From Candidatus Eiseniibacteriota bacterium (GTDB taxonomy: Bacteria; Eisenbacteria; RBG-16-71-46; CAIMUX01; VGJL01): DNA of 64,000 nt. Position numbers and translations under genes: made by a program. The notes beneath the pieces are model-generated. The model worked only from the letters and a program-made list of their open reading frames with translations. It did not search any database and had not been told where the DNA came from. Location: assembly GCA_963792585.1 (NCBI GenBank), contig CAWBWI010000003.1:416001-480000 (forward strand). The letters run 5' to 3'. Each line of letters starts with the position of its first letter. Within the stretch, counting starts at the first letter, position 1. Below, one piece after another: positions 1 through 64,000 of this stretch.

Positions 1-2
1 CC

Positions 3-179
3 GGAGTCGTCGGCTGCGACTCCGTGTTCAAGAGCGCCTACTTCTCGTACCCCGACTGGACGCCCGGCATCGACGTGTTCGGCGTTGCCTTCGATGCGAG
101 TCAGGAGTTTGAACTGGGCATATGCGGGATCGCGACCCAGAAGACCACGTGGGGCGCCGTGAAGGGGCTCTACCGGTAG
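3..179 (+). CDS. 3' end of a (probably secreted) protein with C-terminal TWGxxKxxYR motif; partial
   Basis: Open frame from the window edge reads GVVGCDSVFK...GIATQKTTWGAVKGLYR* (TAG 177-179). The tail matches the one on 47995..48759. Confidence 0.8.
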   Translation, partial: GVVGCDSVFKSAYFSYPDWTPGIDVFGVAFDASQEFELGICGIATQKTTWGAVKGLYR

Positions 180-374
180 GTCCGGCGAATAGAGAGGTCC
201 GCTGTGGCGCGGCGGGCTTCAGGTGGCACAAAGAGACTCGGGTGGCAGGCGAGCGCTTCCGTCATTCCGGCGGGAGCGCTTTCCACATCCGCCCGGCACC
301 ATCGCGCTCGGTGAAAACTGTGGAGTTGCGTCGTGACATCGTGCGACCCTTGGGCTCGAAGAGGGTGGATTCAC

Positions 375-1271
375 GTGAGACCCAAGCATCTCGGCCGCGC
401 GATCTCCGTTGCGATCGCGATCGCAATTCTGGCGTCCGCACTCGCCATAGCCGGCGACCTACAGGACATCCAATCGATCCCACAAGACCTGATCACGCCC
501 GCCATGACGAATGGACCGGCGGCGGCCGGAGTGCGGCTAAAGGAGACGACGCCCGGTTGGGAGGAGACCGCGGTCTATCATGCCATCTACCTCCCGAGAA
601 ACTGGAAGGCAGGGGCCCCCTACCCGGTGATCTTCGAATATGGCGGCAACGGTGGCTTTCACGACGCGTTCGGCGATACCTGCGATGGCACGGTCGAGGG
701 CTGCAATCTGGGGTACGGGCTGTCCGCCGGTCTCGACTACATCTGGGTTTGTCTTCCGTTCGTGGAGTCGAGGGACGGGAAGCAGACCAACGCCCGCCAG
801 TGGTGGGGAGATCCCACCGAGACGATCCGTTACTGCCTGGCCACGGCGCGATACGTCTGCGCGACCTACGGGGGGGACGATCGGCGGCTAGTCCTGTGTG
901 GCTTTTCCCGCGGAGCCATCGCCTGCAACTACATCGGGCTTCGAGACAGCACGATCGCGCCCATATGGAAGGCTTTCCTCTGTCATTCTCACTATGATGG
1001 GGTCCTGCGGTGGCCCTATGCGGACTCGGACCGCGGCGCAGCGATCACACGGCTCCAGCGATTGGCCGGCAGGCCGCAGTTCATCAGTGCCGAAGGCACC
1101 CTTGACGGTACGCGAAGATTCATCGAGGCATCCGGCGTCCGCGCGCCGTTCACGTTCGTGGAGTTTCCCTACCGCAATCACACCGATTCATGGGCTCTAC
1201 GGGATTGCGAACTGCGTCGCGCGGCCCGCGCGTGGCTCGGTGAAGTCACACGTACGAGCCTTGCAAAGTAG
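375..1271 (+). CDS. Secreted alpha/beta-hydrolase-fold protein
   Basis: Hydrophobic signal peptide, YLP...YPVIFEY strand and GFSRG nucleophile elbow. The GTG at 375 follows GAGGG. Confidence 0.7.
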   Translation: MRPKHLGRAISVAIAIAILASALAIAGDLQDIQSIPQDLITPAMTNGPAAAGVRLKETTPGWEETAVYHAIYLPRNWKAGAPYPVIFEYGGNGGFHDAFGDTCDGTVEGCNLGYGLSAGLDYIWVCLPFVESRDGKQTNARQWWGDPTETIRYCLATARYVCATYGGDDRRLVLCGFSRGAIACNYIGLRDSTIAPIWKAFLCHSHYDGVLRWPYADSDRGAAITRLQRLAGRPQFISAEGTLDGTRRFIEASGVRAPFTFVEFPYRNHTDSWALRDCELRRAARAWLGEVTRTSLAK

Positions 1272-1427
1272 GCCCCGGCGGCACCGACACGGCCGAGAGG
1301 CCCGGCGGCGACGGATCACGCCCCGGAGAATCGTCCACCGATTCGACGAATCGATTCGGGGTCCACGGCGCCCCGTGCGGGTGATCCCGCCTGCGATCGC
1401 CATGGAGCCCCGGTCGCATCTCGATCC

Positions 1428-1970
1428 TTATCGAATCAAGACGAGCGTCCGTCTCTCGACCGCCGCTCCGGCTTGGATACGGAAGAGATAGATTCCGCTC
1501 GGGACTCTACGGCCTCTGTCGTCGGTTCCGTTCCAGTGAACCGTGTAGTGCCCCGGGCCCAGCATTCCCTGAGCAAGGTGACGAACCTCGCGGCCCGTGG
1601 AATCGTGGACTCTCGCCTCGACCGGACGCGCTTCAGGAAGATCGATTGTCACGGCCGTCGTCCATCGGAACGGATTCGGCACACCTGCGGATACGGAGAA
1701 TGGGGTAGGGAGGACGGCAGTCTCCTCTTCGACCCCCGAAACGAAGCCGCCGCCCATCCAGAAGCCGCCGGCAAGGGTCAGGGTCCCACTGCTCGATAGC
1801 CCCGCATCCGGCTGCCCGATCGTTCCGGAGAGACGGAGGCTTGCACCGCCGGCGCTCGTTGTCCCGCCGCCGTCGATCGTCCACCAGGGAATCGCTAGGC
1901 TGGCGCCCGCCTGAACCGCGGTCGCGACGCTTACAGTCGCCGTCAGAAGAAGCCGCAAATAGCCGCGCAT
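1428..1970 (-). CDS. Small secreted protein: WWTIDGGG...GTIGQPDAG...GGFW domain plus FlgD-Ig/CTD-like C-terminus
   Basis: Signal peptide. C-terminal PNPF...VHDSTGREVRHL...WNGTDDRG...SGIYLFRI. Confidence 0.85.
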   Translation of the reverse strand: MRGYLRLLLTATVSVATAVQAGASLAIPWWTIDGGGTTSAGGASLRLSGTIGQPDAGLSSSGTLTLAGGFWMGGGFVSGVEEETAVLPTPFSVSAGVPNPFRWTTAVTIDLPEARPVEARVHDSTGREVRHLAQGMLGPGHYTVHWNGTDDRGRRVPSGIYLFRIQAGAAVERRTLVLIR

Positions 1971-1980
1971 CCCGCACCTC

Positions 1981-3516
1981 CTAGTAGAACGCGACCTGTC
2001 CGCCGGCGTTGATGCGGAAGGTCCCGTCGAACATGAGCATCCGCCTCTCCCCTCCGGGATCGCCGTTCATGAAGAGGCGCGTGTTGCCGGACGCTCCGCC
2101 CCGGAACTCGATCTTGTCCGTGGGGGTCGTGCCGGTGTTCGTGATCAGGAAACCAGGCATCAGAATCTGAAGCCAGTGTCCCTGCTCGAAAATGGCCCCG
2201 TCGGTGTACACATCGCGGTTGAAGTATCGCCATGTGCTTCCGTCCGATGTGTAGGTTCCGCTCGGTTCGGAGTTGAGGACGCAATACGGCCGCACTCCAC
2301 GTAGCATCGTGTCGTCCGGGTCGCCGGTGATGTCATCCGGCGAGTACCAGGCATCATGGGTTCCGTTCCACCCGTAGACCACGTGGATCTGGCGCCAATC
2401 CACACCGCCGATGTTCTCGATTCTCCAGCCGTCGCCGACGACCATGTGATCCGGGATACCGATCCCTGCGGGACGGTTGGCATCGAACTCCGCTTGATAG
2501 AGCTCGTACCAACGATCGAACGTATAGTCGGAACGATCGAGAACCTGGCAGCCATCGTGGATGAAGAAGTGCGTCTCCATGGCTTCCTCGCAGTCCTCCA
2601 TGTAGGCGCTGGAGCCACTGCAGCCGTAGTCCATCGAAACCGACATGCCCATCTCCCGGGAGATCTCGGCGACGGCGTCGATCTGAGCCTGCGTGACCGG
2701 AGTGCCGTTCTCGTCCGTGAACCAACCCGCGCCGTCGTACACATACTTGTTCAACATGTTCGGCCAGTCGTACGGATCTTCGTAGTCCGGGGCGTTCGTC
2801 CCGGCGGGGGGCCAGTTGTGGTGCCGCAGCATCTGCGCCATCGCCGTGGCGACGCATCCGGCCCAGCCATTCGCGTTGAAGTGGTCGAAGGTCTCCCAAG
2901 AACATCCCCTGTCGGGGCAGTCATCGTTGTACGGAGGCGATTGATCCCAGGTCGACAGGAGCATGGTCTCCCCTTCCTGGTAGTCCATCCCCGCGGAGCG
3001 GTTCTTGCGCACTTGCCGATACGAGGTTGGGTCGAAGGCGGGGTCGGCCAAGGCAGACCACGAGTCGCGGTACGATCGTTCCAGAATGGGACGAAGGTCG
3101 TCCGTTGGTGCGATCGCTCGCCCGAGCTTCGCCTCGATCGCGGTGTACTTCCCTTCGAGCTTCGCGCGGAAGAAGGCGGCCATCCCTCCATTCTCCGACG
3201 GATCGAAGTCGGAGCGGTTCGAGTAGGCATGAACAGGCATCATGTCGACGTGCAGGGCGACGAGGATGTAGCCGGTCGGTTCGACGTGGCAGAACCAACC
3301 CATGTCCCGGGTCGTCCCCCGAAACGGCTCGACGGAGAGCACGCTGGCCTCGTCGAACCGGCCCCAGGCGCCGTCGCGAGCGATCGTGAGCCGGATGTAG
3401 TTTTCCGCGACGCGTCTCGCGGTTTCCGGCGTCACGGTCTGTGCGTTGGCCGTCGTGATGGAGCCGAGCAAAATCGCCGCCCAGGCGAGATGGATCATCG
3501 ACTTCAGGCGCTTCAT
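1981..3516 (-). CDS. Secreted C10 family (streptopain/SpeB-like) cysteine protease with N-terminal propeptide
   Basis: WDQSPPYNDDCP, GCVATAMAQ (catalytic Cys), DHMVVGDGW (catalytic His), YGWNG, and a signal peptide. Confidence 0.85.
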   Translation of the reverse strand: MKRLKSMIHLAWAAILLGSITTANAQTVTPETARRVAENYIRLTIARDGAWGRFDEASVLSVEPFRGTTRDMGWFCHVEPTGYILVALHVDMMPVHAYSNRSDFDPSENGGMAAFFRAKLEGKYTAIEAKLGRAIAPTDDLRPILERSYRDSWSALADPAFDPTSYRQVRKNRSAGMDYQEGETMLLSTWDQSPPYNDDCPDRGCSWETFDHFNANGWAGCVATAMAQMLRHHNWPPAGTNAPDYEDPYDWPNMLNKYVYDGAGWFTDENGTPVTQAQIDAVAEISREMGMSVSMDYGCSGSSAYMEDCEEAMETHFFIHDGCQVLDRSDYTFDRWYELYQAEFDANRPAGIGIPDHMVVGDGWRIENIGGVDWRQIHVVYGWNGTHDAWYSPDDITGDPDDTMLRGVRPYCVLNSEPSGTYTSDGSTWRYFNRDVYTDGAIFEQGHWLQILMPGFLITNTGTTPTDKIEFRGGASGNTRLFMNGDPGGERRMLMFDGTFRINAGGQVAFY

Positions 3517-3528
3517 CGTCCCATCCCC

Positions 3529-5754
3529 CTACTGGAGGGTCACGAGGACGAGGATCTGCCCCTTCATCCCCTTCGCCAGCGGCTCCATCGCCTTACCCAG
3601 GATCGCACCGCGCGAGCGGTCCGCGTCACGAACCTTCATCGCATGGCCCGGAACGGTGGACGTCGTGAGCAGGTCTCCCGGACGGATCTCTTCATCGAGG
3701 GCGACGACGTTGCAGTAAACGCGTCCCGCGAGGGCGACGTCGTGATCGAACTGGCCCGCGCCGAGGCGCACGCCGGAGCCGAGCGCGTTGGCCCCCGCGA
3801 CGATCCCAGCCACCTTGCTGTCGTAGGGATGCCGGCTGCATGCGAGACGGCCGGGATTGTCCGGGTCGATCACCAGCACGGTGCCGGGGGCGACGGCGTC
3901 CTGACCATCGACGACATCGAAGCCCTCGGCGTAGTCCAGCCCCTTGCCCAGCTCGATCACCTTGTTCGTCGTGCCGTGCTCGTAGATCTCCACGTTCCCG
4001 TAGAACTGGGCCGACTTCCATCCCCCGCTGGCGATGAGGCCCACGCCGGCGCTGCTATTGGCGGCTGCGTGCACCGCCACCCCGCTCAGCCCCGTCGCCA
4101 ATGCAAAGACCGACTTCCCATTGGCTCCTTCCGTCTCGGCGTAGAGTGCCGTCGCATCGCTCCCATCCGCTTCGGCATGAACGCCGACACCCGAGGGGCT
4201 GCTCGAGCCGAACCATCCTCCCCGTGAATTGCTGGACGACCCCACGTTCGAGGCCCATCCCTTCACACCGTAGCCTCCGAGCTTGGAGCACGTGATCGAC
4301 GCTCCGCCGGTGCCGCTTCCATTACAGGTGATCGCGGGGCTGACCGTGCCCGAGTAGGTCACATGAACCGCGCTCTGGTAATCGCTGTAAGCCAGGATCG
4401 CGTGGCTCGGAGTCCCCGTGGCCACGAACTCGCCGGCGGCGTTGCCTTCGCTCCCCCCCGACCCGTCGATCCTCGCGTAGACGGCGGAGCTGTTTGTGGT
4501 CGTGCCGTGGTTGGTGATCGAGAATGCCGGCGTCGATGAGGTGATCTCGCCGGTGTACGGAAGATCGAAGCCGCCACCGCTCCCCGTCGGCTCCTGCCAG
4601 GTTCCATTGCCGGCGGCATCCGTCGTCAGCACGTAGCCCGCAGTGGCGTTGACCGGGATCTGGAGGCCGTTCGTCCGGATAGTGCCCAGGACCTGAAGCT
4701 TCTGGCTTGGCGCCGCGGTGCCGATCCCGATGTTCCCCGACGTCGACTCATACACGACCGAGTTGCCCAGCGCCGTCGTGCCTGTGAACTTCGGCAGGTA
4801 GCTCGCCGTCCCACTCCCGCCGATGCCGCCGGCGGAAGGAGCTTGCCACGTCCCGATTCCATTGGCGTCCGAGGTGAGGACGTACCCCACCTGGGGTCCG
4901 GTCGAGATCTGGAGCCCCGTTGCCTTGACCGTCCCCGCCACGTCGAGCGGGGTCGTGGGGTTCGCGACCCCGATCCCGAGAGCACCGCTAAAATAACCGC
5001 GGCCCGAGAAGTATCCGGCAAACCCCGTTGCCGAGTTTGTCTCTCCGTAGACGCCGACCGCGTTTCCGCTCGAGGCGGTGTTCGCCCCATAGATCCCGAA
5101 TCCGTTGGGGGACCGCGACCAGCCGAAGACGCCCCGCACGGCTCCGGACGTCTGCCCCGCATAGCCTTGAACGCCGCGACCGTCGGACGAGACGGCCTCA
5201 CCGTAGACGCCGATCTTCGTTCCGCTGCCATCGCGATTGATGGCCGAGATCGAGCGGTCCGCACCCGTCGCATCCACCACCAGGGGATATGACGGAGAGT
5301 CCGTCCCGATTCCGACTTTCCCGGTCAAGAAATAGGTGTTCACTCCGTTCATCAGCCATGGCGAATCCCCTCCGTGGAGGGCGTACTGGGCGACCGGTGA
5401 TGCCGTCACCAACTGCCGTGGGGCCAGCCTCTCGAATGTCGTCCCGCCCGTTACATCCACCTCGATCTCGAGCCAGCGACGTTCCTCGGCGAAGGCCGTT
5501 TCCCCGAAGTCGACGAGAGCGGTGAAGATGCCGCCACGGATCTCGACGGGATACACGGTCTGAGGTGACCCGACGAGGTTGCCACCCGTCTCGCCGTCAT
5601 AGAGCCGAAAGACGAAGCGGGCCGAGCCGGCGTCGACTCCGACCCCATTGTTCTCCAACTTGCCCTGATAGGTGAATTCGCTCGCGCCGGCAACGCCTGC
5701 AATCAGCAGGGCGAAGAGGACAGCGAGAAAGAAACGGTTCGCGTGTCTCGACAT
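3529..5754 (-). CDS. Secreted fibre/adhesin-like protein (FTYQG N-domain, GIG and Gly-rich beta repeats, C-terminal intramolecular-chaperone-like domain)
   Basis: RBS GGAGGTG before ATG 5754 and a signal peptide. Repeats KVGIGTDSP/LGIGVANP/NIGIGTAAP and GYVLTSDANGxGTWQ-like x2. C-terminal DYAEGF...ALAGRV...PGDLLTTS...ILGKAME. Confidence 0.75.
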   Translation of the reverse strand: MSRHANRFFLAVLFALLIAGVAGASEFTYQGKLENNGVGVDAGSARFVFRLYDGETGGNLVGSPQTVYPVEIRGGIFTALVDFGETAFAEERRWLEIEVDVTGGTTFERLAPRQLVTASPVAQYALHGGDSPWLMNGVNTYFLTGKVGIGTDSPSYPLVVDATGADRSISAINRDGSGTKIGVYGEAVSSDGRGVQGYAGQTSGAVRGVFGWSRSPNGFGIYGANTASSGNAVGVYGETNSATGFAGYFSGRGYFSGALGIGVANPTTPLDVAGTVKATGLQISTGPQVGYVLTSDANGIGTWQAPSAGGIGGSGTASYLPKFTGTTALGNSVVYESTSGNIGIGTAAPSQKLQVLGTIRTNGLQIPVNATAGYVLTTDAAGNGTWQEPTGSGGGFDLPYTGEITSSTPAFSITNHGTTTNSSAVYARIDGSGGSEGNAAGEFVATGTPSHAILAYSDYQSAVHVTYSGTVSPAITCNGSGTGGASITCSKLGGYGVKGWASNVGSSSNSRGGWFGSSSPSGVGVHAEADGSDATALYAETEGANGKSVFALATGLSGVAVHAAANSSAGVGLIASGGWKSAQFYGNVEIYEHGTTNKVIELGKGLDYAEGFDVVDGQDAVAPGTVLVIDPDNPGRLACSRHPYDSKVAGIVAGANALGSGVRLGAGQFDHDVALAGRVYCNVVALDEEIRPGDLLTTSTVPGHAMKVRDADRSRGAILGKAMEPLAKGMKGQILVLVTLQ

Positions 5755-5817
5755 GGCAGTCACCTCCATCCGGGGCCGCCTCCGGAAAACGGTCGGCGGG
5801 ATGCCCGGCTCCGGAAG

Positions 5818-5846
5818 GTTGGAACCGCGGACAGGGAGAAAATCAC
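5818..5846 (-). promoter_or_regulatory. Putative ECF-sigma promoter GTGATTTT-N15-TCCAAC upstream of the fibre operon
   Basis: Same bipartite motif and spacing as 10031..10059 upstream of the ECF sigma gene. Confidence 0.6.
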
Positions 5847-5930
5847 GTTGCGGCTAAGGAAATTCGTCCGAATGTGCGGCGGGCCGGGGCGGAAGACGCG
5901 GGCAATCGAAGCCAGAACGTGAGTGGGCGC

Positions 5931-8708
5931 CTATCTGCGGGCCCGACGCCGGCGTTCAAAGAGAAGAATGAGCATCCCTGCGCCCCCGATCAGGACCAGA
6001 CCGGCGGACCGCACAAAGCCCCGGTCGAAGCGAGGACGCAGCGCGAAGCTCGCGTCCCCTTCCCCGACCACCACGAAGCCCGCCCAGTAGAACGGGATTC
6101 GCGTCGCCGGATCCGCCCGAATCGCCCCCTTGGCCGATGCGAGGGCTGCTGCCACGGGATCCCCCCGGGCGAGCCGCTCGTAGAACCGCTCCATCAGCGC
6201 TTCCGTTGTCCGGTCATCGACGGCCCAAAGGGTCGCAACGACGCTGGGGACTCCGGCGCTCATGAAAGCGCTCGTCACCCCGATCACTCCCTCGCCCGAG
6301 ACGACGCGACCGCTCGCCGAGGAACAACTGGACAGGACGGCAAGCCTCGCCGGGAGTTCGAGGGTGGCGATGCGCGCAGCACTCGGATTCGCGGGGGCGC
6401 CTCGGGGCCCAAGTCGTATCTCCGAGCGCCAGGGACTGGCATCGTCCAGGAACAGGTGGGCCGCGATGTGGATCACTTCAGCGGGGTGGGGAAGAGCGGG
6501 GACCGAGTCGCCCAACTCTCCGGCCGTCCGCACTTCCACGCCCCGATATCTCCACCCGAGATTGCGCGCCTCCTGAAGACTTCCGTGGAGGATCTCGCCC
6601 GCCGCCGATTTCCCGCCCGCGATGACCAGAACCGTGGCGGGGTCGGAAGCTACCCTCCTTGGAGCCGCGCGCAGCTCCGCGAGGATGCTGGCGGAGGGAA
6701 TGCGCACCCAGGCCGGCACCCCCGAGCGGTCGGCGTCTCGTGGCGGGGAATCGAGATGCCGGTAGATCTCCTCGAGCGGGAGAAGGGCCAGGAGCCCATC
6801 TGCAGAAACCATGACGGTTTCTCGGTCTCGGATCATCGAGTCGACCTCGCCGAAGAGGGTCTGCGCAAGTCGCTGCGCGGCACGGTCGAGCGGGACAGCA
6901 TCGGCGCTTTCGCGACGAGAGGAAGGAGGGCGCGATACGAGTTGGTAGTAGGAGAGCAGTGTCTCCTGCAACGCTGGCGCCGGGGGCAAGCGAACCGCCC
7001 GCAATGTATCGCTCGCCAGCGCGAAGAGATATGACGACTCCGGGCCCAGATAGTAGTCGAGGATGATCTCTCCGGGCCGGAGGATTCGCTCCTGGATCTC
7101 CGTCGCCGCGATGATCCTCCCACAGGTCGGTTCCTCATTCGACTCCGGTTCCCCCGGTCCCAACATCCGCTCCAGCAGGGTGCGCGCTTTGAATGCCTGC
7201 AGCCTGTCGAAGGCCGCACGGGCGCCGCACCCGGCCTCTCCTGCAGGACAATCCTCGATGAGAAGCGAGGCGAGATCCGAATACACAACCTGGCCCAGAA
7301 CTCCCCGCTGTTCGCGCCATAGCGGGTCCAGTGGAACCCCGCGCTGTTCTTCCCACCCGTCGGCCGCGGCGAGGAACCACTTCCGGGCTTCCGCCGGTCG
7401 GTCCATCGCCCGGCAGGCCCGACCGGCATCCGCCATTGCCTCGACCTTCTGGGGGAGCTGTCCGAATCGTTCCGCCGCCTCTGCGCCGAGCTCGGCTTGT
7501 CGCAAGGCCTCATCGAAGCGTCCCAGGGCCAGGAGCGCCTGCGTCATGAGAATGCGCAAGGCGGGGATGAGGACGCGCTCCTCTTCGCCCGCGAGGAGCC
7601 CGGCGGCTTCTTCGAGCAATGGAAGGGCGTCCGTCGGGTTGCCGGACTTCAGGAGCACCTCGGCAAGCCCCGTCAGCGCATTGACGTGGTTCCGAAGCGA
7701 CAGAGCCTCGCCACGGCGAAGGATCTCGCGGTACCGCGTCGCCGACTCATGCAGAAGCCCTCGACGCTCGCTCAGCTTCGCCCTGTGGATCCCTACGACC
7801 ACCGCAAGGCTCTGGTATTCCCGCTCTCGGCAGAGCTGGAGTGCTTCCCCGAGAACGCTCTCCGCCTCTGCGTATTGCTCCAGAGTGCTATGGCACAAGG
7901 CAATGTTGATGGAGGGGGAGATGGTCTCGCTGAGCGAACCCGACTTCCGGTGGATCGCCAGCGCCCGCTCGAACATGCCGAGGGCGACACCCGGATCTCC
8001 AAGGGAGAAATTCAATCGTCGCGAGGTCGTTGATGGCGTTCGCCTCCGCGATCGGATCGCCGCGCGCGCGTCCGAGGTCCGCCGCACGCCGGTAGCATGT
8101 CATCGCGGCCTTGGGCATTCCACGCGAGGTCAATGCACGGCCGAGGCCGGAAAGGGCCCAGATCTCCCCATCGGAGTCGCCGCATTCGTGAAAAGGGGAA
8201 GCGCGGCCCGATAGTGAGCGACCGCCTCCTCTCCTCGTCCCTCCTGGCCGGCGAACCAGGCCAGGCCGATTCGGGCCCATCCCTGGTGGCGAAGATCGCC
8301 GATTCGGGTCGAAAGAACGAGAAGGGAATCGTACAGGCGCCTGGACTCCTCGACTCGACCCTGGATGCCGATCACGAGCCCGAGCCAGCGGAGGGCCGCG
8401 ACGGCCCGGGAGGAATCACCGGCGGCGAACGCCATTGCCGTTGCCTCGCGGAGGTCGCGCTCTCCCTCCACGACTCGGCCGAAGAATCGATTCTGCTGGC
8501 CCGCCCTCGTGAGGAGATCGATCTGGAGTGCGGTATCGCCCGATGCGCGTGCCTCCTTCAAGAGGCTTCGCGTCAGGACGGCTGCGGAATCACGGATACC
8601 AGAACTCCAGAGAGAATCCAGGCGGGCGAGACGCGGGTTCTCTCCATGGGCGATCGACGGGATGACCAGGGCCAGCAGGATGGCTGCAAAAGGAGGTCGG
8701 AGGGTCAT
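5931..8708 (-). CDS. Exported TPR-CHAT (caspase-like) protein with C-terminal membrane anchor; two compensating frameshifts (~8190, ~8010)
   Basis: ORFs 8130..8708 and 5931..8087 share a frame and are bridged by TPR-like HECGDSDGEIWALSGLG...NDLATIEF in another frame. CHAT motifs HIAAH, VLSSCSS, VVATLWAVDD, PFYWAGF. Signal peptide and terminal TM helix followed by RRRRARR. Confidence 0.8.
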
Positions 8709-8726
8709 CGACGATTCCCGGAATCC

Positions 8727-9431
8727 TCAAGGTGTTCTTGGAAGGAGGAAGGGTGCCGTCTTCGACGATCCGATCACATCACCATCGCGAAGCGCGATCA
8801 CACGCCAGAAGGGGTACGCGCCCGCGCGAAGCGACGCGGAGTCCTCCGTCTCGAGCGTCCACATGGGGTCGTGTCCTGTCTCGATACGCCTTTGTTCTTC
8901 GAGATCTGCATCCAGAAGGACCACGGCATAGTGGGTCGCCCCTGCCCAGGGACTCCAGCGGAGCGTGATCCGATCATCCTTCCCGAGGGTGGGCTCGTGC
9001 AGCAAGAGTGCGGAGGTCGCAGGTCGCCCATCTTCTCTCAGGACGATTCGATCATCGACGGTCTGCTGCATCTCCCTGAACCCTACGATCGCAAGGAGCA
9101 CGAATCCCACCGCCCACACCGGTCGAAGGACAGGTCGCCAGAGGATGCGCAGGATCGAGCCAATTCCGCCCCTCTCGGCGGTTCGCGCTTCCGGAAGAGA
9201 CTGACTCGCCGTCGGGCCGTAGATCTCGCGGTCCAGGATGGAGGCGAGATGAGCGTCTGCCTGCTCCGCATGAGACCCTGCGGGTTGCGTTTCCGGGTCG
9301 CTGAACGCTTCGAGCGCGGCGACCCGTGCGCGGCATCGGGCACAACGGGCGAGGTGGTGACGGGCAGGATCATCCGGCGGGAGATCCGATATGAGGGGCA
9401 GTCTATCTTCGGCAATGCATCCGAAGTTCAT
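8727..9431 (-). CDS. Anti-sigma factor (ZAS-type HxxxCxxC, one TM helix, extracytoplasmic domain)
   Basis: HLARCARC, TM VWAVGFVLLAIVGF. The start overlaps the sigma stop (TGATG). Confidence 0.8.
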   Translation of the reverse strand: MNFGCIAEDRLPLISDLPPDDPARHHLARCARCRARVAALEAFSDPETQPAGSHAEQADAHLASILDREIYGPTASQSLPEARTAERGGIGSILRILWRPVLRPVWAVGFVLLAIVGFREMQQTVDDRIVLREDGRPATSALLLHEPTLGKDDRITLRWSPWAGATHYAVVLLDADLEEQRRIETGHDPMWTLETEDSASLRAGAYPFWRVIALRDGDVIGSSKTAPFLLPRTP

Positions 9432-10030
9432 CACGCCTCCTCGGGCGCGGTTCGGCGGGCCGCGATCGCGGCCCGCAACGACCGCCGCGCCCGCTGGAGC
9501 ACTCCTCGCGCCCCCGACGTCTGGCGGATTTTGAGAACTTCCGTGATCATCTCCACCGGCATTCCCTCGAAGCAACGAAGCCAGACGACTTCCTGTTCCG
9601 TATCGTCGAGGTTCTCTGAGATCAGGCGGAGAATCTCCTCTTCATCGAGCTTGCGAACGAGATCCTCGGCGGGATCCAGGTCGGGAGTGGGGATGGCATC
9701 CAGGTCGATCTCCTCTTCAGCCATGAGAGAGGGCCTACGCAGTTCATTGAAGCATCGGTTCTTCGTGATTGCGAAGATCCAGGAGACGAATCGGGATCCG
9801 CTGCGGTACGACCCCAATCCCCGATATGCGTTCAGCAGCGCGTCTTGAGCCAGATCCATGGCCTTCTCGTGGTCTCGCACGTACCGGTAGCACCACACGT
9901 AGACGCGGCGCCGATAGCGACCGAGCAACTCAGACGCCGCGTCCCGCGACTGCGGAGACTGAGGATCTGCGGCCGCGATCCGGGCGAGTTCCTCGTCCGA
10001 CAGCGCCGACCATCCTGCTCCTTCACCCAT
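9431..10030 (-). CDS. ECF RNA polymerase sigma factor
   Basis: Region 2 AMDLAQDALLNAY...FVSWIFAITKNRC and region 4 EVVWLRCFEGMPVEMI. The exact start is uncertain. Confidence 0.92.
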   Translation of the reverse strand: MGEGAGWSALSDEELARIAAADPQSPQSRDAASELLGRYRRRVYVWCYRYVRDHEKAMDLAQDALLNAYRGLGSYRSGSRFVSWIFAITKNRCFNELRRPSLMAEEEIDLDAIPTPDLDPAEDLVRKLDEEEILRLISENLDDTEQEVVWLRCFEGMPVEMITEVLKIRQTSGARGVLQRARRSLRAAIAARRTAPEEA

Positions 10031-10059
10031 GTTCGACAGTCGGCCCCCTCAAAAATCAC
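10031..10059 (-). promoter_or_regulatory. Putative autoregulatory ECF promoter GTGATTTT-N15-TCGAAC
   Basis: Second copy of the motif at 5818..5846. Confidence 0.55.
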
Positions 10060-10246
10060 ACGAGACCCGTCATTGTTTTCCGCCGACCTCGCGCAGGCTG
10101 GCAGCGCATTGGCCCCGTCCCAGGGATTCGGCTATTAATTGTATCACCAATTGGGGGGATCCAGTGGCGAGATCGCGGTGGGGATTCCTCGACGACCTGG
10201 AGGGCACCATGCACCATCTCTCCGGAAGGAGAGGAACCCTGTTGAT

Positions 10247-12835
10247 CTACGAAAGAACCACTTCCTCCGCCGGTTCGCGGAGATTGTACCGGGAGGACAT
10301 CGAGGCGCCGTACGCTCCGGCGGAAGCGATGAGCAGCACGTCGCCCGTGCGCGGCATGGGCAGCCAGCGGTCGCGTCCCAGAACGTCGCCGCTCTCGCAG
10401 ATCGGACCGACCACCTGGACCCGCGCATCGGCCCGCGCATCGAGGCGGGTGAGATTGACGATCGGATGCCATGCGCCGTAGAGCGCGGGACGGATTAGGG
10501 AGTTCATGCCGGTCGCGACGCCGACGAACGTCGTGTCCCCTTTTCGCCGCACTTGCGTGACCGGTGTGAGCAGGACTCCCGCTTCGCTCACGACGTAGCG
10601 TCCGGGTTCGAGGCGCAGCTCCACCCCGCCGAGAGCGAGCCTGATCGGACGCAAGTTCTCCTCGACGGCGAATAGGTCCAGCTCCGGCTGCCCCGGTCGC
10701 TCGGGCACGCCGAGGCCGCCGCCGAGGTCGACCCATCGGAGGCGTTCCCCGATCGACCGTGCCGCCCCCTGGAGGGCCTGGCCGACCGCGCCCCACGCCG
10801 CGGGATCGAGGACGCCGCTGCCCACGTGCGCGTGGAGACCGATGATGCGGAGGTCCAACGTCGCAGCGGCTTCGAGCATCTCCTCCAGGGACTGCAGGGG
10901 ATGACCGAACTTCGACCGGGATCCGCCGGTGCGCACCTTCTCGTGATGGCCGAGGCCGAATCCGGGATCGATCCGTAGCCCCACGGTGGTCCCTCGAAAG
11001 AGATCTGGAGCCGCGTCGAGCAAGTGCGGGCCGTCGATCGTCACCTCGGCGCCCGCCGAGAAGGCCGCACTGTATTCGTCAAGCGGGCAGAAGTTCGGGG
11101 TGAAGAGGAGCGGCACGGCGCGGCCGAGCACAGATACGGCCCGCGTGATCTCCCCGGCGGACACGCATTCGATCCCCATGCCCGCGGCCGCGACGGTCTC
11201 GAGGATTCGCGGGTGGGGATTGGCCTTCATCGAGTAGTAGAACCGATTGACACTCGGCAGGGCCGCCCGCAGCGTCGCGACGCGGCGACGGATGGTTTCG
11301 AGATGGTAGACGTATCGCGCGGCGCCGTCGGCCGCGAGGGGAAGCAGCTCCGCGCGCAGGGCGCGCCACCAGGGACCTCCGTCCCCCGGATCCGGTTCGT
11401 GCGGCGCCGTCAGCGATTCCCATGTCGGACCCAGCCGGGGGTCGTCCGCACGGTCCAACATGAGCATCTCGTGGAGCCGTTGCACCAGGCCGGGGCCGTC
11501 CGCCTCGTCGACTACGAAGGAGAGGTTCAGGTCTTCGGACGAGTCGCTCACCAGATGGACCGGTTTCTCCTGGAACGCCGCCATCGCAGCTCCCACGACG
11601 GGAAGCACGGAGCGGATCCGGCGACCCACGATCGAGACCACCGCGCATGGATGGGTGACGCGCACCTCTCCGAGCTGCCGAAGACGGTCGAGCAGGCGAC
11701 GAAACGGGGCCCCCTCGATTCCGCCGGGCAATCGATCGATCGTGATGCTCACCGCCGCCTGCGAGGTGCCGACAAGATCGACCGAGATCCCGTTCTCCTC
11801 GAACGGTGCGAAGATCCTCGAGAGGAATCCGGGCATGTTCCACATCGCGACCGTCGAGATGGTGAGCAGGATCACGCCGCTGCGCCCCGTCGTGGCGGTG
11901 ACGGCAGGATGCTCGTCACTCGCGGGCTCGATGAGCGTTCCCGGGATCTCCGGGTGGAGCGTGCTGCGGACGTGGACCGGGATTCCCGCCCGTTCGACCG
12001 GGACGAGACACGGGGGATGAAGGACCTTCGCGCCAAGGGTCGCCAGCTCCCGTGCCTCCCGATAGCCGATGCGGCGAATCAGTCGCGCCGTCGGCACCTG
12101 GTGCGGATTTGCCGTGAAGAGCCCCGGAACATCCGTCCAGATTTCGAGCCTCTCCGCGTCGGCCAGTTCGGCGATCGCGGCCGCGGCGGTGTCACTTCCC
12201 CCGCGGCCGAGCAGGCAGGTTTCCCCATCCGCCGTGCGTGCGAGGAATCCCTGGGTGAGAATCAGATCCGCGCCATGCGCGATCAGCTCCACGCGTTCCG
12301 GGTCCGATCGTGGCTGGGCGGCTGCCTCGAGATAGCGCTGTTCCGGCGAGTCCCACGGCGCGTCGACGGCCTCGATCAATTCCCGCGCGTCCACCCAGCG
12401 GGCGCGCAGCCCGTGACGCGCGAGGATAGGCACGCCCAGGGTGGTCGATGCAAGTTCCCCCGTGGAAGCGACGAGCGCCGAGATGCGGGGTGAAGCCTCT
12501 CCGGTCAGGTGGATTCCTCGAAGCCAGCTTCGTGCCGCATCGAAGAGAGGAACCAAAGCTCCGCGTTCGGCCGGGTCGACTCCCGCTTCATCGGCGAGAC
12601 GCATGTGCAGCGCCTCGATCCACCCGAGTGCGGCGGGTTCTTGCCCCCTCTTCGACTCCTCGATCGCGGTGAAGAGCCCGTTGGTGACGCCCGCGATCGC
12701 CGAGCAGACCACGATGACTCGGTTGTTCTGCAGGCGCGACGCGACCTGATCCGCGATGATCTTCCATCGATCTGCAGCCGCGACCGAGGTGCCGCCGAAC
12801 TTCATCACGATGAATTTGCGGCGCGTGGGGTTCAT
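10247..12835 (-). CDS. lysC-lysA: Bifunctional aspartate kinase / diaminopimelate decarboxylase
   Basis: MKFGGTSV, LGRGGSD and ACT domains, then YSMKAN (PLP Lys), HAHVGS, DLGGG, EPGRY, GPICESGD. RBS GAAGGAG before ATG 12835. Confidence 0.95.
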   Translation of the reverse strand: MNPTRRKFIVMKFGGTSVAAADRWKIIADQVASRLQNNRVIVVCSAIAGVTNGLFTAIEESKRGQEPAALGWIEALHMRLADEAGVDPAERGALVPLFDAARSWLRGIHLTGEASPRISALVASTGELASTTLGVPILARHGLRARWVDARELIEAVDAPWDSPEQRYLEAAAQPRSDPERVELIAHGADLILTQGFLARTADGETCLLGRGGSDTAAAAIAELADAERLEIWTDVPGLFTANPHQVPTARLIRRIGYREARELATLGAKVLHPPCLVPVERAGIPVHVRSTLHPEIPGTLIEPASDEHPAVTATTGRSGVILLTISTVAMWNMPGFLSRIFAPFEENGISVDLVGTSQAAVSITIDRLPGGIEGAPFRRLLDRLRQLGEVRVTHPCAVVSIVGRRIRSVLPVVGAAMAAFQEKPVHLVSDSSEDLNLSFVVDEADGPGLVQRLHEMLMLDRADDPRLGPTWESLTAPHEPDPGDGGPWWRALRAELLPLAADGAARYVYHLETIRRRVATLRAALPSVNRFYYSMKANPHPRILETVAAAGMGIECVSAGEITRAVSVLGRAVPLLFTPNFCPLDEYSAAFSAGAEVTIDGPHLLDAAPDLFRGTTVGLRIDPGFGLGHHEKVRTGGSRSKFGHPLQSLEEMLEAAATLDLRIIGLHAHVGSGVLDPAAWGAVGQALQGAARSIGERLRWVDLGGGLGVPERPGQPELDLFAVEENLRPIRLALGGVELRLEPGRYVVSEAGVLLTPVTQVRRKGDTTFVGVATGMNSLIRPALYGAWHPIVNLTRLDARADARVQVVGPICESGDVLGRDRWLPMPRTGDVLLIASAGAYGASMSSRYNLREPAEEVVLS

Positions 12836-13074
12836 CGCGAGCTCCTTCCCTTCGGTCGAATCCATGCGTGCGTGCGACGTCGGGTCGTCCCACGCACGGA
12901 TGGGGAATCTCAGCACGAGGCGAAGGAAAGGTCAACGAACCTCTGGCGGTTGAAGCCTGCGGGCACGACGACCGCGAAAACGAGCCGGACGGACGGGATG
13001 CAGATCCGTCCGCCCGACGACGCGGGAAGGAAGATCCGAGGCAGGACGGTTGGCATGGGTATGAGACCAACCGC

Positions 13075-13145
13075 GGAGGGTTCTCTCGTTCCCATCGTCG
13101 ACGGATGCGATCGTCGCACGGCGATCGTCGACGAGAGAGCCCTCC
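13075..13145. terminator. Long hairpin downstream of 13153..13662 (terminator-like)
   Basis: GGAGGGTTCTCTCGT...ACGAGAGAGCCCTCC, a 15-bp stem with one non-Watson-Crick pair. Confidence 0.5.
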
Positions 13146-13152
13146 CGATCGC

Positions 13153-13662
13153 CTAGTGGTCGCCGAACCCCTCCTGACACCCCGGCGGTGGCGGAACCGC
13201 GTAGTGGTCGGTCCTTAGAGTGTACGTGTCATTGGTGGTGTACTGGCTAACCAGGCCGCACATGCCAAGGCCATAGCAGGCGGTCCCGCCGGGCCCCGGG
13301 CCGGCACCGCTGTCAACCGTCAGCACGAAGTCGGGACCGATCTTCTGAATCGTGAGGGGGAAATAGTACTGCGTGCAGACCCCGATGACCGCGGGCACAT
13401 AGACGAAGATCCGACCACCGACCTGGGGAATCGAAAAGGTGAAGGTCGCGATTCCGTTCGCATCCGTCACGCCCGAGTAGGGGAAGAGCGGATGCCCTGC
13501 GAATACCACGACGTCTATTCCGGCCCAGGGAGCCGTGCCGGCGCCGTTTTGGAGCTCAACCGACATCGTGTAGGTCTGCTGCCCATATGCCGTGGACACG
13601 CAAATCCCGCCGATCATGGCGATGAAACAGAACCAAACCGCAACACGGGAAAGAGCATTCAT
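13153..13662 (-). CDS. Small secreted protein with prealbumin/Ig-like TDANG motif and several Cys
   Basis: RBS GGAGG, signal peptide and GVTDANGIATFTF. Confidence 0.7.
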   Translation of the reverse strand: MNALSRVAVWFCFIAMIGGICVSTAYGQQTYTMSVELQNGAGTAPWAGIDVVVFAGHPLFPYSGVTDANGIATFTFSIPQVGGRIFVYVPAVIGVCTQYYFPLTIQKIGPDFVLTVDSGAGPGPGGTACYGLGMCGLVSQYTTNDTYTLRTDHYAVPPPPGCQEGFGDH

Positions 13663-13722
13663 GCTCGACCTCCATCCTGGTACTACGACTTGCGGAGCGC
13701 CCGAAGACCACCTTCGGGTCCC

Positions 13723-16671
13723 CTACCCCAAACGGTCCCTCCCCGGCGGTGGGCCGCCGGCGTGGGAATGTAGAAGGAGAAGCGCGCGCGCCTCGATCCA
13801 GCGGCAACGCGCTTCTCGGGCGAGATCGATGCACCGCCGAATGGTCTCCGTGCATCGAGGGTCCGCCGCGGCCAAGCGATGACAGCTCTCCTCAAGGAGA
13901 GCAAAGGCGCAGAAGAATGGGTCGGCCGCCGCTCCTTCAACGCGTTCCCGCGCCGCGAGCGCATGATTGGCCGCCGCGACCGAATCGCCCTCCACCTCCG
14001 CAAGTCTCGAAAGCGCGAGACAGAACCATCCGGCCAGATCCGGCGCGTCGGGGATCGATCCAAGAGACTCTCGACAGCGTTCGGCCGGGGTTCCGGCGAG
14101 CAGGCGGTGAACGGAGGCGTGGATCCGATATCCAACCTGGAAACGTACGCTTCCGTCGGGCCCGATCATCTCTCCGAGCCAGCGAAGGAGATCCTCGTCC
14201 CAAGGCTTTCGGCGGTACCAGACGCGGGCTTCGAGCAACGTGAGTCCCACGCCGATCGCCTCGGCAACCGGACCGTGATCGCGCGCCAGCTCGAGCGCCT
14301 GTGCGGCCACCCCCTCGGCTTCCGGAATTCGTCCGGAACGCAACAGCGCGTGGGTGAGCTGGGTGAGACTGCGGATCGCGTGCCCGTGATTTCCGGTTTG
14401 CATCGCGATGCCGAGGGCGCGACGCGCGTGATCCGCCGCCACATCCCATTCTCTTTCCATCATCGAAAGTTGAGCGAAGTTGAGGTGCACACGGAGTTCG
14501 AGACCCCGCTGTCCTTCGTGGCGGGCAACCTCCAGGGCCTTGGCAAGGTGCTCACGGGCCGTCGAGGAGTCTCCGGCCCGCCCCACCACCGCCGCCAGGT
14601 TCAAGTGAGCGGAAGCTGTCTGAAACGCGAATCCCGTCGATTCACTCCCGGTGAGGGCCGACAGAAGTACCCGGTGGGCTTCTTCCATCTCTCCTCGATA
14701 GTAGAGCCCGGCTCCCAGAGTCAGGCGGGCGGTCGCCGCATACCGGGCATCTCGGGCCGCGTCGAGGTATACGCAAGCCTCGCGGGCGGCCTCGATCCCC
14801 TCGGTGATCCGATTCGCGTCGCTGACCCATGTCTGGGCGCGGTGGAGCAGCAGCCTCCCGGTGATCTCCGGGAATTCCTCGGCGCACCGCAACCCCTTGT
14901 CCACATGATGCAGGACTTCCTCGCTCATGCGCGTTCGCTGCCGAAGCTCCGCCATCCGCTGGTGGTAGCGCGCGTGATCCCGGGTGGAGGTTGCGATTTC
15001 CGGGAGGATTCCTAGCCACTCCTCCGCCTCCGCATACCGGTCGGCGAAGTTCAAGGAAGCGGCATACTCCTCGACGCGCGTGAAGAGGTCGCCTCCGGCC
15101 CACTTCTCGTGCGGGGGGGCGCCGTCCGCCTGCCGGTCCACGCTCGGCAATGGAAGCGCCGGCACGGAGCGTCCTCGAAGCTGCCGGGTTCCGCAGGTGC
15201 AACTCCACGCCTGCCCGAGAAGCCGGACGGCTTCCTCGTTGCGTCCCGAGCCGAGGGCCCGATGGCCGCCGGCGAAGTAGGCTTCCGCCGCCGGTCCGTT
15301 CTCACCGGCACGCTCGTGGTGCCACGCGAGTTTCGAGAGGGCCGCGATGGAGAGCTCCGGCATGCGCGACATACCCTCGGAGATCCCGCCGGCGAGGGCG
15401 CGGTGGATCGATCGCGCAAAGGACGGGTCGAGCCGATCTACAATCTCCGACCAGATCTCGGTCGAACCGAACTGCACCCCCGGCAGTCCTTCGCCACGAT
15501 CGACCTTCCGGAGGAGTCCGAACTCGGCGCAGCCCGCCAGCGCATCGGGGAGGCCATCCATGGTCGGAGTGCCGACCGAATCGGGGGAGAGTGTGGGGGC
15601 GAGTCCTGCGAGCAAGGCGATCTCCGGTTCCGAGATGCTCTCTCCGAGCTGCGCGACGAGCGACAGGGTGGTCGACACCGGCGTGGGCAGGGCCGTCACA
15701 AGTGAACGAACCACTGCCCGGGTCGCGACTCGCATAGTCTCCTTCGATCTTCGCCAGCAATCGAGCTCGATGTGCGACCACGGGTCAGTGGTTTCCTTGG
15801 GCAGCCAATCCCGCCAGATCCGTTGCGCGAGCTGCCGGTTACCACCGCTCGAGAGAAGCAACTCTCCTGCCAACTCGTGTGCCTCGACCCAATCACAACC
15901 AAGATATGCGTGAATTCCGATGGCCAGAGTGTCGAGGCGGATCGATCCCCTCGTCCAGCCCGCGTAGGCGAGGTCGGGATCGGGGATCCTGCCGGGCCCG
16001 GCGATCGCCCGAAAGCAGGTCACGATCTCGTCGGTCCGCGCCGGCCGACCGGATGGGGAGGGGGCCAGCATCCGATCCAGCGTCGAACGGAGACCCTCCG
16101 GCTGAGGGGCGAGGCCGGTCAAAGTGCGCGCGAGGGAGTAGAGGTCGCTGCGTGGATCCGCCGGCCAGCCGCTCAACCGCTCAGGAGCGACGTAGCCTGC
16201 GGTTCCTCCCGCTTCTTCGAAGCCCAGATCGTAGCCAGAGCGGCATGCGCGGTCGAAATCGACGATGCGGGCGGGACCATCCGGGGGAAACAGGATGTGC
16301 TGAGGCTTGATGTCGCCGTGCACGACCCCCCAGCGATGGAGGTGACAGAGGGCGCGTGCGATTTCGGTGATCCAACCTAGCTCCTCGCCCCTGGAGCCCG
16401 GCCGGCGGTCTCCGTCGATCCACTCAACTGCAAGCCAGTACGAATCGCCTTTACGATTGAGCCGGATGAAGCGGGGGGTGAAAGGGGATGCCACTCTGAC
16501 AAGGAGTCGAGCTTCACGCAGGGCCGATCGTCGATGCCGCGCTTGCTTCAGGAGGACCCGGCTCCCCGTGCCGCGGTCGATCGCGCGGGCCGCAGGAAGG
16601 GGCGTCGTCCGCAGCACCTGCTCGATTTCGAACATCTCGGCGAAGTCCGGACGACTTATCACGCTGGTCAC
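13723..16671 (-). CDS. Ser/Thr protein kinase-like domain plus TPR/MalT-like helical repeats
   Basis: VLLK, HGDIKPQH, DFD, GTAGYVAPE, DLYSL, followed by a long TPR region. Confidence 0.8.
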   Translation of the reverse strand: MTSVISRPDFAEMFEIEQVLRTTPLPAARAIDRGTGSRVLLKQARHRRSALREARLLVRVASPFTPRFIRLNRKGDSYWLAVEWIDGDRRPGSRGEELGWITEIARALCHLHRWGVVHGDIKPQHILFPPDGPARIVDFDRACRSGYDLGFEEAGGTAGYVAPERLSGWPADPRSDLYSLARTLTGLAPQPEGLRSTLDRMLAPSPSGRPARTDEIVTCFRAIAGPGRIPDPDLAYAGWTRGSIRLDTLAIGIHAYLGCDWVEAHELAGELLLSSGGNRQLAQRIWRDWLPKETTDPWSHIELDCWRRSKETMRVATRAVVRSLVTALPTPVSTTLSLVAQLGESISEPEIALLAGLAPTLSPDSVGTPTMDGLPDALAGCAEFGLLRKVDRGEGLPGVQFGSTEIWSEIVDRLDPSFARSIHRALAGGISEGMSRMPELSIAALSKLAWHHERAGENGPAAEAYFAGGHRALGSGRNEEAVRLLGQAWSCTCGTRQLRGRSVPALPLPSVDRQADGAPPHEKWAGGDLFTRVEEYAASLNFADRYAEAEEWLGILPEIATSTRDHARYHQRMAELRQRTRMSEEVLHHVDKGLRCAEEFPEITGRLLLHRAQTWVSDANRITEGIEAAREACVYLDAARDARYAATARLTLGAGLYYRGEMEEAHRVLLSALTGSESTGFAFQTASAHLNLAAVVGRAGDSSTAREHLAKALEVARHEGQRGLELRVHLNFAQLSMMEREWDVAADHARRALGIAMQTGNHGHAIRSLTQLTHALLRSGRIPEAEGVAAQALELARDHGPVAEAIGVGLTLLEARVWYRRKPWDEDLLRWLGEMIGPDGSVRFQVGYRIHASVHRLLAGTPAERCRESLGSIPDAPDLAGWFCLALSRLAEVEGDSVAAANHALAARERVEGAAADPFFCAFALLEESCHRLAAADPRCTETIRRCIDLAREARCRWIEARALLLLHSHAGGPPPGRDRLG

Positions 16672-16746
16672 GTGCTCCAGTCTGGCTGCCGACTCCGTAT
16701 CTCTATTCGAATTTAGGGGTTCCGAGGTTCGTACACCCGAATCGAG

Positions 16747-16770
16747 TGTCTGTTCGGAATCGAACAGACA
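16747..16770. repeat. Perfect 10-bp inverted repeat TGTCTGTTCG-GAAT-CGAACAGACA
   Basis: Seen directly in the intergenic gap between the sigma54 activator and kinase genes. It extends with ATCGAG/CTCGAT. Confidence 0.7.
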
Positions 16771-16866
16771 ATGCTCGATATCGCACAGTACAGCGGGCGA
16801 ATTCTGTCATGAATCGGAGCGAAATCCAAGCAGACGAGGGGAGAACCGAAGAAACGAGAGTCTCGG

Positions 16867-18492
16867 CTAACTCTGGGTGCGTCCGAGTCCCAGCTTGTGC
16901 ATTCGACGGATCAGGGCATTGCGGTGGATGCCGAGGATCTCCGCCGCCCGGAGCTGGTTGTTGTCCGCGCGCAGGAGGGCCTCGCGGATCGACCACTCTT
17001 CCATTTCCGCGAGGGTCAGTTGACCCACCGGGAGGAGCGGCTTCTGCATCGCGCCGCCGTTGACCTCGAGGATCCCGGCGACATCCTGAGCGTCGATGGT
17101 ATCTCCTTGGGCGAGCACGATCGTCCGTTTCACGAAGTGCTCGAGCTCTCGGATGTTCCCTTTCCATGGTCGCGACAGGAGCATCCGCATCGCCCCCGGC
17201 GTGAAACGGATCCTCCGGTTCGAGCCCCTCTCGAGATGGGTCGTCAGGAAGTGCTGGACCAAAACGGGAATGTCCGTACTCCGTTCTCGTAAGGCGGGGA
17301 CCCGAAGCACAACCACATTCAATCGATAGAAGAGATCCTCGCGGAACTTACCTTCGGCGACGGCCCGCTCGAGATCGACACTCGTTGCGCTCAGGAGCCG
17401 AAAATCGACCTTGAACTCACGATTCGATCCGACCGGCCGGACGACGCCATCCTCCAGGACCCGGAGAAGCTTCGCCTGGAGTCGATAGTCGAGATCGGCG
17501 ATCTCGTCGAGGAACAAGGTCCCGCCATCGGCCAGACGGAACAGTCCGTCGCGCGAGGTATGGGCTCCAGTGAACGCACCCTTGGCATGGCCGAAGAACT
17601 CGCTCTCCAAGAGCTCTACCGGAATCGCGGCTGAGTTCTGGGCGACGAACGGCCCCTCTCGGCGGGAACTCACGCGATGAAGAGCGCGTGCCGCCATCTC
17701 CTTGCCCGATCCGACCTCACCCTGAAGGAGAACCGGGAAGTCCGTCTGCCCCACCCTGCGAATGGAGTCGAGCAACAACCGCATCGGCTCGCTTCGTCCG
17801 ATGATCTCCGGAAACTGCTCGTGGTGGCTCAACTCATGAACCAGTCGAAGGTGGCTTCGGGAGAGCTTGGCGAACCGCTCGGCGTTCTGGATTGCCACTG
17901 CGGCCAGACCGGCGAGAATAGTGACGAAGCGAATCGCCTCGGGTCCTATTCGGGTTCCGGATTGTCGGTTGTCCAGATAGATCGCGCCGCACACCCGATC
18001 CCCATCGCAAACGGGGATGCAGAGCAGGGATCGAATCTGATGAAGCGATAGACTCTGGATTTCGCGGAACTGAGGGTCTTCCATCACATCCGCCGTGTGG
18101 ACCGCCTGACGATTGCGCGCCCACTCGATCACCGTTCGCGAGACCCGCTCCGCCTCGTCGACCGCCTGCATCTCGAGGCCCCGAACCGCCCAAGGGTGAC
18201 TTTCCCCGGTACTCGGATCGAAATAGAAGAAGATCCCCCGCTCCGCACGGGAATGCCGGAGCGCAACATCGAGGATGAGCGGAAGGAGCTCGTCGAGATC
18301 GAGGGTGCCATGGATGGATCGTGTGACCTCGAACAGACGATCGAGATCGTTGCTCTCCGCCATCCCGGAAACCTGTTGCTGCGACGGTTGCATGTCCAGG
18401 TCCCCAAGCAGGTTCCGTGCCCGCTCGAGGTCATCCTGGAGTCGCTCGGGATCGCCGCCGGATTCCGTGGATGGTTCCTTGCCGTTCGTCAT
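16867..18492 (-). CDS. GAF-AAA+-HTH sigma54-dependent transcriptional activator
   Basis: GAF (RSLLCIP...GAIYLDN), GEVGSGKE, GAFTGA, LFLDEI, FREDLFYRLNV, WKGNIREL and a Fis-type HTH. Confidence 0.95.
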   Translation of the reverse strand: MTNGKEPSTESGGDPERLQDDLERARNLLGDLDMQPSQQQVSGMAESNDLDRLFEVTRSIHGTLDLDELLPLILDVALRHSRAERGIFFYFDPSTGESHPWAVRGLEMQAVDEAERVSRTVIEWARNRQAVHTADVMEDPQFREIQSLSLHQIRSLLCIPVCDGDRVCGAIYLDNRQSGTRIGPEAIRFVTILAGLAAVAIQNAERFAKLSRSHLRLVHELSHHEQFPEIIGRSEPMRLLLDSIRRVGQTDFPVLLQGEVGSGKEMAARALHRVSSRREGPFVAQNSAAIPVELLESEFFGHAKGAFTGAHTSRDGLFRLADGGTLFLDEIADLDYRLQAKLLRVLEDGVVRPVGSNREFKVDFRLLSATSVDLERAVAEGKFREDLFYRLNVVVLRVPALRERSTDIPVLVQHFLTTHLERGSNRRIRFTPGAMRMLLSRPWKGNIRELEHFVKRTIVLAQGDTIDAQDVAGILEVNGGAMQKPLLPVGQLTLAEMEEWSIREALLRADNNQLRAAEILGIHRNALIRRMHKLGLGRTQS

Positions 18493-18690
18493 CAGGGTCC
18501 AAGTCTACCACGCGTGGCAGACCGCGCCCGGCGGGGATCGCAGCAGGCGCGCGGCTGTTCGGATCCGACCTCGCGCGTTCGATGGAGAACAGTTCCGCGG
18601 GCCGGAACCACCACCTCGATCCGCTCCGGAATCCGCGCAGGTGCCTACGGATGAGTTGGTTCCGGCGATCGCCGGAAGCACGACCTCGAA

Positions 18691-18706
18691 CGGCACAGCC
18701 GATGCT
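18691..18706 (+). promoter_or_regulatory. Possible sigma54 -24/-12 promoter for the subtilase gene
   Basis: CGGCACAGCCGATGCT gives GG-N10-GC, close to the TGGCAC-N5-TTGC consensus, about 265 nt upstream of ATG 18971. Confidence 0.4.
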
Positions 18707-18970
18707 GAGTGACTCTCCATGACCGGTGAACGCCGGCCGGGGCGCCGGGCAGGACGGTGTCGCGCGTCGACGCACTCGTGGGCAGCGCGCGCGCCCATCA
18801 CGCTCTTCACCGGATGGGCAGGTCTGCTCCCATGGAAAAGGCCATTGGGGAAATGGAGCTCTTCCGATTTGGGCCGGGAGTGTGCCTTCCCGAAGAGGGG
18901 GTTACGGGTTCCACCATAGGGTCTCAAGCGGTCACCGGCGTTCGTCGCCGGTTTCAAACAGGAGGAGACG

Positions 18971-21097
18971 ATGAAGTTCAGGAGGATCCTCACGCTCGCC
19001 GCCGTCGTTGTCGCGGTGCAATCGCTGTCCTCTGCCGCAACGCCCGGCTATATCATCTTCGCAAACGATCAGGTCAAAGACCTGCAGTCAAACTCCGCGC
19101 CGACGGCGCGCGCGCTTCAAGACTATGCGTTCGCCAGCCCAAGCCTGCGCACGGCCCTAGACGGACTGGGCGTCGTCTCCCTCAAACCGGTTGCGCCCGG
19201 ATGGAGGAATCTAAAGCCCGAACAAATGGTCGATCGCTGGGGCCAGCGGGTCGAGTACTTCGATTTCAAGGACACGTACGAATTCGAAACTCGGCCGGGG
19301 AAGACCGTGGCGGAGGTCATGATCGATCTGATCGCCCTCCCGGGCGTGTATCACGCTGAACCGATGCCGGCCATTCAGTATTACAATGATCCCTTCTTCA
19401 GCCAGCAGTGGAACTTGCACAACACGGGTCAGCATGTCTGCGACATGCAGTGCGTCGAAGATTTCGACATCGACTGGCCCGAAGCGCACGCGCTGCAGCA
19501 ACAAACCGGCACGCTCATCGGTATCATCGATTCCGGAATCATGAACTGGCCGTTTCACGAGGAGATGCCGGCCGAGACGGTCGTCAACCTGGAATACTCG
19601 CGCAGCTTCCACCCCTCGTACCCGCAGTGGGATTGGAACGACGACCCGTTCATCAACCACGGAAGCGCGGTCGCCAGCATCGTGTCCGCTCTCACCGACA
19701 ACTCTCTGGGTATCGCTGGAATCGCCGGGCCGAAGGAGGACGGAACGGTCTGCGCCCTGAAGCTGTACGGGGCCGGCGACACGGCACTGGACTATGTGGC
19801 GAACGAAGCTGCGGGCGCGATCATGGCCGTGAACATGAGCTGGGGGTCCTGCGAGAAGTCCCTGATCCAGCGCAACGCGATCCGCAATGCCTATCTGTAT
19901 GGCGTATCGCTCTTCGCCTCTTCCGGAAACGGGCCGCAGTTCGGTTGCCACGGTACGAATCCTCCCCGCTATCCGGCGGGCCATGAGGACTACGTCATGG
20001 CCGTCGCGCACGTGCTCGGAGATGGATCCCGGCTCTACTACAACACCGGATCGTGGATCGACATCGCGGCTCCGGGCGGATCGACGATCACGACCGCCTC
20101 CTATCGGCATTCCCTGCCGGACGAGTATCGGTGCGACGGCTGCGAGAACTGCTTCGGGGGAACCTCCGCAGCCGCGCCGACCGCAACCGGCGTGGCAGGT
20201 CTCATTCTGGGTAAGAACGCCACGCTGCAGAACGATGACGTGTACGAGGTGATGATGCGGACGGCAGTCGATATCGGTACGCCTGGTCGGGACGAGGAAT
20301 TCGGGCAGGGACTGCTGAAGGCCGGGGCGGCCGTGTCGCTGGTGGCGGCTCCGAATCAGGTCGTGCACGCGTCGGGGACGAGGTTTCGCTACTCGGCCGT
20401 TGAGTCCCGCAGTCAGCAGTTCCGAAACGTCGTCGGACTGAATTCGCAGATGGAGACCTGGGAGCCGTTCTGGGCGAAGGTCTACGAGGTCGTCTTCACC
20501 ACGCCGGCCAATGTCTTCGGCAACACCCAGCTGACGCACGCGTGGGTCCGTCGGCACGCGACCGACGGATGGAAGAATCTCACTTCCTACGACGCTCTCG
20601 ACAACGCGCCGTGGGGTACGGTGACCTCGACGGCGAACAACGTGATCGTCACGAAGACCTATACCTACAAGGTCTTCACGGACGCATCGGAAAGCGTCTT
20701 CCTGGGCTGGTATCCGTTCGACCCTACGATCTCCGCGCCCGATCACCCTCAGGTCGCTCTAACCTATATTGTCCGCTCCGGCAACCAGATCGGCGAGCGA
20801 CCCGCGATCGTCCCGGAACTGATGGAGCCCCTGACGCTGCGCGTCGGCCCGTCCGGCGAGATCCGGTTCCGTGCGGATGGAGCCGCAACCGCTTCCGTCG
20901 GTATCTTCGACGTCTCAGGCCGGGAGGTGACCCATCTGGCGACGCGCAGTATCCAGACCGGCTGGAACAGTCTGCGATGGGATGGGAAGAACGGTCGCGG
21001 AACCACGGTCGCGCCCGGCGTCTACTTCGTTCGGGTCGCGACGCCTCAAGGGAAAGCAAGTCGCACGCTTTATTGGAGCGGCCAGTCGGTGCGGTGA
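18971..21097 (+). CDS. Secreted S8 subtilisin-like peptidase with FlgD-Ig/CTD-like C-terminus
   Basis: IIDSG, NHGSAVA, SGN, GGTSAAAP. C-terminal IFDVSGREV...WDGKNGRG...PGVYFVR. RBS GGAGGAG. Confidence 0.92.
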   Translation: MKFRRILTLAAVVVAVQSLSSAATPGYIIFANDQVKDLQSNSAPTARALQDYAFASPSLRTALDGLGVVSLKPVAPGWRNLKPEQMVDRWGQRVEYFDFKDTYEFETRPGKTVAEVMIDLIALPGVYHAEPMPAIQYYNDPFFSQQWNLHNTGQHVCDMQCVEDFDIDWPEAHALQQQTGTLIGIIDSGIMNWPFHEEMPAETVVNLEYSRSFHPSYPQWDWNDDPFINHGSAVASIVSALTDNSLGIAGIAGPKEDGTVCALKLYGAGDTALDYVANEAAGAIMAVNMSWGSCEKSLIQRNAIRNAYLYGVSLFASSGNGPQFGCHGTNPPRYPAGHEDYVMAVAHVLGDGSRLYYNTGSWIDIAAPGGSTITTASYRHSLPDEYRCDGCENCFGGTSAAAPTATGVAGLILGKNATLQNDDVYEVMMRTAVDIGTPGRDEEFGQGLLKAGAAVSLVAAPNQVVHASGTRFRYSAVESRSQQFRNVVGLNSQMETWEPFWAKVYEVVFTTPANVFGNTQLTHAWVRRHATDGWKNLTSYDALDNAPWGTVTSTANNVIVTKTYTYKVFTDASESVFLGWYPFDPTISAPDHPQVALTYIVRSGNQIGERPAIVPELMEPLTLRVGPSGEIRFRADGAATASVGIFDVSGREVTHLATRSIQTGWNSLRWDGKNGRGTTVAPGVYFVRVATPQGKASRTLYWSGQSVR

Positions 21098-21135
21098 TCG
21101 TGCCGCTATGGTCGAATGCCCCCTGAAGCATCCGC

Positions 21136-21169
21136 TGGGGAGTCCCGGGGTTTGCCCCGGGACTCCCCA
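21136..21169. terminator. Bidirectional terminator hairpin between convergent genes
   Basis: TGGGGAGTCCCGGGG-TTTG-CCCCGGGACTCCCCA, a perfect 15-bp stem. Confidence 0.75.
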
Positions 21170-21197
21170 AGGTCGTTGGATCGCGCCAGGGTCTTCG

Positions 21198-21734
21198 CTA
21201 TTCCTTGTCTTCCTGTATCCGGATCCGATCACGGATTTCGGGGACGCTGGCCACACGCAACCCGGCGATCCACAGCGTGAGCTTGTCGACCCGCGCGGCA
21301 GGTACCTCGAAGATGAAGTCGAGCCCCGCCTGACTCTCGATGGTCAGCGAATCGGCGGGCGCCGGTTCCAACCCCGCATCGAGATACCAGAGGACCGGCA
21401 CGTGCGTGGACTCGGCCCGGCGGTTCCCTTCATCGAGGCGAATCATGGACGTATCGAGGAGAAGGGGACCCGGGTCGACGGACAGGTCCACGGTGATCTC
21501 GACGAAGATCTGGTCCTGCTTGGGTTTCAGCGTCTCGTAGACGGTGCTGTACTCACCGTCCTTCATCATCGTCTTCTTGCCGGTGTTGATCTTCAGGACG
21601 TCGGGATACCGAAGTCCCGTGGGGATGATGGTCAGATTGGAGCCGGGGATCGCGGGCGATTCCGCCCTCGCTTCGACGATAGCGGACCCTGCGAGGAAGA
21701 CTCCCACGAGCATCAGGAACGTGCAGCACCGCAT
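21198..21734 (-). CDS. Hypothetical secreted protein
   Basis: RBS AGGAGG, signal peptide MRCCTFLMLVGVFLAG and a beta-rich body. Confidence 0.7.
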   Translation of the reverse strand: MRCCTFLMLVGVFLAGSAIVEARAESPAIPGSNLTIIPTGLRYPDVLKINTGKKTMMKDGEYSTVYETLKPKQDQIFVEITVDLSVDPGPLLLDTSMIRLDEGNRRAESTHVPVLWYLDAGLEPAPADSLTIESQAGLDFIFEVPAARVDKLTLWIAGLRVASVPEIRDRIRIQEDKE

Positions 21735-21843
21735 GACGCCTCCTTGTCGCATCGGAACCCAGACGGTCCGGGAATCGAATCTGCGCAGCCGGGGTGTGGG
21801 GGCATTATGCCAAGTCCGTCGACGGCCACCCTCCGATCGGTTC

Positions 21844-23010
21844 CTAGGGGGTGAGGACGATCCTGGTGATCTCTGCGGGCGCCCCGAGCCGCATGGGCGG
21901 ACCCCAGTACCCCGTCCCGCGGCTCACGTAGATCGTCGATGCACCGCGACGGTGGAGTCCCGCCAGGTATGGTTGCACCGAGCGCGTCAGGTAGTGAAAC
22001 GGGTAGATCTGGCCGCCGTGCGTGTGCCCCGACAGCTGCAAATCGACCCCCTGCGCGGCAGCCTCGGGGAACGAACGTGGCTGGTGCGCGAGGAGGATGA
22101 CGGGCCGATCGGGATCCCGGCCGGCCATGGCCCGCGGAATGTCCTCCCCCTGGCCGTGCCCGGAACCGTGGGAGGCGTAGTCGTCGGTGCCCGCCAGATC
22201 GAATCCCCGATCCCCGCGAATCGCCACCCGCTCGTTGCGCAACACACGGATGCCCAGGGAGCGTAAGTGGTCGATCCAAGCATCCGCTCCGGAGTAGGTG
22301 TCGTGATTCCCGGTCGCGAACCAAACGCCATCCCGCGCGCGAAGCGACGCAAGCGGCGCGACGAGGGGCGCCAGATCCTCCACGCTGCCGTCCACGAGAT
22401 CGCCCGTGATCACGATCATGTCGGGATCCAGCGAGTTCACACGCCGCACGATTCTCTCCATGAATCCTTTTCCCACGGTACCGCCCACATGGATGTCGGA
22501 CAGCTGGACGACGGTGTAGCCGCTGAGCTCGACCGGCCATCGGGACAGACTCACAGGCACGGTGCGGACGCTTGCGGGCAAACGGGCCGAGAAGATCGCG
22601 ACGGCGCCGATCATGCATCCGCCGACCAAGACACCGAGCGCCACGCAGCGTGCGACCCATCGGGTCGCGGTCAGTCCCGCCACGCCCGCGAACCCGGGAG
22701 CGGCCCACATCCGCAACAGCGGCCGGAGCGGCTCGGCGGCGAGCAGGAGTACGAAGAAGTAAAAGAGCAGACCCAACCACACGAAACCGATCCATGCCAG
22801 GGGCACCGTGACCACACGCGGCGCGATCCTCATGAGAACCAGGGATGCCGATAGCACGACGGCCAAGGAGAATGCCGCCACCGCTCCGACCCTGGGCCAA
22901 GGCGCGGGCCAGCCCGGCGAGCGCACCAGCCGCCACCAGAGGTAGCCATGGAGGGCGAAGTTGATGGCCAAGACGATGGCGAGAAAGACGACGAGGGCCG
23001 CGGTGCGCAT
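21844..23010 (-). CDS. Membrane-bound metallophosphoesterase (YkuE/YaeI-like)
   Basis: N-terminal TM helices, then SDIH, TGDLVD, GNHD, LAHQP, SGHTHGGQ. Confidence 0.92.
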   Translation of the reverse strand: MRTAALVVFLAIVLAINFALHGYLWWRLVRSPGWPAPWPRVGAVAAFSLAVVLSASLVLMRIAPRVVTVPLAWIGFVWLGLLFYFFVLLLAAEPLRPLLRMWAAPGFAGVAGLTATRWVARCVALGVLVGGCMIGAVAIFSARLPASVRTVPVSLSRWPVELSGYTVVQLSDIHVGGTVGKGFMERIVRRVNSLDPDMIVITGDLVDGSVEDLAPLVAPLASLRARDGVWFATGNHDTYSGADAWIDHLRSLGIRVLRNERVAIRGDRGFDLAGTDDYASHGSGHGQGEDIPRAMAGRDPDRPVILLAHQPRSFPEAAAQGVDLQLSGHTHGGQIYPFHYLTRSVQPYLAGLHRRGASTIYVSRGTGYWGPPMRLGAPAEITRIVLTP

Positions 23011-23206
23011 GGACGAAAGGTAACGGGGTGCGAGGAGCCGTGTCTACAGGGCGTCGGGTGCGAACCGTCGTCATCCACCGGTGCCGGGCCGCCGTTCGCC
23101 GACTTGGAGTGGCCGGAGCCGTGCCCCCGGCGGATGCTTCTCTCGGGGACAGTGGAACCGGCCGGCGATCCGGCCGAGGGTCTGGCCGGAAGAAAGGGGA
23201 AAGGCC

Positions 23207-23959
23207 ATGAGCGAAGCTCCTCGGAGACACAATTTAGGAAGCTTGATCTTTGGACTCAGCGTCGTCGCCTTCGGCGTGCTCTTCCTGTTGAGCAACCTGA
23301 ACATGATCGAATCCTCGGACTATCTGCGGTACTGGCCGGTCGTCCTAGTCGCCTTCGGCTTGGCCAAGCTCCTCCAGCCGCGTGAATCCGGGGGGAGGAT
23401 GTTCGGTTTCATCCTTGGATTGATTGGAGTCTTCCTGCTGCTCAAGGAGTTCGGAAAGATCCACTTCGACCTCTGGGACTTCTGGCCCGCGATTCTTGTC
23501 CTGATGGGCCTGAGCATCATCTGGGGAGCGCTGGGGCACGGGCGCCGCCGTCGGTCGTGCTTCCGCGGCCGGCGCGGCGTTTCCGTCACCATCAACGGCC
23601 AGGAAAACCCTCCCCGGGTCGATCCGGACTCGACCATGGACGTGAACAGCGTCTTCGGAGGAAACGAGCGGGTCGTCACGTCTCAGGACTTCCGCGGCGG
23701 GACGATCTCGACGATCATGGGCGGGTGCGAAGTCGACTTCCGCCAGGCTTCGATCTCCGGTGGGGAGGCGGTGCTCGATATCTCGGTCGTGTTCGGCGGG
23801 GTCGAACTTCGCATTCCGGAGGACTGGAAGGTCGTGTTGCGCACCAGCGCGGTGATCGGGGGGGTGGACGACAAGACCCGCAAGCCGGTGGGTGAGGCGA
23901 GCAAGACGCTGGTCATCACCGGCAACGTGATCTTCGGCGGCCTCGAGGTCCGCAACTGA
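23207..23959 (+). CDS. LiaF-like membrane protein (cell-envelope stress accessory protein)
   Basis: Four TM helices with WP motifs. C-terminal VFGG...IMGGCEVDFRQA...VFGGVELRIPEDW...IFGGLEVRN. Confidence 0.85.
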   Translation: MSEAPRRHNLGSLIFGLSVVAFGVLFLLSNLNMIESSDYLRYWPVVLVAFGLAKLLQPRESGGRMFGFILGLIGVFLLLKEFGKIHFDLWDFWPAILVLMGLSIIWGALGHGRRRRSCFRGRRGVSVTINGQENPPRVDPDSTMDVNSVFGGNERVVTSQDFRGGTISTIMGGCEVDFRQASISGGEAVLDISVVFGGVELRIPEDWKVVLRTSAVIGGVDDKTRKPVGEASKTLVITGNVIFGGLEVRN

Positions 23960-23993
23960 GCATGATGGATTCGAACCGATCGGGCCGTTAAGC

Positions 23994-25091
23994 ATGTCCT
24001 CGCTCGCGACATCGCGGCGGCTCGTCCTGCCGTACTTCGCCGCCTGGATCCCGCTGGCGGCCGTCCTCGCCGCGATGCTCCAGCGCGCGCCGCAGACGTC
24101 GTGGATCGGGGCGATGGCGCTGGCGATACCGGCGGCCGCGATCTACGCCTTCGTTTGTCTTGCCACACGTTATCCGGTGAGGGGCCTGCCGGCCGACCGG
24201 ACACCGGCGTCACGCCTGCTGATGGCGCACCTGAGCGGCGCGGTGTTTGCCACCGCGCTCTGGTTGGGCATCCTCCGCCTCTGGGCGGAGCTCCTCGGGA
24301 ACATCCGCTCGCTCGAACCATTGCCGGCGGCCTTTCGGGAGCAGGCGCCGCTGCTGGCCGGCGTCGGGCTCCTTCTCTACCTATTGTCCGTCACCTTCTT
24401 CTCCATGCTGCACGCGGTCGAGCGAAGCAGGGAGGCGGAGCGCCGCGCCCTCGAGCTGGGCCTCATCGCCCGTGAGTCGGAGCTGACCCTCCTGCGATCG
24501 CAGGTCGATCCGCACTTCCTCTTCAACGCTCTCAATGCGATCGCCGGACTCACGCGCAGCGACCCCGACCTCGCACGCGCGCTGTGCCTGCGGCTTGGCG
24601 ACTTCCTGCGCGCAAGCCTGCGCATCGGCAAGCAGGAGAGGATCCGCTTCGCCGAGGAACTGGGATTCGCGCGCGACTTTCTCGGGATCGAGCAGATCCG
24701 TTTCGGCCCCAGACTCCGCGTCGACGAACGGATCGACGAGGATTGCCTCGAGTCGCTCGTCCCGCCGCTGATCCTGCAACCTCTCCTCGAGAACGCGGTG
24801 CGCCACGGCGTCGCCGGTCTCGTGGAGGGAGGGGACGTGACGCTCACGGCGCACCTGACGGGATCGACACTCGCGGTTTTCGTCGAGAACGCGCTCGATC
24901 CGGACGCGCCGCTGCGGCGGGGGGAGGGGATCGGCCTGGCAAACGTGCGGCGACGACTGTTGAAACTCTACGGCCGCGCGGGGGCGCTGACGGTACGGCG
25001 GGAGGCGGATCGCTTTCGCGTCGACCTGGTGATCCCGGCGCAGGTGGCCGATCCTGCAGGCGGGACGGGGGCGCATGTCGACCATCAATAG
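23994..25091 (+). CDS. LytS-family sensor histidine kinase
   Basis: SQVDPHFLFNALN, IEQIRFG, LQPLLENAVRHG, GIGLANV. Confidence 0.93.
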   Translation: MSSLATSRRLVLPYFAAWIPLAAVLAAMLQRAPQTSWIGAMALAIPAAAIYAFVCLATRYPVRGLPADRTPASRLLMAHLSGAVFATALWLGILRLWAELLGNIRSLEPLPAAFREQAPLLAGVGLLLYLLSVTFFSMLHAVERSREAERRALELGLIARESELTLLRSQVDPHFLFNALNAIAGLTRSDPDLARALCLRLGDFLRASLRIGKQERIRFAEELGFARDFLGIEQIRFGPRLRVDERIDEDCLESLVPPLILQPLLENAVRHGVAGLVEGGDVTLTAHLTGSTLAVFVENALDPDAPLRRGEGIGLANVRRRLLKLYGRAGALTVRREADRFRVDLVIPAQVADPAGGTGAHVDHQ

Positions 25092-25905
25092 CGAGCGCTC
25101 GCCGGGAGCGGAACTCCGTGTCCTCATCGTCGACGACGAGGAGCCGGCCCGGAAGCTCCTGCGCGAGTACCTGGCGGGGATCCCGAATCTGGTCGTGGCG
25201 GGGGAATGCGCCGACGGATTCCAGGCGGTCAAAGCGGTCGCCGACCTCGATCCGGATCTTCTGCTGCTGGATATCCAGATGCCGAAGCTCGACGGTTTCG
25301 AGGTCCTCGAACTGATCGAGCGCGAGATTCCCGTCGTATTCATCACGGCGTATGACGAGTACTCGATCCGTGCGTTCGACGTGCATGCGGTCGACTACTT
25401 GTTGAAGCCATATGCGCGTGAGCGACTGGTCGAAGCGATCGAGCGGGCGCGACTACGGGTGGGACAGCTGCGTTCCGCCCGCGGCAGGACAGAGGCGGTG
25501 TCCGGCGGCGAGTCGCCGTCGAAGCGAAGCGATCTTCTTCCCGAGACGGCCACGGCCCGCGCGGTTCTCCGGACGCGACAGCCGCTCGAGAGGCTCCTCA
25601 TCCGGGACGGGGCGAGAATCCATGTGATTCCCGTCGGGACGATCCACTACATCGAGGCGCAGGATGACTATGTCTGCGTCGTGACCAGGGAGCAGAAGCT
25701 CCTGAAGCAGGAGACGCTGAACGAATTGGAGGCCGCGCTCGACCCCGGGCGATTCGTGCGGATCCACCGCTCGTTCATCATGAACATCGAGTACCTCGCG
25801 AAGATCGAGCCGTACACGAAGGACTCCCGCGTGGCCATCTTGCGGAGCGACGTCCGGCTCCCGGTGAGCCGAAGTGGATACGAGCGGTTGCGGGGGCTTC
25901 TCTGA
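25075..25905 (+). CDS. LytTR-family response regulator
   Basis: VDDE, LLDIQMPKLDG, TAYDEY, DYLLKP, FVRIHRSFI, LPVSR. Confidence 0.95.
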   Translation: MSTINSERSPGAELRVLIVDDEEPARKLLREYLAGIPNLVVAGECADGFQAVKAVADLDPDLLLLDIQMPKLDGFEVLELIEREIPVVFITAYDEYSIRAFDVHAVDYLLKPYARERLVEAIERARLRVGQLRSARGRTEAVSGGESPSKRSDLLPETATARAVLRTRQPLERLLIRDGARIHVIPVGTIHYIEAQDDYVCVVTREQKLLKQETLNELEAALDPGRFVRIHRSFIMNIEYLAKIEPYTKDSRVAILRSDVRLPVSRSGYERLRGLL

Positions 25906-25931
25906 TATAGATTGGGGAGGAGGAATCGGTC

Positions 25932-26909
25932 ATGAAGGAAATCTGGATGGAAGGGACCCGTTCCGGGCACGCGCGGCGGTCCGGGACCATGGCGCTGGCT
26001 GCCGTTGCGCTGCTCTTGGGGCTCGGTGGGTGCGCCTCGACCCGCTCCGGCGGCGGCGCTTCGACCTCGAGTGCGCTCAATGCGACCTACCGGATCGAGG
26101 GCAAGGAGGTCCGGCTGGTCGACGGCCGCGCGGAGCGGGAGTCGGCGGCGGGCTCCGGAGCGATGGTCCACACGAGCGTGGTCGGCGAGGTCGTCTCCGG
26201 GGATCTCGGCCGGGACCGCGACGAGGACGCCGCAGTGATCCTGTCCCAGGAGAACCCAGGCGGTGGGACGATCCTCTACGCCGCCGCCGTGCTCAGGGAG
26301 GGAGACGCGTTCACAGGAACCGCTGCGGTGCGACTCGGCGAGGGCGTCGTCGTCAACAAGGTCACGATCCGCAGGGGCGCCATCGTGGTGGAATACTTGG
26401 ATCGCCGGCCCGGCGAGCCGATCGGGGCCCCGCCTACCGCCAGCATGAGGGTCCAACTCACGCCCCGCGGCGACAAGCTGTCCGTTCAGGGACCCTTCCC
26501 GAATCTCGGGTCGATGTCCGATGAAGAGGATTTCCCCGCCGACACGGAGGGACCCCTGCTTCCCCGGATCAGCGGAGGAGAGTGGAGACTCGCCCTCCTG
26601 AAGGACGACGGACAGAACCGTCCCCTCACCGCCGAGAATCCCCCGACCCTGAAGATCGATCCCTCCGGGAAGGTCGCCGGCATGGCAAGCGTCAATCGGT
26701 ACTTCGGCGACATCAAGATAGACGCCGCCGGCCGCGTCTCGTGGGGAGGGCCGTTCGGCAGCACCAAGATGGCCGGGCCCGAACCGCTCATGGATCAGGA
26801 AGCGGCATTCCTGAAGGCCCTGCAGAAGACCGACCGCCTTTCCGTTCGGGACGGACGCCTCGTGATGGAGGATGCCGCCGGGCAGACGGCGCTCGAGTTC
26901 GAACGCTAG
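25932..26909 (+). CDS. Lipoprotein with C-terminal META (HslJ-like) domain
   Basis: Lipobox LGGC. GMASVNRYFG...STKMAG...MDQEAAFLKAL. Confidence 0.8.
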   Translation: MKEIWMEGTRSGHARRSGTMALAAVALLLGLGGCASTRSGGGASTSSALNATYRIEGKEVRLVDGRAERESAAGSGAMVHTSVVGEVVSGDLGRDRDEDAAVILSQENPGGGTILYAAAVLREGDAFTGTAAVRLGEGVVVNKVTIRRGAIVVEYLDRRPGEPIGAPPTASMRVQLTPRGDKLSVQGPFPNLGSMSDEEDFPADTEGPLLPRISGGEWRLALLKDDGQNRPLTAENPPTLKIDPSGKVAGMASVNRYFGDIKIDAAGRVSWGGPFGSTKMAGPEPLMDQEAAFLKALQKTDRLSVRDGRLVMEDAAGQTALEFER

Positions 26910-27003
26910 AGCCCCGCTTGCCGACGCGCCGGAGGGGTGCATTGGGAGGGGTAGGGACCGGACCCATAGCGCCTTGGACGGCTGGGCCGGGGGTGCTTCG
27001 AGC

Positions 27004-27897
27004 ATGAGCAACGCCACCACGATGGGAGCGATCTTCTCGCTCGCCTGCGCTCTCGCATGGGCGATGGCCGTGGTCTTTCTGAAGCACACCGCGGACAAGG
27101 TCCACCCGTTCGCGCTGAACGTCTTCCGGGTCACCTTCTCCTTCCCGCTCCTGTTGGCGACCGCGCTGATGGCCGGATACCCTCTTCTTCCCGATGTCTC
27201 CCGCGAGGATTGCCTGCGTCTCGCGCTCAGCGCGGTGATCGGGATCGCAGCGGCCGACACGCTGTTCCACCAGAGCCTGAAACTGGTGGGCGCCGGTATC
27301 AACGCGATCGTCGATACGCTCTATGCGCCCGTGGTCGTGCTCTTCGCCTTCCTCATGCTCGAGGAACGAATCGGGTGGAACGACTACGCTGGCCTGGCGC
27401 TCATCAGCGGAGCGTTGCTTCTGACGAGCACGCTGGAGCCGCCGAAGAACCGAAGTCGTGTGCAGTTGATCGAGGGGATCGTCCTGGGTCTCCTGGCCGT
27501 CGTCCTGCTCTCCTTGGGGATCGTGATCGCGAAGCCGGCACTGAACCGGTTGCCGGTCCTCTGGGCGGCGGCATTCCGGCAGGGTGTGGCTGCGGTCGTT
27601 CTCATGGTGGTCGCCATCCTCCACCCGCGGCGGAGAGAGTACCTCTCCGCGTGGCGACCGTCGAAGATCTGGAAGGTGATGATCCCCGCCACGCTCCTGG
27701 GATCCTATATCTCGCTCACCTTCTGGATCGCGGGGATGAAGTACACGCTCGCGAGCATCGCCGCCATCCTCGGGCAGTCCTCGACCCTCTTCATCCTCAT
27801 CTTCTCGGTCCTCTTTCTCCACGAGCGGTTCACCAGGCGCAAGGCGATCGCCGCCGCCCTGGCCTTCGCCGGGGTGCTGCTCGTCACCATGATCTGA
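27004..27897 (+). CDS. DMT/EamA family transporter
   Basis: About 10 TM helices in two repeats (LEERIG, FLHERF). Confidence 0.9.
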   Translation: MSNATTMGAIFSLACALAWAMAVVFLKHTADKVHPFALNVFRVTFSFPLLLATALMAGYPLLPDVSREDCLRLALSAVIGIAAADTLFHQSLKLVGAGINAIVDTLYAPVVVLFAFLMLEERIGWNDYAGLALISGALLLTSTLEPPKNRSRVQLIEGIVLGLLAVVLLSLGIVIAKPALNRLPVLWAAAFRQGVAAVVLMVVAILHPRRREYLSAWRPSKIWKVMIPATLLGSYISLTFWIAGMKYTLASIAAILGQSSTLFILIFSVLFLHERFTRRKAIAAALAFAGVLLVTMI

Positions 27898-27967
27898 ACG
27901 ATGGAAGCGGGAAGAGCCTCCGACGCGCGCCGGAGGCTCCTCCCAGGGAACGATTGCTCTTCGCGGA

Positions 27968-30900
27968 TTACTTCAAGAGAGCCATCTTCCTCGTCTGCTG
28001 GAAGCCGGTGGTCTCGAGTCGGTAGAGATAAATGCCGCTTCCGACGTCGTGCCCTCCCTCATCCTTGCCGTCCCAGACGATCGCGCGGGCCCCGGCGCCG
28101 ACGGGACCGTCGACGAGGGAGCGCACCTTGCGACCGGAGACGTCATAGACATTGAGCGTCACGACGCCGCTGCGTGGCAGGTCGAAGCGAATCGTCGTCC
28201 GCGGGTTGAATGGATTCGGAGCCGCGGCGTGCAGCGCGTACCGCGTCGGGATCGCCCCCTCGGCCACATCGGCCGGCTCCGCATTGACGATGATCGCCAG
28301 CGGTGTTGCGTTGCCCCAATTGCCCGCGGCGTCGCGACCCCGCACCCAGAGGATGTCACCGCCGGGGTTGAGCGTCCCGCTGTCGATGCTTGCCGTCACG
28401 GGGGCGGTGGGAGTGCCGAAAGCGCCGCCCATGGCCGTTCCGGTTCCCGCGGGCGCGGGTGAGCCGCCGTGGGACCATTCGGCGTTGGTGATATTTGAGT
28501 TGCCCGTGAGGACGTCGCTGATCGACGCGGTCAGGGTGACCGGCAGGGGAACGCGCACAGGATCGGGGTTGATCCCGATCGAGCCGGCGACGACGGCAGG
28601 TCCGCGGGTATCGCCGCCCGGCCGGTTGATCGTGAAGTTCCCTGCCGAGGCGTCGGTTCCGAAGAGAACCGGCGAGCCGTTGTCGCCAACGGCGATCTTG
28701 ACCCGATACTGCACTCCGTTGGGGATCGCGTCGATGTTCCAGGAGTAGGGGCTCGCTCCGGCGGCCGCGGTGATCAGCGTCCATGTGTCGCCGCCGTTGT
28801 CGCTGTAATAGATCTTCCGCGTTGCGATCGAGAAGCCCGGCGCGGCCGACTCGGTCCAGGTCACGCTTACGGTGCTCCCTGTGAAGATCTCGCCGCCGTT
28901 GGGAGCGGTGAGGTCGGCCACGGGGTGATCACGGCCGATCAGCCAGATCAGCATCTTGTCGAGCACGTCCGCCCGTGCAACGTCGTCTTCGGCTCCGTTG
29001 TTCACGTGCGCCCACTCGAAGAAGTTGCTCGACACCTTGTTCGGGGTCCCGCCCCAGACGGAGTTGGCAGGGTTGCCGATCGGGCTGCTGCCGGTCCATC
29101 GCAGCGCGATGTCGTCGATCGTCGTATCGTTGTTCCTCCAGTCGTAGGCGAAGGTGCCGGCCCCGGCAATCCCGTCGATCTCATCGCCCGCCGCGCCGTC
29201 GCGGTGGGGTGCGTAGTTGAGGCCGCCGGTATAGGCGCCGCTGATCGGATCGCCGGCCAATCCGGTGACCGTGCTGAAGGTCGTCGGGTCGGCCTGCCAG
29301 GTGGCGTGAAGTTGCGCGTTGAACCAGTCCCGCCGCGCGACCGTGTAATCCGGCGATGTGGCGTCACTGAAGTCCCAGGCGACGTCGTGCGAGTAGACCG
29401 CCAGGCGCGAGCCGAGGCTCATGAGGCGCGCGATCGAATCACGGGCCGCATCCGAGAACACCGGATACTGCTCGAGACCCGGCTGCAGGAGGACCGCCTT
29501 GAACGACGCCATCCCGACGAGCTTGTCGCCGACGAAGGGAATCGATGCCTGATTGCCCTCCCACAGGGTGTAGCTCCATCCGGTGCGGGTGAAGGCGTTC
29601 AGATAGCGCTGCGTCTTGTCGTAGCTCGAGTCACCGATGACGAGCAGGACGTCGCGGTTGTGGCTCGTCGTGAAGGTGTAGTGATTTCCTCCATTGTCGT
29701 CCCGCACGGTATTCCCCTGGTGATCGGCCGACTCCACGTCGTAGTAGTAGGTCTGCTCGGGGAGGAGACCAAAGATCACCATGGAATGGGCGACGATCAG
29801 GGCCGGCGCGAGCGGCGTCTCGAGCCCGAGGGAGGGAGTGGTTCCGTAATAGATCTTCGAGGTCGCGGTGGCGTCGGTCGTCCAAGCGATCGTGGCGTCG
29901 CCCTCATTGGTTGCCTGGAGGTGGACGTTGGTGATCGTCGGGCCGTCGAGGTCAACCCGCGCCGTGGCGACCAGGGTCGCCACGGGGCTCGCGTCGTTGT
30001 AGGTCACGGTGATCTGGTCCCCGTTGCTGACGCTCAGGGTGCCGTTGTTCGACACGGGGTAGGTCGTGCGCAACGGAAGGCTCCCCTCGAAGACGCCGTT
30101 GGCGCCCGTCAGCGTGACCGTTTCGGTGGATGGCTCGGTCGTGCTCGTCGCCGTGACGGTGAGCGGGCCGGCCGCGTCTCCATCGATGATGCGGACGTGC
30201 ATGTCGTCGCTGCCGCTGTACGTGGCCTTGTCCAGGAGGACGACCCCTTGATCGGCCGCGAGCCCGCCGGTGATGACGAGGGCGAACGGTTGGGGGCCGA
30301 ACGGAACGTTCGCGGCCTCGATCCGGAAGGTCCAGATGCCGGTGGACGGCGTGTTGCGGCGCACGCACTCCTCGACGTTCCGATCATCCGCCGTTCCGCC
30401 CGTGATTGATTGGCCGGCGGAATAGACATTGCCCTTGTACGAGCTGACGCCGTCGTTCACGACGAGGTTCAAGTCGTTGACGAGCTGCACCGAGGCATTG
30501 GGATTGCCGGGATAGTCCGTCCACACGACGGCGGCCTTGACCGGGATCGCATTGGAGGCGATGTAGACCTGATACTCGACATACTCGCCGGTGAGGAGGC
30601 CGTCGGTGTTGTCGACGAGAACCAGCCGCCGCGCATCGCCCGCGAAATAGAGGACCTGGTCATCGTCGATCCGGCCCCAACCGATGTTGTTGTTCGGGAC
30701 CGCCGTTCCCCCGACGTCGGGGTCGGCGGAGTTGATCGCCATCGCCTTCATGAGGGCGGCGGACGGGGCGTCGACCTGGTTGCCGGGAATCGGGGCGCCG
30801 GTCGGATACCACCCTTCCCCCAAGTACTGCCGCAGAAGCACCGTCGCCCCCGCCATCGCTGGGCTCGCCATGCTCGTGCCGCTATAGGAGATGTACCCGG

Positions 30901-32467
30901 TGTCGCTCTGACCGTAGGCGGATGTGAGGGTTGCCGGCGCGCAGATCGTCGGCTTGAAACGGTTGTCATCCGTGGGGCCCCGGCTGGTCGACCCGTAGAT
31001 CTGGTTCGCCCCCGTTCCGTTCCCCGTTCCTCCCGCGGAGACGACGTTCTTGGCCGTCGCGGGCGAGCCCACGGTGTTCGGCGCGCCGTCGTTCCCGTTG
31101 GAGAAGAAGGGGAGGAAGTCCGGGTGGTTCCACATGAACTGATCGGCCGTCATGGACATGACATCGTAGGCGCCGCCGACCGCATTCCCCCAGCTGTTCG
31201 TCATGATCCTCGCAGAGCCACCGGCGTTGCCGTTGTACGGCTTGATCATGAGGTCGTTCAGATCGGGCGGGACGTAGATGCCCGCGCCGAACGCGCTGCC
31301 GCCGTCCACGAAGTAGATCTTGGAGCGGATCGCCATCCCGTCGTGCACGTCCGTGGCATTCGGGGAGTCGTCGCCGGACGTCGTGCAGTTGGTGTGGGTT
31401 CCGTGATACCCGTTGCCGGCGTCATCGCCGAAGGTGACGGTGTTGCCGGCGACGGTCGGCCAGTAGGCGATGACCTTGCGGTGGGTCGGGAAGTCGCCGA
31501 AGGCGGTGATCGGGACCGCCGCATCGTAGAACTGCTTGTGCGTCATCCGGATTCCGCTGTCGCAGTTGCCGATGACCTGTCCGTCCCCGAGAATCCCCAT
31601 GTCCCAAACGCGGCGGTTGCCGTTCGTCCAGGTCTGGACCACCCATTGGCACCTGTCGTTGTGAAGTTCCGGGGTCTTGCGCGGCTCGATCCAGGCCACG
31701 CCGTCGATCCGCGCGATCTGGGGGAGTTCCGCCATGTCGATCTCGGCGCGGATCATCCGATTGATTCCATTGTCATAGGTTTCGAAGATCGTGGCGCCGG
31801 CCACGCGCGCCTGCGCGGCGGCCTGGTCGATCGACGCGTCCGGGAACAGCAGCAGGATCATCTCCTTGCGGCCCGACTCCCGCATCTGCGGTTCGGTGCT
31901 GATCTTGTAGGCGGGCTGGTAGAAGCCGCTCCAGGAGACCCGCGCGGACGATGCGACGCGGGCGGCGGCGTCGCCGGTCAGCGAGACGAGGAATGCATAG
32001 TCGGGCAGATAGCTGTAGATCCGCCCGCCGAGTGACTCGAGAAATGCGCGATCCGCCTGCCCGATCGGTCCGTCGAACTGGACGATGAACGTCCCGCGAT
32101 CGCCTCCGGCCGGCGGCGTCATCCGCAGCCCGCTCGGGATCGGTTGATCCGAATCCGGAACCGACGGATCGAGCTCGTAGCCCGCCCCCAGGCGGATCCG
32201 CGTCGGCTGGCTCGGCGGCTCGAGGCCGATCGTCCCCCGCTGGGTCGACAGAATCAGAGGGCTCGAAGGAAGGGATCCCTCTCTTCCGGGCGGGACCGCG
32301 GAAAGACCCGCAGGCTCCCCGGGGGTCGCCGGACGGGACGCCATCGCGGGCGCGATGGCAAGGAGGGCGACGAGCATGCTCGCCGCCGTGATGGTCCAGA
32401 GACCCCTGAATGTCGCGCGGAACCCCGCGCCCTTCCTGGGCATTCCTCGATCTAACCTACCCGGCAT
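27968..32467 (-). CDS. Large secreted S8 peptidase (FN3/Ig-like accessory domains, FlgD-Ig/CTD-like C-terminus)
   Basis: CDSG, YHGTHT, SNGN, SGTSMASP, SAALMKA. C-terminal PNPFNPRTTIRFDLP...WDGKDEGG...SGIYLYRL. RBS GGAGG before ATG 32467. Confidence 0.92.
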   Translation of the reverse strand: MPGRLDRGMPRKGAGFRATFRGLWTITAASMLVALLAIAPAMASRPATPGEPAGLSAVPPGREGSLPSSPLILSTQRGTIGLEPPSQPTRIRLGAGYELDPSVPDSDQPIPSGLRMTPPAGGDRGTFIVQFDGPIGQADRAFLESLGGRIYSYLPDYAFLVSLTGDAAARVASSARVSWSGFYQPAYKISTEPQMRESGRKEMILLLFPDASIDQAAAQARVAGATIFETYDNGINRMIRAEIDMAELPQIARIDGVAWIEPRKTPELHNDRCQWVVQTWTNGNRRVWDMGILGDGQVIGNCDSGIRMTHKQFYDAAVPITAFGDFPTHRKVIAYWPTVAGNTVTFGDDAGNGYHGTHTNCTTSGDDSPNATDVHDGMAIRSKIYFVDGGSAFGAGIYVPPDLNDLMIKPYNGNAGGSARIMTNSWGNAVGGAYDVMSMTADQFMWNHPDFLPFFSNGNDGAPNTVGSPATAKNVVSAGGTGNGTGANQIYGSTSRGPTDDNRFKPTICAPATLTSAYGQSDTGYISYSGTSMASPAMAGATVLLRQYLGEGWYPTGAPIPGNQVDAPSAALMKAMAINSADPDVGGTAVPNNNIGWGRIDDDQVLYFAGDARRLVLVDNTDGLLTGEYVEYQVYIASNAIPVKAAVVWTDYPGNPNASVQLVNDLNLVVNDGVSSYKGNVYSAGQSITGGTADDRNVEECVRRNTPSTGIWTFRIEAANVPFGPQPFALVITGGLAADQGVVLLDKATYSGSDDMHVRIIDGDAAGPLTVTATSTTEPSTETVTLTGANGVFEGSLPLRTTYPVSNNGTLSVSNGDQITVTYNDASPVATLVATARVDLDGPTITNVHLQATNEGDATIAWTTDATATSKIYYGTTPSLGLETPLAPALIVAHSMVIFGLLPEQTYYYDVESADHQGNTVRDDNGGNHYTFTTSHNRDVLLVIGDSSYDKTQRYLNAFTRTGWSYTLWEGNQASIPFVGDKLVGMASFKAVLLQPGLEQYPVFSDAARDSIARLMSLGSRLAVYSHDVAWDFSDATSPDYTVARRDWFNAQLHATWQADPTTFSTVTGLAGDPISGAYTGGLNYAPHRDGAAGDEIDGIAGAGTFAYDWRNNDTTIDDIALRWTGSSPIGNPANSVWGGTPNKVSSNFFEWAHVNNGAEDDVARADVLDKMLIWLIGRDHPVADLTAPNGGEIFTGSTVSVTWTESAAPGFSIATRKIYYSDNGGDTWTLITAAAGASPYSWNIDAIPNGVQYRVKIAVGDNGSPVLFGTDASAGNFTINRPGGDTRGPAVVAGSIGINPDPVRVPLPVTLTASISDVLTGNSNITNAEWSHGGSPAPAGTGTAMGGAFGTPTAPVTASIDSGTLNPGGDILWVRGRDAAGNWGNATPLAIIVNAEPADVAEGAIPTRYALHAAAPNPFNPRTTIRFDLPRSGVVTLNVYDVSGRKVRSLVDGPVGAGARAIVWDGKDEGGHDVGSGIYLYRLETTGFQQTRKMALLK

Positions 32468-32596
32468 GTTTCCTCCCACTCGGTCGAAACGAAGGCGTTG
32501 GTGGACACGACGTTGCTTGATCAGAGGCGTGCCCGGCACGGCTTCCCGCTGCAACGCGGGCCCGCTGGAGTCCAGGGCACGTATCGGTAACCTAGA

Positions 32597-32625
32597 ATTA
32601 TAACGGAAATTGAGGGCAGCGGCAA
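32597..32625 (-). promoter_or_regulatory. Sigma70 promoter TTGCCG-N17-TATAAT for the S8 gene
   Basis: Perfect -10 and 17-nt spacer in an AT-rich divergent intergenic region. Confidence 0.65.
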
Positions 32626-32682
32626 GGCGACCGGAACGGCAATCGGGCATCGAGGACCCCCTGGGATCCCCCTCTGTGGTCA

Positions 32683-32691
32683 TGGTATCAT
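32683..32691 (+). promoter_or_regulatory. Extended -10 (TGgTATCAT) for the M23 gene
   Basis: TGn-TATCAT 40 nt upstream of ATG 32731. Confidence 0.45.
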
Positions 32692-32730
32692 CGTGTCGGC
32701 GCATCTTTGACTCGCGAGAGGAGTTATGCC

Positions 32731-34890
32731 ATGCATCGTGCCCTTCTGACCGCCATCCTGCTGCTGGCCGCCGTCCACATCACCGTTGCCGCGCCGGCGC
32801 CCATGCCGCGCGTGAGCTGCCAGGGCCGTTTCGAGGCGACAAGTCCCGGGCCCTACGGTCTCGAGTGCTCATTCTCCGCGAGCGGGTTCGACCTTACAGG
32901 GGCCACGCTCCTCGTGACCGATCCGGCGGGGATCGTCCATCGTCTCGAGGAGATCCCGGGGACGGCCTTCTTCGTCGGGGCCAACGGTAGGATCGCGGCC
33001 ATCGAGCGTGCCCCGATCGATGCGATCGCGAGCCGCCTGGTCATCTACGACCTCGCCGGTCGGAGGCTCTACGCGCGAGAAATCGATGCGCCCATCAATC
33101 CCGCCCTCGCCTCCGACGCCGCGGGCCTCGTTCTCCGCGATGCGACCGGCATCGTGCGGATCGATTTGGGCACCTTCGAGGAATCGCGTGTTCCGGCGCT
33201 GGATCTCTTCGCGGCGGGTCCGGCCGGCCGGTTGGCCGGCGTGCCCTTCGGCGAGGGGAATGATCTCCTCGTCTACGGCCCGAACGGACTCGAGTCGCGC
33301 ATCCCGCTCGACGCCAGGCCGCGCGGGATCGCCTTCAGCGCCGATGGGACGACGATCTACGCGATCGACGCCCGCGCGCTGTACCGAGTCGATTCCGCCT
33401 CCGCACGGCCCATCTACACGGCGCCGGAAGGCGCCGAGATCCAGGACATCCTCCTTTCGGGCACGACGATCTACCTCGGCGAGCGACGCATCGAAGCCGA
33501 AGCCTTTGCGGGATCCATGGTGGAACTCGACCCCAACGGCCGGATCGCACGCCGGATCGCGGGCCCCGTCGCGTCCGTCACCCGCGGGGTGAGCGATCCC
33601 GCCGGCAGTCGTGGGATCCCCTGGCCCCTGCTTCCCGACGCCCAGCACTCGGTCGGCAATACCTGGGGCGAGTACCAGAACTACGGCGGTACGCCCTACC
33701 CTCATCCGGGTTTCGACATCTTCGGAAGCGCCGGGCAGGCCGTCTACTCCGTCAGCTCCGGGGTCGTGAAGGCGGTTCTCACAACCGGCGGGGACCTCTA
33801 CTGGCGGGTTGCCATCGGCGACTCGCTCACGGCGGGGACGTGCAAAGGGTACCTCTATGCCCACCTCGTCCAGTCGAGCATCGCCGTCCACGCCGGCGAT
33901 CTGATCGTCCAGGGCCAGTACATCGGCAATCTGGTCCAGTGGCCGATCTACAACTTCACCCACACTCACTTCGCGCGTATCCAGCAGAGCGGCACGCAGT
34001 GGAACGGGAGCTGGCTGGCGGTCGACAATCCGCACACCACCTTCACGCACCAGAACGACACGCGCCCGCCCGTGTTCGAGCCGGCCCGTGGAACCGACCT
34101 TCTCGCATTCTGCAACAACGAGACCTCGACCTACCAGAGCCCGGCGTCTCTCCACGGCGCGGTCGACATCATCTGTCACGTCGGCGACCAGATCGAATCC
34201 ACCTGGGTCTGCTCGGTGCAGGAGTTGCGCTACACGATCTATCCCATCAACCGCCCACAGTACCCTGTCGTGAACAACAAACTCTCCGTGGTCTTCAACA
34301 TGACGATCGACTACTACGCCGGCGGATCGGATTACCTCTGGCTCAACACTCTTTTGTACAAGAAGGACTCGACCTGCAACACCCAAGGCGATTACGACTT
34401 TCGCGAGTTCTACCACATCTTGAGCAACTCCGACGGAGACGGTCTTTGCGAACAGACGGACGCGCTCGAGGCGTGGAACACGGCGGCGCTGCCCGACGGG
34501 CAGTATGTCGTCAAGGTGGTCGCGGTCGATGCCGCAGGGGGCGCGAAGGCCGACTCGATGGTCGTGGCGACGGTGAACGGGAATCCGTCGGATGTTTCCG
34601 ATGCGGCTGCTGCGCTCGGGGTCCGACCGAACGTCTTCCCGAATCCCTCGTCGGGGATCGTCTCGATCGCCTTCACCCTCGCGCAGGGAGGCCCGACCTC
34701 CTTGAGGATCTACGACCCGGCGGGGCGGCGCCTGCGGACCCTGGTCGATGCACGGCTCGATCCAGGCCTCCACACCATCAACTGGGATGGTCGCGACATT
34801 GAGGGGCATCGGGTCGGGTCGGGAAGCTACTCCTTCGTTCTGGACTCGCCTGGGGGCGCCGCGAACGGGAAGATCACCGTCTCGCGATGA
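32731..34890 (+). CDS. Secreted protein: beta-propeller-like N-terminus, M23-like peptidase domain and FlgD-Ig/CTD-like C-terminus
   Basis: Signal peptide. HPGFD (HxxxD), YLYAHL, V..GD.I..GQ.IG, HTHF (HxH). C-terminal FPNP...IYDPAGRRLRTL...WDGRD. Confidence 0.8.
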   Translation: MHRALLTAILLLAAVHITVAAPAPMPRVSCQGRFEATSPGPYGLECSFSASGFDLTGATLLVTDPAGIVHRLEEIPGTAFFVGANGRIAAIERAPIDAIASRLVIYDLAGRRLYAREIDAPINPALASDAAGLVLRDATGIVRIDLGTFEESRVPALDLFAAGPAGRLAGVPFGEGNDLLVYGPNGLESRIPLDARPRGIAFSADGTTIYAIDARALYRVDSASARPIYTAPEGAEIQDILLSGTTIYLGERRIEAEAFAGSMVELDPNGRIARRIAGPVASVTRGVSDPAGSRGIPWPLLPDAQHSVGNTWGEYQNYGGTPYPHPGFDIFGSAGQAVYSVSSGVVKAVLTTGGDLYWRVAIGDSLTAGTCKGYLYAHLVQSSIAVHAGDLIVQGQYIGNLVQWPIYNFTHTHFARIQQSGTQWNGSWLAVDNPHTTFTHQNDTRPPVFEPARGTDLLAFCNNETSTYQSPASLHGAVDIICHVGDQIESTWVCSVQELRYTIYPINRPQYPVVNNKLSVVFNMTIDYYAGGSDYLWLNTLLYKKDSTCNTQGDYDFREFYHILSNSDGDGLCEQTDALEAWNTAALPDGQYVVKVVAVDAAGGAKADSMVVATVNGNPSDVSDAAAALGVRPNVFPNPSSGIVSIAFTLAQGGPTSLRIYDPAGRRLRTLVDARLDPGLHTINWDGRDIEGHRVGSGSYSFVLDSPGGAANGKITVSR

Positions 34891-35552
34891 TCGGACGGCT
34901 GCTCGCCCGTCTGAAGCCCTCTTCGGGCGATCGATATGGGAGTTTCTCCGAGTTGCTGCGCAATGAGCGCGAGGGACGGGATTTCCTCCGCACCGTCATC
35001 GATCGTGACGCCCCCATCGCGATCGTCGCTCCTCACGGAGGCGGGCTCGAGGCGGGGACGTCGGAGATCGCGCGCGCGATCGCCGGCGGAGACCTGTCCC
35101 TCTACTGCTTCGAAGGGATCAAACTGCGGGGCAACGAAGTCCTGCACGTCACCAGCAGACGCTTCGACGACCCCGCATGCCTCGATCTGCTTTCGCGGGC
35201 GAGGACGGCGGTGACGATCCACGGTTGTTCGGGGCAAGACATGGGGATCCGCGTCGGCGGGCTGGACGCCGGTCTGAAGGCGGTGGTGACCCCGGCGTTG
35301 ATCGAGGCGGGGTTCGTTCCGCTCGAGGATGATGCTGTCTACTCCGGTCTCGATCCGGCGAACATATGCAATCGCTCCGCCACCGGCCGGGGACTCCAAC
35401 TCGAGCTGAGCCGGGGCCTGCGGGGCGTGATGTTCAGCGGGCTCGAGCGAACCGAGCGCGCCTACACGACGCCCGTCTTCCGGCGCTTCGTGACGGCGGT
35501 GCGGGGGGCACTCCTCTCGACGATCGACACGCCTGCGGCCCCGCCGGTCTGA
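34887..35552 (+). CDS. Poly-gamma-glutamate hydrolase family protein (DUF867/PghP-like)
   Basis: APHGGGLEAGTSEIA, LHVTSRRFDDP, TIHG, NICNR, GLQLELS. Confidence 0.85.
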   Translation: MIGRLLARLKPSSGDRYGSFSELLRNEREGRDFLRTVIDRDAPIAIVAPHGGGLEAGTSEIARAIAGGDLSLYCFEGIKLRGNEVLHVTSRRFDDPACLDLLSRARTAVTIHGCSGQDMGIRVGGLDAGLKAVVTPALIEAGFVPLEDDAVYSGLDPANICNRSATGRGLQLELSRGLRGVMFSGLERTERAYTTPVFRRFVTAVRGALLSTIDTPAAPPV

Positions 35553-35607
35553 TGGCAAGGCTGCCGGCCGATATCGCGCATGGGGGTGCGAGCCTATTCT
35601 CAGGGTC

Positions 35608-35616
35608 TGATATAAT
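35608..35616 (+). promoter_or_regulatory. Extended -10 promoter TGaTATAAT
   Basis: Perfect TGn-TATAAT 55 nt upstream of ATG 35671. Confidence 0.6.
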
Positions 35617-35670
35617 TGTGACGGCCTCGTTTCAAGGATCCACGACCGCGGTCCAGCAGGAGTTGCCGGG

Positions 35671-37308
35671 ATGAATCGACCAGCATTCCTCGTCTTCGTC
35701 GTTCTCGCCCTTCTCCCGGCCAGCGCGCCGGCGGAGCCGACCCTCGCCTGGAGCGATCTCTTCGATGGGGGAGGACACTACACGGACATCGCCACCGCGG
35801 CGTTCACTGATCCGTCCGGCAACCTCTATGTAGGCGGCGAGAGCGCCGACGGCGTGCTTGGGGCCGATATGTCGATCCGCTGGATCGATCGCGCAACCGG
35901 GATCTCGATCTGGGAGACCCGGTACTCCGCCTTCGACGGGAACGACATGGCCCTCTCCGCACTGGAAGGAGACGGCTTCGGGAACATCATCGTCGCGGGT
36001 TATATCCGGGGCTGCGCGACCTGAGGCCACGGAGACGACATCATCGTCCTGAAGCTGGACGGTGAGACCGGGGAGTTTCTCTGGTCCCAGCACATCGCGA
36101 GCGGCACGGGCACGAACGAATCGGTTTTCGACCTCGCGTGCGACGCGGCCGGCAATGCATTCGTGACCGGGCGTTGGTACGTGGACGGCTCCGACGACAT
36201 TGTCACGATCAAACTCCGCGCATCGGACGGCGAGCCCCAGTGGCAGCGTCTCATCGGCGGCGGGTACGACGATCGTGGGTGGGCGATCGGCATCGGCCCG
36301 GACGAGAACCCGATGGTCACGGGGATTCTGTCCAACGGCGACGGAACGGCTCAGTTCATCACCTTCAAGCTGCGCAGCTCGGACGGATCGACCGTCTGGA
36401 GTCGCCCGATTCCCGGCGCGCTCGACAATGTGACAGAGAAGATCGGCTGGCTCGTCATATGCGACGACGGCGATGCGATCATGGGCAACCGCGTCTGGTC
36501 CTCCACGACGGGATACGACGTGATCCTGCAGCGATACGCCGCGGCCGACGGCGCCACGGTCTGGGAACGGCAGTACGGCTCGGCCGGAACCGTGGGCGAT
36601 GAGCCGCGGTGCATGGTCCGCGACGAGGCGGGGGACCTGCTCGTGGCGGGCGCGCGGCGGAGCGACTTCATGGCATTGAAGTTCAGTCGGGTCGATGGAT
36701 CCCTGCTCTGGTCGACCGACTACAACGGACCGGCGGGAAGCTACGATGCCGCGAACTGCGTGATCGAGGGACCGGGCGGCGCGGTCGTCGTCAGCGGATT
36801 CACATCGAGCCCGATCTACAGCTGGAACGTGAGCACGGTCGGCCTCGATCCGGTCGACGGCGCCCGAATGTGGGCCGCGCACCATGACGGCGGGGGAAAC
36901 GGGCGATCGGGCGAGGGGAAGGTCCTGGCCGCGGGGCCACTCGACGACATCTATGTCTGCGGCTACTTCTACGGGTTGAGCACCGACAGCGACATGATGT
37001 CGCTTCGCTATACCCTCGGACCGCCCGCCGGAGTGATCGAAAACGGCGTGGTCGCCCCGGTCTCGATCTACCCGAACCCTTCGGCCTCGGCGACGTGGAT
37101 CTCGCTCGATCTCGATTCCACTGAGTCCGTGCGTGTCGTCCTATACGATCCGGCGGGCCGGCGCGGGGCGATCCTGCACGAAGGAGTGCTCGATGCCGGC
37201 CGCCACCGATTCTCGTGGGATGACGGTGCCGCGGCTCCGGGTGTGTACCTCGTGCGGATCGAGACCTCCCGCGTGTCAGTGGTGAGGAAGTTGATCCGCC
37301 TTCCTTAG
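35671..37308 (+). CDS. Secreted beta-propeller protein with CTD-like tail and an in-frame TGA (36022-36024); candidate selenoprotein (CxxU)
   Basis: ORFs 35671..36024 and 36163..37308 are in one frame, separated only by TGA in IRGCAT*GHGDDIIVLKLDG. The repeat pattern continues across the stop. Confidence 0.75.
36041..36065 (+). promoter_or_regulatory. Bacterial SECIS-like hairpin
   Basis: TCATCGTCC-TGAAGCT-GGACGGTGA: 9-bp stem (one G-U), loop starts 25 nt after the UGA, G at loop position 2. Confidence 0.5.
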
Positions 37309-37315
37309 GCGGCGA

Positions 37316-37663
37316 TCACCGCTGCTTCGCGTGCCACTCCTCGAGCACGGCGACCGCCCTGCGCAGGTGGGGGATCACGATGCTTCCGCCGACCGTGAGC
37401 GACACGCTGAAGACGTCGTACAACTCGGGATCGGTCACACCCAGATCCTTGCACTGGAGCAGGTGGTAGGTGATGCAGTCATCACACCGCAGGACCATCG
37501 ATGCGGCCAGCCCGAGCATCTCCTTGGTCTTGCGGTCGAGGGCGCCGGTCTCGTAGGTCAGAGTGTCGACCCCGAAGAAGCGCTTGATCGCTCTGTGGTC
37601 GGCGGCCATGATCTTCTCGTTCATCTTCGTCCGAAATTCCTCGAAATCCTCGATCCGTCCCAT
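37316..37663 (-). CDS. Carboxymuconolactone decarboxylase/AhpD family protein
   Basis: GALDRKTKEMLGLAASMVLRCDDCITYH (CxxC..H). Confidence 0.9.
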   Translation of the reverse strand: MGRIEDFEEFRTKMNEKIMAADHRAIKRFFGVDTLTYETGALDRKTKEMLGLAASMVLRCDDCITYHLLQCKDLGVTDPELYDVFSVSLTVGGSIVIPHLRRAVAVLEEWHAKQR

Positions 37664-37767
37664 CGTTCCTCCCGTTGCGGTGAGCCGCCGCCGGTGCCAA
37701 CATCATCCGATGGGGAGAGACTACCCCAATAGGACCGCAAGGCCGCAACCCAAGGAGTGACCAGCCG

Positions 37768-38997
37768 ATGGATACGTTGCTCGAGCGCTTCCTTCGATAC
37801 GTCAAGGTCGACACCACCGCGGTCGAGGAGACGGATGCCTACCCCAGCTCTCCGGGGCAAATCGAACTCGGCAAGATGCTCGCCGAGGAGCTTCGCGCCT
37901 TGAAGCTCGATAGCGTCTCCGCGGACGCGAATGGCATCGTCATGGCGACCCTTCCCGGGAATGTCCCCGGCGCGCCGACGATCGCCTGGATCGCGCACAT
38001 GGACACCTCCCCAGAATCGAGCGGGGCCAATGTCAGACCGGTCATCCATCCCGGCTATGACGGAAAGGACCTGGTTCTCACGGGCGATCCGACGAAGGTC
38101 ATCCGCGTCACGGAGTCGGAGGGACTCGCCGACCTCGCGGGAAAGACATTGATCACGACCGACGGAACCACGCTCCTGGGCGCGGACGACAAGGCGGGGA
38201 TCGCCGTCATCATGACCGCGATGGCACAACTCGTTGCCGATCCGAAAGTCCCGCACGGGCCGATCCGAGTCGTCTTCACCTGTGACGAGGAAGTCGGTCG
38301 GGGCGTCGACAAGGTAACTCCTGCAATGATCGGCGCAGTGGTCGGTTACACATTCGACGGAGAGGTCGCCGGCGAGATCGAGAATGAAACATTCTCTGCG
38401 GACCTCGCGATCGTGACGGTCACAGGGCGCAATATCCATCCGGGCCTGGCCACAGGGAAGATGGTCAACGCGGTGAGGATCGCGGGAGAATTCCTGTCCC
38501 GTCTCCCGTGGCATCGTCTCGCCCCGGAGACGACCTCGGGGCGGGACGGCTTCCTTCATCCCTATGTGATCGAGGGCGGCGTCGGCGAGGTCAAGATCCG
38601 CATCCTCCTCCGCAGCTTCGTCACCGACGACTTGGCGATGCAGGCGCAGGTCCTCCGGGATATCGCGGCGACGCTGGCCGTGGAGCACCCGCGCGCCAAG
38701 ATCGACGTGAGCGTGAAGAGGCAGTACAGAAACATGGTCGAGGCGCTCCAGAAGGAACCGCGTGCGGCCGGCCTCGCCGCGGAGGCGGCCAGGAAGGCGG
38801 GGCTCACGCCGCGATTCGAGGCGATCCGCGGCGGGACGGACGGATCCCGCCTGAGCGAGATGGGTCTGCCGACGCCCAATCTCGGGGTCAGCATGCACAA
38901 TTTCCATTCACCCCTCGAGTACGCCTGCCTCGAGGAGATGGAGCAGTCGGTGCGGGTCCTCATCGAGCTGGCGCAGCTCTGGGCGAGGGAAGCGTAG
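37768..38997 (+). CDS. pepT: Peptidase T (M20B tripeptidase)
   Basis: LLERFLRYVKVDT, AHMDT, LLGADDKAG, DEEVGRG, IRGGTDGSRLS, NFHSPLEY. Confidence 0.95.
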   Translation: MDTLLERFLRYVKVDTTAVEETDAYPSSPGQIELGKMLAEELRALKLDSVSADANGIVMATLPGNVPGAPTIAWIAHMDTSPESSGANVRPVIHPGYDGKDLVLTGDPTKVIRVTESEGLADLAGKTLITTDGTTLLGADDKAGIAVIMTAMAQLVADPKVPHGPIRVVFTCDEEVGRGVDKVTPAMIGAVVGYTFDGEVAGEIENETFSADLAIVTVTGRNIHPGLATGKMVNAVRIAGEFLSRLPWHRLAPETTSGRDGFLHPYVIEGGVGEVKIRILLRSFVTDDLAMQAQVLRDIAATLAVEHPRAKIDVSVKRQYRNMVEALQKEPRAAGLAAEAARKAGLTPRFEAIRGGTDGSRLSEMGLPTPNLGVSMHNFHSPLEYACLEEMEQSVRVLIELAQLWAREA

Positions 38998-39000
38998 ACA

Positions 39001-39345
39001 TTGGACCGTCTCGTCTATTCCACCCGGGAGGGTAAGATCTGTCCCGGATGCGGGAAGCCCGTCGCCGCCTGCATGTGCGCGAAGAAGGGGGGCGCCCCGG
39101 CCGGTGACGGGATCGTTCGTGTGCGGCGCGAGGTCAAAGGCCGTGGAGGGAAGACGGTCACGGCGCTGATGGGGCTTCCCCTCGATGCCGACGCGCTCGC
39201 CGACCTCGCGACGGAGCTGAAGAGACGCTGCGGCACGGGGGGGACGGCCAAGGACGGAGTGATCCTGATCCAGGGTGACCATGTCGGTCTGCTGATCGAC
39301 GAGCTGGAGAAGCGCGGATATCGCGTCAGGCGTGCCGGGGGGTAG
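39001..39345 (+). CDS. yciH: SUI1/YciH translation factor
   Basis: RLVYST, CxxC...CxC, KGRGGKTVT, LKRRCGTGGT, IQGDH. Confidence 0.9.
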   Translation: MDRLVYSTREGKICPGCGKPVAACMCAKKGGAPAGDGIVRVRREVKGRGGKTVTALMGLPLDADALADLATELKRRCGTGGTAKDGVILIQGDHVGLLIDELEKRGYRVRRAGG

Positions 39346-40035
39346 GTGCGGATCCACTATTTCCAGCATGTGCCCTACGAGACCCTCGGTTCCATCGAAG
39401 GATGGGCGGGGACAGGCGGCCACGACCTCACATGTACCCGCTGGTTCGCGGATGAGATTCCACCAGGGCCGGAAGGCGTTGACCTGCTCATAGTCCTGGG
39501 CGGTCCGATGAGCGTCTACGACGAGGCGGAGCACCGATGGCTGGCCGCCGAGAAGCGGTTCATCGACCAGGCGATCGCCGCGCGCGTGAGGATCCTCGGG
39601 ATCTGCCTCGGCGCCCAGTTGCTGGCCGACCGTCTCGGCGCATCCGTCACGCGGATGGCGCACAAGGAGATCGGTTGGTTCCCGATCCGGAGAGCGGCAG
39701 GCGCGAGTCCGTTCGCAGGTCTGATTCCGGATGGCGCGTCTGTATTCCACTGGCATGGCGAGGCATTCGACGTTCCGCACGGGTCATTGCCCATCGCCGC
39801 GAGCGACGCCTGCGCGAACCAGGGTTTCTCCTTTGGCGACCGGATTCTCGCTCTGCAATTCCATCTCGAGATGACGCGTGAAGGCGCCGCCGACATCATC
39901 AATCACTCCGGCGGGGAACTCCGCGCGCGGCCGACGGTCCAGTCGGCCGGGACGATCCTCGCAGAGCCCGGTCGCTTCGAGGCGACCCATCCGATCATGG
40001 CCGCGCTGCTCGATCGCCTCGCGGCGATCGCCTGA
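39346..40035 (+). CDS. Type 1 glutamine amidotransferase
   Basis: QHVPYE, LGGPMS, GICLGAQ, HWHGE, QFHLE. Confidence 0.92.
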   Translation: MRIHYFQHVPYETLGSIEGWAGTGGHDLTCTRWFADEIPPGPEGVDLLIVLGGPMSVYDEAEHRWLAAEKRFIDQAIAARVRILGICLGAQLLADRLGASVTRMAHKEIGWFPIRRAAGASPFAGLIPDGASVFHWHGEAFDVPHGSLPIAASDACANQGFSFGDRILALQFHLEMTREGAADIINHSGGELRARPTVQSAGTILAEPGRFEATHPIMAALLDRLAAIA

Positions 40036-40056
40036 AAAGAGCGTACGGAGGCGCAC

Positions 40057-40605
40057 ATGAAAGAAGTTCGGCGCGTGGCGGAATTGATCGCGAGCGTGGA
40101 CCATGGCGATCCCTGGCATGGATCTTCGACGCGCGGCGTCCTCGAAGGAGTCACGGCGAGGGATGCCGCGGAGCGGCCGATCCCGAACGCCCACACGATC
40201 TGGGAGATCGTCCTTCACATGACGGCGTGGACCCGGGAAGTCCGCAGGCGCGCCATCGGCGGCGCGCCCGGGATGCCGGAGGAGGGGGACTGGCCCGAGG
40301 CGCCCGGATCGTCGGGTCCCGCAGGATCGGACGGCGCGACCCCGAGGCAGGGTCCAACCCCAGCCCCAAACGAGGGAGCCTGGGCGAGCTGTATCGCCGA
40401 CCTCGCCGCCGCCCACGCCGCCCTCGTTGCCGCCCTCGAGGGCTTCCCGGGAACCAAGCTGGACGAGATTGTCGGGCTCAGGCGGGATCTAGCCACCGGC
40501 ACCGGAACGAGTTACGGGGCGATGTTGTACGGGGTCGTGCTCCATGACGCCTATCACAGCGGCCAGATCGCCTTGCTCAAGAAGGCGATCGCGCAGCGCG
40601 CATGA
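40057..40605 (+). CDS. DinB family protein
   Basis: WHG, HTIWEIVLHM, HDAYHSGQI. Confidence 0.88.
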   Translation: MKEVRRVAELIASVDHGDPWHGSSTRGVLEGVTARDAAERPIPNAHTIWEIVLHMTAWTREVRRRAIGGAPGMPEEGDWPEAPGSSGPAGSDGATPRQGPTPAPNEGAWASCIADLAAAHAALVAALEGFPGTKLDEIVGLRRDLATGTGTSYGAMLYGVVLHDAYHSGQIALLKKAIAQRA

Positions 40606-41339
40606 CCTCGTCCGACTGGAGCTCCTTCCCGACGGGCGGATCCCACCCCGATCCCTTTGAACGGGGAGAGGCGGATCCGCGTCCTACTCCCCGAACGGAC
40701 ACGCCAAGTTCGGGAGGAGGGTGGTTGAAGTCGCTCACGGACGCACAACTGGTTGCCATGACGCAAGAAGGCAACATGGGTGCGTTCAACAGCCTCGCGG
40801 CCCGCTGGGAAACGAGCCTCTACCGCTTCGTCCACCGCTTGATGGGCGACCAGGAAGAGGCGCGGGATGTTTGCCAGGAGGCGCTCCTCAAGTCGTACCT
40901 GAACATCGCCAAGTTGCGCGAAGGTGAGAAGTTCAAGGCTTGGGTCCACCACATCGCCCTGAATCTCTGCAGGGATCGGTTCCGTTCTTCGCGTTCCCGC
41001 GCCGAGGTTCGCTCCTATGAGGAGGAGGGCCTGGACGAACGGCGCCTGGCCCTGGAGACGGCGGCGGGCACCTCGCCCCGTCGTCATGCCGAACGCGCCG
41101 GCCTGATGGCCGTCCTCGAGCAAGTCTTCGCCTGCATCCCGGTCGAGCAACGCTCGGCCATCCTGCTTCGCGAGTACCACGGATTCACGACGGAGGAGAT
41201 CGGCGAGATCACCGGAGTGCCCGCCGCAACGGTTCGGACCCGGATCTTCTACGGACTTCGCGCCGTGAGAAAACTGCTCCGAGAGCGGGGGATCGAGACT
41301 CCGCAGTCTGCCTCGATGGAAGGAGGCGCATCCCGATGA
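40602..41339 (+). CDS. ECF RNA polymerase sigma factor
   Basis: DVCQEALLK...FKAWVHHIALNLCRD; LREYHGFTTEEIGEITGVPAATVRTRI. The true start may be downstream. Confidence 0.92.
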   Translation: MTSSDWSSFPTGGSHPDPFERGEADPRPTPRTDTPSSGGGWLKSLTDAQLVAMTQEGNMGAFNSLAARWETSLYRFVHRLMGDQEEARDVCQEALLKSYLNIAKLREGEKFKAWVHHIALNLCRDRFRSSRSRAEVRSYEEEGLDERRLALETAAGTSPRRHAERAGLMAVLEQVFACIPVEQRSAILLREYHGFTTEEIGEITGVPAATVRTRIFYGLRAVRKLLRERGIETPQSASMEGGASR

Positions 41340-42184
41340 AGAATGAATCGATCGATCCGCGTATCGAAAGGCTCGTCGCCCTGCTGTATGGCGAACTTCC
41401 GGAGACGGAAGCCCAGGCGTTGCGCAAGGAGATCGAGGGGGACCCCGCACTGCGGGCCGAATGGGAGGAGCTGACCGGCGCCCGTTCGTTCCTCGGCGCA
41501 TGGGAGGTGCCCGAGGAGTCCCCCGGCTTTGTTTTCGTGAACGAGCCGGCGAGCGCCCCGCGTCGCCGGGCCGGCTTTCGGGAGCGCCTTCGCGGGCTCG
41601 TACCCGCCTGGTCCTATGGACTCGCAGCGGCGGCGGTGGCCGTTCTCGTTCTGGCGATCGGTGGATTCCGGGTCGAGAAGATGGACAACGGGATCGCGTT
41701 CCGCATGGGTTCCGAGAAGGCCAAGACCCCGGCGATCGCGGAAAACCTCCGGGCCGACGGCGGGACCGGCGTGCCCCTCACCAGCCCGCCCGTTCAGGCG
41801 GTATCGACCGAGCCGGTCTCGTCCAATCCGGCCACGACGCTCCAGGGGATGGAGACGGCGACCCCGTATCTGACCAAGCAGGAATTCCAGGCCTACGCGG
41901 CGGGGATGACCCAGACCATGGTCGCCCTCCTGAACGAGTACGGCCGCGAACGCGATCAGGAGGTCGGATCCGCCCTTCAGGTCGTTCTCAGGAACATTTC
42001 GGAGAAGCAGACGGAAGACTATCGCGATCTGCGCGGCCGACTCGACGCCTTTGCGAGCGGTCTATCGGAAGAGCAGATGACAACGAGAGCACAGCTCGGC
42101 TATCTGCTCGAGCAAACCCGCTCGACGTCGCCCGGATCGGTTCATCCGTCGCCCGCGATCGAGACGAAAGGAGACCAACAATGA
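41336..42184 (+). CDS. Transmembrane anti-sigma factor
   Basis: LVALLYGEL N-terminal anti-sigma helix, one TM helix and a coiled-coil C-terminus. ATGA overlap with the sigma gene. Confidence 0.8.
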   Translation: MKNESIDPRIERLVALLYGELPETEAQALRKEIEGDPALRAEWEELTGARSFLGAWEVPEESPGFVFVNEPASAPRRRAGFRERLRGLVPAWSYGLAAAAVAVLVLAIGGFRVEKMDNGIAFRMGSEKAKTPAIAENLRADGGTGVPLTSPPVQAVSTEPVSSNPATTLQGMETATPYLTKQEFQAYAAGMTQTMVALLNEYGRERDQEVGSALQVVLRNISEKQTEDYRDLRGRLDAFASGLSEEQMTTRAQLGYLLEQTRSTSPGSVHPSPAIETKGDQQ

Positions 42185-42942
42185 ACCAGGAAACCAACAT
42201 CGTTGCGCCGTGGAAGCGGCACCTTCTGACCGCCCTGGTGATCGTCGTGACCCTCGTCGGATTCGCCGGGCTCGCGTTCTCCGCTCCTCCCGAGGGATCG
42301 GTGAAGATCATGCGCCAGGTTCGCATCATGGAGGGGATCGTCGACAAGGTCCTGCTCGACAGCCCCAATTTCCTCGTCCATTCGGGGGGGAACACGCATG
42401 GGCTGTACATTCCGGAGTATGGAGCGATCTTCACATTCGAGGCCTCTCTGACTTCAGGAATGTTCGGAATCGGCAAGCTCGACATCAAGATCCCGCAGTT
42501 CGAGATCCAGACCGACGAGAACGGCGACAAGACGATCGTCATGAAGAACATGGAGAAGTCCAAGCAGTATACAAAATCGAAGAATGGAAAGGACTCCGCC
42601 CCGGAAGCGTCGGCCGACACGGACCCGCCGGAGCCTCCGGACACGCCCGAACCACCGACCGCCGTGAGTTCTTCCGGCGACGAGAAGGACAGCGCGGAAC
42701 TGTATCAGAAGGGAAAGGGCGAGCTGATTCAAGCGCTGCTCGATTACGGCGAGACGCTCACCCAGCTGAAGTCGGGACAGTGGATCGTGATCGCGGCATT
42801 CCTTCAGAACGACAGCTACTTCGAGAAGAACAAACTCTCACGTCTGGTCGTGAAGGCGAAGATCGACGATCTGCGGGGATTCTCGGACGGGAGTATCGAG
42901 GAGAAGGCGATGCGTTCGAAGATCCAGGTGGAAGAATACTAG
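42181..42942 (+). CDS. Hypothetical exported protein co-transcribed with the sigma/anti-sigma pair
   Basis: RBS AAGGAG, ATGA overlap and signal peptide. GLYIPEYGAIF, LLDYG. Confidence 0.8.
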   Translation: MNQETNIVAPWKRHLLTALVIVVTLVGFAGLAFSAPPEGSVKIMRQVRIMEGIVDKVLLDSPNFLVHSGGNTHGLYIPEYGAIFTFEASLTSGMFGIGKLDIKIPQFEIQTDENGDKTIVMKNMEKSKQYTKSKNGKDSAPEASADTDPPEPPDTPEPPTAVSSSGDEKDSAELYQKGKGELIQALLDYGETLTQLKSGQWIVIAAFLQNDSYFEKNKLSRLVVKAKIDDLRGFSDGSIEEKAMRSKIQVEEY

Positions 42943-42964
42943 AAGTTCGGGTTGGGAAGAAGGA

Positions 42965-43000
42965 GCGCGGCCGGGGAGGAGTGAACCCCCGGCCGCGTTT
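42965..43000 (+). terminator. Intrinsic terminator
   Basis: GCGCGGCCGGGG...CCCCGGCCGCGT followed by TT, between convergent genes. Confidence 0.65.
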
Positions 43001-43018
43001 CGCTGCCCCCGCCGGTGG

Positions 43019-43300
43019 TCAGCCGTCCATCCCGATCGAGAACATCCGCTCGAGGTCGTATCGCGAGTAGGCGCGGAAGGCGATCAGCGTCTCGGTCGAC
43101 GCGACGCCCGGGACCTTGGAGAGGTTGGTCGTGATCAGGTCTGCGAGATCCTCGTTACGCTTCACGCGGACGATGGCGACCAGGTCCCACTCGCCGGCGA
43201 CCGAGTAGACCTCGGCGACACCATCGAGCCGGGCCAGGCCCTCGGCCGCGTCGGTCACGGTGCCGGGTTCGGTGTGGAGCAGGACGATTGCGGTGACCAT
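43019..43300 (-). CDS. Lrp/AsnC ligand-binding domain protein
   Basis: EVYSVAGEWDLVAIV...PGVASTETLIAF. Confidence 0.88.
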   Translation of the reverse strand: MVTAIVLLHTEPGTVTDAAEGLARLDGVAEVYSVAGEWDLVAIVRVKRNEDLADLITTNLSKVPGVASTETLIAFRAYSRYDLERMFSIGMDG

Positions 43301-43321
43301 GAACTGCCTCCTTGGGAAAGG

Positions 43322-44077
43322 TTAGACGAGGACGGCCCCGCCGTTCACATTCAGGATGGCGCCCGTGATGTGGCGGGCGAGCGAAGAGCAAAGGAACACG
43401 ACCGGGCCCGCGACGTCCTCCGGTTCTCCGGGGTGGCCGAGCGGGATCGGCTCCTTCAACGATTCCTCGATCCGATCGGGGGAGAGATCTTCCGCCGTCA
43501 TGTCGGTCCGGATCCATCCGGGGGAGACTGCGTTCACGCGGATCCCGAAGGAGGCCAGTTCGAGGGCGAGGGACTTCGTCATCGCGATCATCCCGCCCTT
43601 CGACGCGGAGTAATGGGAGTAGCCCGCCTCGCCCCTCTGTCCCGAGGTGGATGCGATATTGACGATGCTCCCGCCCCCGCGCTGCTTCATCGCCGGGACG
43701 GCGACGCGGCAGGTGTTGAAGATCCCCGTCAGGTTGACGCCGATCATCCGCGCCCAGTCGGCGTCGGTCATCGTGTCGATCGGTCCCGCCGTCCAGATTC
43801 CGGCGTTGTTGATGAGAAAGTCGAGGCCGCCCAGCTCCTCGACGACGCGGCGGACCATCACCTCCACGGTGAATGGGTTCATCACGTCGGCGCCGACTGG
43901 AAGGGCGCGACGTCCCATCGATTCGATCTCGGTCGCGACCGCCTGGGCGCGATCGGCGCGCATCCGGTAGTTCACGGCCACGTCGCACCCCGCGCGGGCG
44001 AGTAGACGGCAACATGCCGCGCCGATCCCGCGGGAGCCTCCGGTGACCAGGGCGATTCTGCCTTCGAGCGAGATCAA
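43322..44077 (-). CDS. SDR oxidoreductase (FabG-like)
   Basis: TGGSRGIG, NNAG, YSASK, VNAVSPG. Confidence 0.93.
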   Translation of the reverse strand: MISLEGRIALVTGGSRGIGAACCRLLARAGCDVAVNYRMRADRAQAVATEIESMGRRALPVGADVMNPFTVEVMVRRVVEELGGLDFLINNAGIWTAGPIDTMTDADWARMIGVNLTGIFNTCRVAVPAMKQRGGGSIVNIASTSGQRGEAGYSHYSASKGGMIAMTKSLALELASFGIRVNAVSPGWIRTDMTAEDLSPDRIEESLKEPIPLGHPGEPEDVAGPVVFLCSSLARHITGAILNVNGGAVLV

Positions 44078-44086
44078 GCGTCCTCC

Positions 44087-45127
44087 TCAGATGGCGTGTG
44101 ACTGGATGGCGGAAGCGAGGAGCAGCCGCTCCCGCTCGTAGAGCCTTCGCAGGGCGGCGTTCGAGAGACATGCCCCAAGGGCTTCCCGCGTCAGGGTGCG
44201 AACCTCATCGCGGCCGATCCTCACCCGCCGCTCCAGGACCTCTTCGTTGGAAGCGATCCGTGCGAGGGTTCGCATCGCAAGGAGCAGAGGCCAGAGGCAG
44301 AACAGCCGGATCCGCGGTGCCCTCCGCGGGAGAAGAAGTACGAACTCGAATCCGTCGTCGAGATTGCGGGCGGCGCGCTCGACCATCTCGATGACCGCCC
44401 CCATCGCGGCGTCGCGCTCATCGGGGTCTCCCAGGCCGCGAGTCCGCGTGCCGTGCCGCTGCGCGACCTCTTCGGGGAGGTACGACCAGCCCCGCGCGCG
44501 ATCGTCGGCCAGATCCTGGATGATGTTCGTCCCCTGCAGACCGAGTCCGAAGGAGACGGCGAGTCGCTTCTGTCGCTCGTCCACGCCGTGCCTACCCAGG
44601 TGGATCGAGATCAGCTCGTGGAGGAGGCAGCCGACCGTCCCCGCGACGTAGTACTCGTACGCATCGAGGTCCTCGAGCGTGCCCAACGCCGTCCAGTCGC
44701 GGACTTCCTCCTCGAGCAGGACGAAGCGGGCCATTCCCAGCGTCAACTCCCGCGACCATCGAACCACCGGCTCGGCGATCCGATCCTCGGTCGCCCGAAG
44801 GAGCCGGATCAGACTCGGAAGGCCAGCGATCAGCCGGACCTCCGGCGAATCGCGATCCAGAACCATCGCGATCTCGTCGGCGAGCGGCTCGCCGGAATCG
44901 GCGGGGTCGCCGAGCAACCCGGCGAAGCGCACGAGCCATCGGTGACGCATTCTCGGGAGGATTCCCGAGGCGTCCTCGATCGTATCGGCCACGCGGCAGA
45001 GCAGATAGGAGAGGCGGACAGGGTCCGCGAGCGGATCCGGCAGAACATCGATCGCGGGGGCGAAGGTCCGGGAGACGAGGGGGAGCATCGTCCGTGCGAA
45101 ATCGAGATCCTCGGCGCGGGCGATCAC
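44087..45127 (-). CDS. Squalene/phytoene synthase family protein (squalene synthase-like)
   Basis: VSRTFA, YLLCRVADTIED, YYVAGTVG, GLGLQGTNIIQDLADD, YLP. Confidence 0.88.
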   Translation of the reverse strand: MIARAEDLDFARTMLPLVSRTFAPAIDVLPDPLADPVRLSYLLCRVADTIEDASGILPRMRHRWLVRFAGLLGDPADSGEPLADEIAMVLDRDSPEVRLIAGLPSLIRLLRATEDRIAEPVVRWSRELTLGMARFVLLEEEVRDWTALGTLEDLDAYEYYVAGTVGCLLHELISIHLGRHGVDERQKRLAVSFGLGLQGTNIIQDLADDRARGWSYLPEEVAQRHGTRTRGLGDPDERDAAMGAVIEMVERAARNLDDGFEFVLLLPRRAPRIRLFCLWPLLLAMRTLARIASNEEVLERRVRIGRDEVRTLTREALGACLSNAALRRLYERERLLLASAIQSHAI

Positions 45128-45723
45128 GGCGCCTCCACCCCGACCGGCGGGATCTCCCATCCGGCGTCCCTCAGAAGGCGGCATACGGAGATCAGGGGCA
45201 GCCCCTCGATCGCCGTGGGATCATCGCACCGCATCGAATCGAACAGGGCGATGCCGAGCGATTCGGTCTTGTAGGAGCCCGCGCAGTCGAGCGGGGTGTC
45301 GAGGCGGACGTATGCGTCGATCTGGTCGGGGCGAAGCGGGCGCACGCGCAGGCGCGCCACGACGAGCTGCTCTCTCTCGGACCCGTCCGGCACACGCAGG
45401 ACCACGCAGGTGTGGAGGGTGTGTTCGCGCCCGGCCAGCCATGCCAACTGTTCGCGGGCAGTCTCCGGGGTCCCCGGCTTCTCGAGGATCCGGCCCGCGC
45501 ACCAGCCGACCTGATCGCTCGCCAGGATCGCCGCCTCGGGCCGGATCGCGGCCGCAGCCCGCACCTTTCCGAAGGTGTTGGCGCGCACCGTGCCGTCCGG
45601 ATCGCCGAGCCGGACCTCTTCCCACGCCGGGGCCAGCGTCTCGAACGGCACCCGAAGACGCTCGAGCAGCGCCCGCCGGTAGCGAGACGTCGAGGCAAGG
45701 ATCAGACGGGGAAGTCGCAACAT
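45124..45723 (-). CDS. maf: Maf family nucleotide pyrophosphatase
   Basis: LILASTSRYRR, ASDQV, EKP, CAGSYK, IEGLPL. Confidence 0.92.
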   Translation of the reverse strand: MLRLPRLILASTSRYRRALLERLRVPFETLAPAWEEVRLGDPDGTVRANTFGKVRAAAAIRPEAAILASDQVGWCAGRILEKPGTPETAREQLAWLAGREHTLHTCVVLRVPDGSEREQLVVARLRVRPLRPDQIDAYVRLDTPLDCAGSYKTESLGIALFDSMRCDDPTAIEGLPLISVCRLLRDAGWEIPPVGVEAP

Positions 45724-45861
45724 CCGGAGCCAAGTCTAGTCGATCCGCTCGGCGGTTGCGACCTGGGGGGTGGGGGCCTTACCATCCCGGCGAGAGTCCC
45801 CCCAGGCTCCCGCCCGACTTCATGGGCCTCGCGGCCCCCGCACAAGAAGGAGATGCCGGCG

Positions 45862-47463
45862 ATGAACATCTCGCTGAAGAAGCCAGCGAACCAATCCGTG
45901 ACGCCTTACACGACCGATGACGCCCAGTGGAAGACGTTCCAGGAGGCCGCGTCGCGCACCCCGAGGGGCTTCGATGTCCCGATGATCATCGACGGCCGGG
46001 AGGTCCGATCATCGGAACGAACCGAGTCGATCGATCCGACCACGGGGGAGGTCTTCTGCACGGCGCAGAAGGCGACGGCGGACCACGCGAAGGCCGCGGT
46101 CGAAGCCGCCCTTCGGGCGAAGGAATCCTGGGCCGCGGTGCCCCCCGAAAACCGGATGCAGAAGTTCCGGGACCTCGAGCAGCTCCTCTTCGAGCGCCGC
46201 CACGAAATCTGCGCCGTCGCGGCCATCGAGTGCGGCTATACCGCTCCCGAGTGCGCGGGAAGCTGGGCCGAGATGATGGACTTCATCCGCTTCAACCCCT
46301 GGTTCTACCTCCAGTTGATGCGGACCGACATGGGGGACGGCGACCGGGAAACCAACCTGATGACGTTGCGCGCGCTCAAGGGATTCACCTGCGCGATCAC
46401 CCCGTTCAACTTCCCCGTAGCGATCGGCTACAACCTCCCCACGGTGATGGCCCTTTGTGGGAACACGGTCGTTTGGAAGCCGTCGAGCGACGCCCCAATG
46501 ACCTCGTGGATGCTGATGCGGGCGATCCAGGATGCTGGTTTCCCGCCGGGCGTCTTCAACATGATCACCGGCCCCGGCTCCGTTGTGATGCCTCCCGTCC
46601 TGAAGCATCCCGAACTGATGTGCGTCAACTTCACCGGTGGGTACGACACGGCCCGCTCGATCGCCTACGAGCTCTTCCGGCCCGACACGCCGCGTCCCCA
46701 CTTCCCGCGCTTCGTCGCCGAGACGGGGGGGAAGGACTTTCTCTACGCGGACAAGAGCTGCGATGCATGGGATGTGGCGGCCTGCATCATCGCGGGCGCC
46801 TTTGGCCGTACCGGTCAGAAGTGCTCGGCGAACAGCCTCGTCTTGGTGGACAAGAGGGCCTGGCCGGACATTCGCTCGGCGCTGCTCGAGCAGATGGCCG
46901 GATTCAAGACCGGCAATCCGCTCGAGAAGACGACCCACATGGGACCCGTGATCAACCGGGGCGCATACGAGAGCATTACAGGCTTCATCAAGCGGGCGAA
47001 GGCCAACCCCAAGGCGAAGCTCGTGCTGGGCGGCGAGTTCTCCGAGGAGAAGGGCCTGTTCGTCCAGCCGACCTTCTTCGAGGTCGATGCCGACCAGGAC
47101 GAGCTGATCAACGTCGAGATCTTCGGACCGGTGGTCGCGATTCGGGTCTGTGAGGACGTCGAGCACGCGATTCGGATCATCCGGAGCAACGCCTATCGTC
47201 TGACCGGGGCGGTCTGGTCGAGCGATGAGTCGTTCCTGGCGCGCTGGGTCCCGGTCCTCGCGGAATATGCCGGCAACTTCTACGTCAACCGGAAGACCAC
47301 CGGGGCGATCGTCGATCAACAGCCCTTCGGCGGGGATGGCGCCAGCGGGACGAATTACAAAGCCGGGGGGATCTGGTACTTGCTCCAGTTCATCTCGCAG
47401 GGCTCGACCACCCGCCGTCACTTCCGGACGGCCAAGCGACCCGGAATCTGGAACTGGATGTAA
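45862..47463 (+). CDS. Delta-1-pyrroline-5-carboxylate dehydrogenase (aldehyde dehydrogenase family)
   Basis: PFNF, WKPS, NFTG, AETGGKDF, GQKCSA, EIFGPV, GNFYVNRKTTGAIVDQQPFGG. Confidence 0.9.
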   Translation: MNISLKKPANQSVTPYTTDDAQWKTFQEAASRTPRGFDVPMIIDGREVRSSERTESIDPTTGEVFCTAQKATADHAKAAVEAALRAKESWAAVPPENRMQKFRDLEQLLFERRHEICAVAAIECGYTAPECAGSWAEMMDFIRFNPWFYLQLMRTDMGDGDRETNLMTLRALKGFTCAITPFNFPVAIGYNLPTVMALCGNTVVWKPSSDAPMTSWMLMRAIQDAGFPPGVFNMITGPGSVVMPPVLKHPELMCVNFTGGYDTARSIAYELFRPDTPRPHFPRFVAETGGKDFLYADKSCDAWDVAACIIAGAFGRTGQKCSANSLVLVDKRAWPDIRSALLEQMAGFKTGNPLEKTTHMGPVINRGAYESITGFIKRAKANPKAKLVLGGEFSEEKGLFVQPTFFEVDADQDELINVEIFGPVVAIRVCEDVEHAIRIIRSNAYRLTGAVWSSDESFLARWVPVLAEYAGNFYVNRKTTGAIVDQQPFGGDGASGTNYKAGGIWYLLQFISQGSTTRRHFRTAKRPGIWNWM

Positions 47464-47666
47464 AAGAATAAGTTAGAAGGGCGACTCCACCCAATGCGGC
47501 GGGGTCGCCACATTTATGCGCGGCGCCAAATCCGCCCCACAACTCCTTACGTTGTGAATTAGGCTTTGTGATGTATACTCTTTACACGTTGCATGGCCGC
47601 TGCAGCGGATCCCGATCATTGGCAATTGAATCAGACTGAAACACTGTTTTCTTCGAGGAGGTTGCA

Positions 47667-47969
47667 ATGCGCAAGTGGTTCCGCAGCGTCGCAGCGACCG
47701 TCGCCCTATGTGCGTTGGTCGCCGTCGCAACCAGTGCTCTGGCCGCAACCTCTGTCGACCTGAAGCTCGTGAACAACGGGCAGCCGGTTGGCGGGGCGCA
47801 GATTGAAATCCTGGGATCGGCCGGTATGACCGAGTCCACCACCGACGCGAATGGGATGGCCCACTTCGAGTTCAGTGGCAAGTACTTCCGTGTCCACTAC
47901 AACGGTCAGATCCTGAACGCCGTCTACCAGGCGGGCCAGGGCCTCGTTGTCGTCGACATCAACAACTAA
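47667..47969 (+). CDS. Small secreted Ig/prealbumin-like protein
   Basis: RBS GAGGAGG, signal peptide and GQPVGGAQI...TTDANGMAHF. Confidence 0.8.
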   Translation: MRKWFRSVAATVALCALVAVATSALAATSVDLKLVNNGQPVGGAQIEILGSAGMTESTTDANGMAHFEFSGKYFRVHYNGQILNAVYQAGQGLVVVDINN

Positions 47970-47994
47970 CCGCAACAGAGGGAGACTGATAACC

Positions 47995-48759
47995 ATGAAG
48001 AAGTTTGCTGCTCTTCTGGGTGCTCTCGCTGTCGCGGGCATCCTTGCGTCGCCGGTTCAGGCGGCGGACGACGTTCTGTTCTACTACGGACACGGCGGCC
48101 TCAACGAGGGTCACACGAGCCTCGCGGCCATCTACACGGGCCTCGGCGCCAACTGGGTCGAAGATGCCGGCGCCACGCTTCCCGCTGATCTGAGCGCGTA
48201 CCGACTCATCTTCATCAGCGTCCCGGGTTGGCTCGACCCGAACGCCTACTTCTCCGCTGCCGAGACCGCTGCGCTCAACGCCTTCCTTGCCGATGGCGCG
48301 CACCGCATCGTTCTGATCGGTGAGTGGGATGGGTTCTACGGTCAGGGACAGCAGGTGCTCGAGCAGCTGGCGTCCGATCTCGGTGGCGTCATTTCGTTCT
48401 TCCCGGGCGTCTTCGACCAAAGCTGCTATGCCTACAACTGCGCGGCCACGAACACCACCGATCCCCTCGTCAACGGACTGAGCGGCCTCTGCAAGGCGGC
48501 CACCGCGGTTTGGGACCTGGGAACGGCGGTCTCCTATCCGGTCGAGAACACGGTCCAGCCGTGGGTCGTGAGCAACGGGACCGACGTCCCGTGCATCTGC
48601 GGAATCGGTGACTCGAACACCCTCTCCGATCCCTGCGCTCACTTGGGTGATGCCAACACGGCCGAGTTCGCCAGCCGTCTCTACCTCATCACGTGCGCCG
48701 GCGAGCCTTCGCCGACCGTTCGGACGACGTGGGGCAACGTGAAGGCGACCTACCGGTAG
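47995..48759 (+). CDS. Secreted Cys-containing protein with C-terminal TWGxxKxxYR motif
   Basis: Signal peptide MKKFAALL...VQA. Ends PSPTVRTTWGNVKATYR. Confidence 0.85.
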   Translation: MKKFAALLGALAVAGILASPVQAADDVLFYYGHGGLNEGHTSLAAIYTGLGANWVEDAGATLPADLSAYRLIFISVPGWLDPNAYFSAAETAALNAFLADGAHRIVLIGEWDGFYGQGQQVLEQLASDLGGVISFFPGVFDQSCYAYNCAATNTTDPLVNGLSGLCKAATAVWDLGTAVSYPVENTVQPWVVSNGTDVPCICGIGDSNTLSDPCAHLGDANTAEFASRLYLITCAGEPSPTVRTTWGNVKATYR

Positions 48760-48780
48760 TCGGGTCCTCCTCGAACCGAA

Positions 48781-48825
48781 TGAAATCCGCGCCCCTCCGG
48801 TAATCGCCGGTTGGGGCGCATTTCA
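48781..48825. terminator. Terminator-like hairpin
   Basis: TGAAAT-cc-GCGCCCC-t-CCGG...CCGG-tt-GGGGCGC-ATTTCA between convergent genes. Confidence 0.6.
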
Positions 48826-48902
48826 TGTGCGCCCGTCAACTCTGTGGCGGGGTGGAGTTCGGCCAATCGCGCGCGATCGGTGATCCCGGTCGGTGGGCGA
48901 TC

Positions 48903-49799
48903 TCAGGCGGCCGGTTCGAGCCGCACCCGCACGTTTCCGCCGAGCGTGTCGATATTGATCTCCGCCCCGCCGTCTCCGATCACGCACACTCCGCGTCGTC
49001 GAGCCTTGCCCTGCATCTCCCGCTCGGTCCCCGGCGGAAACTCCATCGCACCCCCAAGGGTGGAGACGTGGATCGTCATTGATGCCCCCTCCGCAACTTG
49101 CAGGCTGACCTCTCCACCCGCGGAGGAGACGGCGGCGCTCCCCTCACGCAGATCGAGGTCGGCGATCCTTACGCGTCCGCCCAGTGAGCGGAATCGGAAC
49201 GGAGACCGTGGACCCTGCACGCGAAGTTCTCCGCCCGCTGTGTCGAGCGTCATCGGGCCGGGGAACCGCTGGATCTCGAGATCCCCACCCAAGCAGCGAA
49301 CATCCAGACCCGCGAGATTCGGCGGCACCTCGAGCTCGAGGTTCCCCTTCGCCCAGGTCAGGACGTAGTCGCTACCGTTGCGGTGCACCTCGATCGCCTC
49401 GCCGCGAATGATGCGCGCTCCCCCCTCGCCCGCCGCCCGGAGGATCACGTTGCCGCCCTTCGACCCTCCGCCGAAGCTCACCCGCATCGCCTGCTGAACC
49501 CGCAGCCGGCTTCCGGCGGGGAGGTCGAAGCCGCCGGCTCCGATCTCGACGCTTTCCGCATCCGCCCGCGTTTCCTCGAAGACCCGCTGCGCGGTGCCGA
49601 GCGCGTCGTCGACAGCCCGGCGGACCGTCTCGCCGACTTCCTCCAGAATCTGGCCCATGGCCTCGCCGAAGCCGGCGGGCCGACCCGTTTCCGCGGCTTG
49701 TTCCCGCTCGTCAAGCGCGCGCAGCATCCGATCTCCCTCTTCCGGCGACACCTTTCCCTCGGCAATGAGTCTCAGGATCTCGATCCGTGCCTGCGACAT
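48903..49799 (-). CDS. SHOCT-like plus DUF4097-like beta-repeat protein
   Basis: ILRLIAEGKVSPEEG.RML.AL N-terminus and repeated xGGxL/V units (CLGGDL, TAGGEL, SLGGRV, TLGGNV). Confidence 0.8.
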   Translation of the reverse strand: MSQARIEILRLIAEGKVSPEEGDRMLRALDEREQAAETGRPAGFGEAMGQILEEVGETVRRAVDDALGTAQRVFEETRADAESVEIGAGGFDLPAGSRLRVQQAMRVSFGGGSKGGNVILRAAGEGGARIIRGEAIEVHRNGSDYVLTWAKGNLELEVPPNLAGLDVRCLGGDLEIQRFPGPMTLDTAGGELRVQGPRSPFRFRSLGGRVRIADLDLREGSAAVSSAGGEVSLQVAEGASMTIHVSTLGGAMEFPPGTEREMQGKARRRGVCVIGDGGAEINIDTLGGNVRVRLEPAA

Positions 49800-50072
49800 G
49801 ATCTCCCCTCCGCGATCCCCGCGATTGACTTCGACCCGCGGGGATCCTATCATCGAGAGCGGCGAATCCACAGGGCCGGGACGGGCGGAGATTCCGTGCG
49901 CCCGACCCCTCATCAGCGGCCGACACCGTCGATGGACGGCGCCAGGAATGGGTCCCCCCCCATTGGTACGTGCGGATCTCGCGTATTCCGTGAACCTATT
50001 TGCGCGGGGTTCCGTGATGCGAGGGCGAGCGCGCCCCCCCATTCGAGCCATGGGACAAGGAGGCCGATTCCC

Positions 50073-53000
50073 ATGAAAGCAAAGGCGTTCCGTCTCCAGT
50101 TCTTGCTGCTTCCAACGATTCTGCTCGCGATCTCGGGGAACGCGATCGCATCGCACGCCCCGAGCCGTTCCGTGCTTGGCAATCAGTATCTCGCCCCGCA
50201 GGCGACCGATCTGCGACAACCGGATCGGTCCGGGGTTCCGACGAGATCCGACACGACCTGGTTCGGCGGCTACACGATCGTGGGCGGCGAGTACCACGCC
50301 CTCTCCGGACCGAACAAACAGGACGTCATGTGGACCTTCGACCGCGGGATCGGTCCCCACGGGGACCCGAACCGGATCGAGGATGGCGAAGGGTGGCGGT
50401 CGATCGACGAGACCGCCAACGACCAGACCTTCTTCCGGCGGATCGACGGCACACTCGATCTCGGCGATGGCGTCGCGCCCCCGATCATCACGGGCCAGGG
50501 CAGTCTGTGGGTCGGCGCGGACGCGCCACAAGCCGCCGCCTTCTGCTGGATATGCGGCCCGGGGTATGGAAACGACTGGTGCCAGAGAATCACGACCGAG
50601 CCGCTCGCCTACGACGGGTCGGGGGCGGTCACCCTCTCCTTCAAGTATTTCAGCGACAGTGAGCAGTGCTTCGATGGGACGCAGGTCTACCTGAAGCGCG
50701 CGGACAATACCGAACTGCTGCTCAACCCATATCCGGGCGACTGCCCGGAGAATGTCTGGCATGACGGCTTCACCGGAACGATCGGGAGCGCCTCGGCCCC
50801 CGCGACCTACACGCGCGTCGTGACCGCCGGGGAGATCGGCGCGGCCCAGTCCATCCGCTTCGTTATCGAGTTCACCTCGGACGACGGTTGGTCCGACGAG
50901 GACGGCGAGTTCTGCGAGACCTACGGTCCCTTCGGCGCGGACGATGTGACGATCGACGGCGGGGGAATCCATGCGATCCAGGATTTCGAGACGGGCATCA
51001 CCCCGTGGGTCGCCTCATTCTGTCCCGGGATCGGCAGCTTCGCGGGCATTGCCCCCCTTGGCTGCTATGGGTATATCGATCCCTGCCAGTGCCGCCTCTC
51101 AGGGAACGTCCTCGAGATGCACGAGGGAGACTGCCCCGCTGGGACCCATCCCCAAGGACAGCTCGAGTCGATCGAAAGCCCGATCTGCGACATCGGTTCG
51201 GGAGAACCGCACAGCATCCTGCTCGACTTCGACATGTTCGCGGACATGCCGTTCGAGGATGGGGTCCTGTTTCGCGTGATGTGGAAGTACTACCCGTGGA
51301 CTTGCCCCGTGACGGGCGCGACCGGCTGGTCGCCCGCCATGGGGAATACTTTCGAATCCACCGGTTCCACGCCGGGTTGTTTCAGTCTGCGCTACTCCGC
51401 GACCGGCGGACCGAACGGCGTGCCCATCCCCCAGACCTCGCAGAAGGTGAAGGCGATCATCGAGCTGGTCTCGGACTGCTCGGCCTTCACCATCGATCCC
51501 TGTTCCGGCGAGACGAACGCGAGCCCCCTGTTCGACAACATCGCCGTCGGCGCGACGGCAGGCGTGTACGCACCGATCGTCGCGCTCGACACCGGCTGCG
51601 CGTTCCAGGACGTCGGATCGTACCCGTCCACGGCCTTCGATCCGCGCGGGACCGGTCCGGCCAACGTGACATTCGACAAGTACCTGGACAACCCGTCGAA
51701 ACCACGCCTCTGCGGCGATAGCCTCGTCGTGGCCGGCCCCCTGCCGTCCCCCACCGATCCGAACACCCGCTGGGAGGCGCGGCTCTGGTGGCGGGTGGCG
51801 CGCAGGGCGGTCTTCAACGCGGACAACAACAACGGGGTCCCAACGCGGTACAAGATCTGGCGTGACCGGGTCGCGGACGGTCGCGCGATCGACCGCGTCT
51901 ACAGGCCGGAGTTCACCTTCGGCTGGATGGACTCCGCCCAGATCGGATCTAACCCCAGAAAGGACAAGTTCATCTCCTCATTCCGCGAGGACGACGACGA
52001 TTTCGTAAGCGAGTCGAGTCCCGAGAACGAGATGATCTGGGACGACGTCCTTTATCCGGGGACCCGGATCGAGTACTTCGTCACGTCGAACTACAGAAAC
52101 AGCCCGGCACTGCTCTACTACTATCCCGACACCACGGGTGGGAATCTCCTCGAGTTCGAGGTCCTGCCCGGGCTCCTTACGGCGAACGTGCCGGGGTGCG
52201 GGGGGACGGGCTTCAATTACTGCGCCTTCATGCCGGCCACGCTCTACATTGACGCTTTCAACGCCGGCGCACAGATCTTCATCGAGAATGCCCTCCGCAC
52301 CGTGCTCAATGGGGAGCCGGTCTGCATGAACCCGATGGGGTGCCCGATTCCGGCCGATCGGAACTGGGACCGGTACGACTACGCGGACGCCGCCTCGAGT
52401 TGGGTCGCGCCCTTCGGCCGCGGAGCGATCGCGGGGAGCAACAACGGCATGACCCTGCAGCAGATCCTCGGCTATCGGACGATCCTCGTGAACACAGGGT
52501 CCTACACCAGCGGTGCGATGGACGACAAGGACTTCGCCCTGTTCGACCAGTGGCTGGTCACTCCCTTGTGCGAGTCGAACGTGAACCGGCAGGCGTTTCT
52601 CATGAACGGGGACGGAGTGGGTCAAGTCCTGGAGAACTTCCCCTCCACCGGCGTGCCCTTGATGCGCAACACGCTCGGCGCCGCACTCTTCTGCGACGCG
52701 TTCAACGGTGCGTCGAGCGACCCCGACTGCGGTCCGATCGACACGTCGTATTGCGTCCGCCTTCTTCCTCCTGACGCCGCCGTTTTCGGATCCACGGAGG
52801 CGATCGATGCCTTCGGGAACGGTTGTCCCAGTCTCTACGGCTTCAACGTCCTCTCTCCCAACGGCACGGGAGTGGGCAACCGCGGCTACTGGAGCGAGGA
52901 AGGTCCGAAGCAGATGGACTTCTCGCAGATTGCGAACGAGGACCTCTCCACAGGCGCGAACTACCGGACCGTGCTCGATGGTGTGAGCTGGCACCACATG

Positions 53001-53498
53001 ACGCTGCGCAACAGCGGCGGGCAGGGGAGCGACCGATGCCCGCGCGACCTCCCCTCGGTCTCCGGGGCGATCGCCGCGGAGATGGGCTCGGCGCTGCGAT
53101 GGGCCTACGACGCGCAGACGAACAACGGGATCCCGAAGCTCACAAGCGCGGAAGTGCTCGCGACATGTCAGTCTACGTGGACTCTAGGGGGCGCGGGGGC
53201 CGAAGATGCCGCCGACGTCCGGGTCAACCGTCTCTGGCAGAACGATCCGAACCCCTTCAATCCACGCACGACGATCAAGTACAGCCTGGCCCGAAGCGGC
53301 GCCGTGAAGATCCTCGTCTATGACGTGAGCGGGCGGCTCGTCCGCACGCTCATCGATGCGAAGGAGGAGGCCGGGGCGCATGCGGCGGTATGGGACGGGA
53401 CGAACGACCGGGGCGACAAGGCCGGGTCCGGAGTCTACTGGGTTCAGATGCGCGTCGCCGACTTCGTCTCCAACAAGAAGATGGTTATCTTGAAATAG
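50073..53498 (+). CDS. Large Cys-rich secreted protein with FlgD-Ig/CTD-like C-terminus
   Basis: RBS AGGAGG and signal peptide. Ends PNPFNPRTTIKYSL...VYDVSGRLVRTL...WDGTNDRG...SGVYWV...KKMVILK. Confidence 0.88.
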   Translation: MKAKAFRLQFLLLPTILLAISGNAIASHAPSRSVLGNQYLAPQATDLRQPDRSGVPTRSDTTWFGGYTIVGGEYHALSGPNKQDVMWTFDRGIGPHGDPNRIEDGEGWRSIDETANDQTFFRRIDGTLDLGDGVAPPIITGQGSLWVGADAPQAAAFCWICGPGYGNDWCQRITTEPLAYDGSGAVTLSFKYFSDSEQCFDGTQVYLKRADNTELLLNPYPGDCPENVWHDGFTGTIGSASAPATYTRVVTAGEIGAAQSIRFVIEFTSDDGWSDEDGEFCETYGPFGADDVTIDGGGIHAIQDFETGITPWVASFCPGIGSFAGIAPLGCYGYIDPCQCRLSGNVLEMHEGDCPAGTHPQGQLESIESPICDIGSGEPHSILLDFDMFADMPFEDGVLFRVMWKYYPWTCPVTGATGWSPAMGNTFESTGSTPGCFSLRYSATGGPNGVPIPQTSQKVKAIIELVSDCSAFTIDPCSGETNASPLFDNIAVGATAGVYAPIVALDTGCAFQDVGSYPSTAFDPRGTGPANVTFDKYLDNPSKPRLCGDSLVVAGPLPSPTDPNTRWEARLWWRVARRAVFNADNNNGVPTRYKIWRDRVADGRAIDRVYRPEFTFGWMDSAQIGSNPRKDKFISSFREDDDDFVSESSPENEMIWDDVLYPGTRIEYFVTSNYRNSPALLYYYPDTTGGNLLEFEVLPGLLTANVPGCGGTGFNYCAFMPATLYIDAFNAGAQIFIENALRTVLNGEPVCMNPMGCPIPADRNWDRYDYADAASSWVAPFGRGAIAGSNNGMTLQQILGYRTILVNTGSYTSGAMDDKDFALFDQWLVTPLCESNVNRQAFLMNGDGVGQVLENFPSTGVPLMRNTLGAALFCDAFNGASSDPDCGPIDTSYCVRLLPPDAAVFGSTEAIDAFGNGCPSLYGFNVLSPNGTGVGNRGYWSEEGPKQMDFSQIANEDLSTGANYRTVLDGVSWHHMTLRNSGGQGSDRCPRDLPSVSGAIAAEMGSALRWAYDAQTNNGIPKLTSAEVLATCQSTWTLGGAGAEDAADVRVNRLWQNDPNPFNPRTTIKYSLARSGAVKILVYDVSGRLVRTLIDAKEEAGAHAAVWDGTNDRGDKAGSGVYWVQMRVADFVSNKKMVILK

Positions 53499-53605
53499 GG
53501 CGCTTCCCCGCCCGGACGGAGGTCGACGAGGGGCCGACGGCAGGATGCCGCCGGCCCCATCCTTGTTCTATAGTGGTCCCAGTCCACGAGGCAAAGGAGG
53601 CCGGG

Positions 53606-55809
53606 GTGCGCTACGTACGTTCGGGGTGGATGCTGGCGGCGTTGTTCGTGACGGCCGTGGGGGCGGCTCCGGCCGTCGAGATTCCCGACAACCCGTCGGG
53701 CGGGATGATCGCGCGCCACGGCCTGCGCGCGACGATCGATCCGGCGACGGCCGCGCTGACGGTCGTCGACACCTTGACGATCCTGCACCGGCCGGCGATC
53801 CCCGCCTCGCGGAAATTCCCGTTCATGCTTTCCCGCGCGCTCGAGATCGATCGGGTGGAGGGGATCGGATTCGGCGTGACGGGAGCCCCGGGCCGCCTCG
53901 TGCCGCGCGAGTACTGGCGGGAGCCCCCCTACGACGAGCTGGGGGGCTACGAGCGCGCGCGATCGATCGGCATCGTCCCGGCGCAACTCGACGGGAACTG
54001 GCCCGAGTCGCTGCGGGTCATCGTTCGGTATCACGGAACGGTCTACGACTCCCTGCGGGCGCCCAAGTCGGCCTATGCCCGAAGCTTCGAGACCACCACC
54101 GGCCTGATCGATCGTCGGGGGGCTTACCTGAGCGGCGGCACGTTCTGGATCCCATCGCGTCCGGATGAGCGATTCACCTTCCGCTGCGCGCTCGAAACCC
54201 CGGCAGACTGGCATGGGATCTCGCAAGGAACCCTTCTCGCGACGGACGACGGCGCGACGGCGCGCGTCGACACGTGGGACTGCCCCCAGTTGATGGAGGA
54301 GATCTATTTCATCGCCGGACCTTATACATTGCGACGGGAAATGCCGCCGGCGTCGACGTGCAGACATTCACCTACGCGGATACCGACAGCGCCCTCTGCC
54401 GGCGCTACATCGACGGAACGGAGCGCTACCTCAAACTCTACGGCGAGAAGATCGGCGCCTACCCGTTCGCGAAGTTCGCCCTCATCGAGAACTTCTGGCA
54501 GACCGGCTTCGGAATGCCGTCCTTCACCCTGCTCGGGAACCAGGTCATCCGCCTGCCGTTCATCCTCGACACATCGTATGGCCACGAGATCCTGCACAAC
54601 TGGTGGGGCAACGGTGTCTTCGTCGACTACGCGACGGGGAACTGGTGCGAAGGGCTGACGACTTACGGCGCGGACTACCTCTACAAGGAGATGCAGTCCG
54701 CCGACGAGGCGCGGGATTCACGCCGCACCTCGCTTCAGGGCTATCTCGACTACGTGAGCGGGAACGAGGACTTCACCCTGCGCCTCTTCCGCGAGCGGGA
54801 GGACTTCGCGACGCAGGCGGTCGGCTACGGCAAGTCGATGATGGTCTTCCACCAGGTCCGCCGGCTGCTCGGGGACGAGGTACTTTGGGGCGCCCTGCGC
54901 GAGTTCTACTCGACCCATCTGTTCCGGAGGGCGAGCTGGGACGATCTCTTCGAAGCCTTCGGTGCGTGGTCGCCCATTCCGCTCGCGGGATGGAAGGCGC
55001 AGTGGATCGAGCGAACCGGGGCGCCCCAACTGCTCCTCGGGCCGCACTCGGTGAAGGGCTCCGCGAAGAGCGGGTTCACCGTGGAGGTCACGATCCGCCA
55101 GACCCAGTCCCCGCTCTATGACCTGCGCGTGCCGGTGCGGATCGGGTGGGACGCCCCGGCGGCGGAGTCGACGATGGTCGTGGCCTTGAGTGGAGAAGCG
55201 GCCGGCTGCGGCTTCCGCGTGAACAAGGCGCCCGACTGGGTCGCCGTCGATCCTGATTTCGACGTGCTCCGCAAGATCGATCCCACGGAGATCCCGGCGG
55301 CGCTTTCGCGGGTTTTGGGAGCGGATACTGCCGTCGTGGTGATCGCCTCCGGACTGCCCGCCGAGGTGAGCGCGAGCTACGAGAAGGTCGCCGCGGAGTG
55401 GGCCCAGGGGGCGAAGCTCGGAATCCTGCACGAAGTCGATCTTCCGGGAGGGATGTTGCCCGATCTGCCGACGTGGCTCTTCGGACGCGGGCCGCTCGCC
55501 GAGAGGCTCGTCGCCGAACGGGGAGACCCGAACACGGTTCCCCCGAGTTCCGGGCGCCCCGGCTGGAAGATCGCAGGCGTCGAATACGGGCCCGGGCGGG
55601 ACTTCGTCCTCGCCGGAGGAGATCCACCCCGGATCTGGACGCTGATCGATGCGGGCGATACGCGACAGATCAGCGTGGTCGGCCGGAAGGTCCCGCACTA
55701 TGGAAAGTACAGCTACTTGGTCTTCGAGGATGGGAAGAACATCGCGAAGGGATCCTGGGATGTCCTTTCGTCGCCGCTCCGTGACCGCTTCGCCGCCAAG
55801 GGTCGATGA
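53606..55809 (+). CDS. M1 family aminopeptidase; one frameshift at ~54340
   Basis: GFGMPSF, HEILHNWWGN, WCEG, YGKSMMVFH. One A is missing in GAAAT, joining ...YTLRRE to NAAGVDV. Confidence 0.85.
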
Positions 55810-55819
55810 AGGGAGAATC

Positions 55820-57064
55820 ATGAAGATGCGCCACGCATCCGCCGTCGTCATACTCCTGCTCGCTCTCACGAACGTCGGTCTCCCCTCGGCGGCCGCCGGT
55901 CCGCTCGAGTTCGTTGCCGCGCTGTGCGACACGTCTCTGGGGGGCCGCGTCGTCGGGGGCGCGGGATGCGACCGCGCGGCGGAGATGATCGCGGGACGCT
56001 TCGAGAAGGCCGGTCTCAACCCGGCCGGCGACGGGGGCACCTGGTATCAGAGCTTCAAGCCCGATCGTCCGGCAATCGCGGATGCCGTCCGCCTCCCGCC
56101 CGGGGCGCGCTGGGGCGAGATGACGCTGCGCAATGTGGTCGGGATCGTCAAGGGAACCGGAGACGGATATGTCGTCGTCGGCGCCCACTACGACCATCTC
56201 GGGCGCAGCGCGGCCGGCGAGATCTTCCGTGGGGCGGACGACAACGCATCCGGCGTGGCCGTCCTGTGCGAGATGGCCTCCAAGCTGGCTGCCGAGGCGC
56301 CACACCGGCGCTCGATCGTCTTCATCGCCTTCTCCGGCGAGGAGGTGGGGTTGCTCGGCTCCCAGTGGTACGTCGATCATCCCGTGGCGCCGCTGGAGAA
56401 GACGATCGCGATGATCAACTTCGACACGGTGGGCCGTCTGTCGCCCGAGAAGCGGTTGTTCATCCTCTCCGCCGCGAGCGCGCGCGAGTTGCCGGAGATG
56501 GTCAAGGGGATCAACCTCGATTTCGAACTCGACCTCGCCGTGCCGGAGAAGAGCCCCTTCGGCTCGGACCAGGTCTCCTTCCTTGCGAAGAATGTCCCCG
56601 CAATCCACTTCTTCACCGGCCCCAACGCCGACTACCACCGTTCCTCCGACACGCCCGACAAGGTCAACTACGAAGGGCTCGAGACGATCGCCGCCTTCGG
56701 CAGTGAGGCCGTGCGATTCCTCGCCGACCGGGAACGCCCCCTGACCTTCGTGCCGCAGGGGATCGAGAAACCGAAGCCGGCGCAACCGACCGCGCCGCGC
56801 AGGGTCAGTCTCGGGACGATTCCCGACATGGCCGACCAGGGAGACGGGGTCCTCGTTTCCGGAGTGCTTCCCGGAAGCCCCGCGGAGAAGGCGGGCATCA
56901 AGACGGGGGATCGCATCGTCTCGGTCGACGGGGAGAAAATCGGGGGGCTGGAGGACTACTCCGGCGTCCTGAAGAGCCACCAGCCGGGCGACAGGGTCCA
57001 GGTGACCTTCCTCCGGGGCGGGAAGACGGAGACCATCGAGGCCGCGCTGGTGGAGAGGAAGTGA
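55820..57064 (+). CDS. M28 family peptidase with C-terminal PDZ domain
   Basis: GAHYDHLG, GADDNASG, GEEVGLLGS, SDQ, DYH; LGTIPD...GSPAEKAGIKTGD. Confidence 0.92.
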   Translation: MKMRHASAVVILLLALTNVGLPSAAAGPLEFVAALCDTSLGGRVVGGAGCDRAAEMIAGRFEKAGLNPAGDGGTWYQSFKPDRPAIADAVRLPPGARWGEMTLRNVVGIVKGTGDGYVVVGAHYDHLGRSAAGEIFRGADDNASGVAVLCEMASKLAAEAPHRRSIVFIAFSGEEVGLLGSQWYVDHPVAPLEKTIAMINFDTVGRLSPEKRLFILSAASARELPEMVKGINLDFELDLAVPEKSPFGSDQVSFLAKNVPAIHFFTGPNADYHRSSDTPDKVNYEGLETIAAFGSEAVRFLADRERPLTFVPQGIEKPKPAQPTAPRRVSLGTIPDMADQGDGVLVSGVLPGSPAEKAGIKTGDRIVSVDGEKIGGLEDYSGVLKSHQPGDRVQVTFLRGGKTETIEAALVERK

Positions 57065-57092
57065 GCCGGGTCGAGCCGATTGGGCAAAACAG

Positions 57093-57121
57093 CGGCGCCG
57101 GCGATTGTCCCGCCGGCGCCG
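57093..57121. terminator. Terminator hairpin between convergent genes
   Basis: CGGCGCCGGCG-ATTGTCC-CGCCGGCGCCG. Confidence 0.65.
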
Positions 57122-57148
57122 TCGCGTCAGGGTGAGAGCCCCGTCGGG

Positions 57149-58906
57149 TTACGCTCCCAACCGCTTCTCCAGTCCGTCGACCTGACGTTGCATCTCCGCG
57201 GGGAGCTTCGACTCGAACTTCGCGAAGAACTCACGCATCCCCGCGATCTCTCCCTTCCAGTCGTCCTTGTTCACGGTCAGAAGCTCCTTCATCGTCGCCT
57301 CGGAGACGTCGAGGCCGGCGCGATCGATGCCCTTCGGCGTCGGAACGTAGCCGATCGGCGTCTCGACCGCATCGCCGCCGCCCTGGCACCGCTCGAGCGA
57401 TCCAGCGCAGCACGCGCACGTTCTCGCCGAAGCCGGGCCACAGGAACTTCCCGTCGGCGTCGAGCCGGAACCAGTTCACGTGGAAGATCTTCGGCAGCTT
57501 GTCGCTGCGCGTCCCCATCTTGATCCAGTGCGCCCAGTAGTCGCCCATGTTGTAGCCGCAGAAGGGGAGCATCGCCATCGGATCGCGGCGGACGACGCCG
57601 ACCGCGCCGGTTGCCGCCGCGGTCGTCTCGCTGGCCGCGGAGGCGCCGACGAAGACGCCGTGGTTCCAGTCGAACGACTGGTAGACGAGCGGCGCGACGT
57701 GCGCGCGGCGTCCGCCGAAGATGATCGCGGAGATCGGCACGCCCTGCGGGTCCTCCCAGTGCGGCGAGATCGAGGGGCACTGGCTGGCCGGGGCGGTGAA
57801 GCGCGAGTTCGGGTGCGCGGCCTTCTCGGTGCTGCCCGGCATCCAGCGATTGCCCTTCCAGTCGGTCAGGCCGGCGTCGGGGGCCGGATAGCCGATCCCC
57901 TCCCACCAGGGGTTCATGTCGTCGGTCAAGCCGACGTTCGTGAAGATGGCGTTCTTCCGCACGGACGAGCAACGCGTTCGGGTTGGTCTTCATGCTCGTG
58001 CCCGGCGCGACGCCGAAGAAGCCGTATTCGGGGTTGATCGCGTAGAGGCGACCGTCGGGTCCGAACTTCATCCAGGCGATGTCGTCGCCGACGGTCCAGA
58101 TCTTCCAGCCGGGGAGCGAATCGGGCGGGACGAGCATCGCGAGGTTCGTCTTGCCGCAGGCGCTCGGGAAGGCGGCGGCGATGTAGGTCACCTCGCCCTT
58201 CGGGCTCTCGAGGCCGAGGATCAGCATGTGCTCGGCGAGCCAGCCCTGGTCGCGCGCCATCACGCTCGCGATGCGCAGCGCGTAGCACTTCTTGCCGAGC
58301 AGCGCGTTGCCGCCGTAGCCGGAGCCGATCGACCAGATCTCGCGCGTCCTCGGGGAAGTGCATGATGAAGCGGCGGTCGGGGGAGAGGTCGCCGAGCGAG
58401 TGGAGGCCCTTGCAGTAGTCGGTCGAGTCGCCGAGCTGGTCGAGGGCGGCCGTTGCCCATCCGCGTCATGATCCGCATGTTCTCGACGACGTAGAGGGCT
58501 GTCGGTGATCTCGACGCCGACCTTGCTGATCGGGGAGCCGAGCGGTCCCATCACGTAGGGCAATCACGTACATCGTGCGCCCCTTCATGCAGCCGTCGAA
58601 CAGCGGGCGGACCTTCGCGCTTCCGCCTCGGCGGGCGCCATCCAGTTGTTCGTCGGGCCGGCGTCTTCCTTGTTCCGGCTGCAGATGAAGGTGAGGTGCT
58701 CGGTGCGCGCGACGTCGGTCGGATTGCTCCGATGGAAGAAGCAGTTCGGGTAGCTTCTTCTCGTTCATCCGGCCGAAGACCCCGTCGGCGATCGCCTGAG
58801 CCATCAGCCGTTCGTGCTCCTCCTGCGAACCATCCGCCACACCACGCGGTCGGGCGTGTCAGAGCCGCTCGCACTCGGCGACCCACTTCTGGAGATCGGC
58901 GTTCAT
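57149..58906 (-). CDS. pckG: Phosphoenolpyruvate carboxykinase (GTP); multiple apparent frameshifts
   Basis: Motifs spread over several frames: [85 protein letters not shown]. Confidence 0.92.
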
Positions 58907-59012
58907 CGTTCTTGATTCCCCCTGTTCCGATTGCGGCCGGACGGCAAATTCTAGACCGGCGTCACTTCTAGGGGGCGAGCGGGGCTGGACGGGGGAGCAG
59001 GAGGCTGTCAGG

Positions 59013-60199
59013 ATGGTCGAGCCGGTCTCGAATGCCGAGCGGGCATCCGAGGAGGGACGGCGGGTTGACGAAGCGCAGAAGATCCGGCTCGGGCTGCTGT
59101 TTGGTGGGCGGTCGCCGGAGCACGAGATCTCGATCACGACGGCGGCCTCGATCGCCAGGGAAGCCGATCCGGAGCGGATCGAAATCGTCCCGATCTACTC
59201 ACGCGGGAGGGCCGCTGGTTGGAGCTTCCGCAAGGGGAGCTGCTCGCCGCGCTCGCGGGGAGCTCTCGGGGAGCGGGAGCTCGGTGGGATGCCCAGGCGC
59301 GAGGTTCTCCTGAGCGCCGCCGCAACGACCCTGGTCCCGGTCGCGCGGGTGGGGGGCGGATCCAGTCGCGGAGCCGATCGACGTCCTCTTCCCGGCCCTT
59401 CACGGGCAGGGAGGCGAGGACGGCAGCGTCCAGGGGCTTGCCCGGCTGGCCGACCTTCCGTGCGTCGGCGCGGGAATCCTCGGTAGCGCGCTGGGGATGG
59501 ACAAGGTCTCGCAAAGCGGATCGCCGCCACGCACGGGCTGCCCGATCGTCCCCTTACGTCGAGTTCACGCGCGCGGATTGGGATCGGACGGCCGAGCGAG
59601 ATCCGCGACGAGATCGTGGAGCAGCTGCACCTTTCCCGTCTTCGTGAAGCCATCCGGGGCCGGATCTTCGGTCGGGATCACCAAGGTCCATCGATCGGGG
59701 CGGGCTCAGCGACGCGGTGCGCGAGGCGGCGCGATACGACTATCGGATGCTCGTCGAGCAGGGTATCGACGCGCGCGAACTCGAGGTCGCCGTGCTCGGC
59801 AACGACGAGCCGCAAGCCTCGGTCGTGGGTGAGATCGTTCCGGGCGCGGGAGTTCTACGACTATCGAGACGAAGTACCTGCAGGAGGGAAGCCGGGCGAT
59901 CATACCGGCGGAGATCCCGACGAGAAGCTCGAGGACGCCGTGCGCGGAATGGCGATCCGCGCCTTCCGCGCCCTCGACTCGCCGGAATGGCGCGCGTCGA
60001 CTTCCTGCTGGACCGGGGGAACGGGGACATCTACTTCAACGAGGTCAACACGATCCCCGGATTCACCCCGATCAGCATGTACCCGATGCTGTGGCAGGCC
60101 TCCGGAATCGGCTACCGCGACCTGATCACCCGCCTCGTCGACCTGGCGATCGAGCGGCACGGCGCGACCCGCGTGGAGACGAGGGCGCCGGGAGCCTGA
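59013..60199 (+). CDS. ddl: D-alanine--D-alanine ligase; multiple apparent frameshifts
   Basis: LFGGRSPEHEIS, FPALHG..GEDG (other frame), MDK, PVFVKP...GSSVGITKV, ARELEVAVLGN, ARVDF, NEVNTIPGFT..SMYP. Confidence 0.9.
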
Positions 60200-60205
60200 C
60201 GGGCC

Positions 60206-61159
60206 CTACGGCTGAGGTTCGACCCACTCCCTCCACATCGGAGGCTTCGACGGCCCGCCTCGACGGTCGCCGTCCCATTGCGAAAGTGGAACGTCAGATC
60301 GAGCGAGCAGGGCACGCCGACCCCCATTTCCCCGCCGACGACGAGCGAGCTGCGATACGCGGCGATCAAGGCCGCCTGGTCGATCTCCGGTTTGCCGCTT
60401 CCGCTGATCCGATTGACCCGCAGGACGGCGCCCGTTTCCTCGATACGCGCCCGCAGGACGACGTCGACCGAGTCGTGCATCGCCGAGGCGGGCACCGTCG
60501 GCGTGGCGAGACGCATCGACCTGTGGTTGGGACCGCGGAAGACGAGGGTGCTTGCCCGTCTCCACCTCGCGGATGAACCGGATGCGGGCGGAGTCGCGAA
60601 CGGCTTTGCTTCGCGCGACGATGAAGACCGCAGAGAGTTCTTCCTCCCGCGTTTCCGAGGTCACCCTGTAGCCCTTCGAGAAGTCCCCGACGCTGTCGGT
60701 GACCGTCACGATGAACTTCGGGGGTTGCATGCACTCGGGACCCCGCGCGTAAGGGGTGCCGAGTTCCGCGCCCGAGGTGAGACGGAGGATCCGCTGGCGT
60801 GGGATGTAGTAATCGACCGCGCTCCACGGCACCCAGAGCGGCTTGGTGTCGCCGTAGGCAAGCAATCCGTCGTTCCTGAAGATGCCGCACTCCGGCACGA
60901 GGTTCCAGACGACCTCGGTCGGACGGGTGCGCACGCTGATGTAGGCGATCGGAATCCGCAGATCCGCCTCGGCGAGGGTCAGCTTGCATTGAGGGCAGGT
61001 CAGGGTGGAGTCGTCCAGGGCCCGCTCGACCTTTTGAACCTGGCAGACGGGGCAGAGCCACGTATCGGCAAGCGCGACGGTGCCGGCCGCGATGAGGCTC
61101 GCCGCCGCCAACAGCAATGCAGGCAACAAGATGCGCGTGAGTTTTCGAAGTGCCGGCAC
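60206..61159 (-). CDS. Exported protein with CxxC-CxxC zinc ribbon and TonB C-terminal-like domain; two compensating frameshifts (~60518, ~60258)
   Basis: Signal peptide, CPVC and CPQC. The alternative frame reads VVLRARIEETGAVLRVNRISGSGKPEIDQAALIAA...VPCSLDLTFHF. Confidence 0.65.
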   Translation of the reverse strand: MPALRKLTRILLPALLLAAASLIAAGTVALADTWLCPVCQVQKVERALDDSTLTCPQCKLTLAEADLRIPIAYISVRTRPTEVVWNLVPECGIFRNDGLLAYGDTKPLWVPWSAVDYYIPRQRILRLTSGAELGTPYARGPECMQPPKFIVTVTDSVGDFSKGYRVTSETREEELSAVFIVARSKAVRDSARIRFIREVETGKHPRLPRSQPQVDASRHADGARLGDARLGRRRPAGAYRGNGRRPAGQSDQRKRQTGDRPGGLDRRVSQLARRRRGNGGRRALLARSDVPLSQWDGDRRGGPSKPPMWREWVEPQP

Positions 61160-61196
61160 GGAACCTCCTCGGATGGGGGACCCTCTCAGCGTAGCG

Positions 61197-61222
61197 GCGG
61201 GGGTGCCCGTCGGCACCCCCGC
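61197..61222. terminator. Hairpin downstream of the S9 peptidase gene
   Basis: GCGGGGGTGCC-CGTC-GGCACCCCCGC. Confidence 0.55.
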
Positions 61223-61241
61223 GCCCTACTACCCCTGCGCG

Positions 61242-63271
61242 CTACCGCGGTTTCCGACCGCGAACGAGCCACCGATCGAACCAGCCCGAGATTCGCTCGA
61301 GGCGCTCGATCCTGCGATCCGGGCGGCCGCCGCGGCTCATGCCGTGCGACTCGTCCGGATACCGATGGAATTCGACAGGAACCCCGCGCGCCTTGAGCGC
61401 GGCGAACAACTGCTCCGCTTGCTCGATCGGGCAGCGGTCGTCCCGCTCCTGGTGCTCGATCAAGGTCGGCGTGCGAACCGCGTCGATGTAGCTGATCGGC
61501 GACATCGACAGGTAGTGGGCCGGATCACGCCACGCGATCTTCCCGCCGAAGACCCGCCACCATGCGTACCCGAAGTCGCTCGATCCCGCGAAGCTCGATC
61601 AGGTTCACGACGCTGCGGCTGCGTGATGGCTGCGCCGAACCGGGTCGTGTGTCCGATGATCCAGTTGGTCATGTAGCCGCCGTAACTGCCGCCCGCCACG
61701 CCGATCCGATGCCGATCGACGCGGGGCGCCTGCCGGAGGGCCTCATCGGTGAATTTCATCAGATCGTCGTAGTCGACCGTGCCCCACGCGTCGAAGATCG
61801 CCGCGAGGTGCTTCTGGCTGTATCCGGTTCCTCCTCGAGGATTCGAGTAGAAGACGGTGTAGCCCTTCCCGGCGAGGTACTGGAACTCGTGGAAGAAGAC
61901 CCTTCCGTATTGCGTTGCAGGGCCGCCGTGAATGTACAAGATCGCCGGTCCCTTGGATGTCGCGCGGGTCCTTCCGGGGAGGATCCACCCCTGCAGCTTG
62001 TGACGCCCCTTGCCTTCGAACCAGAACTCCTCGGGCTGGACGACGATCCGATCGTCGAGCCACTTGTTGAAGCTCGTCATGGTCTTCATCGTCATCTCGG
62101 GACCGCTGAATGCACGAACCTCCCCGGGGGTGTGCGTGTCGGCGAAGGATGCATAGGCGGTGCGCGTCGCGAAGTGGATGTCGTAGTCGACGATCACGCC
62201 CAGGCGTGTGATCACAGGGGTCGCCTTGCGCCGGCGGATCTGGCTGCGCCAGAGCTGGGTGCTCCCCTCGCTGCTGACGACGAAGTAGACCCACTGGCTG
62301 TCGGGCGACCAGATCGGCGGCGGTGTCGACCCCGTGCCGAACGTGTCGTTGATCGTCGAGTTGTCGCACCCGCGATCCAGGTCCGCCGCGAGTTCGACGG
62401 GACGCCCGCCTCCAGCCGGCACGAGCCAGAGCTTCGTGTGCCGCGTGTTCCATGGAGCGTCCGCGTCGTCGTGGCCGAGGAATGCGATCCACTGCCCGTC
62501 GGGGCTGATCGAGAAGTTGGTCGACGGTCCATCGAAGGTGCGAACGCGCTCCACATCTCCACCGCGGGCGCGGACCTTCCAGATCGACACCCGCTCGAGG
62601 TCGAAATCGGGATTGGCGGTGCGATTGCTGTTGAAGTAGATCCACCGGCCGTCGGGAGACCAGGTGGGCGAGGACTCGTCGTACCGATCGTCGGTGGTCA
62701 GCGGCTTTGCCTTGCCCGTCTCGACGTCGACGATCCAGATGTGGAAACGTCCTTTGGGGATGAACCCCATGCCGTCGAGCTTGTAGAAGAGTCTCGTGAT
62801 CGTTCGTACCGCCGGGGCTTCGGCGCCGGGCTCGCCGCGCTTCTTCTTCTCCTCGCGCTCCTTCGCATCGGGATCCTGCGGAACGTGCACGATCGCGAGT
62901 TTGCGCCCATTGGGGGAGAACTCGAACTCGGTGATCAAGCCGCCGAGCTTCGTGAGCTGCTTCGCCTCGCCCCCGTCGGTCGGCATCGTCCAGATCTCGG
63001 ATTTGCCCGAGCGGGCGGAAAGGAATGCCAGCGTGCGGCCGTCGGGGGAGAAGCGGGGCCGGCTGTCGCCGCCCTTGCCCTGCGTGAACGGGCGCGCGGG
63101 TCCTCCGTCGGTCGGGACCATCCAGATGTGGCTCAGGTTCTTCAGCGTCTCCTTGTCGGGACGGCTTACCACGACCGCGACGTTCCTTCCGTTGGGAGAG
63201 AGACGACAGGTGGTCGGCTGCTGGATCTTGTAGATATCGTCTGCCTGAATCGGCACGGGCTTGCGTGGCAT
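61242..63271 (-). CDS. S9 family peptidase (acylaminoacyl/dipeptidyl peptidase-like); frameshifts at ~61617 and ~61597
   Basis: PD40-type propeller (FSPDG, WSPDG), IHGGP, NPRG, GGSYGGYMT, D.RCP..QAEQ, ESHG. Confidence 0.92.
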
Positions 63272-63489
63272 CGCGATCCTCCTTATCGATGCGAAAGTGT
63301 CACCCGGGCACTCTACGCCCTTCACCGGGCGGCGGCAAAGGGGCGCGCGACCGGGCCTTCCCCCGGCGTGGGGTCCGCTGCATAATCCGACCCGGAGGCG
63401 ACAGACACGGGAGGCGCGATGTCGATGCACGGGATCCGACCGCCGCGAGAGCGGCGGAGCGCGCGGCGGCCGCCCGCCCGGGAGAGCTC

Positions 63490-64000
63490 CTGAGCGCCGG
63501 TGAAGAGAATCTGAAGGGGTTTCGGGCGCTCGTGCTGGGCGGCACGGGGCTCATCGGATCCCACGTCGTGCGATCGTTGCTCGCCCGGGGGGCTTCCGTC
63601 CGCGTTCTATCCCGCCGGCCGGACGCGACACCGGCGTTGAGCGGCCTCGATGTCGAGATCGTCGGGGGAAATCTCGATCGCCCGGAATCGCTTCGCGCCG
63701 CCCTCGAGGGGGTCGATCTTCTCTTTCATGCCGCCGCGCCTTACCCGACGCGCCACTTCGGCATGGACGGGATGATTCGCCGCGCGGAGACGGACATGGA
63801 AGCGCTCCTTGCGATCTGCAGGGAGATGACCCCGCCCCAGCTGCTCGCATTTCGACCCCGTCATGCCGACCAGGTGGCGATCGAGCAGGCCGAGATGGCG
63901 GCGCACGTGTTGCGCGTTCAACCCGAGCGATCCGGAGAGATCCGCGCGAGCGTGCGTGATCCCTCCTTGCTGCCCCTGGCGGAGAGGGGAATGTTGAACG
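63490..64000 (+). CDS. NAD-dependent epimerase/dehydratase family protein; partial, start uncertain
   Basis: The frame reads ALVLGGTGLIGSHVVRSLLARGASVRVLSR...LEGVDLLFHAAA and runs off the window. Confidence 0.8.
   Translation, partial: MSAGEENLKGFRALVLGGTGLIGSHVVRSLLARGASVRVLSRRPDATPALSGLDVEIVGGNLDRPESLRAALEGVDLLFHAAAPYPTRHFGMDGMIRRAETDMEALLAICREMTPPQLLAFRPRHADQVAIEQAEMAAHVLRVQPERSGEIRASVRDPSLLPLAERGMLN

Follow-up and report, generated by a model that had tools for sequence, protein, structure and literature searches.

Interconversion of selenenylsulfide and selenolate/thiol forms is the established chemistry of selenoproteins carrying the motif CxxU, i.e., Cys-x-x-Sec. In bacteria, the families described with this motif include (i) the SelW-like proteins (PF10262), (ii) the AhpD-like proteins (TIGR01926), (iii) GrdA (PF04723), and (iv) the TonB-dependent receptor FCYXU (NF049945), according to the available text of PMC13188914. 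In the bSECIS model, as given in the portions of the sources at hand, a G stands at the first or second position of the loop, mostly as N1-G[G/U]N-N2 with N1 and N2 paired (PMC13188914), and 16-37 nt separate the UGA from this loop (PMC13188914; PMC10778597); 12.6% of the entries of BSepDB are nonetheless without a canonical SECIS (PMC13326102, available text). All known selenoproteins further seem to have Cys homologues, and the finder deep-Sep retains new candidates only when such homologues exist and may miss those without (PMC12013277, likewise as far as the available text goes). As regards the protein fold, the closest described systems are the SBBP propellers (PF06739; NF047494; CylK, PDB 7RON) and the eight-bladed propellers BamB/YxaL.

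The window considered here, i.e., the whole stretch of 64,000 nucleotides of genomic DNA that was analysed, contains a gene that appears to bring these two kinds of systems together, the main features of which are as follows.

35671..37308, + strand: single gene of 545 aa with TGA118 read as selenocysteine, ending at TAG
36022..36024, + strand: in-frame TGA, predicted Sec118 (27/27 distinct orthologues; 4/4 runs)
36013..36015, + strand: Cys115 (TGC) of the C-x-x-U motif (27/27 distinct orthologues)
35608..35616, + strand: putative extended -10 promoter, sequence match to the consensus as TG-A-TATAAT, without -35 match

A preliminary description of this DNA had taken two adjacent open reading frames for one frame broken by a single TGA, and translation of 35671-37308 (+) bears it out: 545 codons with one internal stop, namely the TGA in G-C115-A-T-[TGA118]-G-H-G, a region that a table-11 gene caller divides into pieces of 117 aa and 381 aa. 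The TGA at 36022-36024 is not a sequencing or assembly error, since independent contigs from 4/4 public runs (contigs, not raw reads) span the codon without substitution, carrying neither the TGG nor the CGA that had been envisaged as signs of misreading. From run X4, a 42-nt gappy piece with deletions at 36022-36024 was set aside as a presumably different sequence, its ends being unrelated. Two contigs from RNA libraries cover the TGA codon as well, contigs alone not showing transcription. As for the extended -10 element previously described as perfect, TGnTATAAT does stand at 35608-35616, one of 11 occurrences of this motif in the 5.4-Mb genome; it has to be regarded as a consensus match only, because a promoter scan with a required -35 box gave 0 sites.

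In a protein search of 101 genomes, 12 matches stood out (E at most 1e-126, the next at 4e-35), each having one TGA that aligns to residue 118 and follows an invariant Cys; the same 12 orthologues were returned from 206 genomes of the phylum. Two DNA scans contributed 28 further loci, the record labels met most often in one of them being Candidatus Eisenbacteria/Eiseniibacteriota and Krumholzibacteria. Among the 40 loci examined, TGA occurs at the aligned codon in 39/39 covering the site, and never Trp, Arg or another residue, as the preliminary description had implied for a selenoprotein. Removal of 11 exact duplicates, one truncated near-copy (L077) and one locus not covering the site (L064) leaves 27 distinct orthologues of 36-92% identity, 15 of which were retrieved by scans using, among their patterns, the peptide that the second hairpin described below (H2) encodes. 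The Cys before the TGA is kept in all 27, while the C-x-x-U motif is missing from 14/14 paralogue loci covering the site. One orthologue (L054) lies outside the main lineage, in a Fibrobacteraceae record, and its genome has selA and selB.

It is highly improbable that the TGA is a true stop, whether in a conserved split gene, a pseudogene or an assembly error, or that UGA is read as Trp or Gly under another code. Such a reading would agree with the annotation of the gene as two proteins in databases and with the apparent indel lesions of the assembly elsewhere, where a SprA-like gene lies in pieces. Against it, the internal codon is TGA in 27/27 orthologues at a median identity of 45%, never TAA, TAG or a frameshift, and both parts of the protein are equally conserved (47% identity before the TGA, 45% after). 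Nor is there a conserved restart codon: only 8/27 orthologues offer an in-frame start in the 20 codons that follow the TGA, at four different places, and in the structural model a stop would cut blade 2 mid-way. The terminal stops of the same orthologues are mixed (13 TAG, 5 TAA, 5 TGA and 4 cut by a contig end), and TGA, the commonest true stop of the genome, accounts for 692/1318 stops genome-wide, so that TGA would not be retained at an unconstrained stop. The sole tRNA with a TCA anticodon in the genome is, besides, the tRNA-Sec. Judging from this pattern of conservation, the internal TGA is under selection across the orthologues and, fixed in 27 distinct sequences, most likely encodes selenocysteine.

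The preliminary description had made the selenoprotein reading depend on selA, selB, selC and selD, and all four are present in the window's genome, selC as the tRNA-Sec and selD with an in-frame TGA of its own. The gene for SelB is found in 17/17 other carrier genomes, i.e., in 18/18 with the window's genome, and selA in 17/18 (11/12 + 6/6), the one carrier without it (G058) being 81% complete and having selB; an unpublished genome (G079) enters these selA and selB tallies only, and no claim depends on it. This co-occurrence is necessary and not discriminating, because selA is found in 95/101 relatives searched. In many relatives, selD is present in two copies, one with an in-frame TGA and the other stop-free, this second copy belonging for the most part to a much longer frame.

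Downstream of the TGA, the coding sequence holds two hairpins.

36041..36065, + strand: hairpin H1, conserved core 36042-36064, likely a spacer or pausing stem (97.7% of cells paired)
36066..36086, + strand: hairpin H2, 9 bp, apical A-[G-U-U]-U, likely the SelB-binding SECIS (candidate; 99.6% of cells paired)

H1 had been reported earlier as a SECIS-like hairpin of 9 bp with a loop 25 nt after the UGA and G as second loop base, and folding returns it exactly so, with 9 pairs (one G-U) and the 7-nt loop UGAAGCU starting 25 nt past the TGA. Folded alone it has z = -4.3 (1/200 shuffles as stable), falling to only -1.4 to -2.0 in contexts of 41-64 nt. When RNAalifold is applied to the orthologues, H1 and H2 appear as two adjacent hairpins, with the same 17 pairs as in the pairing count, where 98.7% of 459 cells are paired as against 37-58% in slid controls, and 0/500 shuffles reach as high a value, a shuffle test that is inflated by kinship among the orthologues. 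In H1, two pairs are changed on both sides, and an A-U/G-C swap is seen in 11/27 sequences; since both states of this swap occur inside three well-supported clades of a tree of the 25 sequences (out of 27) longer than 300 codons, H1 is real. The part of the earlier claim that did not stand concerns the loop, as the second loop base of H1 is G in 14/27 and C or U in 13/27, and the G[G/U] pattern is never seen.

It is the adjacent hairpin, which had gone unnoticed, that fits the SECIS pattern in 27/27 orthologues, with apical loops A-GGU-U (21), A-GUU-U (4) and A-GUC-U (2). H2 shows less covariation than H1: 5/9 pairs never vary and a single pair is changed on both sides, in one sequence. In the 12 sequences found without patterns drawn from the H2 peptide, it is 100% paired with the loop pattern in 12/12. 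At silent sites, the codons of H2 (132-138) form the top window for synonymous conservation (0.905 versus a mean of 0.525, sd 0.089, over 487 windows), the best window outside codons 119-139 reaching 0.768. Glu135, encoded by GAG in 27/27, supplies the loop G as its wobble base, whereas Glu150 is encoded by GAA in 17/27; residue 136 is variable (Val, Phe or Ser), its codon always ending in the U that closes the loop. The 27 genes together hold 42 pattern hairpins; 27 lie at the H2 site and each other site is represented once.

As to position, the H2 loop lies 50 nt after the UGA in all 27 orthologues, and H1 alone, at 25 nt, falls within 16-37 nt. In 12 family-like Sec genes of the same genome, the loops are like that of H2 but at 17-28 nt, and the loop of the SelW-like gene, AGUUU, is identical to it; the scan behind this comparison was confined to genes in which a pattern hairpin lies 12-61 nt after the UGA, and 20 of its 50 candidates were run against NCBIfam, most family hits being below cut-off. 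As far as the RNA is concerned, the roles could be reversed, H1 being the candidate SelB-binding SECIS and H2 an accessory enhancer or stabiliser. This assignment has on its side the distance of H1 from the UGA, the stronger covariation of H1 with its recurrent swap within clades, and the G in the first two loop positions of H1 in the window's genome, which satisfies the loose rule; it is rather unlikely in view of the 13 orthologues in which the second loop base is not G and of H2 being both invariant in its G[G/U] pattern and more conserved than H1 at silent sites. The SECIS was thus probably misassigned to H1 in the preliminary description, and H2 is the candidate SelB-binding SECIS with a fair degree of probability. 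More tentatively, and as a possibility rather than a probability, the gene would belong to a Sec-only propeller family in which the UGA is decoded through a two-hairpin SECIS, H1 folding out 23 nt and thereby bringing the distant SelB-binding loop, at 50 nt, within range of the ribosome. The gene offers a direct test of the SECIS, because the key loop G of H2 can be removed by one synonymous change.

The preliminary description had also proposed a look for TGA or Cys (CxxC) at the aligned position in homologues, and in the orthologues only TGA was found. Neither a Cys form nor a full-length orthologue was found by a whole-protein word-index search (94 hits among 8000 candidates scored), nor among 18 candidates (0/18) when residues 85-150 were searched against proteins of 299-954 aa, and a Cys-allowing pattern in the two DNA scans yielded TGA forms only. 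A profile search of 1.84 billion representatives returned 320,173 hits (E ≤ 0.001), i.e., a very large repeat family, with no full-length member in the best 150. Of 242 database proteins taken from the word-index and profile searches, 38 align across more than 200 residues at 36% identity or above, and 38/38 of these start after residue 125; 11/11 N-terminal database fragments have C-x-x as their very end. The gene is present only as two halves in all databases searched and needs re-annotation. CxxC occurs in a comparable loop of 3/253 distant repeat proteins, none of them orthologues, and such sporadic cases could show how the motif might arise. One protein with CGNC in a comparable loop (P0190) was considered as a Cys orthologue and rejected, being a 2357-aa multi-propeller protein of 23-33% identity with the motif in another blade of the profile alignment.

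The encoded protein can be divided into three parts.

35671..35733, + strand: predicted signal peptide, residues 1-21, ending in A-P-A (by eye)
35740..37014, + strand: predicted eight-bladed SBBP-like beta-propeller, residues 24-448 (AlphaFold2 model, fold searches, repeats)
37060..37299, + strand: Ig-like T9SS type A/FlgD-like C-terminal domain, residues 464-543 (TIGR04183, model)

The signal peptide was judged by eye, the model having a helix at residues 5-13 at low pLDDT and the N-termini of the orthologues being similarly hydrophobic. Propeller repeats had been said to continue in register across the stop, and eight repeats of ~53 residues do run through the TGA. The AlphaFold2 model, built on a 12-sequence alignment (mean pLDDT 83.7), has 32 strands in residues 24-448, arranged as eight four-stranded blades in a closed propeller, followed by the Ig-like tail. 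In this model, strands 106-113 and 123-129 are joined by a short turn containing C115-U118, these being inner strands 2-3 of blade 2, with a pLDDT of 67 for residues 111-120. Propeller enzymes place their active sites on the top face, formed by such loops (PMC8916777, available text), and the CxxU motif is predicted to lie in a top-face loop of the propeller, a placement drawn from topology, not coordinates. Fold searches (Foldseek, VIA-align) assigned no catalytic family and returned generic propellers only, the best Foldseek match being CylK (E 1.8e-16, 22% identity) and the VIA-align matches being WD40 and BamB-type propellers at Z 32-36 (BamB 32.0-32.4; CylK 31.3). A sequence search of the PDB found only FlgD tails, with weak matches to tetrathionate hydrolase and PorZ.

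The tail, previously noted as CTD-like, passes the cut-off of TIGR04183 (33.6 versus 23 bits), PF18962 and PF13860 remaining below theirs. In the genome, PorU and eight PorV are found above cut-off and a SprA-like gene in pieces, below cut-off. Since the tail passes TIGR04183 and the genome has PorU, PorV and SprA-like genes, T9SS-type export to the surface is plausible. The SprA-like gene with its flanks (L142, G000:C4:15698-19945) lies in several frames, probably through assembly indels.

Taken as a whole, the gene is reasonably likely to encode an exported propeller selenoprotein with a Cys-x-x-Sec redox switch outside the cytoplasm. In the proposed chain, SelB with Sec-tRNA would, with hardly any doubt, decode the UGA; it would fairly probably do so by binding the G-loop of H2 50 nt downstream, H1 folding out 23 nt so that the effective distance would be ~30 nt. 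The predicted signal peptide and T9SS-type tail would then route the protein to the cell surface, where Cys115 and Sec118, on the top face, could with somewhat better than balanced likelihood alternate between the selenenylsulfide and the selenolate/thiol state. The pair may act on substrates docked on the propeller, whose disulfides, peroxides or polysulfides it would reduce or isomerise. As to electron donors, it may be speculated that these are the exported thioredoxin-fold (TlpA-like) and Omp28-related Sec candidates of the genome.

Other roles can be considered for the same selenoprotein. The C-x-x-U turn could serve surface scavenging or detoxification by binding a soft metal or a metalloid (Cu, Hg, Ag or As), in line with a loop that is exposed, glycine-flanked (Gly117 in 25/27) and of lower model confidence, with the Sec metal-binding and mercury-handling proteins of Table 1 of PMC13188914, and with the MerB-like and ArsM Sec candidates of the same genome. 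This role is nonetheless quite unlikely: the loop misses a third invariant ligand, the invariant Asp residues are part of the repeat pattern, and no metal-resistance genes occur among the neighbours. Cys115 and Sec118 being the only invariant Cys/Sec columns of the 27-sequence alignment, and His120 being kept in 16/27 only, the alignment argues against a fixed three-ligand metal site. Alternatively, the Cys-Sec bond could be a structural staple or an oxidation sensor on a non-catalytic propeller devoted to binding or adhesion, which would suit a scaffold belonging to so large a repeat family and the CxxC found in a similar loop of a few distant proteins. In a staple, Cys should do as well, yet the searches brought up no Cys orthologue; the gene moreover upholds 45 nt of RNA structure so as to retain its UGA, all of which makes such a role distinctly improbable.

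Around the gene, four neighbours deserve description.

37316-37663, - strand: convergent CDDC-containing gene of the CMD/AhpD family (PF02627), immediately downstream, not conserved as a neighbour
34887-35552, + strand: poly-gamma-glutamate hydrolase (PF05908), upstream, not a conserved neighbour
32707-34890, + strand: M23 peptidase with FlgD-Ig tail, upstream
27968-32704, - strand: large subtilisin-type protein with the same FlgD-Ig tail (by eye)

Excluding the gene itself, antisense frames and tail-sharing proteins, no ORF family is found in more than 4/26 loci, and no neighbour pointing to a partner or substrate is conserved across these 26 loci. Elsewhere, the genome appears to have a rich selenoproteome, with SelD, SelW-like, HesB-like, AhpD-like, ArsM, UshA-like, two TlpA-like and MerB-like candidates whose loops lie at 17-28 nt, in addition to the following genes.

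G000:C1:1777337-1777948, - strand: L130, small secreted-looking protein with in-frame TGA and hairpin core at 20 nt, no Pfam/NCBIfam match
G000:C5:106882-107643, + strand: L132, secreted-looking paralogue of L130, likewise with in-frame TGA and sharing its hairpin core (at 20 nt), no Pfam/NCBIfam match
G000:C6:198322-199341, + strand: L134, C-G-[TGA] after a predicted signal peptide, with its hairpin at 18 nt, without Pfam/NCBIfam match
G000:C6:898986-900989, 966191-968290, 968606-970564 and 972477-972839: four Omp28-related exported Sec candidates, three of them in tandem

L130 and L132 likely represent a further uncatalogued selenoprotein family, 16/17 of their matches, in 13/61 genomes, having one in-frame TGA, counted irrespective of its position. 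L134 is a candidate Sec/Cys family: among its matches, in 8/61 genomes, 5/11 have one TGA and the others none, three of the latter covering the site. The Omp28-related genes comprise three weak NCBIfam matches and one paralogue, one of them also scoring for a T9SS tail; in the tandem, two copies are apparently frameshifted in the assembly.

Compared with the bacterial CxxU selenoproteins of PMC13188914, as its available text describes them, the propeller gene shares the UGA three codons after a Cys, the hairpin in the coding region, and SelA/B/C/D in the genome. It differs from them by its fold, none of the 119 families catalogued in Table 1 of that source (2026) being a beta-propeller. None of the 7 matches of the window protein in NCBIfam 20.0 is a selenoprotein model either. 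The word 'propeller' was not found in the available text of PMC12013277 or PMC13326102, and a literature search with most subscription papers outside its scope found no bacterial propeller selenoprotein and no spacer-hairpin SECIS. The protein is almost certainly a selenoprotein missing from the catalogues checked, as far as sequence comparison can tell. Known selenoproteins seemingly all have Cys homologues (PMC12013277, available text), in contrast to the propeller family, for which none was found. The Omp28-related selenoprotein (NF045500) is, like the propeller protein by prediction, exported, but carries a UxxC-type motif near its N-terminus, has no propeller and has its loop at 19-20 nt; the window protein does not match NF045500.

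With the SBBP propellers and the eight-bladed BamB/YxaL, the window protein shares repeat pattern and fold. Most of its distant homologues carry PF06739, as do C-terminal fragments of orthologues; the window protein itself is below the Pfam cut-off for this family, PF06739 not being reported at E up to 0.1, and far below that of NF047494, yet it is structurally alike in the model. CylK has seven blades (PMC8916777, available text) versus eight in the window protein, which is without the N-terminal Ca-binding roll.

As for the RNA, H2 is like the bSECIS consensus in its 9-bp stem and N1-G-[G/U]-N-N2 apex, and its loop is similar to those of the lineage's own selD SECIS (G-GGA-C or A-GGA-U); it is unlike the consensus in having the loop at 50 nt, not 16-37, with a conserved H1 stacked directly before. 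If the two-hairpin reading is true, the 16-37 nt rule would be broken by a new class of bacterial SECIS, which could explain part of the 12.6% of bacterial selenoprotein genes without a canonical one. Two blind spots of selenoprotein finders, in the versions their available descriptions give, are exposed by this gene, i.e., the need of deep-Sep for Cys homologues and the restriction of bSECIS to 16-37 nt. Among the exported selenoproteins, a kind of protein already known (NF045500, NF049945), the propeller protein therefore stands as a new family, with a SECIS layout departing from the model, and the bacterial selenoproteome would gain from it an exported scaffold that is a propeller and not a thioredoxin.
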